Assembly (NCBI GenBank): GCA_002478945.1
Contig: DLKM01000028.1
Location: forward strand, 57,136 to 121,135
Reading direction: 5' to 3'
Source of the DNA: Christensenella sp. UBA7588
Lineage (GTDB): Bacteria; Bacillota; Clostridia; Christensenellales; CAG-917
Length of the DNA: 64,000 bases
Shown here: piece after piece, positions 1 to 64,000 of the stretch
Numbering within the stretch: position 1 is the first letter of the stretch
Layout of the letters: every line of letters begins with the position of its first letter
Notes under the pieces: model-generated
What the model was told of the DNA's origin: nothing
What the model saw: the letters and a program-made list of their open reading frames with translations, nothing else
Databases searched by the model: none
Position numbers and translations under genes: made by a program

Positions 1-1396
1 AAAATGCAACGACGTAGCGTGCGGCGCGTCGTCGAGAAACGACGGTTGCATTCATCCAGGCATCGATTTGCACAAAGGACAGCAAAAACTCAAATATGTG
101 CTTGCAGGCAACAAAGCGTATACGAAACTTGCCGAAGAACTCGGAATATCGCTTAAGCGTTGGGCGCAGATGTTCGTCTTTTCCACGAAGTGGGAAAACG
201 CGATTATTTCTCCGCTTTACAAACTGCGCGCAAAACAACTCGGCGTGGAGGGCGTAAGGCATCTCACGCCCAAACAAATAAAAGAAATAGAGCCGAATCC
301 GCCTGCGTGGGCAACAGGAGCGATGTATATGGCAACCGCAGGTATGGTTTCGCCGTATAAGACTACTATTGCGCTTATAGACAACGCAATCCAAAACGGC
401 GCAAAAGTGTCACTCGATACCTACGTTAAAGGTATGAAAGTCGAAAACGGAAAAATAGTGAGCGTTGAGACAAACAGAGGTACTATTTATCCAAAAGTCG
501 TCGTGAATTGCGCGGGAGTATATTCCGACGTGATTGCGGATATGGCAGGGGACAGAACGTTTACCATACATCCTCGCAAAGGCACGGATATAATTCTCGA
601 CAAAAAGAAAGTTGGTTACGCGTTGTCGTCTTACGCTCGCAGTTTCTTTGCCCCGCTTCCCAAAGAGAATCGTCCCGATACGAAAGAGCAAGTCGGACAC
701 ACGAAAGGCGGCGGCGTTATGCGCACCGTGGACGGAAATATCCTCGTAGGCCCCGACGCGCACGAAGTGCCGTCGAGAGAGGACTATTCGACTTCGATAG
801 AGGATATTGACAATATTATCAAAAAGCAAAAACTTGCCCAGCCGATGCTGAACAAGGGAGATATTATAACCTATTTTTCAGGCACGAGAGCCGCAACCTA
901 CGAAGAAGATTTCGTGGTGCGCAGGGGCATTTTCACAAGCAATATTTACGAAGCGGCGGGCATACAGTCTCCCGGAATCACGGCGGCTCCCGCAATCGCT
1001 TGCGATATACGAGATTGGGTTAAACGGGACCTCGGTATAGAGGACAATCCCTCTTTTAATCCCGTATACAAACACACTCCCAGACTTGCAGATTTGTCCG
1101 ACGAACAAAGACAGAATTATATCAAGTCCGACTCGGCGTACGGAGAGATTATCTGCCGTTGCGAGGAAGTGAGCAAAGGCGAAATCATCGACGCATTGAA
1201 CAGCCCTCTCAAGGTTGCGACTATTGACGGCATCAAGCGCAGAGTGCGCCCCGGTATGGGAAGATGTCAGGGCGGATTTTGTTCTCCGCTCGTTGCCAAA
1301 ATCATTGCCGAACACGAGGGTATCGAAATCGAGGACGTCCTTAAAGGAGACGAGGGCAGCGTAATCGTTTACGGCAATACGAAAGGAGGAATGTGA
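1..1396 (+). CDS. FAD-dependent oxidoreductase, anaerobic glycerol-3-phosphate dehydrogenase (GlpA)-like, with C-terminal BFD-like [2Fe-2S] domain; 5' end cut by window edge
   Basis: Frame 2 is open from nt 2 (..NDVACGASSRNDGCIHPGIDL..), so the TTG at 68 is not the real start. The body is a DAO-type FAD oxidoreductase. The C-terminal CRCEEVSKGEI...GMGRCQGGFC matches the BFD-like 2Fe-2S motif. The usual partner genes follow. Confidence 0.8.
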   Translation, partial: KCNDVACGASSRNDGCIHPGIDLHKGQQKLKYVLAGNKAYTKLAEELGISLKRWAQMFVFSTKWENAIISPLYKLRAKQLGVEGVRHLTPKQIKEIEPNPPAWATGAMYMATAGMVSPYKTTIALIDNAIQNGAKVSLDTYVKGMKVENGKIVSVETNRGTIYPKVVVNCAGVYSDVIADMAGDRTFTIHPRKGTDIILDKKKVGYALSSYARSFFAPLPKENRPDTKEQVGHTKGGGVMRTVDGNILVGPDAHEVPSREDYSTSIEDIDNIIKKQKLAQPMLNKGDIITYFSGTRAATYEEDFVVRRGIFTSNIYEAAGIQSPGITAAPAIACDIRDWVKRDLGIEDNPSFNPVYKHTPRLADLSDEQRQNYIKSDSAYGEIICRCEEVSKGEIIDALNSPLKVATIDGIKRRVRPGMGRCQGGFCSPLVAKIIAEHEGIEIEDVLKGDEGSVIVYGNTKGGM

Positions 1397-1397
1397 T

Positions 1398-2645
1398 ATG
1401 CGCAATTATGACGTAGTGGTTATCGGCGGCGGTCCTGCAGGTCTTTCCGCGGCGCAAAGCGCTTGCCTCAAAGGCGGCAAAGTTGCGGTTATAGAAAGAG
1501 AAGCAAGACTCGGCGGAATACTCAAACAATGCGTTCACGACGGGTTCGGTCTTATTAGATTCGGCGAAAAACTGTCGGGTCCCGAATATTGCGAAAGATA
1601 TATCGATTTTGTAAAAGAACTCGATATAGACACGTTTACCCTCACTTTCGTAACGAGAGTGGAAAAGAAAAACGACGGTTTCGAGATTACGGCGGTTTCG
1701 AGCAACGGAATAGAAAAATTTTTCACAAAATCAATCGTGCTTGCCACGGGATGCAGAGAGCGCACGGCAAAGCAAGTGCTAATTCAAGGCACTCGTCCGA
1801 GCGGCGTATTTACGGCAGGTACCGCGCAGAACTTCGTCAATCTGCAAGGCAAACTTCCGACGAAGAAATGCGTTATACTCGGTAGCGGAGATATAGGCCT
1901 TATTATGGCGCGCCGACTCACTCTCGAGGGTGCAAAAGTTGAGGGCGTGTACGAGGTCAAGCCCACTCCGAGCGGACTTACGAGAAACATTCATCAATGC
2001 TTGCACGATTTCGACATACCGCTTTACCTCTCGCACACCGTTACGAGAGTGTTCGGAAAGGACAGACTCGAAGGCGTGGAAGTCGCAAAAGTCGACGACA
2101 AAATGAGACCTATCGAAGGCACTCAAAGACGTATAGACTGCGACGCGCTCATACTTTCCGTCGGGCTTATTCCCGAAAACGAAATTGCCGAATCGTTGGG
2201 CGTGGATATAAATCCGTTTACAAAAGGAGCGGATTGCGACCAGACGTATATGTCGTCGGTGGACGGGGTGTTTTCCGCGGGAAACGCGCTTAACGTGTTC
2301 GATTTGGTAGATTATGTGTCTGAATGTGCAAAAGACGCAGGTGCAAACGCAGTCGGTTTCAAGCCGTCGGGCAAGAGCGTGCGTATAGAAAAGGGCATAG
2401 GACTTTTGAGCTTCGTGCCGCATCGCATAGACCTTGCAAAGCCTTGCGACAAAGTGGTTTTCTTTTTCCGCGCTTCAAATGATATGGACAAAGCGACTCT
2501 TAAATTCGTCGTGGACGGCAAAGAAGTTTTCAAGAAAAACTTTTCGTTCCTGCGTCCGCCCGAAATGCAAAGAGTCGAGATTGATTTCTCGGCTTTCGGA
2601 ATCGACGAAAATTCTAAAATTCAAGCGATTGTGGAGGAGAGATAA
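1398..2645 (+). CDS. NAD(P)/FAD-dependent oxidoreductase (pyridine nucleotide-disulfide oxidoreductase family), GlpA partner subunit
   Basis: N-terminal dinucleotide fold YDVVVIGGGPAGLSAA and a second Rossmann motif CVILGSGDIGLIMA. The gene starts 2 nt after the upstream stop. Confidence 0.8.
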   Translation: MRNYDVVVIGGGPAGLSAAQSACLKGGKVAVIEREARLGGILKQCVHDGFGLIRFGEKLSGPEYCERYIDFVKELDIDTFTLTFVTRVEKKNDGFEITAVSSNGIEKFFTKSIVLATGCRERTAKQVLIQGTRPSGVFTAGTAQNFVNLQGKLPTKKCVILGSGDIGLIMARRLTLEGAKVEGVYEVKPTPSGLTRNIHQCLHDFDIPLYLSHTVTRVFGKDRLEGVEVAKVDDKMRPIEGTQRRIDCDALILSVGLIPENEIAESLGVDINPFTKGADCDQTYMSSVDGVFSAGNALNVFDLVDYVSECAKDAGANAVGFKPSGKSVRIEKGIGLLSFVPHRIDLAKPCDKVVFFFRASNDMDKATLKFVVDGKEVFKKNFSFLRPPEMQRVEIDFSAFGIDENSKIQAIVEER

Positions 2646-2980
2646 TGGACCTTGTTTGTATCGTTTGCCCGAGAGGGTGCAGAATTAACGTTCAAGACGG
2701 CGTAGTCAGCGGAAACGCTTGCAAAAGAGGCGAGGCGTTTGCTTTGTCCGAAAGCACTTGCCCTATGAGAAGCGTTTGCTCGACGGTTGCCACGTCTCTT
2801 AAGGATTATCCCGTTCTCCCCGTTAGAACGGACGGAGAAATTCCCAAAGCGAAAATCGCGGATTTGATGAAAGAAATCAACGCTATCGTCGTTGATAAAA
2901 AAGTCAAACGAGGAGACGTCGTTGCGCAAAACGTTGTCGGAACGGACGTCAACCTTATTGCTACTGCAACCATTTATTAA
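2645..2980 (+). CDS. DUF1667 domain protein (small Cys-rich partner of the GlpA-like oxidoreductases)
   Basis: 111 aa with N-terminal CIVCPRGCRI motif. Its ATG overlaps the upstream stop (ATAATG), the typical third gene of this trio. Confidence 0.7.
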   Translation: MDLVCIVCPRGCRINVQDGVVSGNACKRGEAFALSESTCPMRSVCSTVATSLKDYPVLPVRTDGEIPKAKIADLMKEINAIVVDKKVKRGDVVAQNVVGTDVNLIATATIY

Positions 2981-2997
2981 CACTTGAGAGGGAAATT

Positions 2998-4581
2998 ATG
3001 AGCGAACCGTTGGTATTGACAATCGACTTCGGCACGCAGAGCGTGCGAGCGATGCTTTTCGATAAACACGGAAAAGACTACGGCAAAGAGAAAGTGCATT
3101 TCAAAGAACCGTATTATTCAAAAGAAATCGGTTGGGCGGAGCAGAAACCCGAGTTTTATTGGGATAAGCTCAAAGAGGCAACGAACGGGTTGAAAGCCAA
3201 ATGCGCCGATTTGTGGGACGATATTCGAGCGGTCAGCGTTACGACCATACGAGATACCGTCGTTTTCGTCGATAAGGACGGAAAACCGCTTCGAGACATT
3301 ATCCTGTGGCTCGACCAAAGAGAAGTCAAAGACGCCGACAAGACGAGATTCGGCTCGGGATTCAAATCTCTTTTGAGGCTTATCAATATGTACGATATGG
3401 CGGCAACGCAATGCAAGTCGTCCTCCTGCAACTGGGTACACGAGTACGAACCCGAAGTATGGGCGAAAATGCACAAGTGCCTTATGTTTTCGGGATACAT
3501 CACATACCGATTGACGGGCGTGATGAAAGATTCGGTGGCAAATCAGATAGGACATATCCCGTTCGATTATAAAAACAAAACTTGGCAAGGACCTCGCGCC
3601 ATAACCGCTCCGATATTCGATTTGAAAGCAAAAGATATGTGCGAACTTGTCGAACCGGGTACGGTTATCGGATATATCACGAAAGAAGCGTGCGCCGACC
3701 TCGGCATAAAAGAGGGCTTGCCCGTAATCGCTTCGGGTTCTGATAAGGGATGCGAAACTTTAGGTTCGGGTTGCGTGGACAGCACGGGCGCGTCGCTTTC
3801 GCTCGGGACTACGGCAACGGTACAGATGACCACCGACAAATATGTCGAAACAGAGCCTTTCGTGCCGTCTTATCCCGCGGTTTTGCCCGGGAAATACAAT
3901 CCCGAAGTGGAGATTTATCGCGGATATTGGATGCTTTCGTGGTTTAAGAACGAATTTGCGCACAAAGAAGTCAAAGAGGCAAAAGAACTCGGCGTTGCCG
4001 CAGAGGAGTTGCTCAACAGACACCTCAAAGACGTGCCTGCGGGATGCGAAGGCTTGATTTTGCAACCGTACTGGACGCCGGGTATCAAGCATCCGACGGC
4101 AAGAGGCGCAATACTCGGATTTGCCGATTGCCACACGCGCATACATATTTACAGAGCAATCATCGAGGGCATTGCGTACGGATTGTACGACGGTCTGCTG
4201 TCAATCCAACGCAAGACCAAAATAAAAGTGGAGTTTTTGGCGGTGTCGGGCGGCGGAAGCGAAAGCGACGAAATATGCCAGATAACGTCGAATATTATGG
4301 GAATCCCCGTTCGCAGAGCGCAAACGTACGAGACGTCGTCGCTCGGCGCGGCAATCACGGCGTTTAAGGGTTTGGGCGTATACAAGACCTTTGAAGAAGC
4401 GGCGCAGAATATGGTGCATATCTCCAAAGAGTTTACGCCGAATATGAAAGAACACGCCCTGTACGAGAAACTTTACAACCGTATCTATCGCAGAATTTAT
4501 CCCAACAACAAAAAACTCTACGATGATTTGAAGTTCATTTTGCGAAACGAAAAAGCAGAGAACGCAGAAACAGAAAAATAA
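2998..4581 (+). CDS. FGGY-family carbohydrate/polyol kinase
   Basis: LVLTIDFGTQSVRAMLFD phosphate-1 motif and the C-terminal FLAVSGGGSESDEICQITSNIMGIPV FGGY signature. An RGGGA-type RBS (gagaggga) lies upstream. Confidence 0.8.
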   Translation: MSEPLVLTIDFGTQSVRAMLFDKHGKDYGKEKVHFKEPYYSKEIGWAEQKPEFYWDKLKEATNGLKAKCADLWDDIRAVSVTTIRDTVVFVDKDGKPLRDIILWLDQREVKDADKTRFGSGFKSLLRLINMYDMAATQCKSSSCNWVHEYEPEVWAKMHKCLMFSGYITYRLTGVMKDSVANQIGHIPFDYKNKTWQGPRAITAPIFDLKAKDMCELVEPGTVIGYITKEACADLGIKEGLPVIASGSDKGCETLGSGCVDSTGASLSLGTTATVQMTTDKYVETEPFVPSYPAVLPGKYNPEVEIYRGYWMLSWFKNEFAHKEVKEAKELGVAAEELLNRHLKDVPAGCEGLILQPYWTPGIKHPTARGAILGFADCHTRIHIYRAIIEGIAYGLYDGLLSIQRKTKIKVEFLAVSGGGSESDEICQITSNIMGIPVRRAQTYETSSLGAAITAFKGLGVYKTFEEAAQNMVHISKEFTPNMKEHALYEKLYNRIYRRIYPNNKKLYDDLKFILRNEKAENAETEK

Positions 4582-4647
4582 TTAAAATGTATAAATCGTC
4601 GGTTTATCTGTCGAAAATGCACGGATAAAACGGCAAATGGAGGAATT

Positions 4648-6360
4648 ATGTCAAAACCCTATAAGGAATTCGAACCCAAGTGGATTACCGACGCACCGCA
4701 AGAGAAATCTTTCCGTTCCATAATGAAATGGGGCGACCCCAACAAGTACAAAGCCCCCAAAGAAGGTCTTTATAAACTTATCAAAAGCATCTTCTCGCTT
4801 ACCGACGACGATTTCAAAGAGATGGTCGACACGGGAGAGCAACTCGTCGACGTACACGTCGAAAGTGCTTTGACGAAAGAGCAAATCGCAGATATTACCG
4901 CTATCGTCGGAGAAGATAACGCAAGCGTTGACGACTTCGAAAGAGTGCGTCTTGCGTACGGCAAAACGATGATAGACATTATGCGCCTCAGAAAAGGCAT
5001 CGTCGAAAACGTTCCCGACATCGTAGTTTTTCCGTCAACGAAAGAGCAGATAGAAGAACTCGTAAAATATGCCGATAAAAACGGAATCAAAGTCTACGTT
5101 CACGCAGGCGGCTCGAGCGTTACGAGAGGAACGGAACCGATGGTGTCTCCCAACATTATGATTGACATCAGCAAAAACTTCAACAAGGTCATTGCGTTCA
5201 ACGAGGTCAATTCCACCATTACGGTTCAACCGGGCATCAGCGGTCCGCAACTCGAGGACATTCTTAATCACGCTCCCGAAAACTTCGGTACGACAAAACG
5301 TTACACTTGCGGACATTTTCCGCAATCGTTTGAGTATTCCTGCGTCGGCGGCTGGGTGGTAACTCGCGGCTCGGGACAAAACTCGACGTACTACGGTTGC
5401 GCGGCGGACCTCGTACTTAAACAAGAATACGTTACGCCTATCGGCGTTATAAAGACGGACGGCGCGCCGAGAAAAGCGACGGGTCCGGACATCGACCAAA
5501 TTATGATGGGCAGCGAGGGTTGCTTCGGTATCCTTACGGAAGTTACGCTCAAAGTTTTCAATCTCTCCAAAAAGCACAGAAAATTCTCCTATATGTTCCC
5601 GACGTGGGAGGACGGTATGGCGGTTATGAGAGAAGTTATGCAGGGCGAATTCGGTCATCCGTCGGCATTCCGTCTTTCGGACGCGGAGGAAACGGATATG
5701 ATGTCTCATATGTACGGCATTATCGGTTCTCCGCTTGAGCCGTTGCTTGCGGCAAAAGGCTACAAACAACACTCCAGATGCCTCCTTCTCGGCTTCTGCG
5801 ACGGAGAGGACGGCTTGCAAAGAAACATTATGAGAAATATCCGCAAGATTGCAAGGAAGTATAACGGACTCTCTCTTACGGGTTACGTTACTACCGCTTG
5901 GGAACACGGCAGATTCTCCGACCCGTATCTCAGAGATACCATTCAGGACTACGGCATTATCATCGACACTCTCGAGTGCGCGGTCAACTGGGACAATATG
6001 TCCAAAGTCCACGACGAGGTAAGAGAGGTGGTCAAGGCTTGGCCGAACGCGATTTGCACCTGCCACATCTCGCACAGCTATCCCAACGGCGCAAACTTGT
6101 ATTTCATCTTCATAATCAAGACGACAGACCTCGACGCTTTCAAGAAATATCACAGCTCGATTCTCGAGGCAATAATGAAGTCGGGCGCGGCACTTTCGCA
6201 TCATCACGGCATCGGCAAACTGTTTGCGCCGTTCCTCGAAGGTTCTATCGGAAGCGCGCAACTCGACGTGTTCAAGGCTCTCAAAAAGTATTTCGACCCC
6301 AACAACACGCTCAACCCCGGCGGCACGCTTGCGCTTGACGAGCATCCCTCAAATTTCTAA
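4648..6360 (+). CDS. FAD-linked oxidase (PCMH-type FAD-binding domain), alkyl-dihydroxyacetonephosphate-synthase-like
   Basis: 570 aa. PDIVVFPSTKEQIEELVKYA...VHAGGSSVTRG is the FAD_binding_4 pattern, and GHFPQSFEYSCVGGWVVTRGSGQNSTYYG resembles the AGPS core. RBS ggagga upstream. Confidence 0.75.
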   Translation: MSKPYKEFEPKWITDAPQEKSFRSIMKWGDPNKYKAPKEGLYKLIKSIFSLTDDDFKEMVDTGEQLVDVHVESALTKEQIADITAIVGEDNASVDDFERVRLAYGKTMIDIMRLRKGIVENVPDIVVFPSTKEQIEELVKYADKNGIKVYVHAGGSSVTRGTEPMVSPNIMIDISKNFNKVIAFNEVNSTITVQPGISGPQLEDILNHAPENFGTTKRYTCGHFPQSFEYSCVGGWVVTRGSGQNSTYYGCAADLVLKQEYVTPIGVIKTDGAPRKATGPDIDQIMMGSEGCFGILTEVTLKVFNLSKKHRKFSYMFPTWEDGMAVMREVMQGEFGHPSAFRLSDAEETDMMSHMYGIIGSPLEPLLAAKGYKQHSRCLLLGFCDGEDGLQRNIMRNIRKIARKYNGLSLTGYVTTAWEHGRFSDPYLRDTIQDYGIIIDTLECAVNWDNMSKVHDEVREVVKAWPNAICTCHISHSYPNGANLYFIFIIKTTDLDAFKKYHSSILEAIMKSGAALSHHHGIGKLFAPFLEGSIGSAQLDVFKALKKYFDPNNTLNPGGTLALDEHPSNF

Positions 6361-6404
6361 TCGGCAGGGTAGAGAACGAACTCCGATAGGTAGATTCTCA
6401 AATA

Positions 6405-6436
6405 AAAGAGACGCTGTTTTTCAGCGTCTTTTTTGT
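6405..6436 (+). terminator. rho-independent terminator
   Basis: Stem AGACGCTG (6409-6416) pairs with CAGCGTCT (6422-6429), followed by a T-run. Confidence 0.8.
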
Positions 6437-6521
6437 CGTATTCAAACTTTGATTTTAACCGAGATGCAATCTCCGTTTATTTCTTTCCCGAGCAGAGCGA
6501 CATCGTTTATCCGTTAATAGA

Positions 6522-6551
6522 ATGACTTATGTGCATTTGCGCATAAGTCAT
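6522..6551. repeat. 30-bp near-perfect palindrome (palindrome A)
   Basis: ATGACTTATGTGCA TT TGCGCATAAGTCAT gives 14 pairing positions with one G.U. No flanking T-run. It lies in a convergent intergenic region. Confidence 0.7.
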
Positions 6552-6632
6552 AAAATCGCAATGACGGTTGCAAATAAGCGCAAGTGAGAATTTGACGATA
6601 TGCACACTTGCGGATATGCGCAATTATCGCGC

Positions 6633-6664
6633 AAAAACGATAGGGCAGAGAAGTCTGCCCTATA
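6633..6664 (-). terminator. rho-independent terminator of spoVG
   Basis: Hairpin ATAGGGCAGA/TCTGCCCTAT (6640-6663). On the minus strand it is followed by CGTTTTT. Confidence 0.7.
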
Positions 6665-6714
6665 AATACGCGCGCAATGGTAGAATGCGCAGATTGTCGA
6701 TAGAAAAGATACGT

Positions 6715-7008
6715 TTATTCGGTTACGCTTTCTTTTTGAGCCTCCTCGTCGACGGCGCGTTGATACGCTTCGAGGACTTTGGATTTCAAATATTCTCTGG
6801 TTTCCGAATTTATGGGGTGGGCTATGTCTTTATACTCTCCGTCGGAAGTCTTTTTGGAGGGCATAGCCATAAACACTCCGTCTTGACTTTCGATGATTTT
6901 TATATCGTGCAACGCAAAACAGTCGTCAATCACGATTGACGCAACGCCTTTCAATTTGCCGCTTTCGGTTTTTACGAGCCTGACTCTCACGTCCGTAACG
7001 TTTAACAT
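6715..7008 (-). CDS. spoVG: septation protein SpoVG
   Basis: MLNVTDVRVRLV...GVASIVIDDCFALHDIKIIE...FMAMPSKKTSDGEYKDIAHPIN is the canonical SpoVG sequence. Strong RBS AAGGAGG upstream. Confidence 0.95.
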   Translation of the reverse strand: MLNVTDVRVRLVKTESGKLKGVASIVIDDCFALHDIKIIESQDGVFMAMPSKKTSDGEYKDIAHPINSETREYLKSKVLEAYQRAVDEEAQKESVTE

Positions 7009-7109
7009 TTTATCCTCCTTATCCGCTTACCGCTCATTCTTATGATAACATCGGCGGGAGCGCAATTCAATAGCAACGTGCGAAGTGTGCGGATACCTAT
7101 ACTATTGTA

Positions 7110-7140
7110 TTGAAACACAATCGGCACTTCGGCATATAAT
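7110..7140 (+). promoter_or_regulatory. putative sigma-A promoter of murC
   Basis: TTGAAA (7110-7115), a 19-nt spacer, then TATAAT (7135-7140). The -10 box abuts the annotated ATG. Confidence 0.45.
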
Positions 7141-8529
7141 ATGGTTATGTTGGAACTCGAAGGGAAAACTGTACATTTTATCGGTGTCGGCGGCATATCG
7201 TGCAATGCTTTGGCTCGATTCGTTTTGGATTTCGGCGGAAAAGTCAGCGGCAGCGACGCAAAAATCACGCCGATTTGCAACGAATTGCGACGACTCGGCG
7301 CAACTATTTATCAAGGGGAAAATCCGAATAACGTAAATGCGGATATTGTGGTGTTTTCCACAGCGATAAAACGCGATAATGCCGAACTGCAAAAAGCAAG
7401 AGAACTCGGAGTGCCTATATACGAGCGGCACGAGTTTTTGGGAGAAATTTCAAAACTGTTCGGCGCAAGCGTCGCCGTTGCGGGAACGCACGGAAAAACA
7501 AGCACGACGGCAATGCTCACGCATATTTTGAAAAAGCGGAATTTTCCGTTTTTGTCAATGATAGGCGGAGAGTGTGTAAGTTTGGGCAACTACGTCAATA
7601 ATACTTGCGTACATAAAATATCCGAATTGAAGGATTGCGTTTTTATAGCGGAGGCTTGCGAATATAAGCGGCATATGTTGTCAGTAAAATCGGATGTCGG
7701 AGTAGTGACGAACGTCGAGTGCGACCATCCCGATTGTTACGCCGATATTACGGAAGTGCGAGACGCTTTCCGAACGTTCCTCGAGAAAAGCAAAGTTAAA
7801 ATCGCGTCTTGCGAAGATATGCAAAATCTGTTTGGAATCGCGGATAAAAATTCAAACGAATTTTGCGTGACGGACGGAGAAAAAAAGTTCGCGTTTAGAC
7901 TTCGCGACAAAAATTGCGAGGTATATGAAAACGGAATTTACCGCACGAGTTTTTCGCTTATCGACGACGGAGAGTACAATTACAAAAACGCATTGTTTGC
8001 GCTTTGCGCGTCGTCGATTCTCGGAGTTCCGCTCAAAGACGGCGCGTCTGCGCTAAAGAGTTATAAAGGCGTAAAACGCAGATTTGAAAGAAGCGCGGAT
8101 ATAGACAACGCAAAAGTGTTTTTCGATTTTGCGCATCATCCCAAAGAGATAAGTTGCGTGCTTGAAAGAGCGAAAAAATACGGCAAAGTCCTGATTGTTT
8201 TTCAGCCTCATACCTATTCGCGCACCAAGGCGTATCTTGACGATTTCGTTCAAGTCTTGGGCGGATGCGACTTTTGCGACGACGTGGTTTTGATGCCCGT
8301 GTACGCCGCAAGAGAAACGCCTTCGACGGGCGTAGACAGCGACGTTTTGGCAAAGGCAATTTTCGACAAATTTCCACAAAAGAAAGTTTATCTTGCAAAA
8401 GACGCACGCTCAACGCTCGATTATGTAAAATCGCACGCAAAAGACGTCGACGTGATTATGATGATAGGAGCAGGAGATATTTACGATATGAAGCACTTTA
8501 TCGAATGCGAAAAAGACAGACTATCGTAA
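7141..8529 (+). CDS. murC: UDP-N-acetylmuramate--L-alanine ligase
   Basis: HFIGVGGISCNALA N-terminal Rossmann fold and GTHGKTSTTAML P-loop; the Mur ligase body is present throughout. The alternative start ATG 7147 (MLELEGK...) fits the promoter geometry better. Confidence 0.93.
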   Translation: MVMLELEGKTVHFIGVGGISCNALARFVLDFGGKVSGSDAKITPICNELRRLGATIYQGENPNNVNADIVVFSTAIKRDNAELQKARELGVPIYERHEFLGEISKLFGASVAVAGTHGKTSTTAMLTHILKKRNFPFLSMIGGECVSLGNYVNNTCVHKISELKDCVFIAEACEYKRHMLSVKSDVGVVTNVECDHPDCYADITEVRDAFRTFLEKSKVKIASCEDMQNLFGIADKNSNEFCVTDGEKKFAFRLRDKNCEVYENGIYRTSFSLIDDGEYNYKNALFALCASSILGVPLKDGASALKSYKGVKRRFERSADIDNAKVFFDFAHHPKEISCVLERAKKYGKVLIVFQPHTYSRTKAYLDDFVQVLGGCDFCDDVVLMPVYAARETPSTGVDSDVLAKAIFDKFPQKKVYLAKDARSTLDYVKSHAKDVDVIMMIGAGDIYDMKHFIECEKDRLS

Positions 8530-8533
8530 TATT

Positions 8534-8559
8534 TATATATGCGCATTTGCACATATATA
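8534..8559. repeat. 26-bp palindrome (palindrome B), related in its centre to palindrome A
   Basis: TATATATGCGCA TT TGCACATATATA has 12 pairing positions with one mismatch. The centre GCGCATTTGCAC compares with GTGCATTTGCGC at 6531-6542. Confidence 0.6.
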
Positions 8560-8575
8560 GATATGTAAATAGGCA

Positions 8576-8614
8576 CAAAAACAAATACGAGGATACCTCG
8601 TATTTATTTTTTTG
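8576..8614. terminator. bidirectional rho-independent terminator (murC / DUF4363 gene)
   Basis: Stem AAATACGAGG (8583-8592) pairs with CCTCGTATTT (8596-8605). There is an A-run upstream and a T-run downstream. Confidence 0.8.
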
Positions 8615-8645
8615 CATTTGAGAAACGAATCCGTAGCGAATAGTG

Positions 8646-9023
8646 TCAGATTATGTCCTCTGCGTTGAAATCGAGCAACTGTCTTATGTTTTTGCCCATC
8701 ACTATCAGCGAGTGACATTTTGATAAAGCGTTTTGATAATCTCCGCATCGGAGCGAACCCTCCGTCTCTCCGAGAGCCACCGAAAACGCTCTTACGTCGG
8801 GAGAATAGGCAAAAAGTTCTATATACATTCTTCGCTTTTCCCACCATTGCGAGAGGTCTTTTAGCTTAATCAACGCGTCGTCGCTCTGCATTGTTATCGA
8901 TTGCTCGAGGTCTTTCAAATCCTCGTCGAGTTTGTCGAAAGTGCGGTTGATATAATAGTTTTCAAGCACTCCGCCCGTAATAATCAATACGAGTACGATA
9001 ACCGCAAAAACCACTCTTTTCAT
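8646..9023 (-). CDS. DUF4363 family protein (N-terminal membrane anchor)
   Basis: 125 aa with an N-terminal TM helix and a helical body. It sits in the conserved pairing downstream of a DUF421 gene, with a 4-nt overlap. Confidence 0.6.
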   Translation of the reverse strand: MKRVVFAVIVLVLIITGGVLENYYINRTFDKLDEDLKDLEQSITMQSDDALIKLKDLSQWWEKRRMYIELFAYSPDVRAFSVALGETEGSLRCGDYQNALSKCHSLIVMGKNIRQLLDFNAEDII

Positions 9024-9760
9024 CTTACTTCCTCTTTGAGCGTCACTTGCGGATTGTTGGTGGAAGGCGTAAGAGACGTCGAAATATAATCTTCTTTGTA
9101 CGGTTGTATGAACACGTCGTCTCCCGCGACGAGCGCAACGAGTACGTTTTGCTGTTTTACGTTGAGATTTGAAAGAAGTTTAAGCATTTTTTCTTTTGTT
9201 TCTCCGTCGAGTTTGGACAGATTTTCAGCGACAAATTCGCCCTCCACGATTATCGCAACGGGGATTTGCGCTTCGTCGACGTTCATATTTACGTCATCGG
9301 GGCATAGCGGACGATTTTGCGCTTTCGGCATAACGCTCAGGTTGCCGTTCGTTTCTAGAATTGCGTATTCGACCTCGCTCGGATTGAAATAACCTGCGCC
9401 TCGCAACGCTTCCATAACGTCGTCGACGTTGAGATTGAGTTCTTTCATTATATCGGGCAGGATGTTGCCTTTTTCGATGATGATAATCGGTTTTCCGTTG
9501 AGAAATTTGCGGAATTTGATGCTTTTCGTCGCAAGTTTCGTGATGAGAATATGCACCAAAAACAGCGAAAATACGGGAATGACTCCGTACAAAATCGGAA
9601 TAGACGCGTCTGCCATAGGAATGCATACGAGGTCGCTTGCGACAAGCGTTATTGCAAGTTCGAAAGGTTGCAATTCGCCGAGTTGTCGCTTGCCCATCAA
9701 TCGCATTGCCACAAGCAGTACGAAATACAATACGAGACTTCTTATAAACAAATTCAGCAT
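9020..9760 (-). CDS. DUF421 (YetF/YrbG-like) membrane protein
   Basis: LVLYFVLLVAMRLMGKRQLGELQPFELAITLV is the typical DUF421 N-terminus. The C-terminal domain is soluble. Confidence 0.8.
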   Translation of the reverse strand: MLNLFIRSLVLYFVLLVAMRLMGKRQLGELQPFELAITLVASDLVCIPMADASIPILYGVIPVFSLFLVHILITKLATKSIKFRKFLNGKPIIIIEKGNILPDIMKELNLNVDDVMEALRGAGYFNPSEVEYAILETNGNLSVMPKAQNRPLCPDDVNMNVDEAQIPVAIIVEGEFVAENLSKLDGETKEKMLKLLSNLNVKQQNVLVALVAGDDVFIQPYKEDYISTSLTPSTNNPQVTLKEEVR

Positions 9761-9793
9761 AGCCGTAGTGTGTTTATAAGGTATGTTTTTATA

Positions 9794-11473
9794 CTACGCC
9801 GTCAGTTTTTGCTCCTTGCGGCCTGTTCGAGTGCCGTAATCGTGCTTTTTGCGGCGTTTTGACGAGCTTTTTCGCCTATCTTCGAGCGTTGCTTCGGGCG
9901 TGGAAGTCGCGGCGTTACGGCGTGATTTTGCGGTGTGTTTCGCGTGACGTTCGGACGGCTTTTTATTATGCTTGCACGCCGTGTCTACGTTGGGCTTTAA
10001 CATCTTTATACAAGCGGCAATATCTACGATTTTGAAAGCGTTGACAATCAAAAAGAAAAAGAAAACGACGTATACGCCCACAACTATTACCGTCGTTATA
10101 TGTCCTGCGTAAGTCCTTAAAAGTCTTGCCGAGAAAAACGCCGAAACCGATAGCAAAACGCTTGAAAAAACCATCGGAGCGGTCTTTTTGAGATTGAGGA
10201 AAGAGCCGACTTCTTTTTTGAGGACGACTAAATTGCACATCGATACGATGCAGAAACAAAGTCCCGTTGCAACGGCCATAGAGTAGACTCCGATAACTTT
10301 TGGCAAGAAGAATATGCAAGGAAGCATCGAAAGCGCGCCGATTATAGTAAAAATCAGAGTGTAGCGTTCTTTTCCGAGGGAGTTTACCATAGGCGTTGTC
10401 GCTTGCGCCGTTGCTATCGGGAAAATGATAAGCGAACAGTATGACACGAATCTGCCTGCCTGTTCGTCGGCAAAAAGAAGTTTGCCGAGACTTTGACCGA
10501 GCGGCATATATAAGGCAAAAAAGAAACTTGCGATAACCACCGCAAACAGCAGCGACGAGGATAATTTGGCTCTTACGGCCTCAATATCGTTTTGTTTACG
10601 CAGTTGCGCGACGTCGGGCGTGAGAACCACCGAAAGCGCGCTGACAAAGGTTACGGGCGCCATAATCAAAGGCAGAGCCATACCTGCCACTCGTCCGTAT
10701 TCTGCGGTGGCTTGCGCGACGCTCATTCCCGACGATACGAGGAGTTGCGGAATTACCAAAGCCGTCAGAGACGCGCCGAGCGACGATATAATACGAGTTG
10801 CAGACAGCGGTATCGTGCGCATCGTCAAATCTTTGAAGCCGCTCGGCTTGCTTATGCGCCCTCCTGCGACGAAATACAGAACGGCGAGAATAATCACGCA
10901 GGTTGCGTCTGAAATGGTAAATGCAAGCGCGATGCCGTTTGCGCCGACTAAGGTCGATATGATTCCGCTTGCAAAAATCATAGAAAGCACGATTCGCACC
11001 GCTTCGTCTATCAGTTCCGTGGACGAAAACGCCAAAAACTTTTTTCTGCCCCAAAACCAACTGCGTAACGAAGCGTAAATCGTCGACGTTATAAGCGACG
11101 GCAACATTATGAAGAATATCGGCAAGCATTGCGGATTTGAAAAGAGGGGAGAGAGTTTGTCCCCGAGCGCGTAAAATACGGCGCAGATAACGGACGATAG
11201 CAAAACGCCGAGTATCAGCGACGCGGTTGTGAGGGAGTTTTGTTTTTTTATTCCGCCGTTTACCGTCGCTTCGGCAACTTTGCGTGACAATACGACGGGC
11301 GCGCCTGCCGTTATAGTGATAAGCATCAAAAGCACGCTGAGGGCAATCTGATACTGTCCGACGACTTCCGCTCCGAGCGCGCGAGACATCCACATCTTGA
11401 ATACGAAAGAAATCAGCCTCGTCACGATTGAAAAACCCGTTACTATGGTAAACGATTTTGCCGTGTTATTCAT
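9794..11473 (-). CDS. MOP-superfamily oligosaccharide/lipid-II flippase (SpoVB / MurJ-like polysaccharide biosynthesis protein)
   Basis: About 14 predicted TM segments with a KMWMSRALGAEVVGQYQ N-terminal motif. I place the start at ATG 11473 (MNNTAKSF) rather than the upstream ORF limit at 11575. The C-terminal tail is unusually basic. Confidence 0.8.
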   Translation of the reverse strand: MNNTAKSFTIVTGFSIVTRLISFVFKMWMSRALGAEVVGQYQIALSVLLMLITITAGAPVVLSRKVAEATVNGGIKKQNSLTTASLILGVLLSSVICAVFYALGDKLSPLFSNPQCLPIFFIMLPSLITSTIYASLRSWFWGRKKFLAFSSTELIDEAVRIVLSMIFASGIISTLVGANGIALAFTISDATCVIILAVLYFVAGGRISKPSGFKDLTMRTIPLSATRIISSLGASLTALVIPQLLVSSGMSVAQATAEYGRVAGMALPLIMAPVTFVSALSVVLTPDVAQLRKQNDIEAVRAKLSSSLLFAVVIASFFFALYMPLGQSLGKLLFADEQAGRFVSYCSLIIFPIATAQATTPMVNSLGKERYTLIFTIIGALSMLPCIFFLPKVIGVYSMAVATGLCFCIVSMCNLVVLKKEVGSFLNLKKTAPMVFSSVLLSVSAFFSARLLRTYAGHITTVIVVGVYVVFFFFLIVNAFKIVDIAACIKMLKPNVDTACKHNKKPSERHAKHTAKSRRNAATSTPEATLEDRRKSSSKRRKKHDYGTRTGRKEQKLTA

Positions 11474-11602
11474 ATATGGAGTATATGATAATAGATAATT
11501 AAAAATTAGTAATAATAATTGCGGAGGCGTTGCCGTTTGCAAATCTTGAGCAAAAAAAAGCACTTGCGGTTGCAAGTGCTTTTTCGTTAAGGTTTGGGTT
11601 GA

Positions 11603-14600
11603 TTATTCTTTGTTGTCGTCGTATTTGTCGCGCTTTGCATCGAGGGAAGGAGTTTCAATCGGAGTTGCGACTTTCTTTTCTTTCTTCTTCGCAATCGGCT
11701 TTCTGACCTTGCGTACGACGTACACGATAACTACGATGATGATGAGCAGTCCGAGAACGATTGTCGGAATCATCCACCACAATGCTTCGGTGTTGAACGT
11801 ACGAGACGGGGTGGTGTTGTTGTCATCGTTGTTGTTGTCGTCATCGTCTGCGGTACCTTTGTTTTCTGACGTTACGGTACGTTTCTTGACGGTTTCGCTT
11901 GCCGTTGCATTGTCAAAATCTTGTTCGGTTACTTTCTTAATCGTAACGTCGTCGAACATTGCGTAACCGTTGGTAAGTCCAGTTACTACGTCTTCGCCGT
12001 CAACCACGTTCGAAATGTATTTTCCGAGCGAGAGCTTGAGGGATACAGACGTGACGTCCTCGTTGAGAGTTTTGACATAGAACTTGTATTCGGTAAATGC
12101 GTCTGCACGAACCGCTTCGAATATGAACGGATTGTCGACTTCGTTGGAAGAACCGAGGTAAAGTTCGATATAAGCGCCTGCTTTTTCGTCGGTATTGAGG
12201 CCGTACGTTCTTACGAATACGCTGACTTCGTAGTAGCTTTGCTCTTTCATCGTTACGGAGGAGCCGGAGTAAGTGTACGCGCTCTTTTCCATATTGTTGA
12301 TTACGAGCATTTGGTTGCCGCTGTGAGCGTAAAGTTCGTTGACGGGAATCCAGTTTTCGGCTTGCAATTTCGCAAGTTTTGCCTTTTGAATTGCTTCGAC
12401 GACCGCTTCTTTATCGGGGAGGTCTTTATATTCGTCTTTGTCTTTTTCTTCCTCGTACTCTTTGTCGGAGACTTTGATGTCTTCGAGTTTGTAATCGTCG
12501 CCGAGGATGCCGACGTATTCGACGTTGTTACCGTCTTTGTCTTTGACGGTCTTTACTTCGTAGTAACCGCCTGCGACGTAGATGATGCCGCTCTTGGTGT
12601 TGCTCGAGCTTTGGTTTGTACCCGTCGTTCCCGTCCAACCGTTGGGAGTGGAGAGAGAACCTCTGGATTCAACCGAGCTGGAAAGTGCGTCGAAACTGTC
12701 CGTAAGGAAGGAGAGTTTGTGAACGTTGTTGCTCTCGACTGCTTCGTTGTAGTCGGATTCGTCGATAGAAGTGTAATATACGTTATCGAAGAATACGTTG
12801 CCCTTGGATGCTGCTTTTTGAGCCTTGATGGCTTTTTTGATTACGTTTGCGTCGGTGTTCTCGTCGTAATCGGGATTTGCTGCTCTTTCCGCTTCGATTT
12901 CGGCATCGGTAACTTCGATGTCGGTGTAGTCAACGTTATCGCCGAGCCACAAGTTGAGCTTGGTGGAGACGCTTGCCTGACCTACTTCGATGTAGAACGT
13001 GTATTTTGTCCATTCGGTGCCGTTGCCCGTAATCGTGAAGGAGCTTACGCCTGCCGTGAGTGAAGATTCGCCGGAGAGATAGATGTTCGCTTTGGTTTCG
13101 CCGACAGTCTTTGCGTACACGGAGATTCTGTAGTAAGTGTTGGACGAGAGCGTAACGCTCGAGGATGCAAATCCTACCGCATAGCCCTTGGACGACGCGC
13201 TGTTGTTGCCTATTGCAAGAACGTGACCTTTCTTGCCGGGGAGTGAACCGAGGACTTCCGCAGAGGTTGTCTTGTCGACCGACGGATAGAATCCGTTGAA
13301 GTCGATAGTGTTAGCGAATGCGGCGTTTGCCTGATTGCTTGCCGTGAAGGAGAGACCGTCCGTCGTGTTGAACTTGATAACGCCTGCCACGAGGTTGGAA
13401 TCGGCGGTGTTTGCGCCGAGTTTGTTGTCGCTGATAGTCCAATCGCTCGGAGTTGCCGCAACGTTTTGGTCCTCGAGACCTTTGCCTTCTTCGAGGTTTT
13501 TGTCGTCAAGGTCGTAGCTGTCGAAGCTGCCGTTCTTGAATGCGTAAGACAAGCTGGAAGAAAGGTCGATTGCCTTGCTGTAAGTGCCTGTAGACGTCGA
13601 GGAGTAAGTGGAGTGAGATACTTCCGAACCGTTTATGTTGGTAACGAACAAGGAGCCTTTTGCAAGCGTGGACGCCGTCCAACGAGTGCCTGTGCCGAGA
13701 GCGAACTTGAACGCGATGTCAACATTTCTGTCGTTTGCGCCGGTAATGACCACGGTAAGCTCGCACCAGTCGTTTTGATACTTGTCGTAGTCGGTGGTGT
13801 TAATCTTGGAGAACGTTGCCAAAGTGGTGTCGTCCTCGTCTGCTCCGTTCTTTTTGAGAACGTAGACGTATGCGCCGCTGGTGGATTTGACGTCTTGCGT
13901 CTTAATCCACAAGGAAATGCGGTAATATTTGTTCTTCTCAATCGTTATGGTGTTTGTTTCCACTTCGTAGTAACTTTCGGAGGAAGCGTGCATCATATAT
14001 GCGACAGGATTGAGAATTTCATAGGGTTTGTCGGGATAAGTGCCTTTGCCGCCCGTCGTATCGAGGAATCTTTCTTCGTTTTCGATGCTTACGACGCCGT
14101 CGCTGATGATGCCGTCGATAATCGGATTGGTCACTTTAGAGGTGTCGTATTTGCTCGACCAACCGGAGGGAACACCCGAACCGAGGGGTTCCACAACGCC
14201 GTCCATCGAACTCTTGTTGGTATCGGATTCGAGCATATCGGCGAGCATATTAGTCGTGGTAAGGTCAACGACGATGCTCGTCAATGAGTCGTTTCCGGAG
14301 CAGTCGAGAGTTTGGTCTGCATTTGCACCGTCGGTGGGGAATTGGCTGTCCTCGAGTTCGTTGAGGTTAAGTCCGTCGACAAATACCCAACCGGACGAGA
14401 AAGTGCCGTTTGCGTTGTAAACGGTCTTTTTGTTGTATGTGCCGGCAGTATTGCTGTTGGTGCCTTCCGTGCCGAGCCAAATGCTCATATTGTAGCTATA
14501 GTTTTTGAACTGGTTGCCTTTGATATAGAAGGTGTAGGTCGTCCAACCCGTCATACCCTTTCCGGCTACGGTCGGGTCTTGCGGATTTAAGGAAGCGTCG

Positions 14601-16012
14601 TTGTCGACGTCAAGTGCCTTTTCGCCCACGAGGAAGTCGTTGGAGGGGTTGGAACAGATGCCTTTGATAACGATGTCTTTGCCGTCGTTACCCGTAAGGA
14701 TAAGAGATACGCCCGCGCCGTGAATGTTGTATGCGAACAAATCTACGGACAATGCGTACATCTTGTTGCGCTCGATGGTTATCGTGCGTGAAGATTTGAT
14801 GCTTTGTGCCGTGAGATATTGTTGAGACATCATAAACACGTTGGAGCCTATAACGGATTGCGCTCTGCCTGTCGTGAAGATGGAGTCTTTGATGCCTTCG
14901 AGCATATCGGCAGGTTTATAATCTTTCAATTCGCCCAAAGAATAGCTGTTGGAGTAGGAGCCGTAATCTTCCGCGAAATTCTTGAGATTGATTATGCCGT
15001 TGTATCTGTATCCCGTGGGGGCTACGTCGTCTTTACCGCTGTTGCCTGCGACCAAAGACCAGCCGTTGGGTGCGCCGGAGGGACCTACGACTGTGGAACC
15101 GAAATCGAAACGACCGTTGGGAACTTTCAAAGTAGCGGTGGTAACGGATTTGTCCTTACCTTCGTTTTGATTTTGAAGTTCGTCTGCAACCGCTTGTGCG
15201 TATACTTCGGAGCCTTTTTCTTCGATTTGTTCGAGAGAGAGGTTGTCAAACACGGCGTAACCGGTGGAGAGACCGCTTTGGTCTGCGGAAGTCGCTCTGC
15301 CGAGACCGAGCATAACGTTCAAAGACGTGGAAGAAACCGCAGACGCTTCGATGACTACCTGATAGGTTTTCCAAGTGTCGTTGGTGTCGATACCCTTGAT
15401 TTCGGCATAAGTGTTGGAGCTGACGTAGATGCGTGCGCCGCGTTCTGCTTCGTTGCTGCCGCCGATGTTGTGGGTAAGCACGTCAACGCTGAGTCTGTAA
15501 TAGCCGCCCTTTTCGAGAGTGAAGGAAGTGGAGGTGTAACCGTATGCCGTGGGGCCGTGAACGGTTTTGCCGTCCGAATCCGTGCCTTCTTCGGGCATAT
15601 AGACCATCAAAGAGTGCTTGTATTCGCGATTTGCATATCTTCCGTCTGCGACAAGCAAGTTGTAAAGGGCGTCTTGTTGGTCGTCCCACTTGCTCTTGTT
15701 TGCGTCGTAAAGAGCCTTATCGAGGCTGATGACGCCCGCCGTTACGTCGGATTTGTAACTGCCGGAAGAAAACATCTTCGCGCCTGTCCAACCCGTTACG
15801 GAACGAGGATAGGTCGTTACGTTCGAATCGATAACCTTGAAGTCGCCGTTTTTGATGAGGAGACCCTCCGTCTCTTTAACGGTTTCGGTTGTATTGTTCG
15901 AATTGCCGCCGTTGTTGTCGCTGTTGTCGTTGCACGCGACAAGCATACACGATGAAAGTGCGATAATCGCAATCATCATAAGTGCTAAAACTACAAATTT
16001 TTTCTTGTTCAT
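11603..16012 (-). CDS. 1469-aa surface protein with an N-terminal lipoprotein signal, five divergent CBM-like (galactose-binding-like) repeat domains, and a C-terminal TM anchor plus basic tail
   Basis: The signal peptide has lipoboxes LSSC/LVAC. A module recurs five times: NG.F....W..., YY(R/E)(I/L/V)SV..(K/R)T..., GA(Y/R)I(Y/E)(V/L), W(T)(K/E)Y.F(Y/V)(I/V), ...GYA(V/M)FD(N/D). The C-terminus is ALWWMIPTIVLGLLIIIVVIVYVV followed by RKVRKPIAKKKEKK. Confidence 0.85.
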   Translation of the reverse strand: MNKKKFVVLALMMIAIIALSSCMLVACNDNSDNNGGNSNNTTETVKETEGLLIKNGDFKVIDSNVTTYPRSVTGWTGAKMFSSGSYKSDVTAGVISLDKALYDANKSKWDDQQDALYNLLVADGRYANREYKHSLMVYMPEEGTDSDGKTVHGPTAYGYTSTSFTLEKGGYYRLSVDVLTHNIGGSNEAERGARIYVSSNTYAEIKGIDTNDTWKTYQVVIEASAVSSTSLNVMLGLGRATSADQSGLSTGYAVFDNLSLEQIEEKGSEVYAQAVADELQNQNEGKDKSVTTATLKVPNGRFDFGSTVVGPSGAPNGWSLVAGNSGKDDVAPTGYRYNGIINLKNFAEDYGSYSNSYSLGELKDYKPADMLEGIKDSIFTTGRAQSVIGSNVFMMSQQYLTAQSIKSSRTITIERNKMYALSVDLFAYNIHGAGVSLILTGNDGKDIVIKGICSNPSNDFLVGEKALDVDNDASLNPQDPTVAGKGMTGWTTYTFYIKGNQFKNYSYNMSIWLGTEGTNSNTAGTYNKKTVYNANGTFSSGWVFVDGLNLNELEDSQFPTDGANADQTLDCSGNDSLTSIVVDLTTTNMLADMLESDTNKSSMDGVVEPLGSGVPSGWSSKYDTSKVTNPIIDGIISDGVVSIENEERFLDTTGGKGTYPDKPYEILNPVAYMMHASSESYYEVETNTITIEKNKYYRISLWIKTQDVKSTSGAYVYVLKKNGADEDDTTLATFSKINTTDYDKYQNDWCELTVVITGANDRNVDIAFKFALGTGTRWTASTLAKGSLFVTNINGSEVSHSTYSSTSTGTYSKAIDLSSSLSYAFKNGSFDSYDLDDKNLEEGKGLEDQNVAATPSDWTISDNKLGANTADSNLVAGVIKFNTTDGLSFTASNQANAAFANTIDFNGFYPSVDKTTSAEVLGSLPGKKGHVLAIGNNSASSKGYAVGFASSSVTLSSNTYYRISVYAKTVGETKANIYLSGESSLTAGVSSFTITGNGTEWTKYTFYIEVGQASVSTKLNLWLGDNVDYTDIEVTDAEIEAERAANPDYDENTDANVIKKAIKAQKAASKGNVFFDNVYYTSIDESDYNEAVESNNVHKLSFLTDSFDALSSSVESRGSLSTPNGWTGTTGTNQSSSNTKSGIIYVAGGYYEVKTVKDKDGNNVEYVGILGDDYKLEDIKVSDKEYEEEKDKDEYKDLPDKEAVVEAIQKAKLAKLQAENWIPVNELYAHSGNQMLVINNMEKSAYTYSGSSVTMKEQSYYEVSVFVRTYGLNTDEKAGAYIELYLGSSNEVDNPFIFEAVRADAFTEYKFYVKTLNEDVTSVSLKLSLGKYISNVVDGEDVVTGLTNGYAMFDDVTIKKVTEQDFDNATASETVKKRTVTSENKGTADDDDNNNDDNNTTPSRTFNTEALWWMIPTIVLGLLIIIVVIVYVVRKVRKPIAKKKEKKVATPIETPSLDAKRDKYDDNKE

Positions 16013-16271
16013 ACCAAACCTGTAAAAGATTTATTTTGCTCGGACTTGCGTCCTTTATTGTTGCCGATTTTCGATTTTCTGCGCGCAATCGCTTGCGTAT
16101 ACGCACGTTATGCGCACATAAATTTATCAATATGCTTTGTTATTCTAATACAAATACATTATTTTTGCAATAAAAAATCATACTTTCTTCCATTTTAATA
16201 AAAATAAAGATATGCAAAGCAATATATCGGCGCATACGATTATGGCGCAAAACTATTTCAAATATAACCGA

Positions 16272-16643
16272 ATGGAACAAAAGCCTTCGGTATCAAAGCA
16301 AATTTTGCTACTGATTTCGGGGCTTGCCATAGGCGTGGTTACGGGGCTGTTCGGCGCGGGCGGAGGTATGCTTACCGTGCCTGCTCTGACCTTTTTCGCA
16401 GGGCTTGACGAAAAGCATTCTCACGCGACGGCAATCGCGATTATCTTGCCGTTGTGTCTTATAAGTTGCATAGTGTACGCAGTTGGCGCAACGTTTGAAA
16501 ACGGTGTGATTTTGCCCACCGTTATAGGCGTTACCGTAGGTGGCGCGCTCGGTGCGATTTTGCTCAAAAAGATGTCTAACGGAGCGATTTCGTTTGTGTT
16601 TTACGCGCTGATGTTGTTTGCGGGATTAAAAATGATTTTTTGA
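16272..16643 (+). CDS. half-size TauE/SafE (TSUP family) membrane protein, 4 TM
   Basis: GLFGAGGGMLTVPAL motif in TM1 and about 4 hydrophobic segments. The start is uncertain: the ORF is open from 16212, and ATG 16272 gives 123 aa. Confidence 0.7.
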   Translation: MEQKPSVSKQILLLISGLAIGVVTGLFGAGGGMLTVPALTFFAGLDEKHSHATAIAIILPLCLISCIVYAVGATFENGVILPTVIGVTVGGALGAILLKKMSNGAISFVFYALMLFAGLKMIF

Positions 16644-16711
16644 TAAAAACGGCAGTTTATCGTAAATTTTATATCGATAAACATATACTTTTTGCAAAAA
16701 TGAGGTAAATT

Positions 16712-17083
16712 ATGCAATTTTTGTATTTTGTTTTGGCAGGTATTGCGGGCGGCATTCTGGCAGGAATGGGAATGGGCGGAGGCACGCTCACGTTGCCCAT
16801 TCTCGTCATAGGTTTGTCGGTGGGGCAACTCACGGCGCAATTCGCAAATCTCGTGGCGTTTTTGCCGTCGGGTTCGCTTGCTTTGAGCGTGCATATAAAA
16901 AACGGTCTCGTCGAGAAAAACAGCGTGCTTCGGTTGCTTTTTCCTGCCGTGGCGTCTTGCGCCGTCTGTTCGTTTTTCGCAACGAAAATCGACGGGGAAT
17001 TGCTCAAGAAACTGTTCGGAGGTTTTTTGGCTGCTATTGCGGTTGCGTCGCTTGCGGCAAAAGTCGTCGATAAAAAAAGTTGA
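16712..17083 (+). CDS. half-size TauE/SafE (TSUP family) membrane protein, 4 TM
   Basis: GMGMGGGTLTLPIL motif in TM1; 123 aa. RBS gaggt upstream. Confidence 0.7.
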   Translation: MQFLYFVLAGIAGGILAGMGMGGGTLTLPILVIGLSVGQLTAQFANLVAFLPSGSLALSVHIKNGLVEKNSVLRLLFPAVASCAVCSFFATKIDGELLKKLFGGFLAAIAVASLAAKVVDKKS

Positions 17084-17171
17084 CGCTTTTTCGGATTGTT
17101 AAAAGCGACGATTCAGAGTAATTTTTACGAAAAAAAGATTAAAATTTGCGGTTTTTTCAAAAAAAGGGGTA

Positions 17172-17200
17172 TTTACATTGTATAAAATCTAATGTATAAT
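17172..17200 (+). promoter_or_regulatory. putative sigma-A promoter of the rnf operon
   Basis: TTTACA (17172-17177), a 17-nt spacer, then TATAAT (17195-17200), 40 nt upstream of rnfC. Confidence 0.6.
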
Positions 17201-17239
17201 TGTCTTAATCTTTATATTTAGTACGAAAGGAATGGTTTT

Positions 17240-18544
17240 ATGACTATCTCGCTGAGGACTTTTCGCAGAGGAATACATCCTCCTGCAAACAAATTTACGA
17301 AAGACTCTCCTCTTGAAGATTTTCCTATACCCGAAAAGTTGTTCGTACCGTTGTCTCAACACATCGGCGCGCCTGCAAACGCAGTCGTTCAGGTCGGAGA
17401 CCACGTTGACGAAGGACAACTTATAGGCGAGGCAAACGGCTTTGTTTCGGCAAACGTTTATTCGCCCGTTTCAGGCACGGTCAAATCGTTCGTAACGTTG
17501 CCGACGGCAACGGGACAGGATGCCTTGCACGTCGAAATCGAAAACGATTTTCTTTACACATCGCAATCGCTCAAACCGCTCAAGGACCCGACCAAAGACG
17601 AGATTATCGCAAGGGTCAGAGAGGCAGGTATCGTTGGTATGGGCGGCGCGACTTTCCCAACGCACGTCAAGTTGTCTCCCAAAGACAAAGTGGACACTCT
17701 CATAATAAACGGCGCGGAATGCGAGCCTTATATCACTTGCGACTACCGTTTGTTTATGGAAAAGGCTCCTACGATTATCAAGGGCATCAAACTTTTGATG
17801 AAAGCGTTGGACGTTACGCACGCTTATATCGGCATCGAGTCCAACAAGATTTCGGCTATCAGATACCTTACGAGCCTCGTTCCGCAAGGCATCGACGTGA
17901 TGAAGCTCAAGACGAAGTTTCCGCAGGGAGCGGAGAAACAACTCATTTATGCAATCACTCGCAGAGTTGTTCCTACGGGCGCGCTTCCGTCGAGCGTCGG
18001 ATGCGTCGTATGCAACGCGCATACCGCCTATTCCGTGGCAAGAGCGGTTCTTTTCGGAGACCCTTGCTACAAGAGAGTTATGACCGTTTCGGGCGGCGGT
18101 GTGGAAAACAGAGGCAATTTCTGGGTTCGCAACGGCACGCCGTATCAGTTCGTATACGACACTTGCAGAGGAGACAAGGACGAGGACGTCACGAGAAAAG
18201 TCGTCAGCGGAGGTCCTATGATGGGCTTTGCGCAAGCTGATTTGAGAGCGTGTTGCTCAAAGGGTACTTCCTGCCTGCTGTTCCTTACCAAGAAAGAATT
18301 CAATACAAGTCCCACGACGCCGTGCATAAGTTGCGGCAAGTGCATAATCAACTGCCCGATGTCCCTCGTTCCGAGAGAAATAGAAAGAGCGGTGGAAAAG
18401 AACGATTTCGAAGGCACTTTCAAGATGGGGGTTCTCAACTGTATGGAATGCGGAGCCTGCTCCTATTCCTGTCCTGCAAAGCGGCCGCTCGTTCAGGCGA
18501 TGCGCCTTGCGAAAAAAGAAATAAAAACGAGGGGGATAAAATAA
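17240..18544 (+). CDS. rnfC: Rnf electron-transport complex subunit C
   Basis: SQHIGAPA...GMGGATFPTHVKL motifs and two C-terminal 4Fe-4S motifs (CISCGKCIINCP, CMECGACSYSCP). It is the first gene of the rnfCDGEAB order. Confidence 0.93.
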   Translation: MTISLRTFRRGIHPPANKFTKDSPLEDFPIPEKLFVPLSQHIGAPANAVVQVGDHVDEGQLIGEANGFVSANVYSPVSGTVKSFVTLPTATGQDALHVEIENDFLYTSQSLKPLKDPTKDEIIARVREAGIVGMGGATFPTHVKLSPKDKVDTLIINGAECEPYITCDYRLFMEKAPTIIKGIKLLMKALDVTHAYIGIESNKISAIRYLTSLVPQGIDVMKLKTKFPQGAEKQLIYAITRRVVPTGALPSSVGCVVCNAHTAYSVARAVLFGDPCYKRVMTVSGGGVENRGNFWVRNGTPYQFVYDTCRGDKDEDVTRKVVSGGPMMGFAQADLRACCSKGTSCLLFLTKKEFNTSPTTPCISCGKCIINCPMSLVPREIERAVEKNDFEGTFKMGVLNCMECGACSYSCPAKRPLVQAMRLAKKEIKTRGIK

Positions 18545-18545
18545 T

Positions 18546-19655
18546 ATGCCAAAGTATATAGTTTCGTCCTCTCCTCACATATCCACGACGTTCACGACTC
18601 GCAAAATGATGCTCGACGTGATAATCGCACTTATTCCAGCAACTATCGCAAGCGTATTGTTGTACGGCTTCTATCCGCTGTTCCTTATGATACTTTGCGT
18701 CGGTTCTTGCGTATTTTCCGAGTGGCTTTTCAACCTCGTGTGCAAACGCTATCAAAGCGTAGGGGATTTGTCCGCAGTCGTTACGGGTATGATACTCGCT
18801 CTCAATCTTCCGCCCGTGGTACCGTTTTACGTTCCTATGGTGGGCGGCGCGTTTGCGATTATCATCGTAAAGATGCTTTTCGGCGGCATAGGCAAAAACT
18901 TCGCAAACCCTGCGATAACCGCTCGTATATTCCTGCTTTTGTGCTGGACAACGGTTATGACGTCTTACGTCGTGCCGATTGACCTCAAAGACGGCTCAAA
19001 TCTATTCGTCTATTTCAAACAAGCGGTAAACATCGACCTCAATTCCGTTGCGGGCATCACGAGCGCAACTCCGCTCGCTTACGTCAAAGACGCAGTCAAA
19101 ACGGGCGCAAATCCTGCCGATTTGCTCTCGGCAGGCAACATAACCGCTTTGGATATGTTCCTCGGCAGAATAGGCGGCAGCGCAGGCGAGGTAAGCACTT
19201 TGGCGGTGCTTATCGGAGGCATATATCTGCTCGTCCGCAGAGTTATCGACTGGCGTATTCCCGCGCTTTACATAGGTTCGCTCGTCGTGTTCACGTCGAT
19301 TTTCTTTGCGAAAAGCGGTTGCGTCGGAGATTATATCTGGACGTATCTGCTCGGAGGCGGTTTCGCATTCGGCGCATTCTTTATGGCAACGGACTATGCG
19401 ACGTCTCCAAAAACTTGTCTTGCGGTCGTCATTTACGGCGTGGGACTCGGTTTCTTGACGGTTATATTCCGCAAGTACGGCACTATGAACGAGGGAGTGT
19501 CTTTTGCGATACTTCTTATGAACGTGCTTACGCCGTTGCTTGACAGAATTATCCCGAGAGCGTTTGGCGCACCCAAGAAAAACAACTTTGCAAAAGCGAG
19601 CAAAAAACGCAAAAAAGACGAACGCGAAGCCGTGGTCGAAGGAGGCGCAAAATGA
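18546..19655 (+). CDS. rnfD: Rnf complex subunit D
   Basis: SSSPHIST N-terminus in a polytopic membrane protein, with the FMN-attachment region ..ITSATPLA.. The C-terminal tail is basic. Confidence 0.9.
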   Translation: MPKYIVSSSPHISTTFTTRKMMLDVIIALIPATIASVLLYGFYPLFLMILCVGSCVFSEWLFNLVCKRYQSVGDLSAVVTGMILALNLPPVVPFYVPMVGGAFAIIIVKMLFGGIGKNFANPAITARIFLLLCWTTVMTSYVVPIDLKDGSNLFVYFKQAVNIDLNSVAGITSATPLAYVKDAVKTGANPADLLSAGNITALDMFLGRIGGSAGEVSTLAVLIGGIYLLVRRVIDWRIPALYIGSLVVFTSIFFAKSGCVGDYIWTYLLGGGFAFGAFFMATDYATSPKTCLAVVIYGVGLGFLTVIFRKYGTMNEGVSFAILLMNVLTPLLDRIIPRAFGAPKKNNFAKASKKRKKDEREAVVEGGAK

Positions 19656-20446
19656 GCGATATTGAAGAAAGAACGCAATCTGTCGCAACCGAAAACGGCG
19701 CACCCGAAACCGAAAACGATACCGTTTCGTCCGTAAACGAAACAGCGGAAACGCAAATCGACACGGAAGTCGAAAAAGAAAGCGTACAAGCGTCCGAACA
19801 GAGCGAAAAACCGCAAACGGGAGATAACGGAGACGTTAAAAACGGCGGTAAAAAGAAATTTAAGCTCGGAACCGTGGCAAAATGCACGCTTGTGCTTGTC
19901 GTAATCGCACTCGTAGCAGGCTTATTGCTCGGCGTGGTCAATATGGCGACGTACGTCGACCCCGACGCCGCGATTTCCGAAAAATGCGCAAAAACGTACG
20001 GAGTATCCGACGTTGCGAAGAACGACGACAGAGCGATAAATTACGATTCCAAAAATATCATCAAGTCCTGTTTCGAAGCCAAAGACGAACAAGGCAACGT
20101 CTTGGGATATTGCTATTACTCGGTCGGAAGCGGCGCGAAAGACGGAGAGATAGAGTTGCTCGTCTATATCGACGTAAACGGCGTTATAAAGGACGTCGAA
20201 GTATACAGTCAGGGCGAAACCGCGGGTTATTTCGACAAAGTCGAAAAAGCCAACAAACCCAAATACGTCGGACTCAACGTAAACCAACTCGATACTCTCG
20301 AGCTTATCCCGTCGGGGAGACAATCCCAAAAGGACGGAGAGATTTCGGCGGTCAGTCAGGCAACTTACACCTCCACGGGTTATCATAACGCGATAGCCGT
20401 TGCGGTGTACGCATTCAGAGCGGCTGCAAAGGGGGAAACGAAATGA
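19652..20446 (+). CDS. rnfG: Rnf complex subunit G (FMN-binding), with a long acidic N-terminal extension
   Basis: A TM helix at about aa 78-100 and an FMN_bind domain with ISAVSQATYTSTG. Its start overlaps rnfD by 4 nt. Confidence 0.85.
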   Translation: MSDIEERTQSVATENGAPETENDTVSSVNETAETQIDTEVEKESVQASEQSEKPQTGDNGDVKNGGKKKFKLGTVAKCTLVLVVIALVAGLLLGVVNMATYVDPDAAISEKCAKTYGVSDVAKNDDRAINYDSKNIIKSCFEAKDEQGNVLGYCYYSVGSGAKDGEIELLVYIDVNGVIKDVEVYSQGETAGYFDKVEKANKPKYVGLNVNQLDTLELIPSGRQSQKDGEISAVSQATYTSTGYHNAIAVAVYAFRAAAKGETK

Positions 20447-21165
20447 AAAAGAATGCAAAACTTCAGATAGTTTCCAACGGTATCTTTGCGCAGAACCCGA
20501 CGTTTAGGCTCGTTCTCGGTATGTGTCCGACGCTTGCAATCACTACGAGTGCGTTTAACGGCTTGGGAATGGGACTTGCGGCAACGTTCATTTTGATTTG
20601 CTCCAACGCGTTGGTGTCGTTGTTGCGCAAATTCATACCCGACAAAGTGCGTATTCCCGCATACGTCCTCATCATCGCAACGCTCGTTACGTTGCTCGAA
20701 ATGATACTCAAAAAATTCGTGCCGACGTTGTACGACGCACTCGGAATATATTTGCCGCTTATCGTCGTCAACTGCATAATTCTTGCAAGGGCAGAGGCTT
20801 TTGCAAGCACCAACAAGGTCGGCGACAGCATTCTCGACGGTTTGGGAATGGGCCTCGGCTTTACGCTTGCGTTGACGTTGCTCGGCGTCGTAAGAGAGGT
20901 TATCGGCAACGGTACGATTTTTGCGGGAAGCCTCGGAAGCGTGCAGTTCAATCCGAATTTCGGAGTGTTGCAAAACTATTCGCTCAAGTTCTTCGTGATG
21001 CCTGCGGGCGGTTTCCTCACTCTCGGACTTGCTATGGCTTTGGTTAACGCATTGACCGATTACAGAGCGAAGAAGAAAAAAGAAGAAGCTCAAAAGCGTA
21101 TAAAAGACGTCGAGGACGCAAAAACGGCTCTCGACGATAACAACGAAGGAACGGAGGTTGCGTAA
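20443..21165 (+). CDS. rnfE: Rnf complex subunit E
   Basis: NGIFAQNPTFRLVLGMCPTLAITTSA and LGIYLPLIVVNCIILARAE are canonical RnfE/NqrD-type motifs. Confidence 0.92.
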   Translation: MKKNAKLQIVSNGIFAQNPTFRLVLGMCPTLAITTSAFNGLGMGLAATFILICSNALVSLLRKFIPDKVRIPAYVLIIATLVTLLEMILKKFVPTLYDALGIYLPLIVVNCIILARAEAFASTNKVGDSILDGLGMGLGFTLALTLLGVVREVIGNGTIFAGSLGSVQFNPNFGVLQNYSLKFFVMPAGGFLTLGLAMALVNALTDYRAKKKKEEAQKRIKDVEDAKTALDDNNEGTEVA

Positions 21166-21779
21166 TGGAATACTTTTTGCTTATAATCGGCGCAATGTTC
21201 GTAAACAACTTCGTGCTTAGCCAGTTTTTGGGATGCTGTCCGTTTTTGGGCGTTTCCAAAAAGGTGGACACCGCGCTCGGAATGGGGCTTGCGGTTACGT
21301 TCGTAATGGGCGTTGCAAGCATCTTTACTTGGCTTATACAAAAAGCACTCGTCGCGCTCGGCGTGGAATATTTGCAAACTATTGCGTTTATCCTCGTCAT
21401 AGCCGCGCTCGTGCAACTTATAGAAATGGTTCTCAAAAAATATATGCCGTCGCTGTATAGCGCGCTCGGCGTATATCTTCCGCTTATCACGACCAACTGC
21501 GCGGTTTTGGGTGTTGCGATTCTCAACGTCGATTCCTACGGCGTCGCAAGCGGAATCAGTTTGTTGCAATCTTTCCTCAACGGCGTTTTTAGCGGCGTGG
21601 GATTTATGATTGCGATATTGTTGCTTGCAGGTATAAGAGAAAAAATGGACAACGATTCCATTCCGAAGCCGTTCAGAGGCTTCCCGATTACACTTATCGC
21701 GGCAAGCATACTCAGTATGGCGTTTGTGGCTTTCGGCGGACTTATTTCGTCGTCGGGAGCAATAAATCCGTTTGCTTAA
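21165..21779 (+). CDS. rnfA: Rnf complex subunit A
   Basis: FVNNFVLSQFLGCCPFLGVSKK and LGVYLPLITTNCAVLG are canonical RnfA/NqrE-type motifs. Confidence 0.92.
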   Translation: MEYFLLIIGAMFVNNFVLSQFLGCCPFLGVSKKVDTALGMGLAVTFVMGVASIFTWLIQKALVALGVEYLQTIAFILVIAALVQLIEMVLKKYMPSLYSALGVYLPLITTNCAVLGVAILNVDSYGVASGISLLQSFLNGVFSGVGFMIAILLLAGIREKMDNDSIPKPFRGFPITLIAASILSMAFVAFGGLISSSGAINPFA

Positions 21780-21794
21780 GAGGAGGTGGTGCTT

Positions 21795-22649
21795 ATGTCG
21801 TATCTTTTGATTGCCGCCGACATCGAACCGATGACAATTCTCTGGTCGGTATTGGTGCTTCTCGTTTTGGCGGCGGTAGCGGGATTCGTTCTTGCGGTTT
21901 TGGGCAAAAAACTTGCCGTACACGAGGACGAACGCATCGGTCAGGTCAGAGAAAAACTTTCCGGTGCAAACTGCGGCGGATGCGGTTATGCGGGGTGTGA
22001 CGCCTTTGCAAAAGCAATCGTCGAAGGCACAGCCGACATCAACGCTTGCTCGGCTACGTCTGCGGAAAACAAAAAAGCCATTGCCGAAATTATGGGCAAG
22101 AGCATAGACGCGCAGGAAACTATGATTGTCGTGGCTTGCCGAGGCGGTAACAACGCCGTGGACAAGTACGAATATATGGGCTACGGCAACTGCAAGAGTA
22201 TGGAATTGCTCGGCGGCGGCAGGAAACAATGCAAATGGGGTTGCCTCGGTATGGGTAGTTGCGTGGACGCTTGCCCGTTCAGCGCAATGAAGATAGGCGA
22301 CGAAGGCTACGCAAAGGTGCGCGAGGACAGATGCGTTGCGTGCGGAAGATGTATAAGTGCTTGCCCCAAAAAGCTCGTCAAACGTATTCCTGCGGACGCT
22401 CGCTATTACGTTGCTTGCACCAACTGCCTCAGAGGCGCAAAAGACGTACACGCCGTTTGTTCGGTGGGCTGTCTCGGATGCGGACTTTGCTCCAAAGTTT
22501 GTCCGAAAGGGGCGATAACTATGGAAAACAATCTCGCGGTTATCGACTACACCAAGTGCGTAGGTTGCGGATTGTGCGCTCAAAAGTGTCCTGCGAAATG
22601 CATTTTGCCGACAGAGCGTAAACAGAAAACAAACGACGATAAGGAATAA
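21795..22649 (+). CDS. rnfB: Rnf complex subunit B (polyferredoxin)
   Basis: N-terminal TM helix, the CGGCGYAGCDAFA motif, and several CxxCxxCxxxCP clusters. I prefer ATG 21795, which is 8 nt after GGAGG, over GTG 21786. Confidence 0.9.
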   Translation: MSYLLIAADIEPMTILWSVLVLLVLAAVAGFVLAVLGKKLAVHEDERIGQVREKLSGANCGGCGYAGCDAFAKAIVEGTADINACSATSAENKKAIAEIMGKSIDAQETMIVVACRGGNNAVDKYEYMGYGNCKSMELLGGGRKQCKWGCLGMGSCVDACPFSAMKIGDEGYAKVREDRCVACGRCISACPKKLVKRIPADARYYVACTNCLRGAKDVHAVCSVGCLGCGLCSKVCPKGAITMENNLAVIDYTKCVGCGLCAQKCPAKCILPTERKQKTNDDKE

Positions 22650-22747
22650 TTCCTCTCGTCACAAATATATAAAAGGGAAATTACTGAGAACAAATTATCG
22701 AAACAACGGTCCTAACGGACGCGGCGCAAGCCGTACAGGAGATTTAT

Positions 22748-24268
22748 ATGGAAAAAATAGCGATTATCGACATTGGCTCAAATTCTGCAAGACTCGTGCT
22801 TGTCAACGTGCTTGACGGCGGTTATTTCGTCGTATTCGACGAGCTTAAGGAAACCGTCAGACTCGGTCAGGATATGGACTGGGACGGCTTTATCAAGCCT
22901 CAGCGCATTGCTCAAACGATAAAAACGCTAACGATGTTCCGTCGTCTTTGCGACGCAAACAAAGTCGATAAGATTTTTGCGTATGCAACGGCGGCTGTGA
23001 GACGTGCAAAGAATCAAAAGAGTTTTCTTGACGAAGTCGCAATGACTTGCGGTATAAAAATCAAAGTGCTGTCCCCAGAGGAGCAGGCAATGCTCGTGTA
23101 TCAGGGCGTAATCAATTCTATGGACATTCCCAAAGGCTTGATTATGGAAATGGGCGGCGGTTCGACCAACCTCATTTATTACAACAGGCGCAACCTCATT
23201 CATTTCGAGACGTTGCCGTTCGGCGCGGTCACGCTGACGGATTTGTTCAAAAACGACGATTCCGCTCCGCAAGAGCGCGCGAGAAAGATAGAAGAATTTA
23301 TCGGGGAACAACTCGAAAAAATTCCTTGGCTCGACAGCGTTGAGCCGGATACCGCTTTCGTCGGAGTCGGCGGCAGTTTCCGCAATCTCGGCAGAATCAG
23401 CCGTATGATTAAAAAATATCCGTTCAATATGACTCACAATTACGAAGTGTCGATGAGCGAGTTTGAAAATATCTACAATACGATAAAGAAACTCGACCTC
23501 AACAGCACAATGAAAATCAAGGGTTTGTCGAGCGGAAGGGCGGATATTTTCCCGAGTGCGCTTGCCGTTATGAAAGCCGTCGTTTCTCGCTTTACGTTCG
23601 ATAAGATTACGATTAGCGGTTGCGGACTCAGAGAGGGCGCAATGTTCAGATATGCCGTGCCGGGCATCAACGAAAGACCGCTCAGCGACGTTCTCGGACA
23701 TTCGCTTTACACGCAAATGAAGTATCACGACCTCAATATTGCGCACGCCGAACACGTTTACAACCTCTCAATACAACTTTTCAAGCAACTCAAGGTGCTT
23801 CACAAGATGCCCAGAGTGTATGTCAGAGTGCTTAAAATCGCCGCGCTTATGCACGACAGCGGTATGAGAATCAAGTTCTACAACCATCAACTGCATTCTG
23901 CGTACATCATTCTCAACAGCAACCTTTACGGTGTGCCGCACAAAGACATAGTCGTGGCTGCGTTCGTTGCCGCAGGACACAGAAAAGCCGAGAACGCAAG
24001 AGACGAAATCGTCAAATACAAAGATATGCTTACGCCTGAGGACGTTGACGCAATCAAGAAACTCAGCGTGATTCTGCGCATAGCGGAGAGCTTCGACCGC
24101 TCGCAAAGCGGAGTGGTAACGGGCATCAACTGCGACGTTCTCGGAGACAGCGTTATCGTCAAGACGGAATGCGAAAACGGAGGCGATTGCGCTCTCGAAG
24201 TCAAAGACGCAATGGGCGCGGCTCCCGATTTCAAGGCGGCGTACGGCAAGAATCTCGAGATTCTGTAA
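22748..24268 (+). CDS. Ppx/GppA-family exopolyphosphatase with C-terminal HD domain
   Basis: IAIIDIGSNSARLVL N-terminus (actin-like ATPase fold of Ppx/GppA) and ..AALMHDSGM.. (HD region). RBS aggag upstream. Confidence 0.85.
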   Translation: MEKIAIIDIGSNSARLVLVNVLDGGYFVVFDELKETVRLGQDMDWDGFIKPQRIAQTIKTLTMFRRLCDANKVDKIFAYATAAVRRAKNQKSFLDEVAMTCGIKIKVLSPEEQAMLVYQGVINSMDIPKGLIMEMGGGSTNLIYYNRRNLIHFETLPFGAVTLTDLFKNDDSAPQERARKIEEFIGEQLEKIPWLDSVEPDTAFVGVGGSFRNLGRISRMIKKYPFNMTHNYEVSMSEFENIYNTIKKLDLNSTMKIKGLSSGRADIFPSALAVMKAVVSRFTFDKITISGCGLREGAMFRYAVPGINERPLSDVLGHSLYTQMKYHDLNIAHAEHVYNLSIQLFKQLKVLHKMPRVYVRVLKIAALMHDSGMRIKFYNHQLHSAYIILNSNLYGVPHKDIVVAAFVAAGHRKAENARDEIVKYKDMLTPEDVDAIKKLSVILRIAESFDRSQSGVVTGINCDVLGDSVIVKTECENGGDCALEVKDAMGAAPDFKAAYGKNLEIL

Positions 24269-24273
24269 TAGAA

Positions 24274-24849
24274 ATGAGCGAATTTTCAAAGACAGTCGTG
24301 CTTGCGTCCGCATCGCCGAGGCGCAAGGACATTCTGCACGATATGGGGCTTGATTTTCAAATCTTGCCTTCGAGCGTGGACGAGAGCAAAATCAAGGCGA
24401 TTTTGCCTTGCAATCTCGTTGTGCGACTTGCAAAAGCAAAAGCGGACGACGTTGCCGAGCGCACGCAGGACGTGAGCGTAATCTCTGCGGATACAATCGT
24501 AGCGCGCGGAATGCGTGTGTATGGAAAGCCCAAAGACGAGCAGGACGCCGTGCGTATGATAAAAAGCCTCAACGGCAGATGGCATACGGTGTATACCGGT
24601 GTTTGCGTGAGGTGCAAGGATAAAGAAAAGACGTTTTTCGTGTCGTCCAAGGTCAAATTTAAGAATCTTACCCAAGACGAAATAACCGCTTACGTCAGAG
24701 AGTGCAAGCCTCTTGACAAAGCCGGCGCATACGGAATACAAGACCACAGAATAGTTGAAAAATACAAGGGAAGTTACACAAATATCGTGGGACTGCCCGA
24801 GGAAAAACTTGCCGAGATATTGAGGCAAGTCGGAGTTATCAATGGCTAA
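24274..24849 (+). CDS. maf: Maf-like nucleoside triphosphate pyrophosphatase
   Basis: VVLASASPRRKDIL...AGAYGIQD are canonical Maf motifs. The start at ATG 24274 lies inside the longer listed ORF. Confidence 0.9.
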   Translation: MSEFSKTVVLASASPRRKDILHDMGLDFQILPSSVDESKIKAILPCNLVVRLAKAKADDVAERTQDVSVISADTIVARGMRVYGKPKDEQDAVRMIKSLNGRWHTVYTGVCVRCKDKEKTFFVSSKVKFKNLTQDEITAYVRECKPLDKAGAYGIQDHRIVEKYKGSYTNIVGLPEEKLAEILRQVGVING

Positions 24850-25840
24850 TATAGAACTTTCAATCGATTTGGGAAGCAAATTTATCACGATATACCAAAA
24901 AGGTATAGGTCTCGTTTTGCGCGAGCCTGCAATCGCAATCGCTACAAAGGCTCGCAATCGTCTCGAAATCAGAGACGCAGGCTACAGAGCCGAAAGCGTT
25001 ATGACGGGCGCGCTCGGCGGAGCGAGAGTCATTGCTCCCATAAAGGAAGGCGTTATCGTCGACGAAGAAATGGCAACGATGCTTCTTGCGTATTTTCTCA
25101 AAAAGATTATGCCCGAGGGCTTGTTTGCTCCGAGAATAAAAGCAATCGTGTCCATTTGCGAGTCGTCGTCCAGTTCGGACAGGCGCGTAGTTGAAAAATG
25201 CTGCCTTAAAGCGGGCATAAAAGAAGTTACCCTCGTGGAATCTGGCTTGAGCCTCCTTGCGTATACGGGTAGCATCGGCGGACTGTTTGTGGATATAGGC
25301 GGCGGAAAAACGGAAATCTCCGCGGTTACCAATCACGGAATCGCAACGGGTTGCTCCGTCAATATCGCAGGAGACGCTTTCAACAATGCAATCATCGACA
25401 GCCTGTATATGAATTACGGCGTTAAAGTGGGCGAATTCACAATCGAAAATCTCAAAAAATCCGCACTTTCTTTCTATGTCAACGACGAAGGCAGTTATGC
25501 CGTAAGCGGCGGCAGTTCGGACGGCTCTCCTCGTTCGCTCTACGTTACGGCGGAAGCAATGCGTAATGCGGTTATTCCGCTCGTAGACGACATTATCGAA
25601 GTGATTATGTCCGTTCTCAACCAAACTCCGCCCGAATTGTCCGCGGAAATCTTGCGCAAGGGCATATTCGTCAGCGGCGGAAGTTTGCATATCCCCGGTC
25701 TTATCGAATATCTCGAGCAAGCTCTCGAGCTTCCCGTCACACCCCTCAAAGACATCGAAAACGCTATTGCAATAGGCGGTGCGGGGTTCTTTGACGAGCG
25801 GAATCTTTTGTCGGATATGCTCGGCGTCAAATTGTATTAA
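24842..25840 (+). CDS. mreB: divergent MreB/Mbl-family actin-like protein
   Basis: SIDLGSKFITIYQKGIGLVLREPAIAIA, DIGGGKTEIS and FVSGGSLHIPGL match the MreB phosphate/adenosine motifs with substitutions. It overlaps the maf stop. Confidence 0.75.
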   Translation: MANIELSIDLGSKFITIYQKGIGLVLREPAIAIATKARNRLEIRDAGYRAESVMTGALGGARVIAPIKEGVIVDEEMATMLLAYFLKKIMPEGLFAPRIKAIVSICESSSSSDRRVVEKCCLKAGIKEVTLVESGLSLLAYTGSIGGLFVDIGGGKTEISAVTNHGIATGCSVNIAGDAFNNAIIDSLYMNYGVKVGEFTIENLKKSALSFYVNDEGSYAVSGGSSDGSPRSLYVTAEAMRNAVIPLVDDIIEVIMSVLNQTPPELSAEILRKGIFVSGGSLHIPGLIEYLEQALELPVTPLKDIENAIAIGGAGFFDERNLLSDMLGVKLY

Positions 25841-25973
25841 AGCGCACTATTTAGCGAATAACTGCGTCAACACCCGTTCGCTACAAAATCACGTACGCCT
25901 TGTACGTTGGGTTTTGTATCAAACGGGTGTTTTCTTGTTCTTCATCCGTTTGGGACGCTTTAATGCAATTTGA
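25827..25973 (+). repeat. three-tier nested hairpin element, copy 1 (39-nt core identical to 59839-59877)
   Basis: The outer stem 25827-25844 / 25956-25973 is 18 bp with one G.U. The middle stem 25869-25878 / 25922-25931 is 10 bp and perfect. The core is 25879-25917. The outer left arm contains the TAA stop at 25838-25840. Confidence 0.85.
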
Positions 25974-26046
25974 GCTATTAAATATATTTATGATGTTTCT
26001 TATTCCTGTTTCGACGAAAAATTCGGAAAACGCACATTGAATACGT

Positions 26047-26256
26047 TCAACGAAGAACGTTGTTGTTTCCAATTAAAAAATCGGCAGTGCAGTTGAATAC
26101 CGCACAAATCTGTTTGAGTTGATAAAGACGAGGCTCTTGAACTCCGGACAGCCATTTGCTTATCGTACCTTGTGTTGTGCCTACAGCTTTTGCAAGTGAC
26201 TCCTGTGTAAAACCGTTCTCTATCATTAATTCTTTGAGATTATCTTTGAATTGCAT
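26047..26256 (-). CDS. XRE-family helix-turn-helix transcriptional regulator (69 aa)
   Basis: LKELMIENGFTQESLAKAVGTTQGTISKWLSG is a classic HTH_3 motif. The start at ATG 26256 lies inside the longer ORF. Confidence 0.85.
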   Translation of the reverse strand: MQFKDNLKELMIENGFTQESLAKAVGTTQGTISKWLSGVQEPRLYQLKQICAVFNCTADFLIGNNNVLR

Positions 26257-26289
26257 AATTATATTGTATGTAAAATATTCGATTTGGAA

Positions 26290-26318
26290 TTGACATATTC
26301 GAAAACGAATGTTATGAT
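26290..26318 (+). promoter_or_regulatory. putative promoter of the lipoprotein gene with an embedded palindromic operator
   Basis: TTGACA (26290-26295), a 17-nt spacer, then TATGAT (26313-26318). The spacer contains the palindrome ATTCGAAAACGAAT (26297-26310), and another ATTCGA lies just upstream. Confidence 0.55.
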
Positions 26319-26373
26319 AAAGCAAATGAAATACATTTTGTATTTTTACTATTGTATTTAAGGAGGGGAAACT

Positions 26374-27258
26374 ATGAAGAAATTTTTTCCGATTTTAGTT
26401 GTTTTAATCATTTGTGTGGTTTTTGGGTCTTTTGTTGCGTGCAATAAAAAGGACGAATCAAAAGATATTTTGCGTTCTGATATGACGCTTGACGAAGTCA
26501 AAGAAGCGTTAAAAGACGTAAAAAGTTATAGGAGGCAATCTCGCACATCGGACGCGGACGGAGCGGTTTTAGAGGATTATGTGTTCGGCACAAACGGTTA
26601 TTCTCTCGTTGTGGAAAGAATTAGTTTTTATGACGTTACTTTTTTCGAAGATAACAAGTATTATTATATGTATGGCAATAGCGATGTTGAGGAAATTATG
26701 ATTGTCGACTGTTCGGGGTATGATGTGAATTACGACTTTGACAGAGAGGGCGTGGATGTTCTTGTTTCTCTTATGACGGAGTACGGCTATACAATAAAAG
26801 ACAATACTATATACATCGAGGATGTTAATACACATTCTACGCACGTCTTTTACGAATTTAATGTGGCAAAAACGGAGCCTTACGGTAAATACAAAAGCAC
26901 TTACAAAACGCTTCAACCGACCACGTCTTTGCTGGTTTATGGGGATTTAGATGATAATTCTTGCGAGCTTGCCGAAGTCAATGCGCCGCTCAAGACGTTG
27001 CAAATACCCGAGGCATATAACGGAAAATCGGTAACGAAAGTCGTTTGCGAAAACGTGAAAAATCTGATAATCCCTAAAACCGTTAAAGAATTAAGATTAC
27101 GTTCAATAAGCGATGATATGATTATTACATATTTAGGAACAAAAGAAGAATTTTACGCAAACGTACGGACGAATACTTCAATAGCCGCTTGCGATATTGA
27201 ATGTTCGGACGGTACGATAAAAAAAGGAGACAGTCTCACGGTATCGAATGGGAATTGA
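26374..27258 (+). CDS. lipoprotein of unknown function with a C-terminal BspA-type leucine-rich-repeat-like segment
   Basis: Signal peptide with lipobox FVAC, strong RBS AAGGAGGGG, AT-rich codon usage, and LQIPEAYNGKSVTKVVCENVKNLIIPKTVKEL, which resembles LRR_5 repeats. Confidence 0.7.
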   Translation: MKKFFPILVVLIICVVFGSFVACNKKDESKDILRSDMTLDEVKEALKDVKSYRRQSRTSDADGAVLEDYVFGTNGYSLVVERISFYDVTFFEDNKYYYMYGNSDVEEIMIVDCSGYDVNYDFDREGVDVLVSLMTEYGYTIKDNTIYIEDVNTHSTHVFYEFNVAKTEPYGKYKSTYKTLQPTTSLLVYGDLDDNSCELAEVNAPLKTLQIPEAYNGKSVTKVVCENVKNLIIPKTVKELRLRSISDDMIITYLGTKEEFYANVRTNTSIAACDIECSDGTIKKGDSLTVSNGN

Positions 27259-27332
27259 AAAATTCGATTGTCGGAATGCGCGTGTTAAAAACATAAAAGC
27301 CGATTTCGACAAACACACTCCAAAATCGACAG

Positions 27333-27366
27333 AAACAGACATCTATATACGGTGTCTGTTTTTTAT
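27333..27366 (+). terminator. rho-independent terminator
   Basis: Stem AAACAGACATC pairs with GGTGTCTGTTT around loop TATATAC, followed by a T-run. Confidence 0.75.
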
Positions 27367-27375
27367 TATGAGAGT

Positions 27376-28125
27376 ATGAGAAAAATCGTTGTTACGTCCG
27401 GAAAGGGCGGAGTGGGAAAAACCACGGTTACCGCAACGCTCGGCAGAAAACTTGCGTTGCACGGATACAGAGTGGTGCTTGTCGACGGAGACGTGGGACT
27501 CAACAATCTCGACGTTGTGGCAGGCATAGAGCGCAGAGTCGTTTACGACATCGGAGACGTGCTTTCGGGCAGGTGCAGGACGTTTCAGGCACTCGTAGGA
27601 GACGGAGAAAGCCCTATGAAAATTCTTCCGTCGTCAAAAGATACGGCGTTGCTTACGGCGCAATCTTTTAGGGGAATAATCGACGGATTGAGCGAGTTCG
27701 ATTTCGTTATCGTCGATTGCCCCGCAGGTATCGAGCAAGGCTTTCACAGGGCGGTGTCGGCTTGCGACGAGGCTATCGTAGTGACCACGCCGTCGGCATC
27801 GGCAATAAGAGACGCGGACAAAGTGATACGATTGCTTGCGAGTTATCGATTGAGAGACGTGTCGCTCGTTGTCAACAGAGTACGACCGGATATGGTGCGC
27901 AGGGGAGAAATGCTCGGAGCGAGCGAGATAGGCTCTCTGCTTCACGTCGCACCTATAGGAGTGATTCCCGAGGACGATATGATAACTTTGTATCAGCAAC
28001 TCGGAGCCGTGCCGTCGGGCGCGTCGTCTGACAGGGCGTTCGACGCGCTTGCAAAGAACGTCGCGGATTGCAGCAAGGCGTTTTTCGACGTTATGCAAAG
28101 GCGTAGATTCAGGAGGTTCAGATGA
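27376..28125 (+). CDS. minD: septum site-determining ATPase MinD
   Basis: IVVTSGKGGVGKTTVTATLG deviant Walker A, VLVDGDVGLNNLD and DFVIVDCPAGIE. Confidence 0.9.
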   Translation: MRKIVVTSGKGGVGKTTVTATLGRKLALHGYRVVLVDGDVGLNNLDVVAGIERRVVYDIGDVLSGRCRTFQALVGDGESPMKILPSSKDTALLTAQSFRGIIDGLSEFDFVIVDCPAGIEQGFHRAVSACDEAIVVTTPSASAIRDADKVIRLLASYRLRDVSLVVNRVRPDMVRRGEMLGASEIGSLLHVAPIGVIPEDDMITLYQQLGAVPSGASSDRAFDALAKNVADCSKAFFDVMQRRRFRRFR

Positions 28126-28373
28126 GAGTTGACAGAAGCATCGCAAGCCGTATGCGACAAATGCTCACACACGATTGCGTGGGCGTCAAGGACGGTTTTA
28201 TGCACGCGTTGGCGGGAGACGTTCGCAATCTGTTGCGAGATTATTTCGATACGGACGGGGAAGCCTCGATAACTATCAATCAGCGAGAGGACGGGGAGTA
28301 CGACGTGAGGATAGAGGCAAAAGCCACCCGTATAAAACAATTCGATACGACTATGGATATAAAACGGTTTTGA
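28122..28373 (+). CDS. minE: probable cell-division topological specificity factor MinE (divergent)
   Basis: 83 aa, translationally coupled to minD (ATGA overlap). ASRMRQMLTHDCVG resembles the MinE ERLQ..L.HDR segment. The assignment rests largely on position. Confidence 0.6.
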   Translation: MRVDRSIASRMRQMLTHDCVGVKDGFMHALAGDVRNLLRDYFDTDGEASITINQREDGEYDVRIEAKATRIKQFDTTMDIKRF

Positions 28374-28413
28374 CGTTCTAATCTTTGCGTCTGCGACATA
28401 GAGTATATGCGAG

Positions 28414-28656
28414 GTGACAAATATGGAATTTGACGAAACCAAAAAACTCGAAGTAGAAGTGTCTCAAAATCAATTCGTAGAAACTCGCACGCGCAAAAGA
28501 CGCAATCCTTTCAAGGGCGCACTCGACGCGTTGGACATTGCCATTATCCCCGTTGCGATAGGAATTTTTGTGTCGCTCGGATTTTTGTTTGCCAACATTT
28601 TCAAGGCGACAAACGTTGTAGAGACGCTTTCCAACATATCAGGCTTTATTCGATAA
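28414..28656 (+). CDS. small membrane protein of unknown function
   Basis: About 77-80 aa with a charged N-terminus and one TM helix (IAIIPVAIGIFVSLGFLFANIF). It lies between minE and the M50 protease gene. Confidence 0.5.
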   Translation: MTNMEFDETKKLEVEVSQNQFVETRTRKRRNPFKGALDALDIAIIPVAIGIFVSLGFLFANIFKATNVVETLSNISGFIR

Positions 28657-28683
28657 AATCGTCGCAACTGCGGGTTTATCTAT

Positions 28684-29505
28684 ATGAAAATCAAGGTTAA
28701 TCCTCTGTTTTTTGCGCTTGCGCTTGCGTTGGTCGCATTCGGACACGCACTTGATTTCGTATGGACGATGCTTGCTTTATTCATTCACGAGACTGCCCAC
28801 GCCCTCGTTGCGAGGTCGCGTGGGTTCGTCGTGAAAAAACTCGTGTTGTTGCCCTACGGCGCAATGATGAGCGCAGGCGAGAGTTTCGATAAAACGTCGA
28901 GCATTTTAATCGGCGCGGCAGGTCCCGTTGCAAATATATTGTCGGCACTCGTATTGCTCGGAGTGTGGTGGTTGTTTCCCGTGTGCTATGCGTATACGGA
29001 AAAGTTTTTTTATTGCAATCTCTCGCTCGGACTTTTCAATCTGCTTCCGATATATCCTCTCGACGGCTCGAGAATGTTGCTCGGAGCAAGCAAAAACAAA
29101 CTCCGCGCGCTCAAAGGTATGCAAATCGCAGGAGTGTGCGTTTCGTTTGCGTTTTTGGCGGCGTTCGTCGCGTCTTTCTTTTTCGGGTTGAATTTCAGCT
29201 TCGGAATAATGGCGGTATTCCTCTTTTACGGCGCAACGTTCGGCACGAAAGAGGAGTCGTACGTCAGCGTTCTCGATTCGGCAAGCAAGAATTATATGCT
29301 CGGCGTAGTTAAAAAACGAGTGCAAATTTCTCAAAACGCGCCGCTTTTGAGGTTTTATCATCACGTCGGCGTTGCGAGCGATACGATTTTCGACGTTGTG
29401 GACGACGATGAAAAAGTGGTGAAAACCATTGACGAAAGAGGGCTTAAAACGCTTGCGTTAAAAAACAAATTGACCACTCCGATGAAGGATTGCAAAAACG
29501 GTTGA
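28684..29505 (+). CDS. spoIVFB: M50 site-2 metalloprotease, SpoIVFB-like (with C-terminal CBS-like region)
   Basis: HETAHALVA (HExxH within a TM helix) and NLLPIYPLDGSRML (NxxPxxxLDG). Its position after minD/minE matches Bacillus. Confidence 0.8.
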   Translation: MKIKVNPLFFALALALVAFGHALDFVWTMLALFIHETAHALVARSRGFVVKKLVLLPYGAMMSAGESFDKTSSILIGAAGPVANILSALVLLGVWWLFPVCYAYTEKFFYCNLSLGLFNLLPIYPLDGSRMLLGASKNKLRALKGMQIAGVCVSFAFLAAFVASFFFGLNFSFGIMAVFLFYGATFGTKEESYVSVLDSASKNYMLGVVKKRVQISQNAPLLRFYHHVGVASDTIFDVVDDDEKVVKTIDERGLKTLALKNKLTTPMKDCKNG

Positions 29506-29530
29506 ATCGGAACGGAGTTTATATTTGCGA

Positions 29531-29555
29531 GGCACGGTTGAAACCGTGCTTTTCT
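29531..29555 (+). terminator. rho-independent terminator
   Basis: GCACGGT tgaa ACCGTGC followed by TTTTC. Confidence 0.7.
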
Positions 29556-29583
29556 TGACATTTTAAGGTTTTTGGTGTAAAAT
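29555..29583 (+). promoter_or_regulatory. putative sigma-A promoter of the ROK kinase gene
   Basis: TTGACA (29555-29560), a 17-nt spacer, then TAAAAT (29578-29583). Confidence 0.55.
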
Positions 29584-29627
29584 CGTCTTATTATTGCAAA
29601 GTCTTTTAGACTTTGAGAGGTTTTGAT

Positions 29628-30572
29628 ATGAAATTTATCGGTATCGACATCGGCGGAATGACCATAAAGGGCGGAGTCGTGGACGAAAACGGCGTTATCT
29701 CCACGAGGAAAACCATCGTTACGTCTCCCGGAAAAGAGGACGTTCTTATCGTCAGAGATATAGCGAATCTCGTTGAGGACATAGTGGCGGCAAGCGGTCT
29801 GCAAAAAAGCGATTTTGCAGGCGTGGGACTCGGTTGCCCCGGTTCCGTTTACGACGAAAAAGGCATTGTGAGATATTCTTGCAACATCAACTTCCGCAAC
29901 ACTCCTATGGCGAGAATGCTCAAAGATATGACGGGCATTCAAAACGTAAAACTCAGCAACGACGCAAACTGCGCCGCGCTTGCCGAGACGATGTTCGGAG
30001 CAGGTAAAGGAGCCAAAAATTCCGTTATGGTCACGCTCGGTACGGGCGTAGGTACGGGCATTGTCGTGGACGGCAAGTTGCTTACGGGAAATCGCTCTGC
30101 GGGAGCGGAAGGCGGACACGTCCAAATCAATCTCGGCGGAGTTACTTGCGGATGCGGAAAGAAAGGTTGCTACGAGGCGTATGCGTCGGCAACGGCTCTT
30201 ATGAATCAGATTCAATCAGCTTGCGAAAAGCATCCCGAAAGTCTTTTGGCACGCGAGGTCGAAGAAAACGGAATTAACGGAAAAGTGGTGTTCGATTGCG
30301 CAAAACAAGGAGATAAAACCTCGATTGCGGTGGTAAAACGCTATATCAAATACGTCGGAGTGGGGCTTGTGAACTTTGCAAACGTGTTCTTCCCCGAAGT
30401 TATGATTATAGGCGGAGGCATATCGAACCAAGGAGACAACATCATAAAACCGCTTCAAAGATACGTTTCGAGAAACGTGTACGGAGCAGTCTACAGCCCC
30501 AAAATCAAGGTGGTGGCGGCAACACTCCGCAACGACGCGGGAATAATCGGCGCGGCTGCGCTTTGTATGTGA
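29628..30572 (+). CDS. glcK: ROK-family glucokinase
   Basis: FIGIDIGGMTIKGGVVD, NDANCAALAE, and the Zn motif GHVQINLGGVTCGCGKKGCYEAY. RBS GAGAGG upstream. Confidence 0.88.
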   Translation: MKFIGIDIGGMTIKGGVVDENGVISTRKTIVTSPGKEDVLIVRDIANLVEDIVAASGLQKSDFAGVGLGCPGSVYDEKGIVRYSCNINFRNTPMARMLKDMTGIQNVKLSNDANCAALAETMFGAGKGAKNSVMVTLGTGVGTGIVVDGKLLTGNRSAGAEGGHVQINLGGVTCGCGKKGCYEAYASATALMNQIQSACEKHPESLLAREVEENGINGKVVFDCAKQGDKTSIAVVKRYIKYVGVGLVNFANVFFPEVMIIGGGISNQGDNIIKPLQRYVSRNVYGAVYSPKIKVVAATLRNDAGIIGAAALCM

Positions 30573-30573
30573 T

Positions 30574-32340
30574 ATGGCAGATTATAAAGATAAATTCGAA
30601 AGCATTTTGCTCGACGTCGAGAAGCCTGCGAGATATGCGGGCGGAGAGTGGAACACTCCCGATATGACGGACAGAGCCAACGGGGACGTGGCGTTTTGTT
30701 TTCCTGAATTGTACGAGATAGGAATGAGCAATCTCGGCGTCGCGATTTTGTACGACGTCATCAACAAAACTTCGGGTTACGTCTCGGAAAGGTGTTACGC
30801 ACCTGCTCCCGACCTCGCGCAAAAACTCAGAGAAAACGATATTCCGCTTCTTTCGCTCGAGACGAGAAAGCCTCTCAAAGATTTTGACGTGGTTGCTTTT
30901 TCCGTAGGCTTCGAGCTTTTATTTACCAACGTGCTTTATATGCTCGATTTGGCAAGAATCCCGTTCAGAGCAAAAGACAGAGACGAGTCTTATCCGATGC
31001 TTATCGCAGGCGGTCCTTGCTCGGTAAATCCCGAGCCGTTTGCCGACTTTTTCGACGTAATCGTCGTAGGCGAAGGGGAAGAATCCGACATCGCTATCGT
31101 AAAGGTTATTTGCGAGGGCAGACGTAAAGGCTTGAGCAAAACGGAGATTTTGCAACAAATAAAGGGAATGGAAGGCGCGTACGTCCCGAGTCTGCACAAG
31201 GACGGAGAAAAAGTGGTTAAAGCCGTCGTGCAGGACTTTGAAAACTGTTCCTATCCCACAAAACCGCTCGTAGCGAATATCGAGGCGGTACACGACAGAG
31301 CTACGCTGGAACTTTACAGAGGCTGCGCAAGCGGTTGCAGATTTTGTCAGGCAGGCTTCTGGTATCGTCCGATAAGAGAGAGAAGCGCGAAAAAATGCGC
31401 CGAACTTGCCAAAGAGATTATAGACAATACGGGTTTTGCCGAGATTTCGCTTTGCTCGCTATCCACAAGCGATTATACGGGACTCGAGGAACTTGAAAGC
31501 GAACTCGGAGAATACTGCAAACAACGCCGTATCAATTTGTCTTTGCCCAGCTTGCGTATAAGCAGTTTCAAACCTGATATGGCAAACAATTCCCGAAGAA
31601 GCTCGCTCACTTTCGCGCCCGAGGCAGGCACGCAAAGATTGCGCAACGTCATAAACAAAAACGTCAGCGAGGAAGAAATCGAAAAAATCGCAATCGCTTT
31701 CGAGGCGGGCTACGACAGCATAAAACTCTATTTTATGATGGGACTTCCCACCGAAACGGACGAGGATATTGCAGGAATTGCCGAGATTTGCAAAAAACTC
31801 AAATCGATGTATTGGCAAAAGCGCAGTAAGAGAGGTTTGAACATCTCCGTCAGTTGCGCGGTGTTCATTCCAAAACCCGGTACGCCTTTTCAATGGGAAG
31901 CGCAAATATCTTACGACGAAATGGTGCGTCGTCAAAACTATCTGAGAGGACTGTTGCGAGAGATTAAGGGCGTAACGTTCTCGTGGCACGGCGCGGAAAC
32001 TTCCGTACTCGAAGCCGCTCTTGCAAGAGGAGATAAAAAACTGTCTTACGTCATCGAGCGAGCCTACGAGTTGGGCGCAAAATTCGACGGTTGGTCGGAG
32101 CATTTCAAGTGGAACGTGTGGCAAAAGGCTTTTGACGATTGCGGCTTGAAAATGGAAGATTATTACGGCGCAATCGACGTAAACAAGGATTTGCCGTGGG
32201 ACTTTATAGACTCGGGCGTGTCCAAAAAGTATTTGCTCAAACAGCGCGAACTTGCGTATAAGGGTATTACCACAAAAAGTTGCAGAGAAGGTTGCAACGG
32301 TTGCGGCGCAAATAAACTCGGGAGATGCACGATATGTTAG
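30574..32340 (+). CDS. B12-binding-domain radical SAM protein (TIGR03960-like)
   Basis: The RGCASGCRFCQAG radical-SAM cluster motif, an N-terminal B12-binding-like region, and 588 aa length. It is followed by its usual DUF2344 partner. Confidence 0.8.
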   Translation: MADYKDKFESILLDVEKPARYAGGEWNTPDMTDRANGDVAFCFPELYEIGMSNLGVAILYDVINKTSGYVSERCYAPAPDLAQKLRENDIPLLSLETRKPLKDFDVVAFSVGFELLFTNVLYMLDLARIPFRAKDRDESYPMLIAGGPCSVNPEPFADFFDVIVVGEGEESDIAIVKVICEGRRKGLSKTEILQQIKGMEGAYVPSLHKDGEKVVKAVVQDFENCSYPTKPLVANIEAVHDRATLELYRGCASGCRFCQAGFWYRPIRERSAKKCAELAKEIIDNTGFAEISLCSLSTSDYTGLEELESELGEYCKQRRINLSLPSLRISSFKPDMANNSRRSSLTFAPEAGTQRLRNVINKNVSEEEIEKIAIAFEAGYDSIKLYFMMGLPTETDEDIAGIAEICKKLKSMYWQKRSKRGLNISVSCAVFIPKPGTPFQWEAQISYDEMVRRQNYLRGLLREIKGVTFSWHGAETSVLEAALARGDKKLSYVIERAYELGAKFDGWSEHFKWNVWQKAFDDCGLKMEDYYGAIDVNKDLPWDFIDSGVSKKYLLKQRELAYKGITTKSCREGCNGCGANKLGRCTIC

Positions 32341-32966
32341 TTTTCAAATATCAAAAAACGGGCAGTATGTGCTTTATCTCTCACATAGATTTGCTTCGTC
32401 ACGCAGACCGTATTATTCGCAGAGCGAAAATAACCGTAAAGTTTTCGCAAGGTTTCAATCCACATCCGCTGTTGTTCTTCTCTCCGCCGTTGTCGCTCGG
32501 AGTCGCCTCCGACGCCGAATATCTGACGATTGACAGCGATATGGACGCGCAGGAAGCTCTTTGCAGATTCAACGGAGCCGTACCCGACACGCTGAAAGCA
32601 AGCAGAGTTTTCGTGTGCGGAAAGAATCCGAATTTGCAGGCAAAAGTCGTATGCGCCGATTACGTTTTTCCCGTAGGGTATACGGATATAGACGTTTCGG
32701 GCGGATTTGAAATAGAATATTCCAAAAAAGGAGAAATCGTAAAAGAGGACGTATCCGACAAGATATACGCCGTTTTCGATAAAGACGGCAAACTTGCGAT
32801 GCGTCTTGCAAGCGGAGGCCGCAATTTGCGCCCCGACAGAATTCTCGACAGGTTGAGCGAGATTGTCGGACAAAAAATTGCGCTCGGCGGAGTGGTAAAA
32901 ACCGCTCAATACGTCGACGTCGACGGCAAACTCGTTGACGCGGACGAGTTTTTGCAGACGGTGTAA
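32334..32966 (+). CDS. radical SAM-associated protein (TIGR03936 / DUF2344-like)
   Basis: FKYQKTGSMCFISHIDLLRHADRIIRRA...QGFNPHP is the typical N-terminus. It overlaps the upstream stop. Confidence 0.75.
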   Translation: MLVFKYQKTGSMCFISHIDLLRHADRIIRRAKITVKFSQGFNPHPLLFFSPPLSLGVASDAEYLTIDSDMDAQEALCRFNGAVPDTLKASRVFVCGKNPNLQAKVVCADYVFPVGYTDIDVSGGFEIEYSKKGEIVKEDVSDKIYAVFDKDGKLAMRLASGGRNLRPDRILDRLSEIVGQKIALGGVVKTAQYVDVDGKLVDADEFLQTV

Positions 32967-33010
32967 AAGCCGCAAACCATTATCCGATATTAAATTTTAA
33001 GGATATATAA

Positions 33011-34504
33011 ATGAAACAACTTGTATTGGACTACACGCCTTTCTGCACGCGCGCCGCGTTGGTGGAGGACGGAGAGATGATTGATTTTTCCGTCGAAAGA
33101 GCGAGCGTGAGAGGTATCGTGGGCAACGTTTACAAAGGTAAGGTGGAAAACGTATTAGGAGGGATGCAAGCCGCCTTTGTAAACATCGGCGAGGAAAGAA
33201 ACGGCTTTCTGTACACGGGAGATACACCCTCGGAAAGCAGAGATTCCGGCAATCAGTTGCATAATAAGCGTATGCGCCTATCCGCAGGAGACGTTATTAT
33301 GTGTCAGGTGGTCAAAGATTCGTTCGGGCAGAAGGGAGCAAGGCTCACGACGGACGTGTCTTTGCCCGGTTATTACGTTATTCTGTTGCCGACGTCGACG
33401 TTTTTCGGCGTTTCGAGAAAAATCGAAAACGGATACAGACGAGCATATCTCGAAGATTTCGTCAAGTCGGTATGTCCCGAGGGAATGGGCTGTATAATTC
33501 GTTCCGCCGCAAAAAACGCAAAAGACAACGATATTCGACGAGAGATAGATTCTCTTGCAGAGTTGTGGCAAAGAATACTTCGGGATTATAAAAAAGCGGA
33601 CGAGAAAACTTTGGTTTTCGAGGACGCAAGCCTTTTTGAAAGGGCGTTGAGAGAGACATTCAGCGAGGACGTAGACAAAGTCGTGGTCAACGACGAACAA
33701 ATCGCAAAAATCCTCGAAGGCAAGGTCGGAAACGCAAAATGCGAAGTGTACGAGGGCGACCGCAATATAATGCGTTACTTCGGCATAGATAAGCAAATCA
33801 ACCATTTGTGCGACCAAAAAGTGTGCTTCGGCTCGGGTGCGTACATCGTGATAGACAAAACGGAAGCCCTTACCGTGATTGACGTAAATACGGGCAAATT
33901 CGTAGGTTCGAGCGACCTCGAGGATACCGTTTATAAGACAAATCTTGCGGCAACCGAGTGTATTGCAAGGCAACTTCGCATACGCAATATAAGCGGAATC
34001 GTGATTATAGACTTTATAGATATGCAGTCGCAGGCTCACAGAGACAGCGTACTCGAAGCGTTGCAGAACGCCTTGAAAAAAGACAGAATGAAAACTTCAA
34101 CGGTTGGAATGACCGCTCTCGGACTCGTGGAATTGACGAGGAAAAGGACAAGGCTTCCTCTCGACGACTTTATGTTGCAACCGTGCGACAACTGCTCGGG
34201 AGGTTTCGTCACGAGCGACGCACAACTTGCGTTTATGCTAAGAGACGACCTCGTGGACTTCATTTTGGGCAATAGGAGCGACGTTATATACGTCGGCGCA
34301 AATCCTCAAATCGTAGATATGATTTTCGAAAGCAGGATTTTGCAAAATCGCATAAAAAGAGATTGGGAGGGTAAGCACATATTCTTCTATGCGGACGAAA
34401 ACATTCCCAGAGAAAAGTGGAATATTTCCGCAGAAAGACCGCAAGGACAACCTACATATTCTCGTATCCTCACGGATGAAAGCGAAAACGAATGCGATAA
34501 TTAA
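33011..34504 (+). CDS. rng: ribonuclease G/E family (Rng/CafA-like)
   Basis: S1 domain GNVYKGKVENVLGGMQAAFVNIGEERNGFLY, and the catalytic region IVIDKTEALTVIDVNTGKFVG...GIVIIDFIDM. Confidence 0.88.
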   Translation: MKQLVLDYTPFCTRAALVEDGEMIDFSVERASVRGIVGNVYKGKVENVLGGMQAAFVNIGEERNGFLYTGDTPSESRDSGNQLHNKRMRLSAGDVIMCQVVKDSFGQKGARLTTDVSLPGYYVILLPTSTFFGVSRKIENGYRRAYLEDFVKSVCPEGMGCIIRSAAKNAKDNDIRREIDSLAELWQRILRDYKKADEKTLVFEDASLFERALRETFSEDVDKVVVNDEQIAKILEGKVGNAKCEVYEGDRNIMRYFGIDKQINHLCDQKVCFGSGAYIVIDKTEALTVIDVNTGKFVGSSDLEDTVYKTNLAATECIARQLRIRNISGIVIIDFIDMQSQAHRDSVLEALQNALKKDRMKTSTVGMTALGLVELTRKRTRLPLDDFMLQPCDNCSGGFVTSDAQLAFMLRDDLVDFILGNRSDVIYVGANPQIVDMIFESRILQNRIKRDWEGKHIFFYADENIPREKWNISAERPQGQPTYSRILTDESENECDN

Positions 34505-34618
34505 GTTATGAGACGAAAACGTCTCACGACACAATATATAATCGTATCGTCGGACATCGAGATATTGGCGGTTGCAAAGACTCGGTTTGTATGATAGAAT
34601 ATTGCAAAGAAGGCGCTT

Positions 34619-35593
34619 ATGAAACAATGGCACATAAACAAAGACGAAGTCGCATTGGTCGAAAGAGCAGTTGCGAGAGAAGACGGACAGGTCAAAGTGA
34701 AGATTTCCAAAGTTGCGGTATCTTCGGCAGACCTGTGCCATCTTTCGGCGTGCGATAAGGATACGGCTATAGTACCGGGACACTCCGCTGTGGCGTATGT
34801 GTCCGAAGCGGACGAGGACAGCGGTCTCAAACTCGGCTCGAGAGTGGTTATAAGCCCGTACGTTACGAGAAACGAACACGGTATCGACGTAATAAAGACT
34901 ATGGGCGTCGACGTTGACGGATTGTTGAGCGATTTCGTTTGCGTTCCGCTCGAGAACGTATTTGCGCTCCCCGACGGAGTGGGCGACGAGGACGCCGTGT
35001 TTGCGGAATACATCGCAATGGGCAACAACGTGTTCGAAGCACTCGATTGCGACAAGGGAGATTACGTCGTAATAGTCGGCGCAAGTACGCTCGGACTTAT
35101 CATATCGCAACTTGCGTTGTACTATCAGATAGTTCCCGTCCTCATCGATATGGATTCGGACAAACTCGCGTTGGCTCAAAAATGGGGCGTTGCGTACACA
35201 CTCAATCCCACCTACGATAATCTTGAACGCAGAGTGGAAGAAATTACGGGCGGTCGTATGAGCGAGGGCGCAATTTTTGCAGGCGAAAGCGTAGACGTAA
35301 ATTCTGCAATTCGTCTCGTCAAAAACGAGGGAGACGTGGTTATAGCAGGATATGCCACGCGTGCAAAACACGCTGTAGACGCATACTCCATTCTTAAAAA
35401 ACAACTCAAACTCAAAGGCGTATGCAACGGAGACGGAGAGATGTCGTCGGCAATCAATCTCTTGGCAAACAAGGCGGTCAAGACGGACGGCATTATCAGT
35501 ACGACTGCAAATTTCGACGAAATTCCGCAAGTCGTGGAAAACTGTGTGAAATACCCCTATCAGTACGGCAAGATTTTGATAGACTGCGATTGA
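34619..35593 (+). CDS. medium-chain dehydrogenase/reductase (zinc-type alcohol/polyol dehydrogenase family)
   Basis: GroES-like N-terminal domain (VKVKISKVAVSSADL..PGHSAVAYV) and a Rossmann region VVIVGASTLGLI. Confidence 0.7.
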   Translation: MKQWHINKDEVALVERAVAREDGQVKVKISKVAVSSADLCHLSACDKDTAIVPGHSAVAYVSEADEDSGLKLGSRVVISPYVTRNEHGIDVIKTMGVDVDGLLSDFVCVPLENVFALPDGVGDEDAVFAEYIAMGNNVFEALDCDKGDYVVIVGASTLGLIISQLALYYQIVPVLIDMDSDKLALAQKWGVAYTLNPTYDNLERRVEEITGGRMSEGAIFAGESVDVNSAIRLVKNEGDVVIAGYATRAKHAVDAYSILKKQLKLKGVCNGDGEMSSAINLLANKAVKTDGIISTTANFDEIPQVVENCVKYPYQYGKILIDCD

Positions 35594-35611
35594 TTTTGAT
35601 TTTTAGTAATG

Positions 35612-35640
35612 AAAGCGACGCTCGAGCGTCGCTTTTTCTT
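35612..35640 (+). terminator. rho-independent terminator
   Basis: AGCGACGC tcga GCGTCGCT followed by TTTTTC. Confidence 0.85.
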
Positions 35641-35834
35641 TGCGATTAAATCGGTGTGAGCGTTTGACTCGTTTTATCGCTCAATTTTCATAATAAACAC
35701 TTTATATGAGCGATTAGAACAGATAAACGTTGTATATTGCGATATTAAGATAAGAATTTGCAAACGCCGTGCCGACTCAAATTATCTCGATTTTTCGACA
35801 AATTTCGATAGGAAAAGAACTAAAAATATAAAAC

Positions 35835-35864
35835 TTGATTATTATACGCGTCGTGTGTTACAAT
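35835..35864 (+). promoter_or_regulatory. putative sigma-A promoter
   Basis: TTGATT (35835-35840), an 18-nt spacer, then TACAAT (35859-35864) preceded by TGT (extended -10). Confidence 0.5.
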
Positions 35865-35897
35865 AAGACAGACCGAAAACGGGGAGAGTAGGTGCTT

Positions 35898-37328
35898 ATG
35901 AAAAAATTGAAAGCGCAGTCCGAGTCCGTGTTGACGAAGGCGCGCGATTTTCTCTACACGGATATATACATTTTGACGGTACTCGCTATCGTTTTTATTG
36001 CGTGGGTTACGCAATTCGCGACTTTCGGTTTTGTCGCGTTGATAGCAATCTCCTGCGTGGCTTTGGTTTTGTCCGACGACATTCTTCCGCTTACGGTAAA
36101 TATTTTCGGCGCGGTGCTTATGATATACAAAGGCTCCGTTGCCGAGTATGTATATTTGTGGCCGACGCTTATTCCGCTCGGCGTTGCGATAATCGTTTTT
36201 ATCGTCCGCAATTTCAAGAAACGTATGACGTTCGGCAAAATGTTTTTGCCGCAACTTGCCGTATCTTGCGCTTTGCTTTTAGGCGGTATAGGCGTGGTGT
36301 CCTCGGAGAGATACCTCGTCGCTTTGCCGATTTCGATTGCTCTCGGATTCGGCGTATTGGCGGTTTATTTGCTTTACGCCAACTTTTTCAACAGACAGAG
36401 AAAGACGGACGTCGGCGCGTACTTTGCAAAAGTTATGTCGTATATCGGCATAGTCGTCGGACTTGAACTTATCGTGGCAATCGTTCGCAGCAATCTTTCT
36501 TCGGGACAATGGAGCGGAGCGTATTTCGACGTAGGTTGGGGCAATCGCAACAATATCGCCACATATCTTTTGTTTGCCGCGCCGTTCAGCATATATTTGT
36601 CCACGCGCAAAAAACACGGATGGATATACGTCTTGCTTTCGGCGTTTCAATACGCCTGCCTTATTATGACTCTGTCGAGAGGAGGCATTTTGTGCGGATT
36701 TATCGCAGGATTGTTTGCTCTTGTATTCAGCATCGTGAAAGCTCCCGACAGAAGAAAACAAGCCGTGTATTGGGTGTGCGTATTTGTCGCAATAGGTATG
36801 CTTGCCGCAATTTTCCACGATTGGGTGGGTGGCGTGTTCGACAGCCTTATGACGAGAGTCAAGGTGGACGGAGACGTCTCGTCGGGCAGATTTGAATTGT
36901 ATAAAGAGGCTTGGTCGTTGTTCAAAAAATACCCGTTTGCAGGCGCAGGAATGGGATACAACGGTTACAACGCGGGTATGCTCAACGATATGGGACTTTA
37001 TTGGTTCCATTCCACGGTATTTCAGATTCTCGGTTGCCTCGGCATCGTCGGCGTTCTTGCTTACGTTTGGTTCTACGTCAAGAGAATCCTCATTTTCGCA
37101 AAGAAGGCAAAGAGCGGTTTTGCGCTGTTCGTGTTTGCCGCTTGGTTCGGATTCGAGGGCTATTCGCTCATCGACACAGGCACGATGTCGCCTTATCCTT
37201 TTATGATGCTCGTCATAGTCACTACGTTTTTGCTCGAAGTTGCCGACGATACTAATTACGAAACCGTCGTGGGCGGAGTTCCGAAACGATTGTATGACGG
37301 CGCAACTTACGTCAGACAAACGTTTTGA
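35898..37328 (+). CDS. O-antigen ligase (Wzy_C)-like polytopic membrane protein
   Basis: About 12 TM segments. LIMTLSRGGILCGFIAGLFAL and the following loop (GRFELYKEAWSLF...GAGMG) fit the O-antigen ligase/polymerase family. Confidence 0.7.
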   Translation: MKKLKAQSESVLTKARDFLYTDIYILTVLAIVFIAWVTQFATFGFVALIAISCVALVLSDDILPLTVNIFGAVLMIYKGSVAEYVYLWPTLIPLGVAIIVFIVRNFKKRMTFGKMFLPQLAVSCALLLGGIGVVSSERYLVALPISIALGFGVLAVYLLYANFFNRQRKTDVGAYFAKVMSYIGIVVGLELIVAIVRSNLSSGQWSGAYFDVGWGNRNNIATYLLFAAPFSIYLSTRKKHGWIYVLLSAFQYACLIMTLSRGGILCGFIAGLFALVFSIVKAPDRRKQAVYWVCVFVAIGMLAAIFHDWVGGVFDSLMTRVKVDGDVSSGRFELYKEAWSLFKKYPFAGAGMGYNGYNAGMLNDMGLYWFHSTVFQILGCLGIVGVLAYVWFYVKRILIFAKKAKSGFALFVFAAWFGFEGYSLIDTGTMSPYPFMMLVIVTTFLLEVADDTNYETVVGGVPKRLYDGATYVRQTF

Positions 37329-37394
37329 GAAGCGGCAAAAAGCGGCCGTCATCGAATAGTAGCAAAAGCCTGCGATAAAATATCGACAAATAAA

Positions 37395-37431
37395 AGCCCC
37401 CCGTGCAAATTGCTCGGGGGTTTGCTTTTTT
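37395..37431. terminator. bidirectional rho-independent terminator
   Basis: CCCCCG (37398-37403) pairs with CGGGGG (37415-37420). There is an A-run upstream and TTTGCTTTTTT downstream, between convergent genes. Confidence 0.75.
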
Positions 37432-37446
37432 GAAACGAATAAGCGA

Positions 37447-38283
37447 TTATTTTGCGTTATCCTTTATAAACTGCAAGACGTAATACACGGTCAGCGTGCG
37501 CTGTTCGTCTTTTTGAGCAATCGTCGTATTGCTTACGTCGGTTGTAAAATTCGGGAAAAGCTGAAATGTAATCGGCAAATCCGAATTTTCGTTTATCTCT
37601 GCAAAAGCGGTGTGGTTGCCGTGTTCAATCGTTTTATAGACGCAATTTTGCGGCATTCTCGACTTTGCTTCGTCTATTTGCGCTTGCGTGCAAACGGCGT
37701 CCTCGCCTCCCGAAATATAAAGCGTGGGCAAATCGGTGGCATAAGCGAGGGTGTAGTCCTCGTATACGTCAAAGCCTTTTTCGTCTTTTACGGGTTGACC
37801 GTCTTTGTCAAAAACCTGATAATGTCCGACGGTTATCGGAGAAAAGAATATCGCACCGAGTTCTTTGCGTTCGGTTTCGCTTATGCGGCGCAACGCGGCG
37901 TCCGCGCCTTGATTTGAATGTCCGCCGATAAAGAATTGCACTTCGGGATATTTTTCAAATGCAAGTTCCTTTTCCTTAAAATACTGATAGGGCATATCGT
38001 TGTGAGTTTTGGGGATATACACGAGATACCCTTCGTTTGCGAGAGCATTGCCGAGATAGGAATACTTTTGAGGGGATATACTCGTGCCGACGTAAAACAG
38101 CAAACCGTATTTGACCTCTCTGTTCATAGGCTTAAAAACGAGCGCGTCGTCATCGTCGATTATCTCGACGTACGGCTTAGCGGGAGTCCCGTCTTGCTTT
38201 TTGTCGCAGGCAACGAGGCTTGCGAAAATCAAAACAAGCACGATAGAAGCGAGTATTATAGATAAAACTTTGGTTTTTTTCAT
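37447..38283 (-). CDS. lipoprotein, putative alpha/beta-hydrolase fold
   Basis: Signal peptide with lipobox LVAC. FFIGGHSNQGADAAL resembles a nucleophile elbow, though it is not a perfect GxSxG. Confidence 0.55.
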   Translation of the reverse strand: MKKTKVLSIILASIVLVLIFASLVACDKKQDGTPAKPYVEIIDDDDALVFKPMNREVKYGLLFYVGTSISPQKYSYLGNALANEGYLVYIPKTHNDMPYQYFKEKELAFEKYPEVQFFIGGHSNQGADAALRRISETERKELGAIFFSPITVGHYQVFDKDGQPVKDEKGFDVYEDYTLAYATDLPTLYISGGEDAVCTQAQIDEAKSRMPQNCVYKTIEHGNHTAFAEINENSDLPITFQLFPNFTTDVSNTTIAQKDEQRTLTVYYVLQFIKDNAK

Positions 38284-38360
38284 AATGATTCCATTGTTTT
38301 CTTATTTATACATCATTATAGCACGGCTGTTAGAATATTTCCATAGCATTTTTTCAAAGA

Positions 38361-38371
38361 TGTGTTATAAT
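38361..38371 (+). promoter_or_regulatory. extended -10 element immediately upstream of the decarboxylase start
   Basis: TGTGTTATAAT, with TATAAT at 38366-38371 and ATG at 38378 (N6 spacing). No Shine-Dalgarno is present. Confidence 0.45.
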
Positions 38372-38377
38372 CTCGGT

Positions 38378-39862
38378 ATGGAAAAGGATTTTGCAAAAGA
38401 TTCTATCGACAAAAAGCCCGTCGAAGCGGCTTTTTCGCAAAACGAGAGGCTTGTCGACGCATTGATAAAGCACGACGAAAACGGAGTCGTGCCGTTTCAT
38501 ATGCCCGGGCATAAGAGAAAAGATTTCGATTTTCTTTGCGGAGCGTCCAAAATCGACGTTACGGAAATAGACGGCTTTGACAATCTCCACGACGCGTCGG
38601 GAGTGATTGCTCGAGCGGAAAAGAGGGCGGCTCTCCTTTTCGGTACGATAAGCGCTCGATTCTTAATCGGAGGCAGTACGGCGGGCGTGCTTTCCGCAAT
38701 CCGTGCGATGACGAGAGCAAACGACAAAATTCTCGTCGCGCGCAACTGCCATAAATCCGTTTTCAACGCAATAGAGATATGCGGCTTGCGCCCGTGTTAC
38801 GTCGAACCCGATTGTTTTGACGAATACGGCTTTTACGGCTCGGTGTCTCCTCAAAGCGTCAAAGACGCATTCGAAAAAAACGACGATATAAAACTCGTCG
38901 TTGTCACAAGTCCGACTTATGAGGGAATAATCAGCGATATAAAGAGCATTGCGGATATATGTCACGAAAGAGGCGCGTTGCTGTTTGTCGACGAAGCGCA
39001 CGGAGCGCATCTCGGCTTGAGCGATTGCTTCGAACAGAGCGCGCGAAATCTCGGCGCGGACGTGGTTGTGAACAGTTTGCACAAGACTTTGCCGTCGCTC
39101 ACTCAAACGGCGTTGCTTCACGTCTGTTCTCAAAGAGCGGACAGAAAGCGTATCGACGTCAATCTCGCTATGTTTCAATCGAGTTCTCCCTCTTACGTCA
39201 TGATGTCGTCGATTGACGGTTGCGTTGATTATCTTTGCAAGAATAAGGACGTGGCGTTAAAAAAATGGCGCGACGATTTGACGGTTGCCAGAGCCGCGCT
39301 TTCACGGCTCGAAAACGTAAGCCTGTTCGACGGTAAGGACGAGAGAGCGTTCGCTTACGACGAAAGCAAGTTGGTGCTTTGTTTGAACCGATGCGACGAA
39401 AGCGGAGTGGAGTTCAAAAAGGAACTCAGAGAAAAGTATAACGTAGAACTCGAAATGGCAAGCACGGATTACGCCATTGCGATGAGCGGACTCGGAGACG
39501 ACGAAAGCAGTTTCGCAAAACTCGTAAACGCGGTGTCGGCGGCGGACGCGAATTTGAAAAGAAGCGATGAAAAACGCGTTGCAAAATTACCGAAATTGCC
39601 ACAAAAGGTATTTGAACCGTATCAAATAGACGCTTTAAGTTGCGGTTATGTCGATTTTGACGATTGCGTAGGCAAAGTAGCCGCCGAAAATCTATGGGCC
39701 TATCCGCCGGGGTGTCCCGTTCTTGTCAAAGGGGAAGTCGTTGAAAAAGATTTGGTCGAATACGTCAAGTTAGGACTGAAGTGCGGCGTGAACGTGACGA
39801 GCGAAACGAGACTGTTTCCGTCAAAGTTGCTTACGGTGCAAAACAAAGTCGATTTGCCTTGA
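38378..39862 (+). CDS. PLP-dependent Orn/Lys/Arg decarboxylase family protein (YaaO-like)
   Basis: VPFHMPGHKR, GGSTAGVLSAI, VDEAHGAH and SLHKTLPSLTQTA (PLP lysine region). The true start is ATG 38378, inside the longer listed ORF. Confidence 0.82.
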   Translation: MEKDFAKDSIDKKPVEAAFSQNERLVDALIKHDENGVVPFHMPGHKRKDFDFLCGASKIDVTEIDGFDNLHDASGVIARAEKRAALLFGTISARFLIGGSTAGVLSAIRAMTRANDKILVARNCHKSVFNAIEICGLRPCYVEPDCFDEYGFYGSVSPQSVKDAFEKNDDIKLVVVTSPTYEGIISDIKSIADICHERGALLFVDEAHGAHLGLSDCFEQSARNLGADVVVNSLHKTLPSLTQTALLHVCSQRADRKRIDVNLAMFQSSSPSYVMMSSIDGCVDYLCKNKDVALKKWRDDLTVARAALSRLENVSLFDGKDERAFAYDESKLVLCLNRCDESGVEFKKELREKYNVELEMASTDYAIAMSGLGDDESSFAKLVNAVSAADANLKRSDEKRVAKLPKLPQKVFEPYQIDALSCGYVDFDDCVGKVAAENLWAYPPGCPVLVKGEVVEKDLVEYVKLGLKCGVNVTSETRLFPSKLLTVQNKVDLP

Positions 39863-39887
39863 CAAAACGCTCGCGCGTTTTTATAAT
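39859..39887 (+). promoter_or_regulatory. consensus sigma-A promoter of the SCIFF gene
   Basis: TTGACA (39859-39864), a 17-nt spacer, then TATAAT (39882-39887). Confidence 0.7.
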
Positions 39888-39916
39888 GTATATATCAAAA
39901 GTAAGGAGTCTTTACG

Positions 39917-40063
39917 ATGAAAAGAATTATAACGTTGAAAACTCGCAATCTGAACGAAAGCAAAAAGAACGGCGGCTGCGGCGAATGCCAAACTTCTTGC
40001 CAATCCGCTTGCAAAACTTCTTGCGGCGTTGCAAACCAAAAGTGCGAAAAAGCCGAAAAATAA
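39917..40063 (+). CDS. scfA: SCIFF (six-cysteine) ribosomally synthesised peptide precursor, 48 aa
   Basis: It is not in the supplied ORF track because it is under 60 aa. The translation is MKRIITLKTRNLNESKKNGGCGECQTSCQSACKTSCGVANQKCEKAEK. The GGCGECQTSCQSACKTSC core is the SCIFF signature. RBS AAGGAG lies at 39903-39908. Confidence 0.92.
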   Translation: MKRIITLKTRNLNESKKNGGCGECQTSCQSACKTSCGVANQKCEKAEK

Positions 40064-40087
40064 CCATTTATCGATTATTATTGCAAA

Positions 40088-40117
40088 ACTCGCCTATGTT
40101 TTCATAGGCGTTTTTTG
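40088..40117 (+). terminator. intrinsic terminator/attenuator between scfA and scfB
   Basis: CGCCTATG tttt CATAGGCG followed by TTTTTT. Confidence 0.8.
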
Positions 40118-40134
40118 TGCGCAAGAGAAAAATT

Positions 40135-41511
40135 ATGATACATTCATTCAAACTCAACGGATACAATATAGTGCTCGATACGGCAAGCGGAAGCGTGCAT
40201 AGCGTGGACGACGTCGCATACGACGTTATTAATATGTACGAAAACGCAAGCAAGGAAGAAATCGCGGACGTCGTTACCGCCAAATACGGCGTGACGAGAG
40301 AGGACGTTTTCGAGTGCATCGACGACGTGGAAGAACTTAAAGCGGAAGGGAAACTCTTTTCGGAGGACACGTTCAAGCCCGACGTAAATCTGCTCGCAAA
40401 ACGCAATACCGTGCTTAAAGCGATGTGTTTGCACGTCGCGCATACCTGCAATCTCAACTGCGAGTACTGTTTTGCATCTCAAGGCAAGTATCACGGAGAA
40501 AGAGCGTTGATGTCTTACGAAGTGGGCAAACGCGCGCTCGATTTCCTCGTCGAAAACAGCGGAACGAGGCACAATCTCGAAGTGGACTTTTTCGGCGGAG
40601 AGCCGCTCATGAACTGGCAAGTGGTCAAAGACCTCGTTGCGTACGCGCGTTCTATTGAAAAGGAGCATAACAAGCATTTCCGCTTTACGCTTACCACCAA
40701 CGGAATGCTCGTGGACGACGACGTTATCGAGTTTGCCAACAAAGAGATGGACAACGTCGTGTTGAGTCTTGACGGAAGAAAGGAAATCAACGACCACTTT
40801 AGAAAAACGGCAGGCGGAGTGGGAAGCTATGATATTATAGTGCCGAAATTCCAAAAATTCGTAAAAGCGCGCGGCGGGAAAAACTACTATATGAGAGGCA
40901 CTTTTACGCATCGCAATCCCGATTTTACCAAGGATATTCAAACGATGCTCGACCTCGGTTTCGACGAGTTGAGTATGGAACCCGTGGTGTGTCCGCCCAC
41001 CGACAAGTACGCTCTTGACGAAAACGACAAGAAAATCATTTTCGGAGAATATGAAAAACTTGCCGATATGATGATAAAACGTAGAAAAGCGGGCAAACCG
41101 TTTACTTTCTATCATTATATGCTAAATCTCGAAGGCGGTCCTTGCATTTACAAGCGCATTTCGGGTTGTGGCAGCGGTACGGAGTATCTTGCCGTTACGC
41201 CGAGCGGAGAGTTTTATCCCTGCCACCAGTTTGTCGGTAACAAAGACTATCTTATGGGAGATATTTGGACGGGCGTTACCAACAAAGAAGTGCAGGATAA
41301 GTTTAAGAGATGCAACGCATATTCGCGCAAAGAATGCGAGAATTGTTGGGCAAGATTGTACTGCTCGGGAGGTTGCGCGGCAAACGCATACAACGCGACG
41401 GGAGACGTCAACGGCGTATACGAATACGGTTGCGACCTTTTCAAAAAGCGCATAGAATGCGCGATTATGCTCAAAGTCGACGAGCAGACGGGAGATGTCG
41501 ACGAGGACTGA
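40135..41511 (+). CDS. scfB: SCIFF radical SAM maturase (thioether-forming, SPASM domain)
   Basis: The CNLNCEYCF radical-SAM motif, a C-terminal SPASM Cys cluster (CSGCGSGTEYLAV..CHQF...CENCWARLYCSGGCAANA), and position directly downstream of SCIFF. Confidence 0.92.
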   Translation: MIHSFKLNGYNIVLDTASGSVHSVDDVAYDVINMYENASKEEIADVVTAKYGVTREDVFECIDDVEELKAEGKLFSEDTFKPDVNLLAKRNTVLKAMCLHVAHTCNLNCEYCFASQGKYHGERALMSYEVGKRALDFLVENSGTRHNLEVDFFGGEPLMNWQVVKDLVAYARSIEKEHNKHFRFTLTTNGMLVDDDVIEFANKEMDNVVLSLDGRKEINDHFRKTAGGVGSYDIIVPKFQKFVKARGGKNYYMRGTFTHRNPDFTKDIQTMLDLGFDELSMEPVVCPPTDKYALDENDKKIIFGEYEKLADMMIKRRKAGKPFTFYHYMLNLEGGPCIYKRISGCGSGTEYLAVTPSGEFYPCHQFVGNKDYLMGDIWTGVTNKEVQDKFKRCNAYSRKECENCWARLYCSGGCAANAYNATGDVNGVYEYGCDLFKKRIECAIMLKVDEQTGDVDED

Positions 41512-41512
41512 T

Positions 41513-42010
41513 ATGCCAAAAGACAAGGTTGAAAAGACCAACGCGATGCGCCTTCTCGACGCAAAAAAAGCGGTGTATAAAGAGCATATTTTGCCGATAA
41601 CCGAAGCGGTTAGCGGAGAAGAAGCGGCAATGCTTTTAGGCGTTGACGCGAAGTACGTTTATAAAACGCTCGTAACCGTGGGCAAGAGCCTCGAACACTA
41701 TGTGTTCGTCGTACCAGTTGCGTGTGAACTCGACCTTAAAAAAGCCGCTCAAGCCGTCGGCGAAAAGAATATCGAAATGGTGCGTTCCAAAGACTTGCTT
41801 CCGCTCACGGGATACGTTCACGGCGGTTGCTCGCCGCTCGGTATGAAAAAATTGTTCAAAACGATTATCGACGCAAGTGCAGAAAGCGTGGACAAAATCT
41901 ATTTTTCCGGCGGGAAAATAGGCTATCAGATAGAAACCACGCTTGCGGAACTTAAAAAAGCAATACCTTTCAAACTTGCCGATATTACCGTCGATAAAAT
42001 TGAATGTTGA
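41513..42010 (+). CDS. ybaK: Cys-tRNA(Pro)/Cys-tRNA(Cys) deacylase YbaK
   Basis: KTNAMRLLD N-terminus, KTLV...VFVVPV, and GYVHGGCSPLGMKK. Start at ATG 41513. Confidence 0.85.
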   Translation: MPKDKVEKTNAMRLLDAKKAVYKEHILPITEAVSGEEAAMLLGVDAKYVYKTLVTVGKSLEHYVFVVPVACELDLKKAAQAVGEKNIEMVRSKDLLPLTGYVHGGCSPLGMKKLFKTIIDASAESVDKIYFSGGKIGYQIETTLAELKKAIPFKLADITVDKIEC

Positions 42011-42035
42011 CATATCTTGTTTTATCCCTCATAAT
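42007..42035 (+). promoter_or_regulatory. sigma-A promoter of paralog 1
   Basis: TTGACA (42007-42012), a 17-nt spacer, then CATAAT (42030-42035). Confidence 0.65.
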
Positions 42036-42053
42036 AAAATAAGGAGGGAGCTT

Positions 42054-43598
42054 ATGAAAACGAATATCAAAATGTTAATCTGCACGTTCGTAGCGATTGC
42101 GATGGCAATCCTGTCGGGCGTGTTTATTTTTGTTCCTCAAGGCGTTGCCGCGGCAAATTCCGCTATGCTTTATTTTGAGGGAGTAAACTCTGTAGGCGCA
42201 ATAATCAGAGATGAAGATTGTCCTATCGTCGTAGATAGAGAGGATTTGACTTTCGATATTTACAAAGACGATTTGAGGCGTGATTTTAGGGAAAATTCTC
42301 CCTCGGGCAGAGTCAGCGCAAAATACACGTTCAGAAATCCGACGGATATTACGGCAAAAGTCGGTTTGGTTTTTCCGTTCGGTTACGGTCCCGAGTACGA
42401 GTTCGAGTCTGAAAAAGACCAAAAAAAGTACCATTCCGTCAAAGTGAACGATGAGGAAATCGACAAGAGAATACGCTATACGTATAAGCCGAGAAAAGAG
42501 GAAAACGAAATTCTCCAGTTCGACCTCGGTAAAGACACGCAATTTTTGTCCGACGATTATATCGAAAACGATGTCGCACGGAAAGATACCAAACTTTACA
42601 AATACGTTTGCGATACGAATTACAAAGATACTTCTCAATGGGGCATCAATTTAGTATATACAGGCGAGTATTCGGGAATCATATTGTGCGATTTCACGTC
42701 TACGACGAGCAAAGAAAAGAATCCGGACTATTATGCGGGGTATAAGCGTTGTGCTACCGTCCAGTGTGACAAAGACGGATATGCAACGTTTTATAGTTTT
42801 GAAGAATTGAATACTTCCGACTTTGTTTGTTTGCCGCGTTACGATGCGACCGTAAGCAGATTCGAACTCAAATATGCAGGAGAAACGACGTTTTTTGACC
42901 TTGCCGAGTCGTTATACGACGATGAGAGCGGGATTGAAAAGGTCGACTGGTACAATGCGCTTATGGCAAGATTGTGCTTGTATCAAAGCGACGGATTTGC
43001 CGATTTGTCGTTTGATACAGATTGCAGATTCCGTTGGTACGATTACACGCTCCAATTTGCTCCAAATCAAACCATAGTAAACGAAGTCGTTGCGCCGCTT
43101 TATCCCACAATTAACGCAGAGGTTTCTCCGAACGTTTATAAATACACATATCTTCTTTCTCCAGCAAAGACGTGGGCGAGTTTCGGAGAGTTTCATTTGC
43201 GCATAAACACCGATTTGCAAACTCAAAACGTTTCTGTTGGCGAAATGGAAAGGCAAAACGACTACTACGAGTATACCTGCCAAGGCTTGCCTGACGGAGA
43301 GTTGACGTTTGACATATATGCAATCTCCGCATCCGTACCTAACGATTCGGAATCACAATCGAGAGCGGTTATTGCAGGAATAGCGATTGGCTTGGCGGTC
43401 ATGATAGTGCTGTCGACTTTAATCGTCTTTATCGTCATAGCATCTAAAAAACACAAGGAAAAGAAACTTTTGCAATCGTTCAAAAGTCAAAACCCGCACG
43501 TTGCCACGGAGAGTGAACCGCAAAGCGACGCTTCCGCTCCCATAAAAACAGATGCGGAAGAAGCGGAGAAAGATACTCCTGCCGACAACAATCAATAA
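42054..43598 (+). CDS. type-I membrane-anchored surface protein of unknown function, paralog 1 (514 aa)
   Basis: Signal peptide ..GVAAANS, an ectodomain of about 430 aa, a TM helix AVIAGIAIGLAVMIVLSTLIVFIVIA, and an acidic cytoplasmic tail. RBS AAGGAGGG upstream. Confidence 0.8.
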   Translation: MKTNIKMLICTFVAIAMAILSGVFIFVPQGVAAANSAMLYFEGVNSVGAIIRDEDCPIVVDREDLTFDIYKDDLRRDFRENSPSGRVSAKYTFRNPTDITAKVGLVFPFGYGPEYEFESEKDQKKYHSVKVNDEEIDKRIRYTYKPRKEENEILQFDLGKDTQFLSDDYIENDVARKDTKLYKYVCDTNYKDTSQWGINLVYTGEYSGIILCDFTSTTSKEKNPDYYAGYKRCATVQCDKDGYATFYSFEELNTSDFVCLPRYDATVSRFELKYAGETTFFDLAESLYDDESGIEKVDWYNALMARLCLYQSDGFADLSFDTDCRFRWYDYTLQFAPNQTIVNEVVAPLYPTINAEVSPNVYKYTYLLSPAKTWASFGEFHLRINTDLQTQNVSVGEMERQNDYYEYTCQGLPDGELTFDIYAISASVPNDSESQSRAVIAGIAIGLAVMIVLSTLIVFIVIASKKHKEKKLLQSFKSQNPHVATESEPQSDASAPIKTDAEEAEKDTPADNNQ

Positions 43599-43639
43599 GA
43601 CGACTATTAAACTGTAAAACACGTTTTAATAAAAAGGAA

Positions 43640-43675
43640 GGAGCAAAGCGCATTGCGATTTGCTCCTTTGTTTCA
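43640..43675 (+). terminator. rho-independent terminator of paralog 1
   Basis: GGAGCAAAGCG cattg CGATTTGCTCC (one mismatch) followed by TTTGTTTC. Confidence 0.7.
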
Positions 43676-43711
43676 TAATAAATATAAGTAAACATAGAGT
43701 AAAATTGAAGA

Positions 43712-43740
43712 TTGACATATTTTTTATTATCCCTCATAAT
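43712..43740 (+). promoter_or_regulatory. sigma-A promoter of paralog 2
   Basis: TTGACA (43712-43717), a 17-nt spacer, then CATAAT (43735-43740). Confidence 0.65.
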
Positions 43741-43758
43741 AAAACAAAGAGGGAGCGT

Positions 43759-45393
43759 ATGAAAACGAACATCAAAACGTTAATATGCACGTTCGTAGCG
43801 ATTGCGATGGCAATCCTGTCGGGCGTGTTTATTTTTGTTCCCGAAGGCGTTGCCGAGGCAAATTCCGCGTGGTATAAGTACGACGGCGTAGATGCGGTCG
43901 GCGCAATCGTAAGAGGCGAGAATTGCCCTATCGTCGTGGACAGAGAAGATTTGACTTTTGACATATACAAAGAAGATTTGGGAACTTTTTATGACGAATA
44001 CGAGGTTCCTGCGGGCAAAGTCAGCGCAAAATACACGTTCAGAAATCCGACGGACATTACGGCAAGGGTGGAATTGCTTTTCCCGTTCGGTTATGCGCCC
44101 GAGTACGAGGCGGACGATACGAGAGACAACAAAAAATATTATTCCGTCACGCAAGACGGCGAGGATATTCCCAAACGCATTAGAAATACTTATAGAGACA
44201 GAAGAAACGACAATTACGATATAGCGCAGTTCGACTTTGCAAAAGACACGGAGTATTTATCGGAAGATTATATCGAAAAATACGGTTTTACCAAAGATAC
44301 GAAAGTGTACGAGTACGTTTGCGGTGCGAACGTCTTTGGTAGGACTCAAAAGGCAATAAATATTATCAATAATACGGATTCGCAAATTCTGTGCAAACTG
44401 GAGCATTATCCCGGATTGACCAATAGATACGAAAAGGCCTATTGCGACGAGAACGGAAAGGCGACGTTCTTTTGTTTCGAAAAGCCGAACGAGGGAGATA
44501 TAAGCTGTCGCACATCAGACGACAATAGTATGAAATTGAATTATGAATTCGTAAAAGAAACGACCTTGTTTGAAGCATTGACTTCCGTGCGCCGCGAGGA
44601 CGACGACATCGAGGACGTGGATTTGTTCAATGCGTTTATCGCAAGATACGATGAGGAATATGCGTTTATAAACATCGATTTTGAAAAAGAATACAGATTC
44701 CGCTGGTACGATTATACTCTTGAATTTGCTCCAAATCAGACCATCGTCAACGAGGTAGTTGCGCCGCTTTATCCAAACGTTACGAGAGAATATATTCCGA
44801 AAGTGTATAAGTACACCTACTTGCTTTCTCCTGCAAAGACGTGGGCAAGTTTCGGAGAATTCCATCTGCGCATAAACACCGATATGTACGTCAAAAACGT
44901 GTCCGTCGGCAAAATGAAAAAGCACAAAGGCTATTACGAGTATACCTGCCAAGGCTTACCTGACGGCGAACTCACGTTTGAAATTTGCAAAAGTGCCGCG
45001 CCGATTACGAACAATGCGTGGTGGGGGCTTGTGATAACGGGAATCGCTCTTGCCGTAACGTCGGTAATTTGGATTCCGATACTTGTCCTTATCATTATAA
45101 AAGCGCACAACAAACGCAAAGAAAAGAAATTTTTGCAATCGTACACAGGTCAAAAACCGTTCTATAAAGCCGTGCCGAAAAACGAATTCGATGACGACGA
45201 TAGCTTATTTGACGGCAAATTCGATATTGACGAGCAAATGAGCGAAAATATAGCCGAATCGGCAGAGAATACGCCGAGTGAAGATTCTCAAAACGTAGCC
45301 ACGGAGAGCGAATCGCAAAACGACGCTTCCGCTCCCGTAAAAACAGATGCGAAAGGAGCAGAAACCGATACTCTCGCCGACAACAGTCAATAA
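43759..45393 (+). CDS. type-I membrane-anchored surface protein of unknown function, paralog 2 (544 aa)
   Basis: Same architecture as 42054-43598: a conserved signal peptide, a conserved membrane-proximal block (RFRWYDYTLEFAPNQTIVNEVVAPLYP...YKYTYLLSPAKTWASFGEFHLRINTD), a TM helix and a longer acidic tail. Confidence 0.8.
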   Translation: MKTNIKTLICTFVAIAMAILSGVFIFVPEGVAEANSAWYKYDGVDAVGAIVRGENCPIVVDREDLTFDIYKEDLGTFYDEYEVPAGKVSAKYTFRNPTDITARVELLFPFGYAPEYEADDTRDNKKYYSVTQDGEDIPKRIRNTYRDRRNDNYDIAQFDFAKDTEYLSEDYIEKYGFTKDTKVYEYVCGANVFGRTQKAINIINNTDSQILCKLEHYPGLTNRYEKAYCDENGKATFFCFEKPNEGDISCRTSDDNSMKLNYEFVKETTLFEALTSVRREDDDIEDVDLFNAFIARYDEEYAFINIDFEKEYRFRWYDYTLEFAPNQTIVNEVVAPLYPNVTREYIPKVYKYTYLLSPAKTWASFGEFHLRINTDMYVKNVSVGKMKKHKGYYEYTCQGLPDGELTFEICKSAAPITNNAWWGLVITGIALAVTSVIWIPILVLIIIKAHNKRKEKKFLQSYTGQKPFYKAVPKNEFDDDDSLFDGKFDIDEQMSENIAESAENTPSEDSQNVATESESQNDASAPVKTDAKGAETDTLADNSQ

Positions 45394-45433
45394 AATAGTT
45401 TTGCAACGGTCAAACACATCCTATAAAAACAAA

Positions 45434-45468
45434 GGAGCAAATCGCATTGCGATTTGCTCCGTTCGTTG
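45434..45468 (+). terminator. terminator hairpin of paralog 2
   Basis: GGAGCAAATCGC att GCGATTTGCTCC is a 12-bp perfect stem. The T tract is weak (GTTCGTTG). Confidence 0.6.
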
Positions 45469-45502
45469 ATTATATCGTTAAAAATACCTTATAAAAATAT
45501 TG

Positions 45503-46132
45503 TCAGTCATCAAAACGTACACGCAATACTTTTGTCGAATATGAAGATTCTTCAACGGGCAAAGTAGCATAAGTATATTGCGATATGTCTATTTCTTTAG
45601 GTTCTTCTTCAATGGTAAAGAAGCGTACTTTGCTTTCATCCACAGGTTTGCCGTATGCTGTGACCGTGAATGTCTGCACCGAAAGAGGTTTGTTTACGTC
45701 GAATATAGGCGCGTCATAAGCAGTTGTAAAATCCGGCTCAAAGATAATTGTTCCGATTTCAGAAGGAACATAATATAGACAATATAAATCAATATTTTCG
45801 TTTAATGCCTCGTTTTCGTTGAACGCTACCGAACATTGATAATCTCTAAAAGGTCCTGAAGCTACAAAAGCCGAGCCGTCCCAACTTCCTCTTTCGTTAT
45901 ATCTATCCATATTAAATTGTTCCGTATTGAAAGTAGTTCCTTTTTTCAATTTATATTGCTTGAAAACTACGCCTGAGCCGTTTTCAATAGGATAGTGATA
46001 TACCAATCTTACCGTAACCGTAATCATATCCGCATCATCATTATTCTTGTCGCAGGCAGAAAGCACCGCAAAAGAGGAAATGAGTAACAGAGTGCAGAGG
46101 ACAATACAAATAATTCTCGATGTGCGTTTCAT
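45503..46132 (-). CDS. lipoprotein of unknown function
   Basis: Signal peptide with lipobox LSAC. The gene is AT-rich and co-oriented 19 nt downstream of the peptidase-like gene. Confidence 0.7.
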   Translation of the reverse strand: MKRTSRIICIVLCTLLLISSFAVLSACDKNNDDADMITVTVRLVYHYPIENGSGVVFKQYKLKKGTTFNTEQFNMDRYNERGSWDGSAFVASGPFRDYQCSVAFNENEALNENIDLYCLYYVPSEIGTIIFEPDFTTAYDAPIFDVNKPLSVQTFTVTAYGKPVDESKVRFFTIEEEPKEIDISQYTYATLPVEESSYSTKVLRVRFDD

Positions 46133-46151
46133 AACATATATCTCCTTATAT

Positions 46152-47423
46152 TTATTCTATGACAGTATATGCAAACGGATACGGCGTCGAGCCTCCGTCA
46201 TAAGGTTTTCTAAAGCCACAGTCTATGCATTGATAGAATCTTTGGCTCGGTTCGACTATAAATCTGTGGCTTTTAACTTCGCTATAATCGCAGTAGCAAG
46301 ACTTGGTATGGCTGTTCAAGCCTTTTGACGTGTATGTATATGTGTGTCTGTGCGTAGCAAGTTTGCAAGAACAAACAGTACTGCCGTCGGAGAGATAATA
46401 GTTGTTTGAATGCGAATGGCGAATAAATTGAAATGAGCCTGCAATATATCCCGTGATATATTGATAATCTATAGTATTACTTGTATAAAAAATATTTGCG
46501 TGATTTACTTCCGAGTCCCAACCGTAATTCGCATACAAAGTATCGTTATCATCGTCATAATCGGAGGCAACAACAGCGTGGTAGGCTTCTTCCCATTCCG
46601 ACGAGGAGTCGCTCCTTGTTTTTCCGTTTATAAACGTTATTACGGGAACGCCTTGTTTTACATAGTCGATAATCTCTCTGCGCATTTTTTCGCTGTATGT
46701 GTAGCTTTCGTTAGGATAATTGTCCTTAAATTGATTGATATGCGACTCATAATGGAAGAAGAAACTGTTTTGAGGGATATTGTTGTTATTCTGTAAGTAC
46801 GAGACCAACAAATTGTATGTTTCGTCGTTTGTTAATCCGAAACTATGGCTAGCTGCTAAGTCAATATAGCCGAGCGTCATTCCTAAATTTAGAAGATATG
46901 AATGAAAATTAGTACCGATGTTTGAGTTCATATAATCTAAGTATTCAAAATCGTTACTTTCGTTTCTTTTATAAATGTCAGGTGCTTCATCGAGAATTCC
47001 CGGAGCATTAGGACAATAATACGAATCGTTATACCTTACCGCCAGTTCCGTTTTGTCATATTGTTCGGGGATGATGTTATCGTTCCAATAAGTGTCGTAA
47101 AATGACAGCCACATCCCGACAGCAACATATGCACAAGAACCGCGCAGATTTTTTCCGTGGTTTTTTAGAGAGCGGAAATACTGTTTAGCAAAGTATGGTA
47201 GTTCAGTCGTTACGTCTGACGACTGCTCCGATAATCCGTACTGTCCCGATTCATTAGCGGCATAACAAGAATGTCCGTCGCAAACGGCGGCATTTTTGCC
47301 TGACTGATAAGACGCGTGCGCAACGTCAAGCGGCTTAATCGTTTTAATGAAAGGGAATGAAACAATCAGTAGCAGTACAAAAACAAGTGAAAACGTTATA
47401 ATTGTTGCAATTTTGGCTTTCAT
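46152..47423 (-). CDS. secreted/anchored putative papain-fold cysteine peptidase (C10/streptopain-like pattern) with C-terminal Cys/His-rich module
   Basis: N-terminal signal anchor, the candidate nucleophile motif RGSCAYVAVGMW, and a candidate His/Asn region YHAVVASDYDDDNDTLYANYGWD (compare C10 HAF..DGY...NWGW). The C-terminus has CSC..H.H...C.C....H...CIDCG. RBS AGGAGG upstream. Confidence 0.5.
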   Translation of the reverse strand: MKAKIATIITFSLVFVLLLIVSFPFIKTIKPLDVAHASYQSGKNAAVCDGHSCYAANESGQYGLSEQSSDVTTELPYFAKQYFRSLKNHGKNLRGSCAYVAVGMWLSFYDTYWNDNIIPEQYDKTELAVRYNDSYYCPNAPGILDEAPDIYKRNESNDFEYLDYMNSNIGTNFHSYLLNLGMTLGYIDLAASHSFGLTNDETYNLLVSYLQNNNNIPQNSFFFHYESHINQFKDNYPNESYTYSEKMRREIIDYVKQGVPVITFINGKTRSDSSSEWEEAYHAVVASDYDDDNDTLYANYGWDSEVNHANIFYTSNTIDYQYITGYIAGSFQFIRHSHSNNYYLSDGSTVCSCKLATHRHTYTYTSKGLNSHTKSCYCDYSEVKSHRFIVEPSQRFYQCIDCGFRKPYDGGSTPYPFAYTVIE

Positions 47424-47606
47424 AATTTTTCCTCCTTAAAACTATTGTAAATAGCTATCTCCACCTTCATATTAACATAGGCAATATGCGTTGTCAATAG
47501 CGAATTTTGTACATATATAGGACGAGTGCAACATGATAAAACAGAGGTTTTATGTATTGTGATTTTATCTATATATATCGATAAGAGCGATTATTTGGGC
47601 AAAAAC

Positions 47607-47635
47607 TTGACAAATGCGTTCAAAAATTGTATATT
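47607..47635 (+). promoter_or_regulatory. putative sigma-A promoter of rex
   Basis: TTGACA (47607-47612), a 17-nt spacer, then TATATT (47630-47635). Confidence 0.55.
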
Positions 47636-47666
47636 TTTTATCGATATATATCAGCGAGGCGATATT

Positions 47667-48311
47667 ATGACCAAAGACAATAAAGAGATTTCAAAAGCCA
47701 CTCTCAACAGGCTTCCGTCCTATCTCAAATACTTGTATCAACTTGACAAGCTCAACGTTGCCACCGTTTCGAGCACTACGATTGCAAACGGCCTTAATCT
47801 CAATCCCGTGCAAGTGCGCAAGGATATTGCGCTCGTTTCCTCCGTTGCGGGCAAGCCGAAAATGGGATACGTTACCAAAGAAATCATTGCCGATTTGGAA
47901 GGCTTTTTGGGATATAACAACACGCACGACGCAATATTAGTCGGAGTCGGCGGTCTCGGAAAAGCGTTTTTGGGTTACGGCGGTTTTGAAAACTACGGCT
48001 TGAATATCGTCGCGGCGTTCGATAACAACGAAAAGATTGTAAATACCAAAATCAACGGCAAGCCCGTTTACGACATAAGCAAATTGCAAAGCATCGTCGC
48101 AAGATTCAATATCAAGCTCGGCATTATAACCGTGCCTGCCTATGCGGCGCAAGAGGTTGCGGACAGAATGGTGGCGGCAGGTATCAAAGCGATATGGAAC
48201 TTTGCTTCCGTACACCTCAACATTCCTGCAAACATCGCTCTCAAAAACGAGGACTTGGCATCGTCGCTTGCATTGTTGAGCTTGCAGATTCAGACCAACA
48301 GACAAGAATAA
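47667..48311 (+). CDS. rex: redox-sensing transcriptional repressor Rex
   Basis: ISKATLNRLPSYLKYL, a winged helix (VSSTTIANGLNLNPVQVRKDI), and a Rossmann motif ILVGVGGLGKAFLGY. Confidence 0.92.
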   Translation: MTKDNKEISKATLNRLPSYLKYLYQLDKLNVATVSSTTIANGLNLNPVQVRKDIALVSSVAGKPKMGYVTKEIIADLEGFLGYNNTHDAILVGVGGLGKAFLGYGGFENYGLNIVAAFDNNEKIVNTKINGKPVYDISKLQSIVARFNIKLGIITVPAYAAQEVADRMVAAGIKAIWNFASVHLNIPANIALKNEDLASSLALLSLQIQTNRQE

Positions 48312-48325
48312 AACGGGTTATCCCG

Positions 48326-48361
48326 ATAAAAAGAAAATCTCGCAATTTGCGAGATTTTTTC
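48326..48361. terminator. bidirectional rho-independent terminator
   Basis: AAATCTCGCA att TGCGAGATTT flanked by an A-run and a T-run, between the convergent rex and IPMDH-like genes. Confidence 0.8.
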
Positions 48362-48376
48362 ATATATAACGTTTTG

Positions 48377-49360
48377 TTATTGCAATCGCGACAGGATTGC
48401 TTCGGTGGTTTCGTCCGCAGATAATTCGCCGCCGAGGTCTATCGGCGCGCATCCGTCCGACAACGCTTGTCGCACGGCGTTTTCAAGAGCGTCCGCCGCA
48501 TCTGCCATATCGAAGGAATGGCGGAGCATACAAGCGGAAGCCAGAATCGCGCCTATCGGATTGCAGAATCTGCCGAACACGTCGGGAGCGCACACCGCTT
48601 CGTAAACGCCTTGGGGAGTGTCTTTCAGATATGCGGACGGCAAGACGCGGGAGTTTTCCGCTACGGCAGATGCAAGCGAGGTCAACACGTCGGCAAACGC
48701 TCTCGGAGCAAGCACGACGTCGAAAGACGACGGCTCGAGAGCAAGGCGTGCGGCTACGTCGCAGGCGTATGCAGCGTCCAGACGAACGTCGGGGTAGTCC
48801 TCGTTTATGTCAGTTACAATTTTTCTCCAAAGACGGGAAGTGGCAAAAACGTTTGCTTCGTCCGCAAGCGTGAGTTTGTGCGCCCTTTCGCTTGCAATCT
48901 CGTATGCTATACGCGCAACCCTTTCGATTTCGAGTTCCCCGTAGCATTGAATTTCATACGCCTCTCTGCCGAATTTCTCTCCGTTGCGAAAACCGCTCTC
49001 GTTTCGGCGTACGCCGTAGTCGGCGTCGCACACGGTCACTATGTCCGAGCCTTTGTCGAGAGATTTTATACGTCGCAAATATGCGTACACGCCGAGCGAA
49101 TCGATTATTTTGCGTACCGCGCCGCTTTGGCAGAACTTTGCGTCGGCAGAGCCTATAAGCACGGCGTGCGCCTTGTCGGCTTTGTCGATTGCATCGTTTA
49201 TAAACGTCGTATTTTCGTTTGCGGCATCGCCCGTAAGGCAGGGCGTGAAGCGGAACTCGCAAGAATACTTTTGTCCTATGACGTCAAACGCTCTTTTTGA
49301 ATGAGCGAGAATTTCGTTGCCGACCGCGCCTATCGCAATCGTCGCTATATCGTAAATCAT
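48377..49360 (-). CDS. isocitrate/isopropylmalate dehydrogenase-family protein with a degenerate active site
   Basis: It aligns by eye along the whole IPMDH fold (AVLIGSADAKF, ELEIERVARIAYEIA, DEANVF..SRLWRK, FDVVLAPRAFADVLTSLAS, PSAYL, NPIGAILASACML). Start at ATG 49360 with RBS GAGGA. Confidence 0.7.
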   Translation of the reverse strand: MIYDIATIAIGAVGNEILAHSKRAFDVIGQKYSCEFRFTPCLTGDAANENTTFINDAIDKADKAHAVLIGSADAKFCQSGAVRKIIDSLGVYAYLRRIKSLDKGSDIVTVCDADYGVRRNESGFRNGEKFGREAYEIQCYGELEIERVARIAYEIASERAHKLTLADEANVFATSRLWRKIVTDINEDYPDVRLDAAYACDVAARLALEPSSFDVVLAPRAFADVLTSLASAVAENSRVLPSAYLKDTPQGVYEAVCAPDVFGRFCNPIGAILASACMLRHSFDMADAADALENAVRQALSDGCAPIDLGGELSADETTEAILSRLQ

Positions 49361-49504
49361 TTTATTTTCCTCGTAACGTCGTTTGCCCGACGTGCGACCA
49401 AAGGTCGCAAAAGCAAAACTTCGACTTAAAAATATAATATAACAAACGCAAATTTTCGTCAATTCGTTCGAAATGACGGGAAAAGACTTCGATGTAACTT
49501 GATT

Positions 49505-49604
49505 TTATGCAATTTATGCGTATATTTTATGCATAATTGCAATTATTATGCAATATTTGCAAAATAATATAAAAAATAACAAAATTTTATGCAGTTTTGC
49601 TTGC
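49505..49604. promoter_or_regulatory. array of four phased TTATGCA-containing boxes in a divergent promoter region
   Basis: The four boxes are TTATGCAATTTATGCGTA (49505-49522), TTATGCATAATTGCAATT (49527-49544), TTATGCAATATTTGCAAA (49546-49563) and TTATGCAGTTTTGCTTGC (49587-49604). Boxes 2 and 3 contain TGCA(A)-N3/4-(T)TGCA palindromes. Confidence 0.5.
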
Positions 49605-49672
49605 TTTATTTTTTTTAGATTGCTATTATTATTTGGCAATAAAGAAAAAAGAAATTTTCGGAGATATACATT

Positions 49673-50563
49673 ATGAAAAAAACAGCAAAAATAGTACTTG
49701 CTCTCGCAATGGTTGCAACAATAGTTTCTGCGTGTTTCGCACTTTGCGCGTGCAACGACAATGATATAAAACTCGTGGCCGTCAACGCCGCCGACCTGCT
49801 CAAAGAGGACTTCGGAATTGCCGTAACGAAAGGCAATACCGCACTTATGGACGCAATCAACCAAGTGATTGACGAGTGGACGGCAAACGGCAAAATCTCG
49901 CAATACACCGAGTATTATTCCGCTCTCGCCGACGAGGAAAACGGCGGTGCAAAGGCCGTTGCTCCCGACGGACTTCAAACGAGTTGGGACTTTGGCGGAG
50001 CAACGCAAACGATTACGATTTTTACCGAATCGGGTTTTGCTCCGTATGAGTTTATTCACGGCGGAAGCGTAGTGGGCATCGATATTGCGATTATGTCGCA
50101 AGTTGCGGCAAACACGGGCAAAAAACTCGAAATCAAGGACGTTGCTTTCGACGTGATTGCAACGAACGTCGCAACCGCCACAGGCGACGCTGTGGGCGCG
50201 GCAGGTATGTCTATTACGGACGAGCGTAAAGAGGTTGTCGATTTCAGTCACGTTTATGCATATTCGACGCTCGTAGTCGTGTCCAAAGACGGACAATACA
50301 AGAGCGTAAAAGACCTTGCGGGCAAGAAAGTTGGCGTGCAGGAAGGCACGAGCGGAGACCTTATTATCAGCGAAGCAATCGGCAACGGATATACCTACGA
50401 GATTGAAAATTCGGACGGTACGACAAGCACCGTCGTAGTAAAAGCTAATGGCGCGGAAGTGAAGCAATACAAGGCTTATGCGCTTGCGCTTCAAGACCTC
50501 AAAAACGGACGTATCGACGCAATACTTATGGACAACATTCCTGCGGAGTTGATGCTGAAATGA
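49673..50563 (+). CDS. amino-acid ABC transporter substrate-binding lipoprotein (SBP_bac_3 family), apparently circularly permuted
   Basis: Lipobox LCAC. The body ITIFTESGFAPYEF..GIDIAIM...AGMSITDERKEVVDFSHVY...GVQEGTSGD...GRIDAILMD is typical. The usually C-terminal FGIAV.KGN...IN segment sits at the N-terminus instead. Confidence 0.8.
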   Translation: MKKTAKIVLALAMVATIVSACFALCACNDNDIKLVAVNAADLLKEDFGIAVTKGNTALMDAINQVIDEWTANGKISQYTEYYSALADEENGGAKAVAPDGLQTSWDFGGATQTITIFTESGFAPYEFIHGGSVVGIDIAIMSQVAANTGKKLEIKDVAFDVIATNVATATGDAVGAAGMSITDERKEVVDFSHVYAYSTLVVVSKDGQYKSVKDLAGKKVGVQEGTSGDLIISEAIGNGYTYEIENSDGTTSTVVVKANGAEVKQYKAYALALQDLKNGRIDAILMDNIPAELMLK

Positions 50564-51315
50564 ATAGCGTTTTGTCAGCGACGATTAAAGACCGTCTGTA
50601 TAAGGCTTTTATATACGACGACAGATACAAACTGTATTTCAAAGGACTGGGCAACACTCTTTTGATTGCGCTTCTTGCCACGCTTATAGGTGTGGCAATC
50701 GGCGTTACTTTGGCAATGATTGTCTACGTCAACAAAAAGACGGGCAAACTCAAAGCATTGTCTCTCGTTGCCAAAACGTACATAATGATAATCCGCGGAA
50801 CGCCTGTCGTTTTGCAACTTTTCATAATGTATTTCGTGGTGCTTGCCTCATCGGATAACGGTTTGCTTATAGGCGCGCTCACGTTCGGACTCAACTCGGG
50901 CGCGTACGTTGCGGAAATCGTAAGAGCAGGCTTCGAGAGCGTGGATTACGGTCAAATGGAAGCAGGACGTTCGCTGGGTATGTCCACGGGGCAAACGCTT
51001 TTGCGAGTCGTAACTCCGCAAGCGGTGCGCAACGTTATGCCGCCTCTTTTTAACGAATTTATAACTCTCGTCAAAGAAACCGCAGTCGTCGGATACGTCG
51101 GAATCAACGACCTCGGAAAAGTGCCGAGCCAAATTCAATCGAGGACTTTCGATTATCTTTTCCCGCTGCTTATTGCGGCAATTATGTACCTCGTGATAGT
51201 TATGGGGCTTACGGGAATACTCAAACTCATAGAGAAGCAGATGGCAAAATCCGACCGTAACTATAAGCGCATCAGCGTGCGCGGAAAGAACAAGACGAGC
51301 GTCGAGGAGGTGTAA
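50560..51315 (+). CDS. amino-acid ABC transporter permease (His/Glu/Gln/Arg family)
   Basis: The [12 protein letters not shown] and EAGRSLGMS...[11 protein letters not shown] (EAA loop) motifs. Confidence 0.88.
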
Positions 51316-51320
51316 GGACT

Positions 51321-52388
51321 ATGTTGAGCGCAATAAATCTGACGAAAAAATTTGGAGATTTGCTCGTCCTCGACGATATAACCGAGACGATAAACGAGGG
51401 AGAAATAGTCGTTATAGTCGGACCGAGCGGCGGCGGAAAATCAACGTTTTTGCGTTGCCTTAACTGCCTCGAGGACCCGACTGCGGGCAAGATAATGTTT
51501 GACGGCGTAGACCTTGCCGACCTCAAAGTGGATATAAACGAACAGCGCGAAAAAATGGGTATGGTTTTCCAACAATTCAACCTGTTCAACAATATGACGG
51601 TAAAGCAAAACATCACTCTCGCACCCGTGCAAATCGGCGTAAAAAATATGCGCAAAACGAAGCTCGAAAACGCGCTCGTACCCGTTTACAACGAGTGGTT
51701 TAAGTTGTTCGGGAAAAAGCACAACGAGAGAGTTGATAAAAAGGTCGTTTTGCTCGAAAACAAACTTGAAGAACTCAAAACGCAACTTGAACCTATCGTT
51801 TCTGCGTGGGAGGAGACGAAAGTCATCAAGGACATAAGCGGAAAATCTTATGCCACTTACGATGAAAGACTCACAAAACAAAAACTCGATTTAACGGAAA
51901 AAATCGAGGCGGTCGAGCGCAAAATTTCGCACTCCGTTCACGCTTGCGAAAAGCAGAAAAAACCGCTTGAGTTTTCAAGCGTAAAAGAGATAAAGCAACG
52001 AGCGTCCGAAAACGCAGACAAATTCCTCGAGCGCATCGGACTTTCGAGCAAAGCCGACGTCTACCCCTCAACGCTCAGCGGCGGACAAAAACAGCGTGTG
52101 GCGATTGCTCGCGCGCTTGCGATGAATCCCAAAGTTATGCTTTTCGACGAGCCGACTTCCGCACTCGACCCCGAGATGGTCGGAGAAGTGCTTGACCTTA
52201 TAAAGCAAGTGGCAGAGGGCGGTATGACGATGGTTATTGTAACTCACGAAATGGCGTTTGCAAGAGAAATCGGAACGAGGATACTGTTTATGGCGGAAGG
52301 CAAGATTTTGGAACAGGCTCCGCCCGACGAGTTCTTTACAAATCCGCAATGCCCGAGACTCAAAGAATTTTTGAAAAAAGTTTTGTAA
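51321..52388 (+). CDS. amino-acid ABC transporter ATP-binding protein with a ~105-aa helical insertion
   Basis: Walker [11 protein letters not shown]-loop MVFQQFNLF, signature [15 protein letters not shown], Walker [12 protein letters not shown] and H-loop VTHEM. It is 355 aa against about 240 aa for typical GlnQ-type proteins. Confidence 0.88.
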
Positions 52389-52389
52389 A

Positions 52390-52430
52390 GAAAAACGGCT
52401 TTCCGACAAGGGAAAGCCGTTCTTTTTTTG
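52390..52430. terminator. bidirectional rho-independent terminator
   Basis: ACGGCTTTCC gacaag GGAAAGCCGT, with an A-run upstream and a T-run downstream. Confidence 0.85.
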
Positions 52431-52435
52431 TATAA

Positions 52436-53764
52436 TCAATACCCGTATTTCTTTTGATTCGTCGCAAGGAATATGATTTCCAAAACGAGCGACAGAAATT
52501 CCGCAACGATTACCGACACCCATATACCCGTAAGTCCGAACGCCATAGGCAGGAGCATAACCGCCGCAATCTGGAATATCAGCGTACGGGCGAAAGATAC
52601 GATTGCCGAGATAAGTCCGTTGTTGAGCGCGGTAAAGAATGACGAAGTGAAGATGTTGAAGCCCATAAATATGAACGACACCGAGAATATGCGCATACCT
52701 AACGTCGTCATATCGAGCAAACTTTTGTCGTAACTTACGAATATGCTCGAAAGCGGACGTGCAAGCGATACGGAAAGAATCGTCATAACCACGCCTGCCG
52801 CGATATTGATAATCGTGCTTTTTCGGAACATATTTTTGAGTTCGTCTTTGTTTTGCGCGCCGTAGTTGTAACTTATTATAGGCGCGACGCCGATTGCGTA
52901 ACCCATAAACACCGCCGCGAATATGAAACTTGCGTACATAATTATTCCGTACGCCGATACGCCGTCCTCGCCTGCGAATTTGAGAAGTTGCATATTGTAT
53001 ATCATACTGACGACGGACGAAGCCACGTTGCTGAGAAGTTCGCTCGAACCGTTGGTAACGGTCTGAAAGAGCATACGCGGAGCAAACGTCGCTTTGCCGA
53101 GTCGCAACAGGCTCTTGTTGGGGCAAACGAAGTATATGATAGGAATGATTGCGCCGAAGAATTGTCCGATTATCGTTGCGTAAGCCGCGCCCGCAAGCCC
53201 GAGTTTTGCGCCGACGACGAACGCCGCGTCCAAAACTATATTCGTAACGCCTGCGATTGCGGTTACGGCAAAGCCGAGTTGAGGTCTTTCCGCAACGATG
53301 AAGAAAGTCTGGAACAGGTTTTGCACCATAAACAACGTTTCCGCGCCTATAAGAATCTGACCGTACAAAGTACAGTAGGGGAGCATTTCGTCCGTCGCGC
53401 CGAGCAACTTCGCTATAGGCTCGACGAAGAACACCACGGCAAGAGATACTGCGACGCCGAGAATTACGGTGGAATACACCACGCCCGAGAAAATCTTGTT
53501 GGCTTTTCCCTTGTCTCCCTCTCCGAGAGTTTTTGCGACGAGAGCGGAGCCGCCCGCGCCCATCATAAAGCCGAGCGAACCCAAAATCATAGTCACGGGG
53601 AATATGAGATTGAGTGCGGCAAACGCCGTTTTGCCCACGAAATTGGATACGAAAACGCCGTCTACGATGCTGTATATAGACGTAAATACCATCATAAGGA
53701 TAGGCGAAATTACCGCTTTTCCTATCTTTTTGTATGTAAAGTGTTCGTCGAGATGTACTGCCAT
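52436..53764 (-). CDS. MATE-family efflux transporter
   Basis: 442 aa with 12 TM segments, and the typical N-terminus PILMMVFTSIYSIVDGVFVSNFVGKTAFAALNL. Confidence 0.88.
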   Translation of the reverse strand: MAVHLDEHFTYKKIGKAVISPILMMVFTSIYSIVDGVFVSNFVGKTAFAALNLIFPVTMILGSLGFMMGAGGSALVAKTLGEGDKGKANKIFSGVVYSTVILGVAVSLAVVFFVEPIAKLLGATDEMLPYCTLYGQILIGAETLFMVQNLFQTFFIVAERPQLGFAVTAIAGVTNIVLDAAFVVGAKLGLAGAAYATIIGQFFGAIIPIIYFVCPNKSLLRLGKATFAPRMLFQTVTNGSSELLSNVASSVVSMIYNMQLLKFAGEDGVSAYGIIMYASFIFAAVFMGYAIGVAPIISYNYGAQNKDELKNMFRKSTIINIAAGVVMTILSVSLARPLSSIFVSYDKSLLDMTTLGMRIFSVSFIFMGFNIFTSSFFTALNNGLISAIVSFARTLIFQIAAVMLLPMAFGLTGIWVSVIVAEFLSLVLEIIFLATNQKKYGY

Positions 53765-54217
53765 TTATGCCTCTGTATGCATTGCCGAAAAGTGCTTATC
53801 GGCGTGTTTTTTGAATAATACGTTGTATTTGTGCGTAAGCGCGACAAGCGCGTCCGCTTCTTTTTCGTCAAGTTCCTGCCAAAGTTCGTCCTCTATATCG
53901 TCCATAACCGCAACTTTCTGTTTGTATACCTCTTGTCCGAGCGGTGTGAGATGCAAGGATTTGATTTTGTTATTTCCGTCGACAGACGTCATTGCGACGT
54001 ATCCTAAAGAAGCCAGTTTCTTGATTGAAGAATTGATTGTCTGTTTGGGAATATACAGTTTTTTCGCGATGTCCGCTTGCGTGTTTATGCCGTTTGCGAT
54101 GCAATAAAGGCTCAAAAATTCGCTTGTGGAAAAACCCGATTTTTCCATTATTTCGTTGTATAGTCCGTCGCTTTCCCAAAACAGCGCGCGATATTGTTGT
54201 ACGCTTGCCATATACAC
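53765..54217 (-). CDS. MarR-family transcriptional regulator
   Basis: Winged-helix region QADIAKKLYIPKQTINSSIKKLASLGYV. It is directly abutted to the MATE gene in an operon. RBS GAGGTG upstream. Confidence 0.85.
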   Translation of the reverse strand: MYMASVQQYRALFWESDGLYNEIMEKSGFSTSEFLSLYCIANGINTQADIAKKLYIPKQTINSSIKKLASLGYVAMTSVDGNNKIKSLHLTPLGQEVYKQKVAVMDDIEDELWQELDEKEADALVALTHKYNVLFKKHADKHFSAMHTEA

Positions 54218-54416
54218 CTCAAATAGTCCGATTTCGTACCATTTTATTGCTTTGAAATATAAAAGTCAAGCGTTTGAAAACAAATAACGATTTGCATGCG
54301 GCACAAGTAAAGTATAGAACGCGCTCGATATTAGTTCTTTACAAAACAAAGGTTTGATGTTATCATATAATGTAACTTAACATAGGATATTATGCGCACG
54401 CGGCGCAAAGGTAAGA

Positions 54417-55397
54417 ATGAAATACGGCGAATTCAAACAACACATAAAAGCGGTACTGACGGGAGAGGAGTCTCTTGCGGCGGCGTACGTCGTATGCGGA
54501 GACGACGACTATCTCAAGTCAAGCGCAATCAAAGCGTTCGGAACGCTCGTTTCTCCCGAATATGCCGATTTCAATCTGTCCGTAGTGTCGGGAGACGACG
54601 GTATGGCTTCAGCCGTGGACGCGGCGTACACTTTTCCTATGTTCGACGAGCGCAAAGTGGTAATCCTCAATCTCGAAGGAGTGCCTACGGCTCAAAGCAA
54701 AGATTTGTATGAAAAATATCTCGCGTCTCCGTCCGAAACGACCGTTTTTGTGGTGAATTGCGACGACGACGCGGCAAAAACCCTCAAAAACAAAAAAGCG
54801 CAGATTGTGGACTGTTCTCGTCTCGACGACGCGGAACTCGCAGACGAAATTCAAGAATTAGCCAAGTCCGCGCCTTCGAGGAAAATCGATAAAGACGCCG
54901 TAACGGAACTTGTCGCTCGCACGCAGGGCAATATGTCCCGTATCGTTACGGAAATGATAAAATTGAAAGCCTATTGCGACGATACCGTCAGAAAGCAAGA
55001 CGTAATCGATATGGTAAGTGCCGACATCGATTTTCAGATATACGAACTTGCAAACGCCGTCAGCGAGAAGAATGCGGACAAAGCACTCGGCGTGCTGGAC
55101 GTGTTTTTCAAAAACGGCATTAGAGGGGTTACGATAATCAATAGACTTTACGATAAATATCGCAATATGCTGCACGCGGAGTTGAACAAGAATTTACCCA
55201 ACGACGAGATTGCCAAACTGCTCGGAATGAAAAGCGGCGCGGTGTACTTTTTGCGCAAGGTTTCGTCGGGGTATACTCAGATGCGCCTCAAAAAATGCGT
55301 GGACTATCTGCACGGTCTGCAATACGACGTGTTGAGCGGAAAGCGCAACGACGTGAGCGCAATACACGAGGCAATTCTTCAACTGCTCGCGTTTTAG
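54417..55397 (+). CDS. holA: DNA polymerase III subunit delta
   Basis: 326 aa. YVVCGDDDYLKSSAI at the N-terminus and QIYELANAV...AL..L in the C-terminal domain are typical of HolA. Confidence 0.8.
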   Translation: MKYGEFKQHIKAVLTGEESLAAAYVVCGDDDYLKSSAIKAFGTLVSPEYADFNLSVVSGDDGMASAVDAAYTFPMFDERKVVILNLEGVPTAQSKDLYEKYLASPSETTVFVVNCDDDAAKTLKNKKAQIVDCSRLDDAELADEIQELAKSAPSRKIDKDAVTELVARTQGNMSRIVTEMIKLKAYCDDTVRKQDVIDMVSADIDFQIYELANAVSEKNADKALGVLDVFFKNGIRGVTIINRLYDKYRNMLHAELNKNLPNDEIAKLLGMKSGAVYFLRKVSSGYTQMRLKKCVDYLHGLQYDVLSGKRNDVSAIHEAILQLLAF

Positions 55398-55404
55398 GAG
55401 ACTT

Positions 55405-56292
55405 ATGCAAAACAAACTTGACAGAAAATTTTATGTGTGGATTTGGCTCGGTCTGATTTTCGCAACGTACGTCAGGAACGTTTATTCGATTTATTCGGAT
55501 ATATCCGCGCTTGCCGCCACGGCAACGAGATTGGAAGTCGTGACAAATATATTTGTGATGATATTCAGTTACGGTCCGATTCCTGCGGCAATAACGTTTT
55601 TGTTTACGCTGATTCTGTATTACATTTTGATAAGGCGTCATTCGGCGTATCTGACTCGCAACGATTTTTGCTATATCATTATGGCTGCCGTTGCCGCGGA
55701 GAGAATCGTGGCAGGCATTATAGACGGTTTTTCGATACTGTCGTTCCCGATGCACGTCGTTACGTCCACGGTGCTTGACGTACTGCTTCTGCCCGGCGTT
55801 ATGCTCGGAACGTTCTTCTTTATGTCGAAAATCTACAAGTTCAACGTGGTGGAAAAGAGCAACTGTTTCACGGTGTTGTCTGTGGCGTTTATGTTGGTTC
55901 TCGGGCTTTCGGTTTTCAGTAACAACTTTATTATCGTGGCTCTCGGCGCCAACAGCGAAGTGTCAAACGGTTTGGTGGAGTACTTGCGTCAGATGGGATA
56001 TGAAGCAAGTTCGCTCACTTCGGCGGTGCAGGTATATGCGAGCATGAGCGCAATAGTTATCTATATCGCATATCTTATTGCGGATATAACGCTTGCCTCG
56101 ATTATGAAAAAGAACGCGCGAGAGTATCAAAACGACGACACGAGAGAGGCGTTTAGCGCAAGGTACAGTCAAAATTCGTACGAAGCGCCTCACGCGGTAA
56201 ACGACGCTCCCGATTCCGCTTTCGACGATTTTGAGGAAAAGCACACTCACAAAAAAGACGACGAACACGTTTTTGACGAGTTTGACATCTGA
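55405..56292 (+). CDS. polytopic membrane protein of unknown function with an acidic C-terminal tail
   Basis: About 6 hydrophobic segments with no recognisable motif. It starts 8 nt after the holA stop. Confidence 0.6.
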   Translation: MQNKLDRKFYVWIWLGLIFATYVRNVYSIYSDISALAATATRLEVVTNIFVMIFSYGPIPAAITFLFTLILYYILIRRHSAYLTRNDFCYIIMAAVAAERIVAGIIDGFSILSFPMHVVTSTVLDVLLLPGVMLGTFFFMSKIYKFNVVEKSNCFTVLSVAFMLVLGLSVFSNNFIIVALGANSEVSNGLVEYLRQMGYEASSLTSAVQVYASMSAIVIYIAYLIADITLASIMKKNAREYQNDDTREAFSARYSQNSYEAPHAVNDAPDSAFDDFEEKHTHKKDDEHVFDEFDI

Positions 56293-56337
56293 TACAAAAG
56301 ACAATAACGGGGCGCATTGCCCCTTAGAGAGGAAAAT

Positions 56338-57201
56338 ATGAAATTCGATTTTGCCAAATACGCAAACGGTGTGGATTTGTATTTCATCATCGATATGGTG
56401 GTGTTGATAACCGTATTTGCCGTAATGCTTGGATTTTTCATCTACAAGCGCAATATGAAAGTGTTTTTCCTGCTCCTGTTGGGCGGAATACTCGACGTTT
56501 TGGTCAACATTTTGTCCGAACTTTTGGGCGGAACGCTTGCCATTGCGAAATATGTGATGCATTTCGTGGTCGTTTTCGATATAGTAGCCGCTTGCGTGGT
56601 GTATCAGAACGATTTGAAAAACCTGTTCCAGAAAGTATCCACGGCAAAAGGCTTCGAGACGCACAACAGCGACGACGAACTCCGTGACGCAACCGCAGAG
56701 ATTCTTACGGCGTGTCAGGATATGGCAAAGAACGACGTCGGAGCGATTATCATTATCGATACCGCAGGGGATATTCACGACAACATTCTCGACACGGGTA
56801 CGCGCCTCAACGCAACGCTTTCCGCTCCGCTTTTCGAGAGTATATTCAATACCAAAGCACCTTTGCACGACGGCGCGGTTATCGTGCGCGGCAACAAGAT
56901 TATCGCGGCAGGTTGCTTCCTCACGCTTACGCAACGCAACGTAAACAAAGAGATGGGCACTCGACATCGCGCGGCAATCGGCATAACCGAGGACACGGAC
57001 GTTCTTTCTATCGTAGTCAGCGAGGAGACGGGCATTATTTCCGTCGTCAAGCACGGCGAAATCAAACGCTATATGACTATGGATAAGCTCAAAGACGAAA
57101 TCGAAGAAGCATACGGCATTTCTCCCACGGCAATCGCACTTCGCGAAGCGCACGCAAATCGTCGTATCGTCAAAAGAAGCAGAAACGGCAGGTTCAAATG
57201 A
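56338..57201 (+). CDS. cdaA: diadenylate cyclase CdaA (membrane-bound DAC domain)
   Basis: Three N-terminal TM helices, and a DAC domain with HDGAVIV and GTRHRAAIGITE...IVVSEETG. RBS AGAGAGG upstream. Confidence 0.9.
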   Translation: MKFDFAKYANGVDLYFIIDMVVLITVFAVMLGFFIYKRNMKVFFLLLLGGILDVLVNILSELLGGTLAIAKYVMHFVVVFDIVAACVVYQNDLKNLFQKVSTAKGFETHNSDDELRDATAEILTACQDMAKNDVGAIIIIDTAGDIHDNILDTGTRLNATLSAPLFESIFNTKAPLHDGAVIVRGNKIIAAGCFLTLTQRNVNKEMGTRHRAAIGITEDTDVLSIVVSEETGIISVVKHGEIKRYMTMDKLKDEIEEAYGISPTAIALREAHANRRIVKRSRNGRFK

Positions 57202-58418
57202 AAACGATAAAATCAACGGACATTCTTATCCCGTCTGGGTGCGACCACAAAAAATGGTCGGTCGTCGCTTGCGACCAGTTTACTTCGGAGCGTAAGTATT
57301 GGCAAGACCTTGCGAATTTCGTAGGAGACGCGCCGAGTACGCTCAAACTCGTTTTTCCCGAAGTTTACCTCGAGGACGACGACAAACAAGAACGCATAGA
57401 CGCAATCAACCGCACTATGCAGGACTACATAGACGGCGGATTTTTCAAAACGCTCAAAGACAGTTTCGTGCTTGTAAAAAGGACGACGGCAAGCGGCGTG
57501 TCGAGGCTCGGAGTCGTTTTGGCTGTGGACCTCGAAGATTATTGCTTTACGCATCCGTCGACGGCGGCGATTAAGTCCACCGAAGGAGTCGTTCTCGACC
57601 GCATACCGCCTCGCCTCAAGATAAGAGAAAACGCACCCGTCGAATTGCCGCATATTATGCTCCTTATCGACGACAGAAAAAAGAGCGTGATTGAAAAACT
57701 TTGGGCGGAGCGTGACGAAAACGAAAAACTTTACGATTTCGATTTGAATATGGGCGGCGGACATCTGCTCGGCTACAGAGTGGACGCAAAGAAAGTTATC
57801 AACGTTTTCGATTGCTACGAACGCTCGGTGCAGAATCTTTACGGAAACGAAAAGAACGAGTTTATCTTTGCCGTTGGCGACGGCAACCATTCTCTTGCCA
57901 CGGCGCAAGCGCATTGGAACAAGGTCAAAGAAGGCTTGGACGATACGCAAAAGGCAACGCATCCCGCAAGATTCGCGCTTTGCGAGGTGGAAAATTTGCA
58001 CGACGACGGAATCGTTTTCGAGCCTATTCATCGCTTCGTTTTCGGCGCAGGCAAAGACTTTGAAGATTTTATGAAGTCAAAACTTTGCGGAGATGAGCGT
58101 GTGGGTGCGTTCGGAAGTTCGGGAGAGTTCACTCTTTGCGTAGACTCAAACGGCGCAAAGGCAATAAAGGACATTCAAACGGCAATAGACGAGTATCTCG
58201 GCTCGCACGAAAGTTGCTCGGTGGATTATATCCACGGTATCGAACATTTGCGTGCCGTGGCGGCGGAAAACGAGGGCGTGGCTATCGTTATGCCGAAGAT
58301 AAAGAAAGAGGAACTTTTCGGTTACGTCCTGAAAAACGGAACTCTTTGCAGAAAGGCGTTTTCTATGGGAGAGGCCGAAGAAAAGAGATATTATTTCGAA
58401 GCCAAAAAAATCAAATAG
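57198..58418 (+). CDS. DUF1015 family protein
   Basis: 406 aa. WSVVACDQFTS, STEGVVLDRIPPRLKIRENAPVELPHIML and FAVGDGNHSLATAQAHW fit my recollection of the DUF1015 pattern. It overlaps the cdaA stop (ATGA). Confidence 0.6.
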   Translation: MKTIKSTDILIPSGCDHKKWSVVACDQFTSERKYWQDLANFVGDAPSTLKLVFPEVYLEDDDKQERIDAINRTMQDYIDGGFFKTLKDSFVLVKRTTASGVSRLGVVLAVDLEDYCFTHPSTAAIKSTEGVVLDRIPPRLKIRENAPVELPHIMLLIDDRKKSVIEKLWAERDENEKLYDFDLNMGGGHLLGYRVDAKKVINVFDCYERSVQNLYGNEKNEFIFAVGDGNHSLATAQAHWNKVKEGLDDTQKATHPARFALCEVENLHDDGIVFEPIHRFVFGAGKDFEDFMKSKLCGDERVGAFGSSGEFTLCVDSNGAKAIKDIQTAIDEYLGSHESCSVDYIHGIEHLRAVAAENEGVAIVMPKIKKEELFGYVLKNGTLCRKAFSMGEAEEKRYYFEAKKIK

Positions 58419-58493
58419 CGACAAACTAAAATTATTATAGACAAAGGTCATACGACACCGCCGATGCGGAATATACTTTTACCGGAGAAAGGT

Positions 58494-59801
58494 ATGAAAG
58501 TATGTAAATTCGGCGGAACGTCAATGGCAAACGGCGCCACCGTATCGCAAGTTATCAAGATTATAGACAGTGATGCGGACAGGCGCTTTATCGTTGTCTC
58601 CGCACCCGGGAAACGCAACGTAACCGACGTCAAAATTACCGACGCGCTATATGCGTGTTACGACGAGAAAAAGAGAAACGGCAACTGTTCAAAGTCATTC
58701 GAAGTCGTGAAAAAACGCTTTTCCGATATGGTCAAAAGCCTCGATATAGATTTTGACGTTTTTCCCGCGCTCGACGATATAAAAGACAGAATCGAGCGTA
58801 GCGAAACGAGCGATTACGCCGCTTCGAGAGGGGAGTATCTGTGCGCGCGATTACTTGCCGCAAAACTCGGATTCGAGTTTGTGGACGCCGCCGACGTGAT
58901 AAAATTCGACGACGAGGGAAGATTGCTTACCTCGTATTCGCTCGGACTTATAAAAAAGAGGCTCGACGGCGTAAAGTATGCGGTCATTCCGGGCTTTTAC
59001 GGCTCGGATTGCAAAGATAACATCAAAACTTTTTCGAGAGGCGGCTCGGATATAACGGGCGCGCTCGTCGCAAGAGCGGTGTGCGCCGACGTTTACGAAA
59101 ACTGGACGGACGTGGACGGTTTTTTGCGTGCAGACCCTCGCATAGTGGAAAATCCTGCCTTAATCGATTGCTTGAGTTACAGAGAATTGAGAGAACTTTC
59201 GTATATGGGGGCGGAAGTGTTGCATCCCGAATCTATTTTCCCCGTGCGAAGCGCAGGCATTCCGATAAACGTCAAAAATACGTTCAATCCCTCTTGCGAG
59301 GGAACTATGATAGTTGCAGAAAAAAGCCTGCCCAAAGGAGATTGCGTAGTAACGGGTATTGCGGGCAAAAAGGGCTTTACAATCGTAAATATCGAAAAAG
59401 ATATGATGAATTCCGAGATAGGTTTCGGCAGAAAGGCATTGTCCGTTCTCGAGGCAGAGGGGATACCGTTCGAGCATATTCCGTCGGGAATAGACACTCT
59501 GTCCGTTGTTGTGAGAGACGAGTATATCGCAGGCAAAATGCAAAAAGTGCTTGCAAGCCTGCAGAAACTGCTCAACGCCGACAATATAGAGATACACAGC
59601 GGTCTTGCTCTCATCGCAACCGTCGGACACAATATGGCGTCGCGCCGCGGCACCGCCGCAACTCTTTTCAAAGCCCTCTCCGACAGCAACGTCAACGTCC
59701 GAATGATAGACCAAGGTTCTTCCGAACTGAATATAATCGTTGCGGTGGACGCAACGGATTACGAGAAGGCTATCAACGCCATATACAACTCGTTTGTATA
59801 A
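58494..59801 (+). CDS. aspartate kinase
   Basis: MKVCKFGGTSMANG N-terminus, FSRGGSDITGA, and WTDVDGFLRADPRIV, with two C-terminal ACT-like regions. RBS GGAGAAAGG upstream. Confidence 0.9.
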   Translation: MKVCKFGGTSMANGATVSQVIKIIDSDADRRFIVVSAPGKRNVTDVKITDALYACYDEKKRNGNCSKSFEVVKKRFSDMVKSLDIDFDVFPALDDIKDRIERSETSDYAASRGEYLCARLLAAKLGFEFVDAADVIKFDDEGRLLTSYSLGLIKKRLDGVKYAVIPGFYGSDCKDNIKTFSRGGSDITGALVARAVCADVYENWTDVDGFLRADPRIVENPALIDCLSYRELRELSYMGAEVLHPESIFPVRSAGIPINVKNTFNPSCEGTMIVAEKSLPKGDCVVTGIAGKKGFTIVNIEKDMMNSEIGFGRKALSVLEAEGIPFEHIPSGIDTLSVVVRDEYIAGKMQKVLASLQKLLNADNIEIHSGLALIATVGHNMASRRGTAATLFKALSDSNVNVRMIDQGSSELNIIVAVDATDYEKAINAIYNSFV

Positions 59802-59923
59802 ACGCGTCAAATAGCGCCTGACTTTGGCAGCGCGCATCCGCTACAAAATCACGTACGCCTTGTACGTTGGGTTTTGTCTCGGACGCGCGCTTTCGCGTTA
59901 TCCATCTATTTGACGCGTTTATA
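59797..59923 (+). repeat. three-tier nested hairpin element, copy 2 (39-nt core identical to 25879-25917)
   Basis: The outer stem 59797-59814 / 59906-59923 is 18 bp and perfect. The middle stem 59829-59840 / 59880-59891 pairs 11 of 12. The core is 59839-59877. The outer left arm contains the TAA stop at 59799-59801. Confidence 0.85.
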
Positions 59924-60380
59924 ATATAGGGGTGGGGTGTTGAGCGAATAACTGTGTTAGAGCGCATTAAGTGCGTTTTTAACAGAGTGTATCGTAGCTC
60001 CTCTAAATACAATAACCCCCTCTTTCCGGACACGCCGGTATTTCTCCCGCCACTCGTATAGGGACATTCCTCTACAATGGAAAACATCGCTCGCGGGGGA
60101 GACAACGGCACTCACATAGATAGGGATATTTCTCTCATTATGCCACCGTCCTTTGTGTGACTGCTACGCAACAACACGTCACAGTCGGACGGTACTAATC
60201 GTCGAGTTCGGCGCTCAAAGGCTCGCCGCCTTGCGGCTCGAATCCCGTCTTCGAAATCATACATACCGTGTATAGGTTACGCTTCGAATGGACACATTCC
60301 GCGTATAAGCACGCAATAAGCGATTTGTTGATAAGTGTGCCTTGAACGAGAGCGGAACAAGCGGTAAAACAAAACAACCC
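59924..60380. ncRNA. candidate structured non-coding RNA or decayed element of unknown family
   Basis: About 450 nt with coding-like GC, but no credible ORF or RBS. There are many local hairpins, several with G.U pairs that work only on the + strand. An AT-rich pckA promoter region lies on the 3' side. Confidence 0.3.
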
Positions 60381-60562
60381 TTAAAATTTTCTTAAACATT
60401 TGCTAAATATTTTTATTGATAAAAATTTACTTTTATTTTGTCGCAGAATATTGTATAATAACGGCAATGGATATTAAATATCCTTAATACGGTAAAATAA
60501 TTCGTATCTCGTCAATCGGCGCGGTGCGAAATAAAGATTTTTTATAAGGAGAGATGATATTT

Positions 60563-62167
60563 ATGAAAAATATCGACTTGACAAAATACGGTATCACAGG
60601 TACGACCGAAGTGGTGTACAACCCCTCTTACGAGATGTTGTTTGAGGAAGAAACCAAGCCCGAACTTCAAGGCTATGAAAAAGGTCAGGTAAGCGAACTC
60701 GGCGCAGTCAACGTTATGACGGGCGTTTATACGGGTCGTTCGCCCAAGGACAAATTTATCGTCGTCGACGACAACTCCAAAGACACGATTTGGTGGACTT
60801 CGGACGAATACAAGAACGACAACCATCCCGCATCTCAAGAAGCGTGGAAAGCGGTCAAGGACATCGCAATCAAAGAGTTGTCAAACAAGAGATTGTTTGT
60901 CGTGGACGCATTCTGCGGCGCAAACAAGGACACTCGTATGGCTATCCGCTTTATCGTGGAAGTTGCTTGGCAAGCGCACTTTGTCAAGAATATGTTTATC
61001 AAGCCGACTGCGGAAGAACTTGAAAACTTCGAGCCTGATTTCGTAGTTTACAATGCGTCCAAAGCAAAAGTGGAGAATTATAAAGAACTCGGTCTCAACT
61101 CCGAAACGGCGGTGGTATTCAACATCACGAGCCGCGAGCAAGTAATCATCAACACTTGGTACGGCGGAGAAATGAAGAAAGGTATGTTCTCTATGATGAA
61201 CTATTATTTGCCGCTCAAAGGCATTGCGTCTATGCATTGCTCGGCAAACACCGATATGGACGGCAAAAACACCGCAATCTTCTTCGGACTTTCAGGCACG
61301 GGCAAAACCACTCTTTCCACCGACCCCAAACGTTTGCTTATCGGCGACGACGAACACGGCTGGGACGACAACGGCGTATTCAACTTCGAGGGCGGTTGCT
61401 ATGCAAAGGTCATAAACCTCGACAAGGATTCCGAACCCGACATTTACAACGCAATCAAACGCAACGCTTTGCTTGAAAACGTAACTTTGGACGAAAACGG
61501 CAAAATCGATTTCGCAGATAAGAGCGTGACGGAAAACACTCGTGTTTCCTATCCTATCGACCATATCAAGAACATCGTTCGCCCCGTTTCCGCGGCTCCT
61601 GACGCAAAGAGCGTTATCTTCTTGTCCGCAGACGCATTCGGAGTATTGCCGCCCGTCTCCATTCTCACGCCCGAGCAAACGCAATACTACTTCTTGTCCG
61701 GTTTTACCGCAAAACTTGCTGGTACCGAGCGCGGCATAACCGAGCCGACTCCGACTTTCTCCGCTTGCTTCGGTCAAGCGTTCCTCGAATTGCATCCCAC
61801 CAAATATGCAGAGGAACTCGTCAAGAAGATGCAAAAGAGCGGTGCGAAAGCATACCTCGTCAACACGGGTTGGAACGGCACGGGCAAGCGTATCTCCATA
61901 AAGGATACCAGAGGCATCATCGACGCGATTTTGAGCGGCGACATCGACAAAGCACCCACCAAGACCATTCCGTATTTCAACTTTGAAGTGCCGACTCAAC
62001 TTGCAGGTGTGGACAGCGGCATTCTCGACCCGCGCGACACTTATGCAAACGTCGAAGATTGGAACAAGAAAGCGGTTGACCTTGCAGGTCGCTTCATCAA
62101 GAACTTTGCGAAGTACGAAGGCAACGCTCACGGCAAAGCACTCGTTCCCGCAGGTCCGCAACTTTAA
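60563..62167 (+). CDS. pckA: phosphoenolpyruvate carboxykinase (ATP)
   Basis: [19 protein letters not shown], the [13 protein letters not shown] kinase-1a motif, and [12 protein letters not shown] 60563 is correctly spaced from RBS AAGGAGAG. Confidence 0.95.
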
Positions 62168-62177
62168 TAATACGACG

Positions 62178-62211
62178 AAAATCGCTTGTCGCAAGGCAAG
62201 CGATTTTTTTA
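62178..62211 (+). terminator. rho-independent terminator of pckA
   Basis: ATCGCTTG tcgcaagg CAAGCGAT followed by TTTTTTT. Confidence 0.85.
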
Positions 62212-62272
62212 TAAAACGCAATTTGCAAAGCAACGTCTTGCCGATGCAAAATCGTGCAAGTCGAAGCATATA

Positions 62273-62301
62273 TTGCATTGTGGCGCACAAAGTGCTATAA
62301 T
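62273..62301 (+). promoter_or_regulatory. putative sigma-A promoter
   Basis: TTGCAT (62273-62278), a 17-nt spacer, then TATAAT (62296-62301). Confidence 0.55.
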
Positions 62302-62351
62302 ATCTGTATAGCGAGCGCAAATCGCGGCTTGCATATATACGGAGGAATAAA

Positions 62352-63248
62352 ATGAAAGTATTAAAAAAAATATTGATAAGCGTGTTTGCAATTATTCTGA
62401 TACTTGCACTCGTGCTTGCGGGAATCTACTTCTTCGTGTTGAAAAAATACGATATAGATTTGTTCAAAACCGCCGCTCAACTTAAAATAATTTCGCAGGA
62501 CGTCGACCAAAACGAACTTTGTCCCAACGCTTTCGGCGAAGATGATTTCAACGCCTTGCAAAGCAACGTAAACGGCAAGTTCGGCGGTCTTATCGCAAAA
62601 GAGGACGGCAAGGGATACAACGGTTATTACGTCGATTTTTCCGCTCTCGAGGGTAAAACGCTCGAAGATTCGGGCGAAAATCCGAGCAGTCTGGTATTTG
62701 ACGACAAACAGTTGGGCGCGCTTGCCCAAACCGTGTTTTATAAAAACAACGGCGGAATAATCAAGCTCGGAGAAAGAGAGATTCCCGTAACGTTGATGCA
62801 GATTGATTTGTCCGAGTTTACGGAAAACGGCGGAGCGGATTTCAACATCGTCGCAAAACTCGACCTTTCGCAAATAAAAGCGGATATGAATTCTTTCCCG
62901 TACAGCCTCTTTGTGAAATACGTTCCCGATTCGCTTTACGTTTCTTCGACGGTAAGCGTTGCAAAAACGGACGACGCGTTTGCCTACACGGTTTCGCACA
63001 AGGCACTCACTCTCAATATGTTGAGTGCGGACGACACCGCAGACTTGTTCCATACCCTTGACGCCGTTCTCAAAATAGGCAGCGCAGAGGATATGAACGT
63101 CAAGATAGGCACGGTCGTTACGGACGCGCTTATCGGTTGCGAGGGAAATGCAGGTTTTGCGTATTCGCTGAAATCAGTCGGAGCAAAACGCTTCGTTTTC
63201 GCTTCCTTAAACGACGGCGCGAAAGACGCGATGATTATCGAATGGTAA
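62352..63248 (+). CDS. N-terminally membrane-anchored protein of unknown function
   Basis: 298 aa with a single N-terminal TM helix (ILISVFAIILILALVLAGIYFFVL) and no recognised motif. RBS GGAGGA upstream. Confidence 0.65.
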   Translation: MKVLKKILISVFAIILILALVLAGIYFFVLKKYDIDLFKTAAQLKIISQDVDQNELCPNAFGEDDFNALQSNVNGKFGGLIAKEDGKGYNGYYVDFSALEGKTLEDSGENPSSLVFDDKQLGALAQTVFYKNNGGIIKLGEREIPVTLMQIDLSEFTENGGADFNIVAKLDLSQIKADMNSFPYSLFVKYVPDSLYVSSTVSVAKTDDAFAYTVSHKALTLNMLSADDTADLFHTLDAVLKIGSAEDMNVKIGTVVTDALIGCEGNAGFAYSLKSVGAKRFVFASLNDGAKDAMIIEW

Positions 63249-63293
63249 CGGCTGTTTCGATATTCTAACCGCTCAAAACTCAAATCAAAACTC

Positions 63294-63326
63294 AAATCGC
63301 TTGTCCTTGTGACAAGCGATTTTTTC
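63294..63326 (+). terminator. rho-independent terminator (stem arms identical to the pckA terminator)
   Basis: AAATCGCTTGTC cttgt GACAAGCGATTT followed by TTTTC. Confidence 0.85.
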
Positions 63327-63433
63327 TGTTAAAAACCGTTGAATTTACAAGCAAGTTTTCACGAAGAACGGTTGCGCTTTTTTGAAAGAACGTCGGGAGT
63401 AGCGGAAGAATCGTTGATTTTGTAAACTTTTTC

Positions 63434-63462
63434 TTGAAAGCAACGGTAATAAATGGTATAAT
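63434..63462 (+). promoter_or_regulatory. consensus-like sigma-A promoter abutting the marR start
   Basis: TTGAAA (63434-63439), a 17-nt spacer, then TATAAT (63457-63462), then 6 nt before ATG 63469. Confidence 0.6.
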
Positions 63463-63468
63463 ACGATT

Positions 63469-63891
63469 ATGGATACGAAAAATACGGCTTATTATTTTTC
63501 GGCGTTTCGCAAATTGTTGCGTTCATACACCGATTATCAAATGAAAGAACTTAAAGATTACGACCTTACGCCCAACGAAGTCGTGGTGCTTTCGAGCATA
63601 GGAACATTCGGTATGGCAAGCGAGATTGCCTCGTCTGCCTGTGTTTCCAAGGCTCTCGTTTCGCGTAGCGTAAAACAACTCAAAGACAAAGGCTTTATCA
63701 AAGCAAATATATCTTCCGTTGACAAGAGAGAGCAGATTCTCGAACTCACTCCGCAAGGCGAAGCCGTGGCGGAACTAATATCCGAGGCAAACGACAAGTT
63801 TTACGCCGTGGCATTCAATCATTTCGAGGACAACGAAAGACGCGTATTGCAGGCTCTGTTGAAACTTATGTTGCAGAACCTGAACGAATAA
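63469..63891 (+). CDS. MarR-family transcriptional regulator
   Basis: 140 aa. LTPNEVVVLSSI...ASEIASSACVSKALVSRSVKQLKDKGFI is a winged-helix MarR pattern. Confidence 0.85.
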   Translation: MDTKNTAYYFSAFRKLLRSYTDYQMKELKDYDLTPNEVVVLSSIGTFGMASEIASSACVSKALVSRSVKQLKDKGFIKANISSVDKREQILELTPQGEAVAELISEANDKFYAVAFNHFEDNERRVLQALLKLMLQNLNE

Positions 63892-64000
63892 TTCAAGCGC
63901 GCTTTTAATAAAATCGGTTAGAATACGCAAAATCCATAATTTTCAAGATTTTGCAATATATATAAAGTTAAAAAATATAGGGGACAATTATGAAAATCAT

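Follow-up and report, generated by a model that had tools for sequence, protein, structure and literature searches.

Small palindromic repeats lie between the genes of many bacteria, and it has long been asked where they come from and whether they help or burden the host. ERIC elements, or intergenic repeat units, of Enterobacteriaceae and Vibrio are imperfect palindromes of about 127 bp that are thought to affect mRNA 3′ ends and stability. REPs near stop codons have been reported to affect translation, and Correia elements in Neisseria and BOX and RUP elements in Streptococcus pneumoniae form intergenic mRNA hairpins of about 100–155 nt that can act as terminators or RNase III sites. The attC sites of integrons are recognized by shape and not by sequence, with extrahelical bases that mark one strand; the repeats in Vibrio cholerae are 123–126 nt long. 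MIRUs are direct repeats of 46–100 bp with small ORFs for translational coupling, and are not hairpins.

Here we analyse a stretch of 64,000 nt (the window) from Christensenella sp. UBA7588 (contig DLKM01000028.1, positions 57,136–121,135, forward strand). A long hairpin on the stop codon of an mreB-like gene in this window is one copy of an undescribed, abundant and dispersed repeat family in small-genome, uncultured human-gut Clostridia. Our search for literature on such repeats in Clostridia or Christensenellales found nothing relevant.

A nested hairpin on the stop codon of an mreB-like gene

The mreB-like gene (24842–25840, + strand; Pfam MreB_Mbl, E = 9e-57) ends in a TAA codon that the ORF list places at 25838–25840, inside the 5′ arm of the basal stem of a complete element (copy 1). 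Copy 1 spans 25827–25973 on the + strand, including a locus-specific outer extension, and is recognized both by its fold and by the family profile (nhmmer, 123 bits, E = 1e-37). As RNA, it is predicted to fold with −59.1 kcal/mol, against −29.9 ± 3.3 kcal/mol for 200 shuffles, none of which was as stable (z = −8.9). The opposite strand folds nearly as well (−55.8 kcal/mol), so folding energy alone picks no strand. An earlier, sequence-only reading had described this nested hairpin and its start on the mreB-like stop codon; every part of the hairpin checks out, and a start at the stop codon proves typical of the whole family.

The basal stem joins TCAAATTGTATTAAAGCG (25827–25844) to CGCTTTAATGCAATTTGA (25956–25973, composed of CGCTTTAA and TGCAATTTGA) by 18 consecutive predicted pairs, one of them T·G. 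The extended palindrome is also kept in an orthologous locus, L210, to which homology stops exactly at 25973. Comparison with L210 and with the family consensus divides the 5′ arm into native coding sequence (25827–25836) and a family-typical A-tract with a GC clamp, TTAAAGCG (25837–25844). The outermost 10 bp (25827–25836 with 25964–25973) are locus-specific, and in them the native codons V-K-L-Y are paired with downstream DNA. Homologues of the mreB-like protein, down to 46% identity, share its length of about 332 amino acids and the C-terminal motif ..LG[VI][KR]L-x, which marks the last codons of the gene as native; the idea that the element encodes them was rejected because element-free homologues have the same ending. 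Copy 1 sits on the coding strand of an intact gene, right at its native stop codon.

Further in, and also on the + strand, the conserved 5′ arm AGCGAATAACTGCGTC (25853–25868) holds, by the family consensus, a GAATAAC that pairs with GTTCTTC and a conserved internal loop, CTGCGTC. The middle stem pairs AACACCCGTT (25869–25878) perfectly with AACGGGTGTT (25922–25931), with compensatory changes in 15–67 sequences per pair. Above it, the apex module (25883–25917) folds into a lower stem of 7–8 bp (25883/25884–25890 with 25910–25916/25917) that includes a T25889·G25911 wobble, a 2-nt bulge (25908–25909), an upper stem of 6 bp (25891–25896 with 25902–25907) and a GCCTT loop (25897–25901). The conserved T-rich 3′ arm is TTTTCTTGTTCTTCATCC (25930–25947; family consensus TTcCTtGTTcTtCATC). 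A simple terminator scan marks only the apex mini-hairpin plus TGGGTTTTGT, a match that we do not regard as meaningful.

A second complete element (copy 2; 59797–59923, + strand), found by its fold and by the family profile (nhmmer, 112 bits), lies behind an aspartate kinase gene (58464–59801; Pfam AA_kinase and ACT). The TAA of this gene at 59799–59801 is again inside the basal stem, TATAAACGCGTCAAATAG/CTATTTGACGCGTTTATA. The 39-nt core of copy 1 (25879–25917) recurs here at 59839–59877 (+ strand) with 39 of 39 positions identical, as the sequence-only reading had reported; it is the second exact occurrence in the window, for a chance expectation of 0 matches. Overall, the two copies are similar over 101 nt at 77% identity, and their middle and basal stems differ on both sides with the pairing intact. 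An orphan 5′-arm fragment, TTGAGCGAATAACTGTGTTAGAGCGCA (59941–59967, + strand; profile positions 21–47), follows copy 2 after 18 nt. The whole window is without a match to Rfam 15 at gathering thresholds, and a permissive search of 25780–26020 (E up to 10) returned as its sole match the lsy-6 microRNA model, which scored 19 bits where the gathering threshold is 60.

A dispersed repeat family in gut Clostridia

In public scans, the type-A core, matched by patterns of 21 fixed bases (metagenomes) and 19 fixed bases (genomes), was present in at least 117 stretches from metagenomes and at least 112 from genomes. Because the loci were ascertained through this exact pattern, the invariance of these 19–21 bases in alignment A2 is by construction. 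The hosts are human-gut metagenome-assembled genomes labelled Christensenella sp., Firmicutes bacterium CAG:475 and Clostridiales. The matches listed contain 324 distinct full-length elements and 189 distinct type-A copies, which are not independent, many being orthologues. Searches of viral contigs, phage records and plasmid records found no copy of the element.

The family unit is about 125–130 nt long and comprises four helices, arranged as an A-tract, a variable basal stem, the GAATAAC/GTTCTTC helix, a variable G+C-rich middle stem, the apex and a T-tract. The near-invariant apex consists of 6 bp, the T·G wobble, the 2-nt 3′ bulge, a further 6 bp and a variable 5-nt loop. Discrete subfamilies have many copies apiece, and neighbouring elements are co-oriented in 197 cases versus 2. 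The notion that the palindrome generally reaches far into its flanks was rejected: past about 75 nt from the centre, the distribution matches that of the control.

Several variants of this plan occur. In one copy (L049) the apex is turned round with respect to the arms, foreign modules occur as insertions at fixed positions in the arms of elements, and at one site the elements form head-to-tail arrays of 1, 2 or 3 units depending on the strain. Logan contigs stop inside the core, and the repeats break short-read assemblies.

Covarying stems and a conserved apex

The sequence-only reading had taken the hairpin for a copy of a repeat, to be checked by a search for further copies and by the covariation of its flanking stems. 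Hundreds of copies in related genomes bear out the first, and the covariation is strong. Stem cells are paired in 87.6% of cases, versus 72% when shuffled and about 41% for slid partners, and there are 1,049 double-change cells versus 367 ± 19, with compensatory changes at 34 of the 48 pairs. Helix 3 (GAATAAC/GTTCTTC) is 84% paired; helix 1, the basal stem, is 77% paired and varies at 9 of its 9 pairs.

The architecture of the apex is kept in 296 of the 324 distinct full-length elements, and the T·G wobble in 290 of these 296. This architecture persists through different upper stems (ACGTAC/GTACGT, ATGTAC/GTACAT and ATTTAC/GTAAAT) and different lower stems (AAAATC/GGTTTT, CAACTC/GGGTTG and CAAGTC/GGCTTG). 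Over 70 orthologous pairs, identity is 0.97 in the apex stems, 0.90 in the T-rich arm, 0.88 in the internal loop, 0.75 in the apical loop and 0.70–0.87 in the basal stem, compared with 0.85 in the upstream coding sequence and 0.32 in the downstream flank. The stems change by paired substitutions, and the asymmetric apex is more conserved than coding DNA.

Outside the apex, G·T wobbles (303) are no more frequent than A·C mismatches (379). Selection on an RNA helix alone would lead one to expect otherwise, and the counts suggest that the arms of the element are kept palindromic at the level of DNA. The sequence-only reading had noted that the apex wobble works only on the + strand. The wobble itself is a family trait, as the counts above attest, but an RNA-specific reading finds no support in the remaining stems.

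Sense orientation at stop codons

A same-strand ORF of at least 100 codons ends in the 5′ arm of 130 of the 189 type-A copies, versus 19 at the mirror position. Stop positions peak at −59 to −64 from the centre, with 87 copies in this peak and 3 in its mirror image. The sense bias is significant (P = 1.5e-4) given the roughly 16% of genes in the window that lie on the lagging strand. Of these 130 copies, 75% have the stop codon inside the stem and another 10% have it directly next to the stem. Among 186 canonical terminators of the same genomes, the stop is inside the stem in only 3% (Fisher P = 3e-45), and the stems start a median of 31 nt past the stop; we therefore rejected the explanation that the elements simply occupy the ordinary position of a terminator in these genomes. 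Where the stop is TGA, the boundaries of the copy read TGA...TCA, which is an inverted and not a direct repeat. Upstream of the elements lie intact housekeeping genes, among them those for GroEL, DnaN, GuaA, ArgS, Fba, Obg, TsaD, Upp, iPGM and rubrerythrin.

A probable role in transcription termination

Several features indicate that the elements probably serve as transcription end signals of their genes. In 246 elements, at least four T residues occur in the 5 nt at the 3′ end in 64% (five in 26%), and at least four A residues at the 5′ end in 65%. A separate canonical terminator within 150 nt is found at 6% of element-bearing gene ends versus 32% of element-free ends with a comparable spacer (P = 1e-10), a five-fold depletion behind elements. 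The next gene follows at a median distance of about 275 nt, so that the elements mark the ends of transcription units. Two observations in the window argue against a terminator reading and against the replacement of an ordinary terminator: the T-tracts past the basal stems of copies 1 and 2 are weak (TTTAAT and TTTATA), and the ancestral terminator of the mreB locus persists downstream, at 27335–27364. A symmetric arrangement of A-tract, hairpin and T-tract would also work both ways, so terminator function alone leaves the sense orientation and the docking on stop codons unexplained. As regards position, a review (PMC7858274) that cites Johnson et al. 2020 describes terminators a few nt from the stop as workable in Firmicutes, because transcription outruns translation.

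Gain of the element at the mreB site

The element is shared by the window and the L210 locus, which are 84.5% identical in DNA. It is missing behind MreB-like orthologues of 88, 86, 84, 83, 75, 73 and 66% protein identity, where ordinary terminators occur; the loci without it include L233–L239. This distribution shows that the element was gained at the mreB-like site within the clade. These MreB-like orthologues supply the only true empty sites, and they are too divergent to place the insertion point to the nucleotide; a hunt for empty sites by matching flanks in the fetched loci returned only sites that were filled, occupied by a sister apex type or different in the number of tandem copies. 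Insertion into the ancestral terminator was rejected, as that terminator survives.

The sequence-only reading had also pointed to an AT-rich two-gene insert directly after the hairpin. The insert is real, with a GC content of 0.37 at 26001–27000 versus about 0.48 elsewhere and an indel relative to orthologous loci, but it is an event separate from the hairpin.

Possible origins and functions

The reading that we prefer, with about an even chance in our view, is an inserted hairpin module with the function of a terminator or 3′-end protector and an apex that binds a putative factor. Such an element would be transcribed together with the upstream gene and form the immediate 3′ end of its mRNA. 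In place of an ordinary terminator, it would serve as the end module of the transcription unit: an intrinsic terminator, probably effective in both directions, a barrier to 3′ exonucleases, or both. A putative protein, which could be an RNA-binding or processing factor or an enzyme that propagates the element, may dock on the invariant apex and on the internal loops that are conserved. More speculatively, and in our judgement improbably, the family could be a mobile gene-end module that homes in the sense direction to within a few nt of native stops, by a mechanism coupled to the termination of transcription or of translation or by a dedicated factor that reads the bulged T·G apex on one strand, and then becomes the terminator of the gene. 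Outer stems that copy the last codons into the 3′ arm (25827–25836 with 25964–25973) would then be the footprint of fold-back or template-switch synthesis primed from the hairpin.

A possible, although not a likely, alternative is that the element is selfish and non-autonomous and moves in the form of a hairpin of single-stranded DNA, in the manner of REP/RAYT units, palindrome-associated derivatives of IS200/IS605 or attC sites in their folded state. A transposase or recombinase would recognize the irregular apex hairpin in a strand-specific way, the mechanism of insertion would set both position and orientation, and any terminator activity would be incidental. This would account for the conservation of the strand-marking T·G and 2-nt bulge amid a covarying hairpin with a free loop sequence, for arms that behave as DNA palindromes with A·C as frequent as G·T and for the lack of flanking direct repeats of at least 5 bp, as in IS200/IS605. 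The discrete multi-copy subfamilies, the strain-variable head-to-tail arrays, the presence and absence among relatives, the inverted apex of L049 and the foreign modules at fixed points of the arms are also consistent with it. However, a tblastn search of 1.9 Mb of fetched loci and the window with an IS200 TnpA query found no Y1 transposase, the loci of four genomes are without repeats of insertion-sequence length, and the phage, plasmid and viral collections are without copies. REPtron-like inverted pairs were not found, given the co-orientation of neighbours, and orientation tracks the gene more strictly than replication-strand bias would give. Fixed copies of a parasite would also be free to decay, whereas the apex is nearly identical at orthologous sites.

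It seems to us rather unlikely that the element regulates translation termination or mRNA fate in cis, with a basal stem that the terminating ribosome must open and with expression of the upstream gene tuned via stalling, trans-translation or RNase III. Escherichia coli REPs at most about 15 nt from stops are reported to act in this manner (Liang, Rudd and Deutscher 2015). Such a regulator would fit the enclosure of the stop, which ordinary terminators of the same genomes rarely have, the strictly sense orientation and a long, almost continuous duplex that is plausible as an RNase III substrate. Yet the housekeeping genes concerned are unrelated and have no obvious need for common down-regulation, the arms lack an RNA-type excess of wobbles, and the conserved apex, far from the stop codon, is left unexplained. 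A classical MITE, mobilized in cut-and-paste fashion by a DDE transposase bound to its terminal inverted repeats, is largely refuted and very improbable. Its size of about 125 nt, its palindromic form and its presence or absence at orthologous sites (in the window and L210 but not L233–L239) would suit a MITE, as would the many copies bounded by TA or TTAA as a possible short duplication of a palindromic target, although a 2–4-bp duplication of TA or TTAA is indistinguishable from the palindrome itself. But variability is highest at the termini and conservation highest at the centre, opposite to the pattern of transposase-bound inverted repeats; the boundaries of TGA-stop copies are inverted; flanking direct repeats of at least 5 bp are no commoner than in the control, tandem arrays aside; no partner insertion sequence was found in the loci of four genomes; and strict sense orientation is unexpected. 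The position at the gene end and the short T-run after the hairpin would befit an ordinary locus-specific terminator or a chance palindrome, but this is refuted by the hundreds of related copies, the stability of the fold relative to shuffles, the exact recurrence of the core and the covariation of the stems.

The family is an unusually clean case of such repeats, with hundreds of copies in the small genomes of abundant, uncultured human-gut Clostridia, strictly sense in orientation and docked on stop codons, where they appear to have replaced ordinary terminators. An asymmetric apex that is better conserved than coding sequence points to a specific, putative partner protein. If the preferred reading of the elements as terminators is true, a sizeable share of transcription units in these organisms ends in one shared, propagated module; if homing is true, the family would reveal a way of targeting that is new for mobile DNA. 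The repeats could also serve as lineage markers or, since arrays differ in length from strain to strain, as strain-typing loci.

Relation to known repeats

ERIC elements resemble the Clostridial family in their near-equal size, their long imperfect hairpin in transcribed intergenic DNA with a conserved centre, their lack of a known transposase and their copies that differ by inserted modules. The hosts are unrelated, however, and the sequences probably so as well, and the Clostridial family is strictly sense and stop-enclosing, with an asymmetric apex and head-to-tail arrays. REPs and BIMEs are likewise extragenic, high-copy imperfect palindromes with a strand-marking irregularity, situated at the 3′ ends of transcription units and forming mosaics with small repeats. 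Yet REPs are 20–40 nt long, have GTAG on their 5′ side and are found in either orientation and often in inverted pairs, whereas the element described here is about 125–130 nt long, has a consensus without GTAG at the foot of the apex hairpin and has a single orientation. BOX elements share the modularity of the Clostridial family. Correia and RUP elements differ from it in their conserved terminal inverted repeats, TA duplication and insertion in either orientation; in the Clostridial element, the termini are the variable part.

The attC sites are similar in length, imperfect dyad symmetry, strand-marking extrahelical bases and fixed orientation directly 3′ of an ORF. The element has no RYYYAAC/GTTRRRY core sites, the nearest being the internal GAATAAC/GTTCTTC, and the genes upstream of it are dispersed housekeeping genes (for an MreB-like protein, aspartate kinase, GroEL, DnaN, GuaA and ArgS) with no cassette array by an integrase. 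MIRUs, too, are intergenic, oriented with the operon, overlap the upstream stop and form tandem arrays of variable copy number, but they are direct repeats with no hairpin. Stop-proximal terminators of Firmicutes resemble the element in closing a transcription unit with an A-tract, a hairpin and a T-tract; separate terminators are depleted downstream of the elements, and according to PMC7858274 the hairpin of such a terminator can overlap the footprint of a ribosome that stands at the stop codon. With about 50 bp in four tiers, as opposed to a typical stem of 5–14 bp, and with a sequence that is shared and repeated, the element differs from these terminators, and it encloses the stop, unlike the ordinary terminators of the same genomes, which start beyond it.

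Two copies of a nested hairpin

The mreB-like ORF at 24842–25840 (Pfam MreB_Mbl, E 9e-57) ends with a TAA stop codon at 25838–25840, on which the sequence-only reading had placed a three-tier nested hairpin spanning 25827–25973. RNA folding reproduces this hairpin as a single fold of the + strand, with an 18-bp outer stem including one T.G pair, a short helix (GAA-AAC/GUU-UUC), a perfect 10-bp middle stem (25869–25878/25922–25931) and an apex that comprises a 7–8-bp lower stem with a T25889.G25911 wobble, a 2-nt bulge (25908–25909), a 6-bp upper stem and a GCCTT loop. The folding energy is −59.1 kcal/mol, versus −29.9 ± 3.3 for shuffles (z −8.9); the value for the reverse strand is −55.8 kcal/mol, so energy does not single out a strand. 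The 39-nt core recurs exactly at 59839–59877, as the same reading had noted, where the chance expectation is 0 matches. This second copy (59797–59923) lies behind an aspartate-kinase gene and also begins on a stop codon (TAA, 59799–59801). The two loci align over 101 nt with 77% identity, and the basal and middle stems have changed on both sides with pairing kept.

In the window, the family profile identifies just these two copies and an orphan 5′-arm fragment (59941–59967, TTGAGCGAATAACTGTGTTAGAGCGCA), which lies 18 nt 3′ of the second copy; a small hairpin that has a T-run (GCGCATTAAGTGCGTTTTT) comes next. The fragment may represent a second unit that has decayed, or an apex-less relative. 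Two adjacent paralogous genes of ~1.7 kb (41943–45474; 72–85% DNA identity), unrelated to the element, have similar terminator hairpins at 43633–43673 and 45427–45467 (repeat families D1–D3, D5, D12 and I1).

A dispersed family in Clostridia

Searches with a degenerate core pattern establish the element as a repeat, as had been claimed, with at least 117 matching stretches in metagenome contigs, mostly from the human gut, and at least 112 in species-representative genomes. The genome matches listed include Christensenella sp. (among them the 1.65-Mb chromosome CP091723.1), Firmicutes bacterium CAG:475 and uncultured Clostridiales/Clostridia; the few further bin names are probably mislabelled. 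The window DNA sits within a 454-kb contig of JGI metagenome 3300012344, and two short-read assemblies end 68 nt past the mreB stop, inside the core, as expected of a repeat. We counted 189 distinct copies with the degenerate core, which are partly orthologous and hence non-independent. A profile alignment of 133 non-redundant copies (A2) detected 429 elements, 324 of them distinct and full-length, in 1.9 Mb of fetched loci, which were ascertained via one apex type and in which genes are crude ORF calls. The invariance of the 19–21 fixed core bases in A2 (19 in the genome scan and 21 in the metagenome scan) is a product of this ascertainment. Viral contigs have no match to the core pattern, plasmid and phage records contain nothing resembling the element, no Rfam family matches it and we found no description of the repeat family in the literature.

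A conserved apex on covarying arms

The element consensus is aaaA-nn-GCGCTAAATAG-CGAATAACTGCGTCA-[11-nt stem]-CTC-CAAAATC-ACGTAC-N5-GTACGT-TG-GGTTTTG-TTT-[stem′]-TTCCTTGTTCTTCATC-TATTTAnCGC-nn-TTTT. Scored on a four-tier structure of 48 pairs, 87.6% of cells are paired, compared with 72.1% for shuffled and ~41% for slid partners. Both sides have changed in 1049 cells (versus 367 ± 19), and compensatory changes occur at 34 of the 48 pairs, so covariation upholds the flanking stems that had been drawn from a single sequence. Every one of the ten middle-stem pairs has double changes in 15–67 sequences.

The apex architecture is present in 296 of the 324 elements. It combines an upper stem of 6 bp with a 5-nt loop whose sequence is free (271), a 2-nt bulge on the 3′ side (293; TG in 197, TA in 80 and TT in 14) and a lower stem that has a T.G wobble as its second pair (290). 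Sister types, picked up through the arms and not the core, show this architecture with other stem sequences, and the apex is thus a conserved shape. Variants covary in both the upper stem (ACGTAC/GTACGT, ATGTAC/GTACAT, ATTTAC/GTAAAT and ATGTGC/GCACAT) and the lower stem (AAAATC/GGTTTT, CAACTC/GGGTTG, CAAGTC/GGCTTG and GCAATC/GGTTGC). Different apex types can occupy one orthologous site and can also adjoin. At one fetched locus (L049 5118–5254) the apex is flipped relative to the arms, as though the segment between the middle-stem arms had been inverted.

Among 70 orthologous pairs, in which upstream coding DNA is 0.85 identical, identity is 0.97 in the apex stems, 0.90 in the T-rich arm, 0.88 in the CTGCGTCA internal loop, 0.75 in the apex loop, 0.73–0.77 in the middle stem, 0.70 in the basal 3′ arm and 0.32 in the ungapped downstream flank. 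The centre is therefore held more tightly than coding DNA and the ends are freest. Away from the apex, G.T pairs (303) do not outnumber A.C mismatches (379), and the arms accordingly look like DNA palindromes kept in step, not helices selected solely as + strand RNA. Template switching inside the hairpin or copy-to-copy transfer, for example, might maintain their symmetry.

Other modules accompany some copies. Around ten (L019 ~753–889, L054 8978–9114, L145, L147, L154, L156, L157 and others) share the same extra module of ~52 nt (GACGCGATTGACGCAAAGCGTAACAATCGCTATTCCGTCACTTCGTTCCTTA), itself a small hairpin, always at a single position in the 5′ arm. Another dispersed repeat, ~110 nt long and with its own hairpin (CCGAACAAAAGCCGTCATTGCGGCAACGG...GGCTTTTGTTCTGCTAACCGCGCCG) occurs at 22 places in the fetched loci (including L148 3249–3370, L112 1331 and L170 2179), mostly fused to the element 3′ arm right behind TTCTTCAT; it matches no Rfam family and is absent from the window. 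Just 3′ of one such fusion is a bacterial large SRP RNA gene (L148 3509–3700; Rfam RF01854, 116 bits).

Docking on stop codons

The 5′ arm contains the end of a same-strand ORF (100 codons or longer) in 130 of the 189 copies, versus 19 in the mirror arrangement. Stop codons are concentrated at −59 to −64 relative to the centre (87 copies, versus 3 in the mirror peak). Minority-strand genes make up ~16% of the window, so a purely replication-linked orientation is unlikely (P = 1.5e-4). The stop codon begins within the paired region in 75% of copies, including both window copies, and borders it in a further 10%. The ORF runs on into the arm for a few codons in 29 copies, ending at an arm stop; CTAAATAGCGAATAAC closes all three frames (TAA, TAG and TAA). 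Upstream lie housekeeping genes that are unrelated to one another and encode complete C-terminal domains (GroEL, DnaN, GuaA, ArgS, Fba, Obg, TsaD, Upp, iPGM and rubrerythrin). Canonical terminators at the same loci start a median of 31 nt past the stop and enclose it in only 3% of cases (P = 3e-45 versus elements), which makes docking a property of the element and rules out a general trait of gene ends in the carrier genomes.

Neighbouring elements are co-oriented in 197 cases and not in 2, and many are strung head to tail at a period of ~124–127 nt, in arrays of strain-variable copy number. Units number from 2 to at least 4 in the arrays at L013/L086/L077 (one site), L010, L058 and L012, and one orthologous site has 1, 2 or 3 units depending on the sample. 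Such arrays are potential strain-typing loci.

History of the mreB locus

In MreB-like homologues with identities as low as 46%, the protein is ~332 aa long and has the C terminus ..LG[VI][KR]L-x, which makes the V-K-L-Y-stop codons at 25827–25840 native; the 3′ arm TGCAATTTGA (25964–25973) complements this host coding sequence. L210, an orthologous locus with 84.5% DNA identity, carries the element too, and its extended palindrome is the same. Orthologues with 88, 86, 84, 83, 75, 73 and 66% protein identity lack the element and have ordinary terminators before a minD/ParA-like gene; it was thus gained within the clade, upstream of the ancestral terminator. This canonical terminator (ACAGACA..TGTCTGTTTTTT, 27335–27364) is retained in the window and in the element-free relatives. 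Within the window copy, the 3′-arm segment CCGTTTGGGA mismatches its 5′ partner CACTATTTAG and is the version seen in other copies; the L210 element has CTAAATATTG, which does match. This points to exchange between element copies. Across the family the palindrome ends 60–75 nt from the centre, beyond which pairing follows the control distribution. At the 66%-identical, element-free orthologue (L236 2190–2260), the last codons and stop (ACTTGACTGATAAA) pair with TTTATCAAGTC ~45 nt downstream, which may be chance.

The AT-rich two-gene insert described right behind the hairpin is likewise present (25974–27334; 1.36 kb, GC 0.37). It contains an XRE-type HTH gene (26047–26256/26325, − strand) and a 294-aa ORF (26374–27258, + strand) with no match in Pfam, PHROG or PADLOC. 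The insert is missing from L210, L233 and L236–L239, in which the minD/ParA-like gene directly follows the mreB-like gene, and L210 homology ends precisely with position 25973, the final hairpin base.

Possible functions

Elements lie in sense at the ends of transcription units, with the next gene a median of ~275 nt away, and the hairpin is bracketed by an A-tract (4 or more of 5 in 65%) and a T-tract (4 or more of 5 in 64%). By a simple in-house rule, a separate canonical terminator follows 6% of gene ends with an element versus 32% of comparably spaced gene ends that lack one, a five-fold depletion (P = 1e-10). In Firmicutes, terminators within a few nucleotides of the stop are workable, as RNA polymerase outruns the ribosome (PMC7858274). 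On these grounds we rank first, at about an even chance, a role as terminator and/or 3′-protective hairpin of the transcription unit; the invariant asymmetric apex and conserved internal loops would form a putative protein docking site. The A-tract/hairpin/T-tract design is symmetric, so the terminator reading leaves strict orientation unaccounted for, and it likewise does not account for stop-codon docking.

The irregular hairpin marks one strand, as would suit a selfish element whose mobile form is single-stranded DNA and whose apex is recognised by the enzyme. Subfamilies and arrays, a DNA-type mismatch spectrum and the lack of a long target duplication also fit this main rival, which we regard as possible but doubtful: orientation follows genes, elements are conserved in situ, and the sampled DNA has neither a Y1 transposase (searched with an approximate query sequence) nor a repeat of insertion-sequence length. 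Action on translation termination or on mRNA decay is unlikely, and a classical MITE is highly improbable; a conserved centre with free ends is the opposite of the constraint pattern of a transposon with terminal inverted repeats.

Comparison with known repeats

The element family lacks hallmark features of MITEs, REPs and attC sites and matches none of the testable Rfam families. Its nearest counterparts are ERIC, REP/BIME, Correia and BOX in form, and the stop-proximal terminators of Firmicutes in position. There is a slim minority chance that the family embodies a new homing principle. It belongs among the intergenic palindromic repeats, in which it is distinguished by strict-sense docking on stop codons, a conserved bulged T.G apex with free loop sequence, and locus-adapted termini that are at times copies of host codons.

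Follow-up and report, generated by a model that had tools for sequence, protein, structure and literature searches.

Two neighboring genes of the uncultured gut bacterium Christensenella sp. UBA7588 (Clostridia; contig DLKM01000028.1) encode putative membrane proteins that are highly similar in some segments and hardly alike in others, which raises the question of how such an uneven similarity arose. We addressed it in a window of 64,000 nt, that is, the whole stretch of DNA analyzed. As described in a first-pass annotation, gene A (42054–43598, 514 aa) and gene B (43759–45393, 544 aa) are adjacent promoter-gene-terminator cassettes; both ORFs and both promoters are present on the plus strand, and both hairpins are present too. 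They are two independent transcription units, each running from a sigma-70-type promoter to an intrinsic terminator with a Shine-Dalgarno sequence and an ORF between them. The promoters of A (42007–42035, 11/12 consensus matches) and B (43712–43740) consist of TTGACA, 17 nt and CATAAT. The -35 hexamer of A overlaps the ybaK stop codon, and this promoter is also kept in five single-copy orthologs. The Shine-Dalgarno sequence of A, AAGGAGGG, was read from the sequence at 42041–42048. Terminator hairpins are located at 43633–43673 for A (-21.3 kcal/mol) and at 45431–45463 for B (-22.5 kcal/mol), both with a z of about -6; the hairpin of B has a U-tract on the minus strand and probably doubles as terminator for a convergent 209-aa gene.

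The topology of the two proteins we infer from sequence features. Both products would be exported via a cleavable signal peptide ending AxA-NS and held in the membrane by a single C-terminal helix with basic residues inside; the tail, acidic and disordered, would lie on the cytoplasmic side. The TM helix of A comprises residues 438–463 (43365–43442; AF2 helix 432–477) and is followed by the basic stretch KKHKEKK, that of B comprises residues 421–447 (45019–45099) and is of the type kept in orthologs P0003–P0013. The ectodomains, of about 400 aa (A) and about 385 aa (B), are shorter than the 430 aa estimated at first. The tail of A is missing a 44-aa stretch present in B and its long-tailed orthologs.

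Overall the two proteins are 57.5% identical. Amino-acid identity in 30-residue windows ranges from 0.24 to 0.93, so the divergence, properly computed, is strongly non-uniform as the first-pass annotation had it. The peptide motifs quoted there all occur in A and B, and the reported 56-nt identical run (42081–42136 = 43786–43841) is exact; in 5000 column shuffles the longest identical run had a mean of 14.6 nt and a maximum of 34. A further identical run of 36 nt starts at 42311, inside a conserved N-terminal ectodomain block of A (residues 47–110, 42192–42383). The suggestion that the N-terminal and central ectodomain are both diverged is therefore right for the center only, as the truly variable part comprises about residues 111–320 as well as the linker and TM segment. 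When A-B identity was compared with the entropy among distant family members only, the two were tightly anticorrelated (Spearman rho -0.87, p = 3e-12): the uneven similarity of the ectodomains follows family-wide site constraint. Signal-peptide windows are outliers from this relation (+5.8 and +6.8 sd). The membrane-proximal block (residues 321–425 of A, 43014–43328), which had been attributed to gene conversion, has the lowest entropy across the whole family, and between A and B shows a pS of 0.53, dN of 0.14 and omega of 0.15. In this block B is 83–91% identical to the orthologs compared to 77% to A. Purifying selection, and not conversion, keeps this block alike.

At the ends of the genes the situation is different. 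A-B pS is 0.12–0.26 there compared to 0.55 in the core, a value near saturation that leaves the relative ages of core and hypervariable region (HVR, see below) uncertain. The ends have accumulated fewer synonymous differences than the core pS predicts (binomial p = 0.004 in the tail and 2e-5 in the signal peptide). The 5' tract of copy A (41995–42152) includes the last bases of ybaK, the promoter, the RBS and signal-peptide codons 1–33, and is partnered by 43700–43857 in copy B. Since 5' pS is low in every ortholog pair (0.10–0.30), the case for conversion at this end rests on shared derived states and not on pS. In the signal-peptide coding region 15/21 departures from the ortholog consensus are common to A and B, in the core only 14/144 (Fisher p = 3e-9); these 15 derived nucleotide states, lying within 99 nt, are absent from five orthologs. 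In NJ bootstrap replicates A and B come out as sisters in 73.5% when the signal peptide is used, compared to 1.5% with the core and 0% with the HVR. The 3' modules, consisting of the last 33 codons, the 3' UTR and the hairpin, lie at 43497–43673 in A and 45292–45463 in B. Over the 3' 195 nt A and B are 78% identical, with 41–46% identity to any ortholog, and the last 100 nt or so with the terminator, including the non-coding 3' UTR, are common to A and B only. For the tail window the pS/pN values are 0.16/0.09 (A-B), 0.81/0.41 (A-P0010) and 0.58/0.35 (B-P0010). Gene conversion thus finds support at both ends. In an independent tandem array (L009) blocks are 100% identical between copies; the tandem pair at L064 showed no homogenized ends, so end homogenization is not general to the family.

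A conserved cytoplasmic docking motif had also been proposed for the tail, and this was not supported. Of the 88 family members in which a C-terminal TM could be detected, 60 have tails of 17 aa or less, the A/B tail is not alignable with ortholog tails, and the tail carries indel polymorphism between strains. The similarity of the two tails (pS 0.16–0.26) reflects recent shared ancestry, not constraint.

Six separate metagenome assemblies contain contigs with the tandem arrangement. They represent two strains, which differ by about 2%, and the arrangement is therefore not an assembly artefact. Related genomes carry one copy in the ybaK-rex slot (L006, L008, L012), and tandem copies occur at 2/80 species-representative loci. 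The A-B duplication is a lineage-specific event. A and B are paralogs within a large, unnamed, fast-evolving Bacillota protein family. Relative to the ortholog consensus the core has 88 A-only and 28 B-only changes, linker and TM 43 compared to 5. Core pN is 0.18–0.21 for A and 0.08–0.12 for B and the orthologs, at similar pS. As identities compared segment by segment also show, B is the counterpart of the single-copy ortholog and A a divergent extra copy. Polymorphism between the two strains gives a pN/pS of 0.28 in A and 0.09 in B, and neither gene is more polymorphic than the flanks.

The HVR corresponds to residues 181–320 in A (42594–43013) and 183–308 in B (44305–44682), where its type is nearest that of P0010 (57% identity), and it is hypervariable across the whole family. 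In A it is predicted to be folded, with strands and two helices (10-residue block pLDDT means 62–95, mostly >80). Ortholog pairs with a core pS of about 0.5 show an HVR pN of either 0.04–0.09 or about 0.46. The HVR appears to occur as discrete old types, with purifying selection acting within a type (omega 0.12–0.18). Between types pN approaches pS (e.g., 0.57/0.57 and 0.52/0.66 for P0005 vs P0010), where an omega near 1 is uninformative because synonymous sites are saturated. Among the orthologs the HVR type does not track core divergence, so diverged segments seem to be imported in this family.

Structure prediction gave models of similar confidence for A (pLDDT 77, pTM 0.70) and B (pLDDT 78). 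For both the top Foldseek match was 4g2a (E = 6e-7 and 5.7e-6, probability 1.00), at modest TM-scores of 0.38–0.48 normalized to target, followed by ITIH1 (VIT) and then the N-domains of ERAP/IRAP/LTA4H. The same set of neighbors, LTA4H and other M1 aminopeptidase N-domains among them, is reported for DUF4424 (PMC3848476). The DUF4424 HMM matched 35/66 family members below threshold and always in the same register, the best score being 22.5 bits compared to a Pfam gathering score of 27; A and B themselves gave no match to it even at E <= 10. VIT_2 matches were weak and limited to 11/66 members. The source of the weak DUF4424 and VIT_2 matches is the conserved N-terminal block. The DUF4424-type beta-sandwich suspected in the first-pass annotation thus holds at the level of the fold and not at the Pfam threshold; lying below it, A and B are distant relatives rather than members.

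DUF4424 proteins (Pfam PF14415; Legionella pneumophila lpg2210, PDB 4g2a; PMC3848476) resemble A and B in being secreted, with an N-terminal signal peptide and a large multi-sheet beta-sandwich. Neither group has a conserved catalytic motif or a conserved gene neighborhood, and DUF4424 has no known ligand or function; a conserved partner gene for the A/B family was not found, nor is the family a known enzyme with catalytic residues. DUF4424 differs in its smaller domain (about 300 aa compared to ectodomains of about 390–400 aa), in carrying a YARHG domain or nothing in place of the C-terminal TM anchor and cytoplasmic tail, and in occurring mainly in Proteobacteria and Fusobacteria, whereas A and B belong to Gram-positive gut Bacillota and have a hypervariable central region. 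VIT (inter-alpha-inhibitor heavy chain 1, PDB 6fpy/6fpz) and the M1 N-domains (LTA4H, ERAP1/2, IRAP) are of the same beta-sandwich class (Foldseek E about 1e-3, probability 0.8–1.0) and serve as binding or auxiliary modules, not catalytic ones. Unlike them, A and B are standalone and membrane-anchored, with no vWA or zincin domain and no significant sequence similarity. A surface-displayed, non-catalytic binding or scaffold module is what we would expect A and B to be.

Taken together, we think it probable that the uneven similarity has two separate causes, and that constraint in the ectodomain and conversion at the ends act on a surface module. The middles of A and B would differ because the family tolerates change there: the scaffold blocks (about 47–110 and 321–425) would be kept by purifying selection and the folded center (181–320) would be hypervariable, existing as discrete old types. 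The ends (promoter and signal peptide; last 100 nt or so, 3' UTR and terminator) would be alike because conversion transferred them from one gene to the other once the bodies had diverged, so that expression and export signals stay alike in both. The central subdomain would be free to change, its membrane-distal exposure being assumed, and the tandem pair would let a single cell show two variants.

The same mosaic is predicted if the tandem duplication is recent and the interior of A (about codons 35–465) was subsequently exchanged through homologous recombination for a diverged allele of another lineage. In that case the ends would date the duplication correctly, as young, and the crossovers would lie in conserved sequence. 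We consider this somewhat unlikely, although a lineage-specific duplication, the independence of HVR types from core divergence and a remnant of the ybaK 3' end upstream of B, as a true unit duplication would leave, all fit it. So does the divergence of the slot gene, which is only 31–33% identical between this genome and L012, compared to 82–93% for the flanking rex, radical-SAM and ybaK. However, no donor was seen: among 264 family proteins, the best matches of two large protein searches, none exceeded 38% identity to the HVR of A, and none of the family proteins compared resembled its linker and TM. GC content is equal in A and B. The A-B core pS is no larger than that between B and the orthologs (0.57–0.58), so a foreign origin of A is not required.

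The complete model of the first-pass annotation, in which conversion accounts for the likeness of the ends and the membrane-proximal block while positive diversifying selection (arms race, phage/host immunity) acts on the exposed ectodomain, is in our view unlikely. Its homogenized ends are supported, and family-wide hypervariability, pN near pS between HVR types and a gene evolving far faster than its neighbors are in line with it. The synonymous divergence and low omega of the membrane-proximal block, where B is nearer to the orthologs than to A, contradict the conversion assumed there. Diversifying selection found no support either: no A-B window reached omega > 1, omega is low within HVR types and uninformative between them, and strain polymorphism is neither above that of the flanks nor high in pN/pS.

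That A is a redundant duplicate drifting towards loss under relaxed constraint, its ends merely not yet decayed, we regard as quite improbable. Its core pN, about twice that of B, the roughly 3:1 excess of A-only changes, the higher pN/pS between strains, the shortened tail and the remodeled TM segment would agree with drift, but a pN/pS of 0.28 remains a clear sign of purifying selection, and ORF, promoter, RBS and terminator of A are intact in both strains. All family-invariant residues listed are present in A, its AF2 model is as confident as that of B, and simple decay cannot produce low pS at the ends next to a high core value. It is barely credible that no recombination took place and function (promoter, export signal, tail motif) kept every conserved segment, ends included: the promoter is conserved in all orthologs and 5' pS low in all pairs, but few parts of the family are less conserved than signal peptide and tail, the 15 derived states and the 3' UTR are shared by A and B only, and tree topology differs between segments.

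Constraint in the ectodomain combined with conversion at the ends can be compared with known surface protein systems. The vlp, vsa and vsp genes of Mycoplasma are clustered paralogs with near-identical 5' regions and signal peptides and divergent mature parts; their products are lipoproteins that vary in size and phase through repeats. In contrast, the A/B region showed no repeats, invertible elements or homopolymer tracts. In M proteins the leader and anchor ends are conserved. The emm/mrp/enn genes of Streptococcus pyogenes are, like A and B, neighboring paralogous surface genes with a hypervariable exposed region and discrete types, in which an emm-enn fusion arose by recombination between neighboring paralogs and types switch by recombinational replacement (PMC6952200, PMC9993116, PMC6321872). 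Unlike A and B, M proteins are under documented immune selection, and the tandem state is, unlike in emm/mrp/enn, rare in the A/B family. M proteins are alpha-helical coiled coils with an LPXTG/sortase wall anchor, whereas A and B have a beta-sandwich and a membrane helix with no LPXTG; the HVR is N-terminal in M proteins and central in A and B.

Gene A (42054–43598, plus strand, 514 aa ORF) and gene B (43759–45393, plus strand, 544 aa ORF) adjoin each other, and both are equipped with expression signals of their own. A promoter-like site of the form TTGACA-17 nt-CATAAT precedes each of them (42007–42035 and 43712–43740, both on the plus strand); the two sites match the consensus at 11 of 12 positions and are the best two matches in the region. 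Each gene has a Shine-Dalgarno sequence with the ATG 5–6 nt downstream, and a hairpin follows each stop codon, at 43633–43673 for A (-21.3 kcal/mol) and at 45431–45463 for B (-22.5 kcal/mol), both with z about -6 in comparison to shuffled sequences. A and B are two autonomous cassettes. The first-pass annotation had described tandem promoter-gene-terminator units of uneven conservation, and this description was borne out: both units are complete, the identical run of 56 nt (42081–42136 and 43786–43841) is exact, and protein identity, 57.5% overall (286 of 497 aligned positions), varies between 0.24 and 0.93 per 30-residue window. When the columns of the cassette alignment (62.5% identity) were shuffled 5000 times, the longest stretch of identity had a mean of 14.6 nt and a maximum of 34 nt. 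The proposed divergence of the N-terminal ectodomain did not hold, as residues 47–110 form a conserved block, and the variable parts comprise about residues 111–320, the linker and the TM segment. The tail of B contains a 44-residue insertion relative to A. The tandem pair was found on contigs of six metagenome assemblies representing two strains, which argues that it is real and not an assembly artefact. A repeat search revealed no repeat, inversion or homopolymer feature suggestive of phase variation, and Rfam detected no leader RNA, its sole matches being sub-threshold and located on the terminator hairpins. The U-tract of the B hairpin is poor on the plus strand and good on the minus strand, and this hairpin probably also terminates the convergent 209-aa gene downstream; the A hairpin retains U-rich sequence on the plus strand.

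The source genome is an uncultured Clostridia MAG, whose nearest relatives are labelled Christensenella or Christensenellaceae. Searching 5.8 billion proteins yielded 395 homologues of A; none of the 120 listed carries a Pfam domain, and their sole source name is "hypothetical protein". A profile search returned 1,589 representatives at the 50% identity level (E ≤ 0.001), and 377 family loci were collected from species-representative genomes of gut and rumen Bacillota. Cultured carriers include Alloiococcus sp. CFN-8 (L072), an isolate with a complete genome, and Lachnospiraceae AM93-12TA (L082). Two related genomes (L006 and L008) and the far more distant L012 carry one copy in the same slot between ybaK (tRNA_edit) and rex, and tandem copies within 6 kb occur in only 2 of 80 species-representative loci. 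The A/B duplication is therefore lineage-specific and unusual. Among 82 loci surveyed for their neighborhood, the order SCIFF-maturase/ybaK/family gene/rex is present in about 20, all belonging to one clade, and no recurrent functional partner gene was found. The family gene in this slot evolves much faster than the genes around it: between this genome and L012 it is 31–33% identical, while rex reaches 93%, the radical-SAM gene 87% and ybaK 82%.

We compared both copies with the single-copy orthologues P0003–P0013. Identity of B to these orthologues is 76–86% in the N-terminal block, 52–74% in the next block, 76–91% in the membrane-proximal block and 71–75% in linker and TM segment, whereas identity of B to A amounts to 71%, 51%, 77% and 31%, respectively. 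Relative to the consensus of five orthologues, the core contains 88 changes found only in A and 28 found only in B; in linker and TM segment these numbers are 43 and 5. By these comparisons B is the orthologous copy, and A is the one that diverged. Synonymous divergence (pS) of the core is about equal for A–B (0.55) and for B and its orthologues (0.57–0.64), and the duplication is therefore roughly of the same age as the species-level radiation of the clade. Replacement divergence (pN) of the core is 0.18–0.21 for A against everything and 0.08–0.12 among B and the orthologues; at replacement sites A has therefore evolved about twice as fast since the duplication. Between strains pN/pS is 0.28 for A, 0.09 for B and 0.03–0.22 for surrounding genes with known domains. 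Both genes are under purifying selection, which is less strict on A. In base composition A does not stand out as foreign when compared to B.

For the uneven similarity within the ectodomain we determined a constraint profile as entropy from distant family members only, excluding A, B and their close clade. Over 36 windows A–B identity follows this entropy closely (Spearman rho -0.87, p = 3e-12), and the identity profile inside the ectodomain is predicted by family-wide constraint. This includes the membrane-proximal block, which had been proposed to be kept alike by conversion: it is the lowest-entropy part of the family and shows a pS of 0.53, a dN of 0.14 and an omega of 0.15, so its conservation is due to purifying selection. 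An explanation by conversion is required for the two ends only. More generally, paralogue similarity should be checked against the family constraint profile before gene conversion is invoked.

At the 5' end the constraint regression is exceeded by 5.8 and 6.8 sd in the windows of the signal peptide. A and B have departures from the orthologue consensus in common at 15 of 21 sites in codons 1–33, compared to 14 of 144 in the core (Fisher p = 3e-9). In NJ bootstraps the two are placed as sisters in 73.5% of replicates when the signal peptide is used, in 1.5% with the core and in 0% with the hypervariable region (HVR, A residues 181–320). The promoter is conserved in all orthologues and thus reflects a clade-wide constraint, providing no evidence for conversion. 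The 3' end (last 105 nt of coding sequence and 90 nt downstream) is 78% identical between A and B, while either shares 41–46% with any orthologue, a level at which no similarity can be recognised. In the tail window pS and pN are 0.16 and 0.09 for A–B, 0.81 and 0.41 for A–P0010, and 0.58 and 0.35 for B–P0010. As expected for concerted evolution, the paralogues group with each other inside the tracts and with orthologues outside, as judged from the bootstrap values, the shared derived sites and the 3' module. Synonymous divergence is likewise much lower in the tracts than in the rest of the gene, with an A–B pS of 0.12 in the signal peptide and 0.16–0.26 in the tail against 0.55 in the core, although all orthologue pairs have a low 5' pS as well. 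Measured against the core value, synonymous differences are fewer than expected in both tail (binomial p = 0.004) and signal peptide (p = 2e-5). Taken together, these patterns indicate that both ends of A and B have been homogenised, in line with the gene conversion at the ends suggested by the first-pass annotation. The main rival explanation assumes a more recent duplication, in which an imported, diverged allele replaced the interior. The same mosaic is predicted by this scenario, but no donor was found among 264 family proteins. A remnant of the ybaK 3' end is retained upstream of B, and the repeated unit therefore starts within ybaK.

Conversion has an independent counterpart in the family. 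A Christensenellaceae MAG (GCA_964480195.1) carries three tandem copies of 494, 482 and 497 aa (L009, 8001–12561, on a contig shared with L019). Identity reaches 100% between copies 2 and 3 in the first 40 residues and between copies 1 and 2 across 60 core alignment columns, and by its sequence this array is a mosaic of the same kind as A/B. The two-copy array at another locus (L064) showed no identical tracts like those of A/B or L009. A fourth gene adjoining the L009 array (511 aa) is unrelated to the family.

The HVR is the most variable part of the family. AlphaFold predicts it to be folded, with strands and two helices and with pLDDT means of 62–95 per 10-residue block, mostly above 80. 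Positive diversifying selection on the ectodomain, as proposed earlier, was not supported: no sliding window had an omega above 1, the maximum being 0.86, and HVR omega is about 0.26 between A and B, with dS saturated, and 0.32 for A and 0.02 for B between strains. Among orthologue pairs at the same core pS (0.3–0.5) HVR pN is bimodal, with values of either 0.04–0.09 (omega 0.12–0.18) or about 0.46. The HVR thus falls into discrete old types, with purifying selection acting on each, and does not diversify continuously. Synonymous sites between types are saturated, and cassette exchange and bursts of selection are both candidate origins. The HVR type of B most resembles that of P0010 (57% identity); for the type of A no relative above 38% identity was found among 264 family proteins. 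Strain-level hyper-polymorphism was rejected, since the strains differ by 2.5% in A and 2.1% in B, compared to 0.9–2.8% for the upstream genes and rex.

Reading the N-terminus from sequence, we found a basic n-region, about 20 hydrophobic residues and then AxA-NS. A and B are thus predicted to carry a cleavable signal peptide, as is characteristic of the secreted DUF4424 proteins (PF14415). The tripeptide A-N-S at the predicted signal-peptidase site (residues 34–36 in both proteins; 42153–42161 in A, 43858–43866 in B) is invariant across 89 aligned family members (mean identity 28%), with a low-confidence segment (residues 23–46) after it. This conservation exceeds what a cleavage site needs; copy 2 of the L064 pair is without ANS. 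The signal peptide is followed by an ectodomain of about 390–400 aa. A single C-terminal TM helix comes next, then a basic stretch and an acidic, disordered tail. The TM helix is present in 88 of the 89 members. The tail had been assigned a conserved docking motif; tails of 17 aa or less in 60 of 88 members and indels between strains speak against it. The tail varies by indels even within the species: at 45239 the B tail of the second strain (L013) is extended by an insertion of 21 nt (7 codons). On the cytoplasmic side P0248 (884 aa) and P0143 (604 aa) are extended by a C-terminal zinc ribbon (E = 3.8e-6) or DUF3592, so the intracellular part is modular across the family. An LPXTG-like motif ahead of the TM segment is absent from A, B and the homologues inspected, and no NCBIfam sorting signal matched, which speaks against a sortase-anchored wall protein.

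Pfam and NCBIfam scans of A and B returned noise from the TM segment alone, and neither protein matched the DUF4424 HMM at E ≤ 10. The best family member scored 22.5 bits (E = 7.6e-5), below the gathering threshold of 27 bits. Sub-threshold DUF4424 matches were obtained for 35 of 66 members, always with residues about 80–145 on profile positions 34–96, and 11 of the 66 matched VIT_2. DUF4424 proteins comprise 300–360 aa, alone or combined with YARHG, whereas YARHG was not matched in this family and its members are longer (465–580 aa) and, in 88 of 89 cases, possess a C-terminal TM helix. The AlphaFold models (A: pLDDT 77, pTM 0.70; B: pLDDT 78, pTM 0.69) both have 4g2a as top structural match (E = 6e-7 for A, 5.7e-6 for B; probability 1.00), followed by ITIH1, with a VIT domain within, and then M1 aminopeptidase N-domains. 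The structure 4g2a is lpg2210, the DUF4424 representative, a multi-sheet (19-stranded) beta-sandwich for which the authors report the same structural neighbors and no conserved motif, gene context or known function (PMC3848476). The models suggest a DUF4424-like fold for A and B. The earlier mention of DUF4424 was a good lead to the fold but not to a Pfam membership; the family appears to be a distant, Gram-positive, membrane-anchored relative. Ribophorin/Ost1, which appeared in the B fold search at TM-scores of about 0.13, was judged an artefact of the sandwich and long helix. PDB sequence searches with the family profile and the member P0113 gave no real match, and viral folds (BFVD) yielded weak giant-virus matches alone and no convincing phage receptor-binding protein. 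A known anti-phage defence or phage protein was dismissed, as PADLOC and PHROGs (E ≤ 0.01) returned nothing for A, B and the two downstream genes.

Overall, the initial interpretation stands in part, for conversion at the ends and the DUF4424 lead, and falls for membrane-proximal conversion, diversifying selection and the docking motif. A and B are probably exported, cleaved at the signal peptide and inserted in type I topology, with the HVR presumably exposed. By analogy with the M1 N-domain and VIT they may serve a non-catalytic binding or scaffold role. A tandem pair could then display two variants under the same expression and export signals. We consider it rather unlikely that the family represents a serotype-like major surface determinant of uncultured Clostridia, in which a DUF4424-like scaffold would bear an exchangeable central cassette, frequency-dependent selection through phage or host IgA would keep the old types, recombination would carry them from lineage to lineage, and a tandem pair with homogenised control and export ends would display two types. 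Tandem surface-protein paralogues with similar ends and variable middles are known already from the emm/mrp/enn genes of S. pyogenes (PMC6952200, PMC9993116, PMC6321872). New are the family itself, unnamed, large, fast-evolving and predicted to combine a DUF4424-like fold with a membrane anchor, and the type-like behavior of its HVR. Few surface proteins of commensal gut Clostridia (Christensenellales, Oscillospiraceae, Lachnospiraceae) have been characterised, and this family is widespread, without name or Pfam assignment, and faster-evolving than its neighbors (31–33% versus 82–93% identity). It would add a Gram-positive, membrane-anchored branch to the DUF4424/VIT fold. Should the HVR indeed consist of types that can be exchanged, the region would become a candidate receptor for phages or target of immunity, and it could serve to type strains of organisms not yet cultured.

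Some observations concern the neighboring genes. Upstream, the Orn/Lys/Arg decarboxylase-like gene OKR_DC_1 (38378–39862, plus strand) is 58–68% identical between related genomes, compared to 82–97% for its neighbors. A 48-aa SCIFF peptide gene (MKRIITLKTRNLNESKKNGGCGECQTSCQSACKTSCGVANQKCEKAEK; 39917–40063, plus strand) lies directly 5' of the radical-SAM maturase gene (40135–41511), and the two are the standard Clostridia SCIFF pair. Between B and rex two genes are located on the minus strand, one of 209 aa with a lipoprotein-like signal (LSAC; 45503–46132) and one of 423 aa that combines a TM helix at its N-terminus with a Peptidase_C39_2 domain (E = 2.3e-10; 46152–47423). Both are missing from the ybaK-rex slot of L006, L008 and L012, their GC content is 37–40% compared to 42–50% nearby, and no gene differs more between the two strains than the 209-aa gene (7.6% nt, pS 0.18); together these features make the two genes look like a small inserted islet. 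In L006, L008, L015, L016 and L017 a conserved AT-rich palindrome (ATTTTATCAATATATATCGATATA) followed by TTGACAAA is found between the family gene and rex, 5' of rex, and this stretch may represent the rex promoter and operator. In the window the position of the palindrome is taken by the islet genes.

Follow-up and report, generated by a model that had tools for sequence, protein, structure and literature searches.

The nested hairpin behind the aspartate-kinase gene is a member of a previously undescribed family of palindromic interspersed repeats of about 127 nt, and not a two-copy curiosity of the window (the whole stretch of DNA analysed here, 64,000 nt from Christensenella sp. UBA7588). 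Judged from its sequence, this copy (copy 2) most likely acts as a spreading terminator-like 3'-end module and not as a unique regulatory device. Coordinates of both window copies, their parts and their neighbours are collected in Table 1.

Table 1. Repeat copies, their structural parts and adjoining features in the window
Feature	Position	Strand	Basis
Nested-hairpin repeat copy 2, full length, 127 nt	59797..59923	+	sequence, RNA/DNA folds, nhmmer against family model (E = 2e-32)
Aspartate-kinase gene	58464..59801	+	ORF list; AA_kinase/ACT domains in homologues
P1 left arm (outer, locus-variable stem), TATAAACGCGT	59797..59807	+	pairs with 59913-59923
P2 left arm, "7-mer" allele CAAATAG	59808..59814	+	pairs with 59906-59912 (CTATTTG)
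Left conserved junction, family consensus CGAATAACTGCGTC	59815..59828	+	column conservation
P4 (middle stem) left arm, AGCGCGCATCCG	59829..59840	+	11/12 pairs with 59880-59891
Conserved apex (P5, TG bulge, P6, 5-nt loop)	59841..59879	+	39-nt identity, fold, helix covariation in variants
Right conserved junction, T-rich tract TTCGCGTTATCCAT directly 3' of the middle stem; family consensus TTTCCTTGTTCTTCAT	59892..59905	+	T fraction
Right arms of P2 and P1, the inverted gene end with its stop codon	59906..59923	+	sequence
Half-element: a plain terminator hairpin GAGCGCAttaaGTGCGTTTTT joined to the left junction TTGAGCGAATAACTGTGTTA	59940..59985	+	sequence
R300, a separate dispersed non-coding repeat of ~300 nt; distal neighbour, not part of the hairpin	59989..60292	+	repeat comparison
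Repeat copy 1 (core element ~25837-25963)	25823..25977	+	sequence, fold, family model
MreB/Mbl-family gene	24842..25840	+	Pfam MreB_Mbl, E = 8.7e-57

The geometry that the sequence-only reading described for copy 2 holds. Its left outer arm TATAAACGCGTCAAATAG (59797-59814) is the exact reverse complement of 59906-59923 (18 pairs out of 18) and contains the aspartate-kinase stop codon TAA (59799-59801), as the reading frame bears out; the native C-terminus of the protein, ..AIYxxFx*, is retained at this locus. The middle stem (59829-59840 with 59880-59891) is paired at 11 of its 12 positions, the sole mismatch being A.C. Inside the left junction lies the P3 arm GCCTGAC (59816-59822), which pairs with GTTATCC (59897-59903). 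The apex is built from P5 (59843-59850 with 59870-59877; one of its pairs is U.G) and P6 (ACGTAC/GTACGT), with a TG bulge at 59868-59869 and a loop of 5 nt at 59857-59861 whose sequence varies. Both window loci fold as RNA into a single long nested hairpin (-63.1 / -63.7 kcal/mol, z = -6.4 / -7.4), and copy 2 folded as DNA reaches -39.5 kcal/mol (z = -6.9). A scan for tRNA and tmRNA over window positions 59700-60600 found none.

An identical 39-nt apex, CGCTACAAAATCACGTACGCCTTGTACGTTGGGTTTTGT, is indeed present at 25879-25917 and 59839-59877, and its 38-nt core has two matches in the window against none in 100 shuffles. Copy 1 stands behind the MreB-like gene, whose stop codon TAA (25838-25840) lies in the left outer arm; its palindrome reaches 12-15 nt into the coding sequence, and the orthologous loci L076 and L029 carry the element at the same site. 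In both copies the right outer arm is the inverted end of the upstream gene together with its stop codon, just as had been proposed. The stems of the two copies had also been called completely unrelated. They are variable and complementary, but this description is wrong, since conserved junctions between the tiers are common to both (left AGCGAATAACTGCGTCA / AGCGCCTGACTTTGGCA, right TTTCTTGTTCTTCATC / TTTCGCGTTATCCATC); the outer arms of both also match a loose family consensus, (T)AAA-nGCGC. Nor is the second tier complementary in both copies, as had been supposed: in copy 1 the left TATTTAG faces CCGTTTG, and the matching right sequence CTAAATA is found in its orthologue L076. Copy 1 is a recombinant hybrid, and the same apex between different stems simply reflects two allelic subtypes of one family.

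The motif GCGTCAAAT recurs in the two left arms (25823-25831 and 59804-59812) as reported. As its copy 1 instance is MreB-like coding sequence (GVKLY*), conserved at the protein level in L029 and L076, we treat the recurrence as coincidence and have dropped it as a meaningful shared motif. The unusual DNA remarked on after both copies is real: an accessory insert with an XRE-type regulator, missing from L076, follows copy 1, and the ~300-nt repeat follows copy 2. The half-element arrangement between copy 2 and R300 recurs ahead of an R300 repeat in L078. Two other flanking sequences were considered as mobile-element ends. The conserved flank "X", taken at first for a group II intron or IS end, is an optional hairpin module of 53-56 nt inside the left junction. 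Flank "Y" (CGAACAAAAGCC...), a candidate second IS end, more likely belongs to conserved sequence lying ahead of the SRP RNA gene at an orthologous locus.

The apex is present in 113 genomic stretches from about 20 species-level MAGs of uncultured Clostridia, a human-gut clade labelled Christensenella sp., Clostridiales or Firmicutes CAG:475. The census gave 109 non-redundant apex copies and 41 with other apex variants, and, together with their positions at gene ends, it bears out the suggestion of a REP/MITE-like dispersed element linked to gene 3' ends. The complete genome CP091723.1 also has many copies. A copy measures about 127 nt and forms a rod of six helices split by conserved asymmetric junctions: P1 (outer) of ~11 bp, P2 and P3 of 7 bp each, P4 (middle) of 12 bp, and P5 and P6, which make up the apex. 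Conserved across all copies are the junctions AGCGAATAACTGCGTCA and TTTCCTTGTTCTTCATC and the U.G pair beside the 2-nt bulge. Many copies occupy orthologous sites in up to nine species; adjacent copies lie 20-50 nt apart with no ORF between them, and there are truncated and nested copies and hot-spot "graveyards".

Other copies of the core, as predicted, are likewise flanked by complementary stems that reach the upstream stop codon. Among the 131 distinct copies collected (apex variants included), pairing is retained in ~70-100% of sequences at each helix position (~70-90% in P1, mostly 85-100% in P2-P6), with up to 4-5 Watson-Crick pair types per position. By column conservation the junctions are the conserved parts, and the outermost ~10 bp are the most variable yet still complementary. 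Thus complementarity is retained while stem sequence changes across the family, as the two window copies had suggested. P2 elsewhere carries the 7-mers TAAATAG, TATTGAG or CAAACGG; P3 covaries between GAATAAC/GTTCTTC and GAATAGC/GCTCTTC; the alleles of P4 are few, discrete and common to several loci and species. Variants of the apex retain the U.G pair and the bulge, both invariant and strand-specific, while their helices covary. At aspartate-kinase loci collected through the protein, and hence without ascertainment bias, identity to the window is 88-94% in the apex (apex-1 copies), 29-71% in the middle stem and ~75% in the coding sequence.

Rfam at the gathering threshold gave no match in the whole window and none to the element in five loci, and at E<=10 nothing relevant around copy 2. 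Phage and plasmid collections (blastn, distant mode) contained no match to the element. Searching IMG/VR with a degenerate apex pattern yielded a 24-kb contig that has one true copy, plus a second match that is probably due to chance; this gives no phage link. Full-text literature searches found no description of the family.

The left neighbour gene is co-oriented with the element in 93 of 107 copies, and the arrangement with the element between two sense genes occurs in 30 cases against one in reverse. The stop codon falls at -54 to -48 in 44 of 66 copies and the left end of the palindrome at -50 to -54 in 56 of 97; in 29 of 44 at most 3 nt separate this end from the stop codon's first base. 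Stops at the element are 36 TAA, 6 TGA and 0 TAG, against 24:21:5 for the genes of the window, and stop codons at the hairpin base include TGA/TCA cases even where no T run follows. A copy 32 nt downstream of a stop codon (L125) nonetheless starts with TAAAAAG, so TAA is often supplied by the element itself. The upstream genes (aspartate kinase, MreB and many others) are housekeeping genes dispersed on the chromosome and share no function. The idea that the stems are made from local sequence stands only in part: right arms can copy coding sequence, but the outer stem is not purely local and the length of the palindrome is intrinsic.

The sequence-only reading had offered selection on structure as one cause of the changing but complementary stems. 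Wobble counts give selection on RNA structure no support: G.U and A.C pairs number 37 and 50 in the middle stem and 9 and 12 in the outer stem, no variable helix has an excess of G.U over A.C, and antisense RNA folds on average 2.3 kcal/mol better than sense. For these reasons RNA covariation under selection was dropped as the main cause of the variable stems. Window copy 1, L076 and L020 have right arms that are inverted coding sequence, so some copying from left arm to right at the DNA level must occur. We suggest that complementarity would be kept by copying one arm from the other, through DNA template switching within the palindrome, and would not be reached by stepwise compensation at the RNA level.

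Inner modules turn over fast. In L133, L134 and L135 the aspartate-kinase genes are 98.7-99.4% identical and share the outer stem TGACCGCGC..GCGCGGTCA, yet contain three different inner elements. L206, with an aspartate kinase 99% identical to that of the window, has the same outer stem and 7-mer around a different inner element, and L099 and L100 differ in the same way. Such differences between near-identical strains point to turnover by recombination; copies persist at orthologous sites across species, but exchange of the inner modules outpaces the accrual of point substitutions by far. The exchange may proceed between copies by ectopic gene conversion or recombination. Mis-threading of repeat variants in short-read metagenome assembly could inflate the apparent swapping, but the complementarity of the arms argues against gross assembly chimeras. 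The repeats also break short-read assemblies: L206 ends inside one.

Empty aspartate-kinase sites (L117, L121-L124, L131) do not already hold both arms of the outer stem, the arrangement that the sequence-only reading had named as evidence against it; none of them is isogenic with a filled site. Exact-protein look-ups and a metagenome scan of aspartate-kinase loci found no isogenic empty site, only empty sites in other species. Related genomes without the element have only ordinary terminators. In L132 a plain hairpin starting at the TAA (TAAAGAACGGCACTC..GAGTGCCATTTTTA) stands where relatives have the element, and the orthologous genes of L051 and L091 are followed by different outer stems.

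The reading we prefer for the family, and to which we give an even chance, is a terminator-like interspersed repeat: a rod of variable complementary stems whose modules are exchanged and whose complementarity is kept at the DNA level. Transcription would run from the upstream gene into the element, which would form the 3' end of the message. Only on the sense strand does a conserved U-rich tract follow the GC-rich inner hairpin (P4 to P6), and the element would work as a nested intrinsic terminator or 3'-end hairpin, behaviour that would account for why it stands strictly in sense and at the ends of genes. A GC-rich hairpin with an adjoining U-rich tract, as expected of an intrinsic terminator, is present in the sequence: the 12-bp GC-rich middle stem is followed by TTTCCTTGTTCTT, and the T fraction just 3' of this stem is 0.58 in sense against 0.19 at the antisense equivalent. 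Many outer stems are followed by a T run (TTTTTAC), and the A of A:T pairs lies on the 5' arm at 310:27 in P3 and 453:5 in P5. In degenerate copies (L029, L078 and window 59940-59985) a plain terminator hairpin sits between the same junctions, and the apex alone scores as a mini-terminator.

Size does not fit this pattern. Typical intrinsic terminators have stems of 5-14 bp and loops of 3-10 nt, but here the inner hairpin alone takes up ~60 nt and the full rod 127 nt, while the native terminators of the window are simple hairpins. In some cases with a sense gene on either side the next ORF is only ~15-30 nt past the element, which is hard to reconcile with an efficient terminator. If termination occurred after the middle stem, the outer stems would never form in RNA and their upkeep would need a DNA-level explanation, which is what we infer. 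Nothing in the terminator-like model explains the frequent coincidence of the left end with the stop codon. The TAAAA terminus of the element can act as a stop, and TAA is over-represented there; a putative regulatory role in sequestering the stop codon, as proposed earlier, is not needed to account for the data.

The conservation pattern could instead mark a cis-acting structured RNA read in trans by a protein or by a nuclease such as RNase III, with the apex (its U.G pair and 2-nt bulge) and the junctions as recognition surface and the stop codon at the base of the rod linking the end of translation to how the mRNA is processed, how stable it is or how the downstream gene is expressed. Conserved loops and junctions with covarying helices are found in functional RNAs. 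The U.G pair and bulge, invariant and strand-specific in all apex variants, point the same way, as do the strict sense orientation, the stop codon at the hairpin base (TGA/TCA cases too) and an apex more conserved than the adjoining coding sequence in loci free of ascertainment bias. P1, P2 and P3 together form a near-perfect duplex of ~25 bp, presumably a plausible RNase III substrate. We nevertheless regard this explanation as unlikely: in the variable helices G.U is no commoner than A.C, the antisense strand is on average the more stable, module swaps and hybrid copies point to dynamics at the DNA level, upstream genes have no function in common and no Rfam family matches. If the outer stems were ordinary terminators whose loops later received the conserved element by insertion or conversion, the inverted gene end would pre-date the core. 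This would explain arms laid out as A tract, GC-rich stem and T tract, A tracts complementary to T runs in native window terminators too, a constant outer stem around a changing inner module and the plain hairpin at the TAA in L132. Such an origin is very unlikely, because native terminators (in the window and at the empty aspartate-kinase sites) begin 5-45 nt past the stop codon and exclude it, the outer stem, at ~11 bp, is of fixed length and takes in TGA/TCA even where no T run comes after it, and orthologous genes such as those of L051 and L091 differ in their outer stems.

Two explanations by mobility concern the DNA itself. Recognition as folded single-stranded DNA, at an integron attC-like site or a hairpin substrate of an HUH or tyrosine recombinase with the inner module exchanged at the hairpin base, would suit a structure with little sequence conservation, read by shape and with Watson-Crick stems only. 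The element has a 7-bp box (in some copies GCCTAAC..GTTATGC, exact to RYYYAAC and matching GTTRRRY at six of seven positions), then an unpaired central spacer (~7 nt per side) and a stem and tip that both vary; like attC sites it stands in sense directly after ORFs, and near-identical strains differ by exchange of the entire inner module inside an unchanged outer stem. An attC boundary, however, forbids pairing past R', because the sequence there belongs to the next cassette, and the element pairs for 18 bp more outside the box (P2 and P1). Its commonest box, GAATAAC/GTTCTTC, is unlike RYYYAAC/GTTRRRY; its flanking genes are housekeeping genes spread chromosome-wide and form no cassette array, and in the 113 loci no ORF for an integrase or for another recombinase in multiple copies was seen. 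This origin seems highly improbable. A classical MITE that a DDE transposase moves in trans, with P1-P3 as terminal inverted repeats, would have the observed length of ~127 bp, long imperfect inverted ends, AAAA/TTTT termini and copy number, and might leave the truncated and nested copies and graveyards. Against it, the outermost 10 bp are the most variable although transposase-bound ends ought to be the most conserved; the palindrome flanks inspected have no direct target duplication; phage and plasmid matches are absent; and many copies sit at orthologous sites. In the 113 loci of 8 kb no IS with matching ends was found, and clustering of 596 ORFs from them returned only orthologous housekeeping sets, with no repeated transposase or recombinase. 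We hold a MITE origin to be very doubtful. The boldest possibility, which appears quite unlikely, is a new class of structure-defined element in which a putative dedicated enzyme or RNA-binding factor would read the apex and junctions and the stems would be rebuilt from one arm at each installation (hairpin-templated copying); docking at stop codons, with a base helix bridging the stop to downstream sequence, it would be a mobile hairpin or a genome-wide 3'-end regulatory code. R300 and the X modules might belong to the same system as the hairpin.

Small interspersed repeats are known from cultured model bacteria, and this family comes from an uncultured gut lineage with genomes of ~1.6 Mb. 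It reverses the pattern of REP and MITE elements, as what is conserved is the loops, the junctions and the apex, and the stems all vary but remain complementary. It also departs from the textbook in its fixed length, strict sense orientation and exchange of modules at ~1% divergence of the adjacent gene. The element adjoins stop codons, and sometimes supplies them or encodes the final few codons of housekeeping proteins, a practical effect being altered C-termini of predicted proteins in MAG annotations. If the terminator-like reading is true, termination signals can spread and renew themselves as semi-selfish modules; if a dedicated factor reads the apex, there would be a new system of recombination or RNA recognition.

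Among known systems, REP, BIME and REPIN elements with RAYT (GTAG-/CGTC-tagged REPs, PMC3733652) are likewise palindromes outside genes, found in clusters where neighbouring genes converge or run the same way. REPs have been proposed to act in termination and to stabilise mRNA, and a CGTC-like GCGTCA lies just 5' of the element's middle stem. REP units (a REPIN is two of them, inverted, around a spacer that varies), however, are 20-40 nt long with a conserved stem and a variable loop, the reverse of the conserved loops and junctions and variable stems seen here; the head motif is degenerate (YGKC) in the element, and no RAYT gene or repeated ORF was seen in the 8-kb loci around copies. The 26-bp terminal inverted repeats conserved in Correia elements, their TA duplication and their IHF and promoter sites are not seen in our element. 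Like it, the Correia/NEMIS repeats of Neisseria (100-150 bp) form hairpins and are transcribed along with genes; the long duplex RNA is then processed, and the level of the mRNA is modulated (compare PMC3184786).

ERIC (IRU) elements are imperfect palindromes of ~127 bp, transcribed, intergenic and often at gene 3' ends; they are co-transcribed and affect mRNA stability (PMC3184786). Size, palindromic form and position are thus the same. In ERIC-type elements the terminal inverted repeats are conserved and the target TA is duplicated (PMC3184786), and ERIC occurs in both orientations, whereas our element is least conserved at its ends, shows no duplication in the flanks inspected and is 30:1 sense. 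SPRITE of S. pneumoniae is a terminator-like repeat of ~105 bp with AAAA/TTTT termini near the 3' ends of coding sequences, for which neither target duplication nor a matching IS was found and co-option as a terminator was proposed (PMC3049150). It shares with our element the nature of a small interspersed Firmicute repeat, a long stem with a U-rich tract, the AAAA/TTTT termini, the enrichment at CDS 3' ends, and the fact that neither a target duplication nor an IS with matching ends has been identified; the likeness is confined to function and architecture, since the sequences are not homologous. SPRITE is one 18-bp duplex and has not been reported with variable complementary stems around conserved loops, inclusion of the stop codon or rapid module exchange, while our element is a three-tier rod. 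By analogy, the best reading places the element closest to pneumococcal SPRITE and to ERIC.

The two nested hairpins of the window, one downstream of the aspartate-kinase gene (copy 2) and the other downstream of the gene of an MreB/Mbl-family protein (copy 1), are members of a large family rather than two lone structures. When one genome per species was searched for exact matches to the apex pattern ATCACGTAC-N5-GTACGTTGGGTTTT, 113 stretches were recovered, and 109 non-redundant copies were extracted. Every stretch belongs to a MAG of uncultured Clostridia, labelled for instance 'Christensenella sp.', 'Clostridiales' or 'Firmicutes bacterium CAG:475'; a few bins are evidently mislabelled. A further 41 copies, carrying different apex versions (e.g., CAACTCATGTAC..GTACATTAGGGTTG, CAAGTCACGTAC..GTACGTTAGGCTTG and ACCCGTCACGTAC..GTACGCTGGGCGGG), were recovered when the conserved junctions rather than the apex served as the query. 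Among the genomes matched by the apex pattern, the closed genome CP091723.1 (1.65 Mb) carries at least 14 copies, and nhmmer finds only the two in the window. One genuine copy was also located at positions 1-75 of a 24-kb contig classified as viral (L208; IMG/VR UViG_3300045988_168779).

The pairing described from the sequence alone was reproduced: the outer arms of copy 2 are exact reverse complements (18/18), the left one takes in the stop of the preceding ORF, the middle stem is paired at 11 of 12 positions, and an identical stretch of 39 nt occurs in both copies. A 38-nt core matches twice in the window against 0 matches in 100 shuffles. Folded as RNA, both loci form one nested rod (-63.1 and -63.7 kcal/mol; z = -6.4 and -7.4), which also forms as DNA and from the opposite strand. 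Copy 1 is a recombinant hybrid with non-complementary P2 arms; in its orthologue L076 the P2 arms are matched, with CTAAATA.

Anatomy of the element and coordinates of related features. Rows P1 to Loop count from the first base of ATCACG, its A, which in copy 2 is at 59848 of the window; other rows give window positions unless a locus retrieved from another genome (L-number) is named.
Feature	Left arm or extent	Right arm	Sequence or remark
P1	-51..-41	+65..+75	outer stem
P2	-40..-34	+58..+64	7-mer alleles TAAATAG, TATTGAG, CAAACGG and others
J			left C, right AT
P3			GAATAAC with GTTCTTC; conserved U.C mismatch; covaries as GAATAGC/GCTCTTC, GCCTAAC/GTTATGC
Internal loop			TGCGTCA / TTTCCTT
P4			12 bp; few discrete alleles: ACACCCATCCG, GGCACGGCTTG, GCGCGCATCCG and others
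P5	-5..2	22..29	invariant U.G pair
Bulge			2 nt
P6			ACGTAC/GTACGT
Loop			5 nt, variable
Outer arms, copy 2	59797-59814	59906-59923	
Stop codon of ORF 58464..59801	59799-59801		TAA
Middle stem, copy 2	59829-59840	59880-59891	
Identical 39 nt	25879-25917 and 59839-59877		copies 1 and 2
P2, copy 1	25848-25854	25946-25952	TATTTAG and CCGTTTG
Insert	26000-27350		
XRE-type HTH regulator	26047-26325		minus strand
Function-unassigned ORF	26374-27258		
Half-element	59940-59985		plus strand
R300	59989-60292		plus strand
Three elements in a row	L020:2570-3030		
Tandem gene end	L121:2080-2230		
Three tandem hairpins	L114:2785-2880		
Module X	L134:~3010-3065		compared with L135
Long hairpin	L025:3250-3500		
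SRP RNA gene	L025:3509-3773		Rfam hit

In an alignment of 131 distinct copies (MAFFT/RNAalifold), pairing is kept in ~70-100% of sequences at each helix position (~70-90% in P1, mostly 85-100% in P2-P6), with two to five Watson-Crick pair types per position; one P4 position, for example, is CG in 37 copies, AU in 33, GC in 27 and UA in 14. The junctions and the apex are the conserved portions and the terminal 10 bp the least conserved, which is the opposite of the pattern in REP elements and MITEs. In loci retrieved via the protein alone, apex identity is 88-94% beside 75% in the adjoining CDS, so some constraint or homogenisation acts on the apex.

The element follows genes in a fixed orientation. 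A co-oriented gene lies on the left of 93 out of 107 copies, and the gene-element-gene arrangement was found 30 times versus once for its mirror image. In 44 of 66 cases the upstream ORF has a stop codon that begins at -54..-48; most of the remaining ORFs run a few codons into the element and end in P2/P3 (at -40, -37/-36 or -29). The left end of the palindrome has a sharp peak at -50..-54 (56/97) and in 29 of 44 cases lies at most 3 nt from where the stop codon begins. As copies without an upstream ORF end at the same place, palindrome length is intrinsic to the element. In L125 the element is located 32 nt past the aspartate-kinase stop, yet its first bases are TAAAAAGTGCACC. TAA is strongly over-represented among the adjacent stops (36 TAA, 6 TGA and 0 TAG versus 24:21:5 in the window genes); where the stop is TGA the right arm has TCA, so that the palindrome takes in the stop with either codon. 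Ordinary terminators of the window exclude the stop codon, beginning 5-40 nt past it.

The aspartate-kinase site has kept the element across genomes. The native C-terminus is ..AIYHAF-x*, and the element sits exactly at the native stop in the window, L006, L096, L036, L115, L126/127, L133-135, L139 and L142. This is also true of L119 and L144, a very diverged subfamily (aspartate kinase only 68% identical) whose stems begin with the T of that stop and keep the C.T mismatch adjoining P2. In L143 the palindrome begins 6 nt after the start of TAA, not at TAA; in L060 and L128-130 the final 4-8 codons are supplied by the element or its remnants (IYH|KMRY*, AIYQTSLNRA*); L145 has only the left half. 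Element-free sites (L117, L114, L121-L124, L131, L132 and all loci at most 56% identical) have ordinary terminators. Had the stems pre-dated the core, both outer arms would be expected there, and they are not both present, although this is not a clean test because no empty site is isogenic with a filled one (the closest pair, L131/L126, is 86% identical). In the element-free genome of L121 the end of the aspartate-kinase gene (~37 nt, TAG stop included) is repeated three times in tandem downstream. L114 has three short tandem hairpins (AGTGATATTGCGCCCGCGGCGC...) after an aspartate-kinase gene 91% identical to that of the window, with a differing C-terminal tail (..IRCIYEKYGE*), and an inverted fragment of the separate repeat R300 farther downstream.

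Within persistent sites modules are exchanged rapidly. L133, L134 and L135, with aspartate-kinase genes 98.7-99.4% identical, show three configurations within the common outer stem TGACCGCGC..GCGCGGTCA: L133 and L135 have a single element each, differing in P3, P4 and apex type, and L134 has one extra element that is complete and has a right arm (GCGCGGTCA) of its own, followed by the element of L135, now holding the 53-nt hairpin X. L206, whose aspartate kinase is 99% identical to that of the window, has the same P1 and P2, a different P3 and X; L099 and L100 have P1 and P2 in common and differ in P4, and L096 and L036 have P1 in common and differ in P2-P4. Since identical P4 alleles recur across many loci and species, other copies are the source of the changes, which did not arise by stepwise compensatory substitution and probably proceed by ectopic gene conversion or recombination. 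Short-read assemblies may mis-thread such repeats; the arms nonetheless stay complementary.

Module X (53-56 nt, GGACGCGATTGACGCAAAGCGTAACAATCGCTATTCCGTCACTTCGTTCCTTAC) was also found in L022, L024, L028, L030, L031, L054 and L092, and is present or absent within otherwise identical elements of strains with 99% identical flanking genes. It occurs within the R300 copies of L048 and L111 as well; as R300 is unrelated to the element, X resembles an independently inserting mini-element. R300 itself, downstream of copy 2, is ~300 nt long, well conserved, non-coding and apparently structured. Its 69 nhmmer hits, in 47 of the 113 loci, have either orientation and lie without exception distal to the hairpin elements. 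Its conserved blocks include CCCCCTCTTTCCGGACACGCCGGTATTTCTCCC and CGCTCGCGGGGGAGACA, at least one helix clearly covaries, and searches of Rfam and for tRNA and tmRNA gave no match; R300 could be a new mobile element or multi-copy ncRNA. Directly 5' of R300 is a half-element, in which the left conserved junction (TTGAGCGAATAACTGTGTTA) runs straight into a plain terminator (GAGCGCAttaaGTGCGTTTTT); L078 has the same arrangement and L132 the plain terminator alone. An AT-rich insert of ~1.4 kb, missing from L076, separates copy 1 from the gene of a MinD/ParA-like ATPase and includes a regulator gene and one further ORF. In L007, L025, L030, L056, L059, L070, L075 and L095 a conserved long hairpin (CGAACAAAAGCCGTCATTGCGGCAACGGC...) takes the place of the right outer arms directly after CTTCATC; in L025 it lies just 5' of the SRP RNA gene.

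The sequence-only reading had named selection on structure, stop-codon sequestration and a REP/MITE-like element at gene ends among its possibilities. The last of these stands, as a family; selection on RNA structure and stop-codon sequestration gain no support from the available tests. G.U pairs do not exceed A.C in the variable helices (37 vs 50 in P4, 32 vs 37 in P2, 9 vs 12 in the outer stem), and mean stability favours the antisense over the sense RNA by 2.3 kcal/mol (88 vs 42 copies; Wilcoxon p = 2e-6), so the stems behave as DNA palindromes. The proposal that the right arm is an inverted copy of the gene end is borne out in copy 1 and L076 (GVKLY*) and in L020. As the coding sequence copied there is constrained as protein, left-to-right arm copying must occur; intra-palindrome template switching could maintain the matching of the arms. 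L020 has three elements in a row, and in the first and third the right flank repeats the end of the upstream gene in inverted form, extending over 12 nt of its coding sequence (ctccgttcagaaTAAgcgcgc / tcgcgcTTAttcttgaacggag).

Every subfamily conserves a set of strand-specific features: the U.G pair and the accompanying bulge, two mismatches (C.T and U.C), and right junctions rich in T. The T fraction directly 3' of P4 is 0.58 in sense versus 0.19 in the antisense equivalent, and in A:T pairs the 5' arm supplies the A at 310:27 (P3) and 453:5 (P5). This polarity, which recurs at each tier, is that of intrinsic terminators (A tract, GC stem, U tract). A simple terminator scan scores even the apex by itself as a mini-terminator, and in degenerate copies (L029, L078 and the half-element of the window) the same junctions enclose a plain terminator hairpin. 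Judging by sequence, the element would act as a terminator or 3'-end hairpin.

Overall, the family is best explained as a new terminator-like interspersed repeat. It has no match in Rfam and no similarity in phage or plasmid collections; no transposase or recombinase ORF recurs near the copies among the 113 loci, and no direct target duplication is visible in the inspected flanks. We consider it improbable that the family is a genuinely new mobile or regulatory system read through its structure. The box, unpaired spacer and variable stem resemble an attC site, a likeness that breaks down, as pairing runs 18 bp past the box and there are no cassettes. ERIC is near to the element in size and context (PMC3184786). 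Among known elements, the nearest in kind is the pneumococcal SPRITE, which is ~105 bp long, has AAAA/TTTT termini, lies near CDS 3' ends and has no known target duplication or parent IS (PMC3049150).
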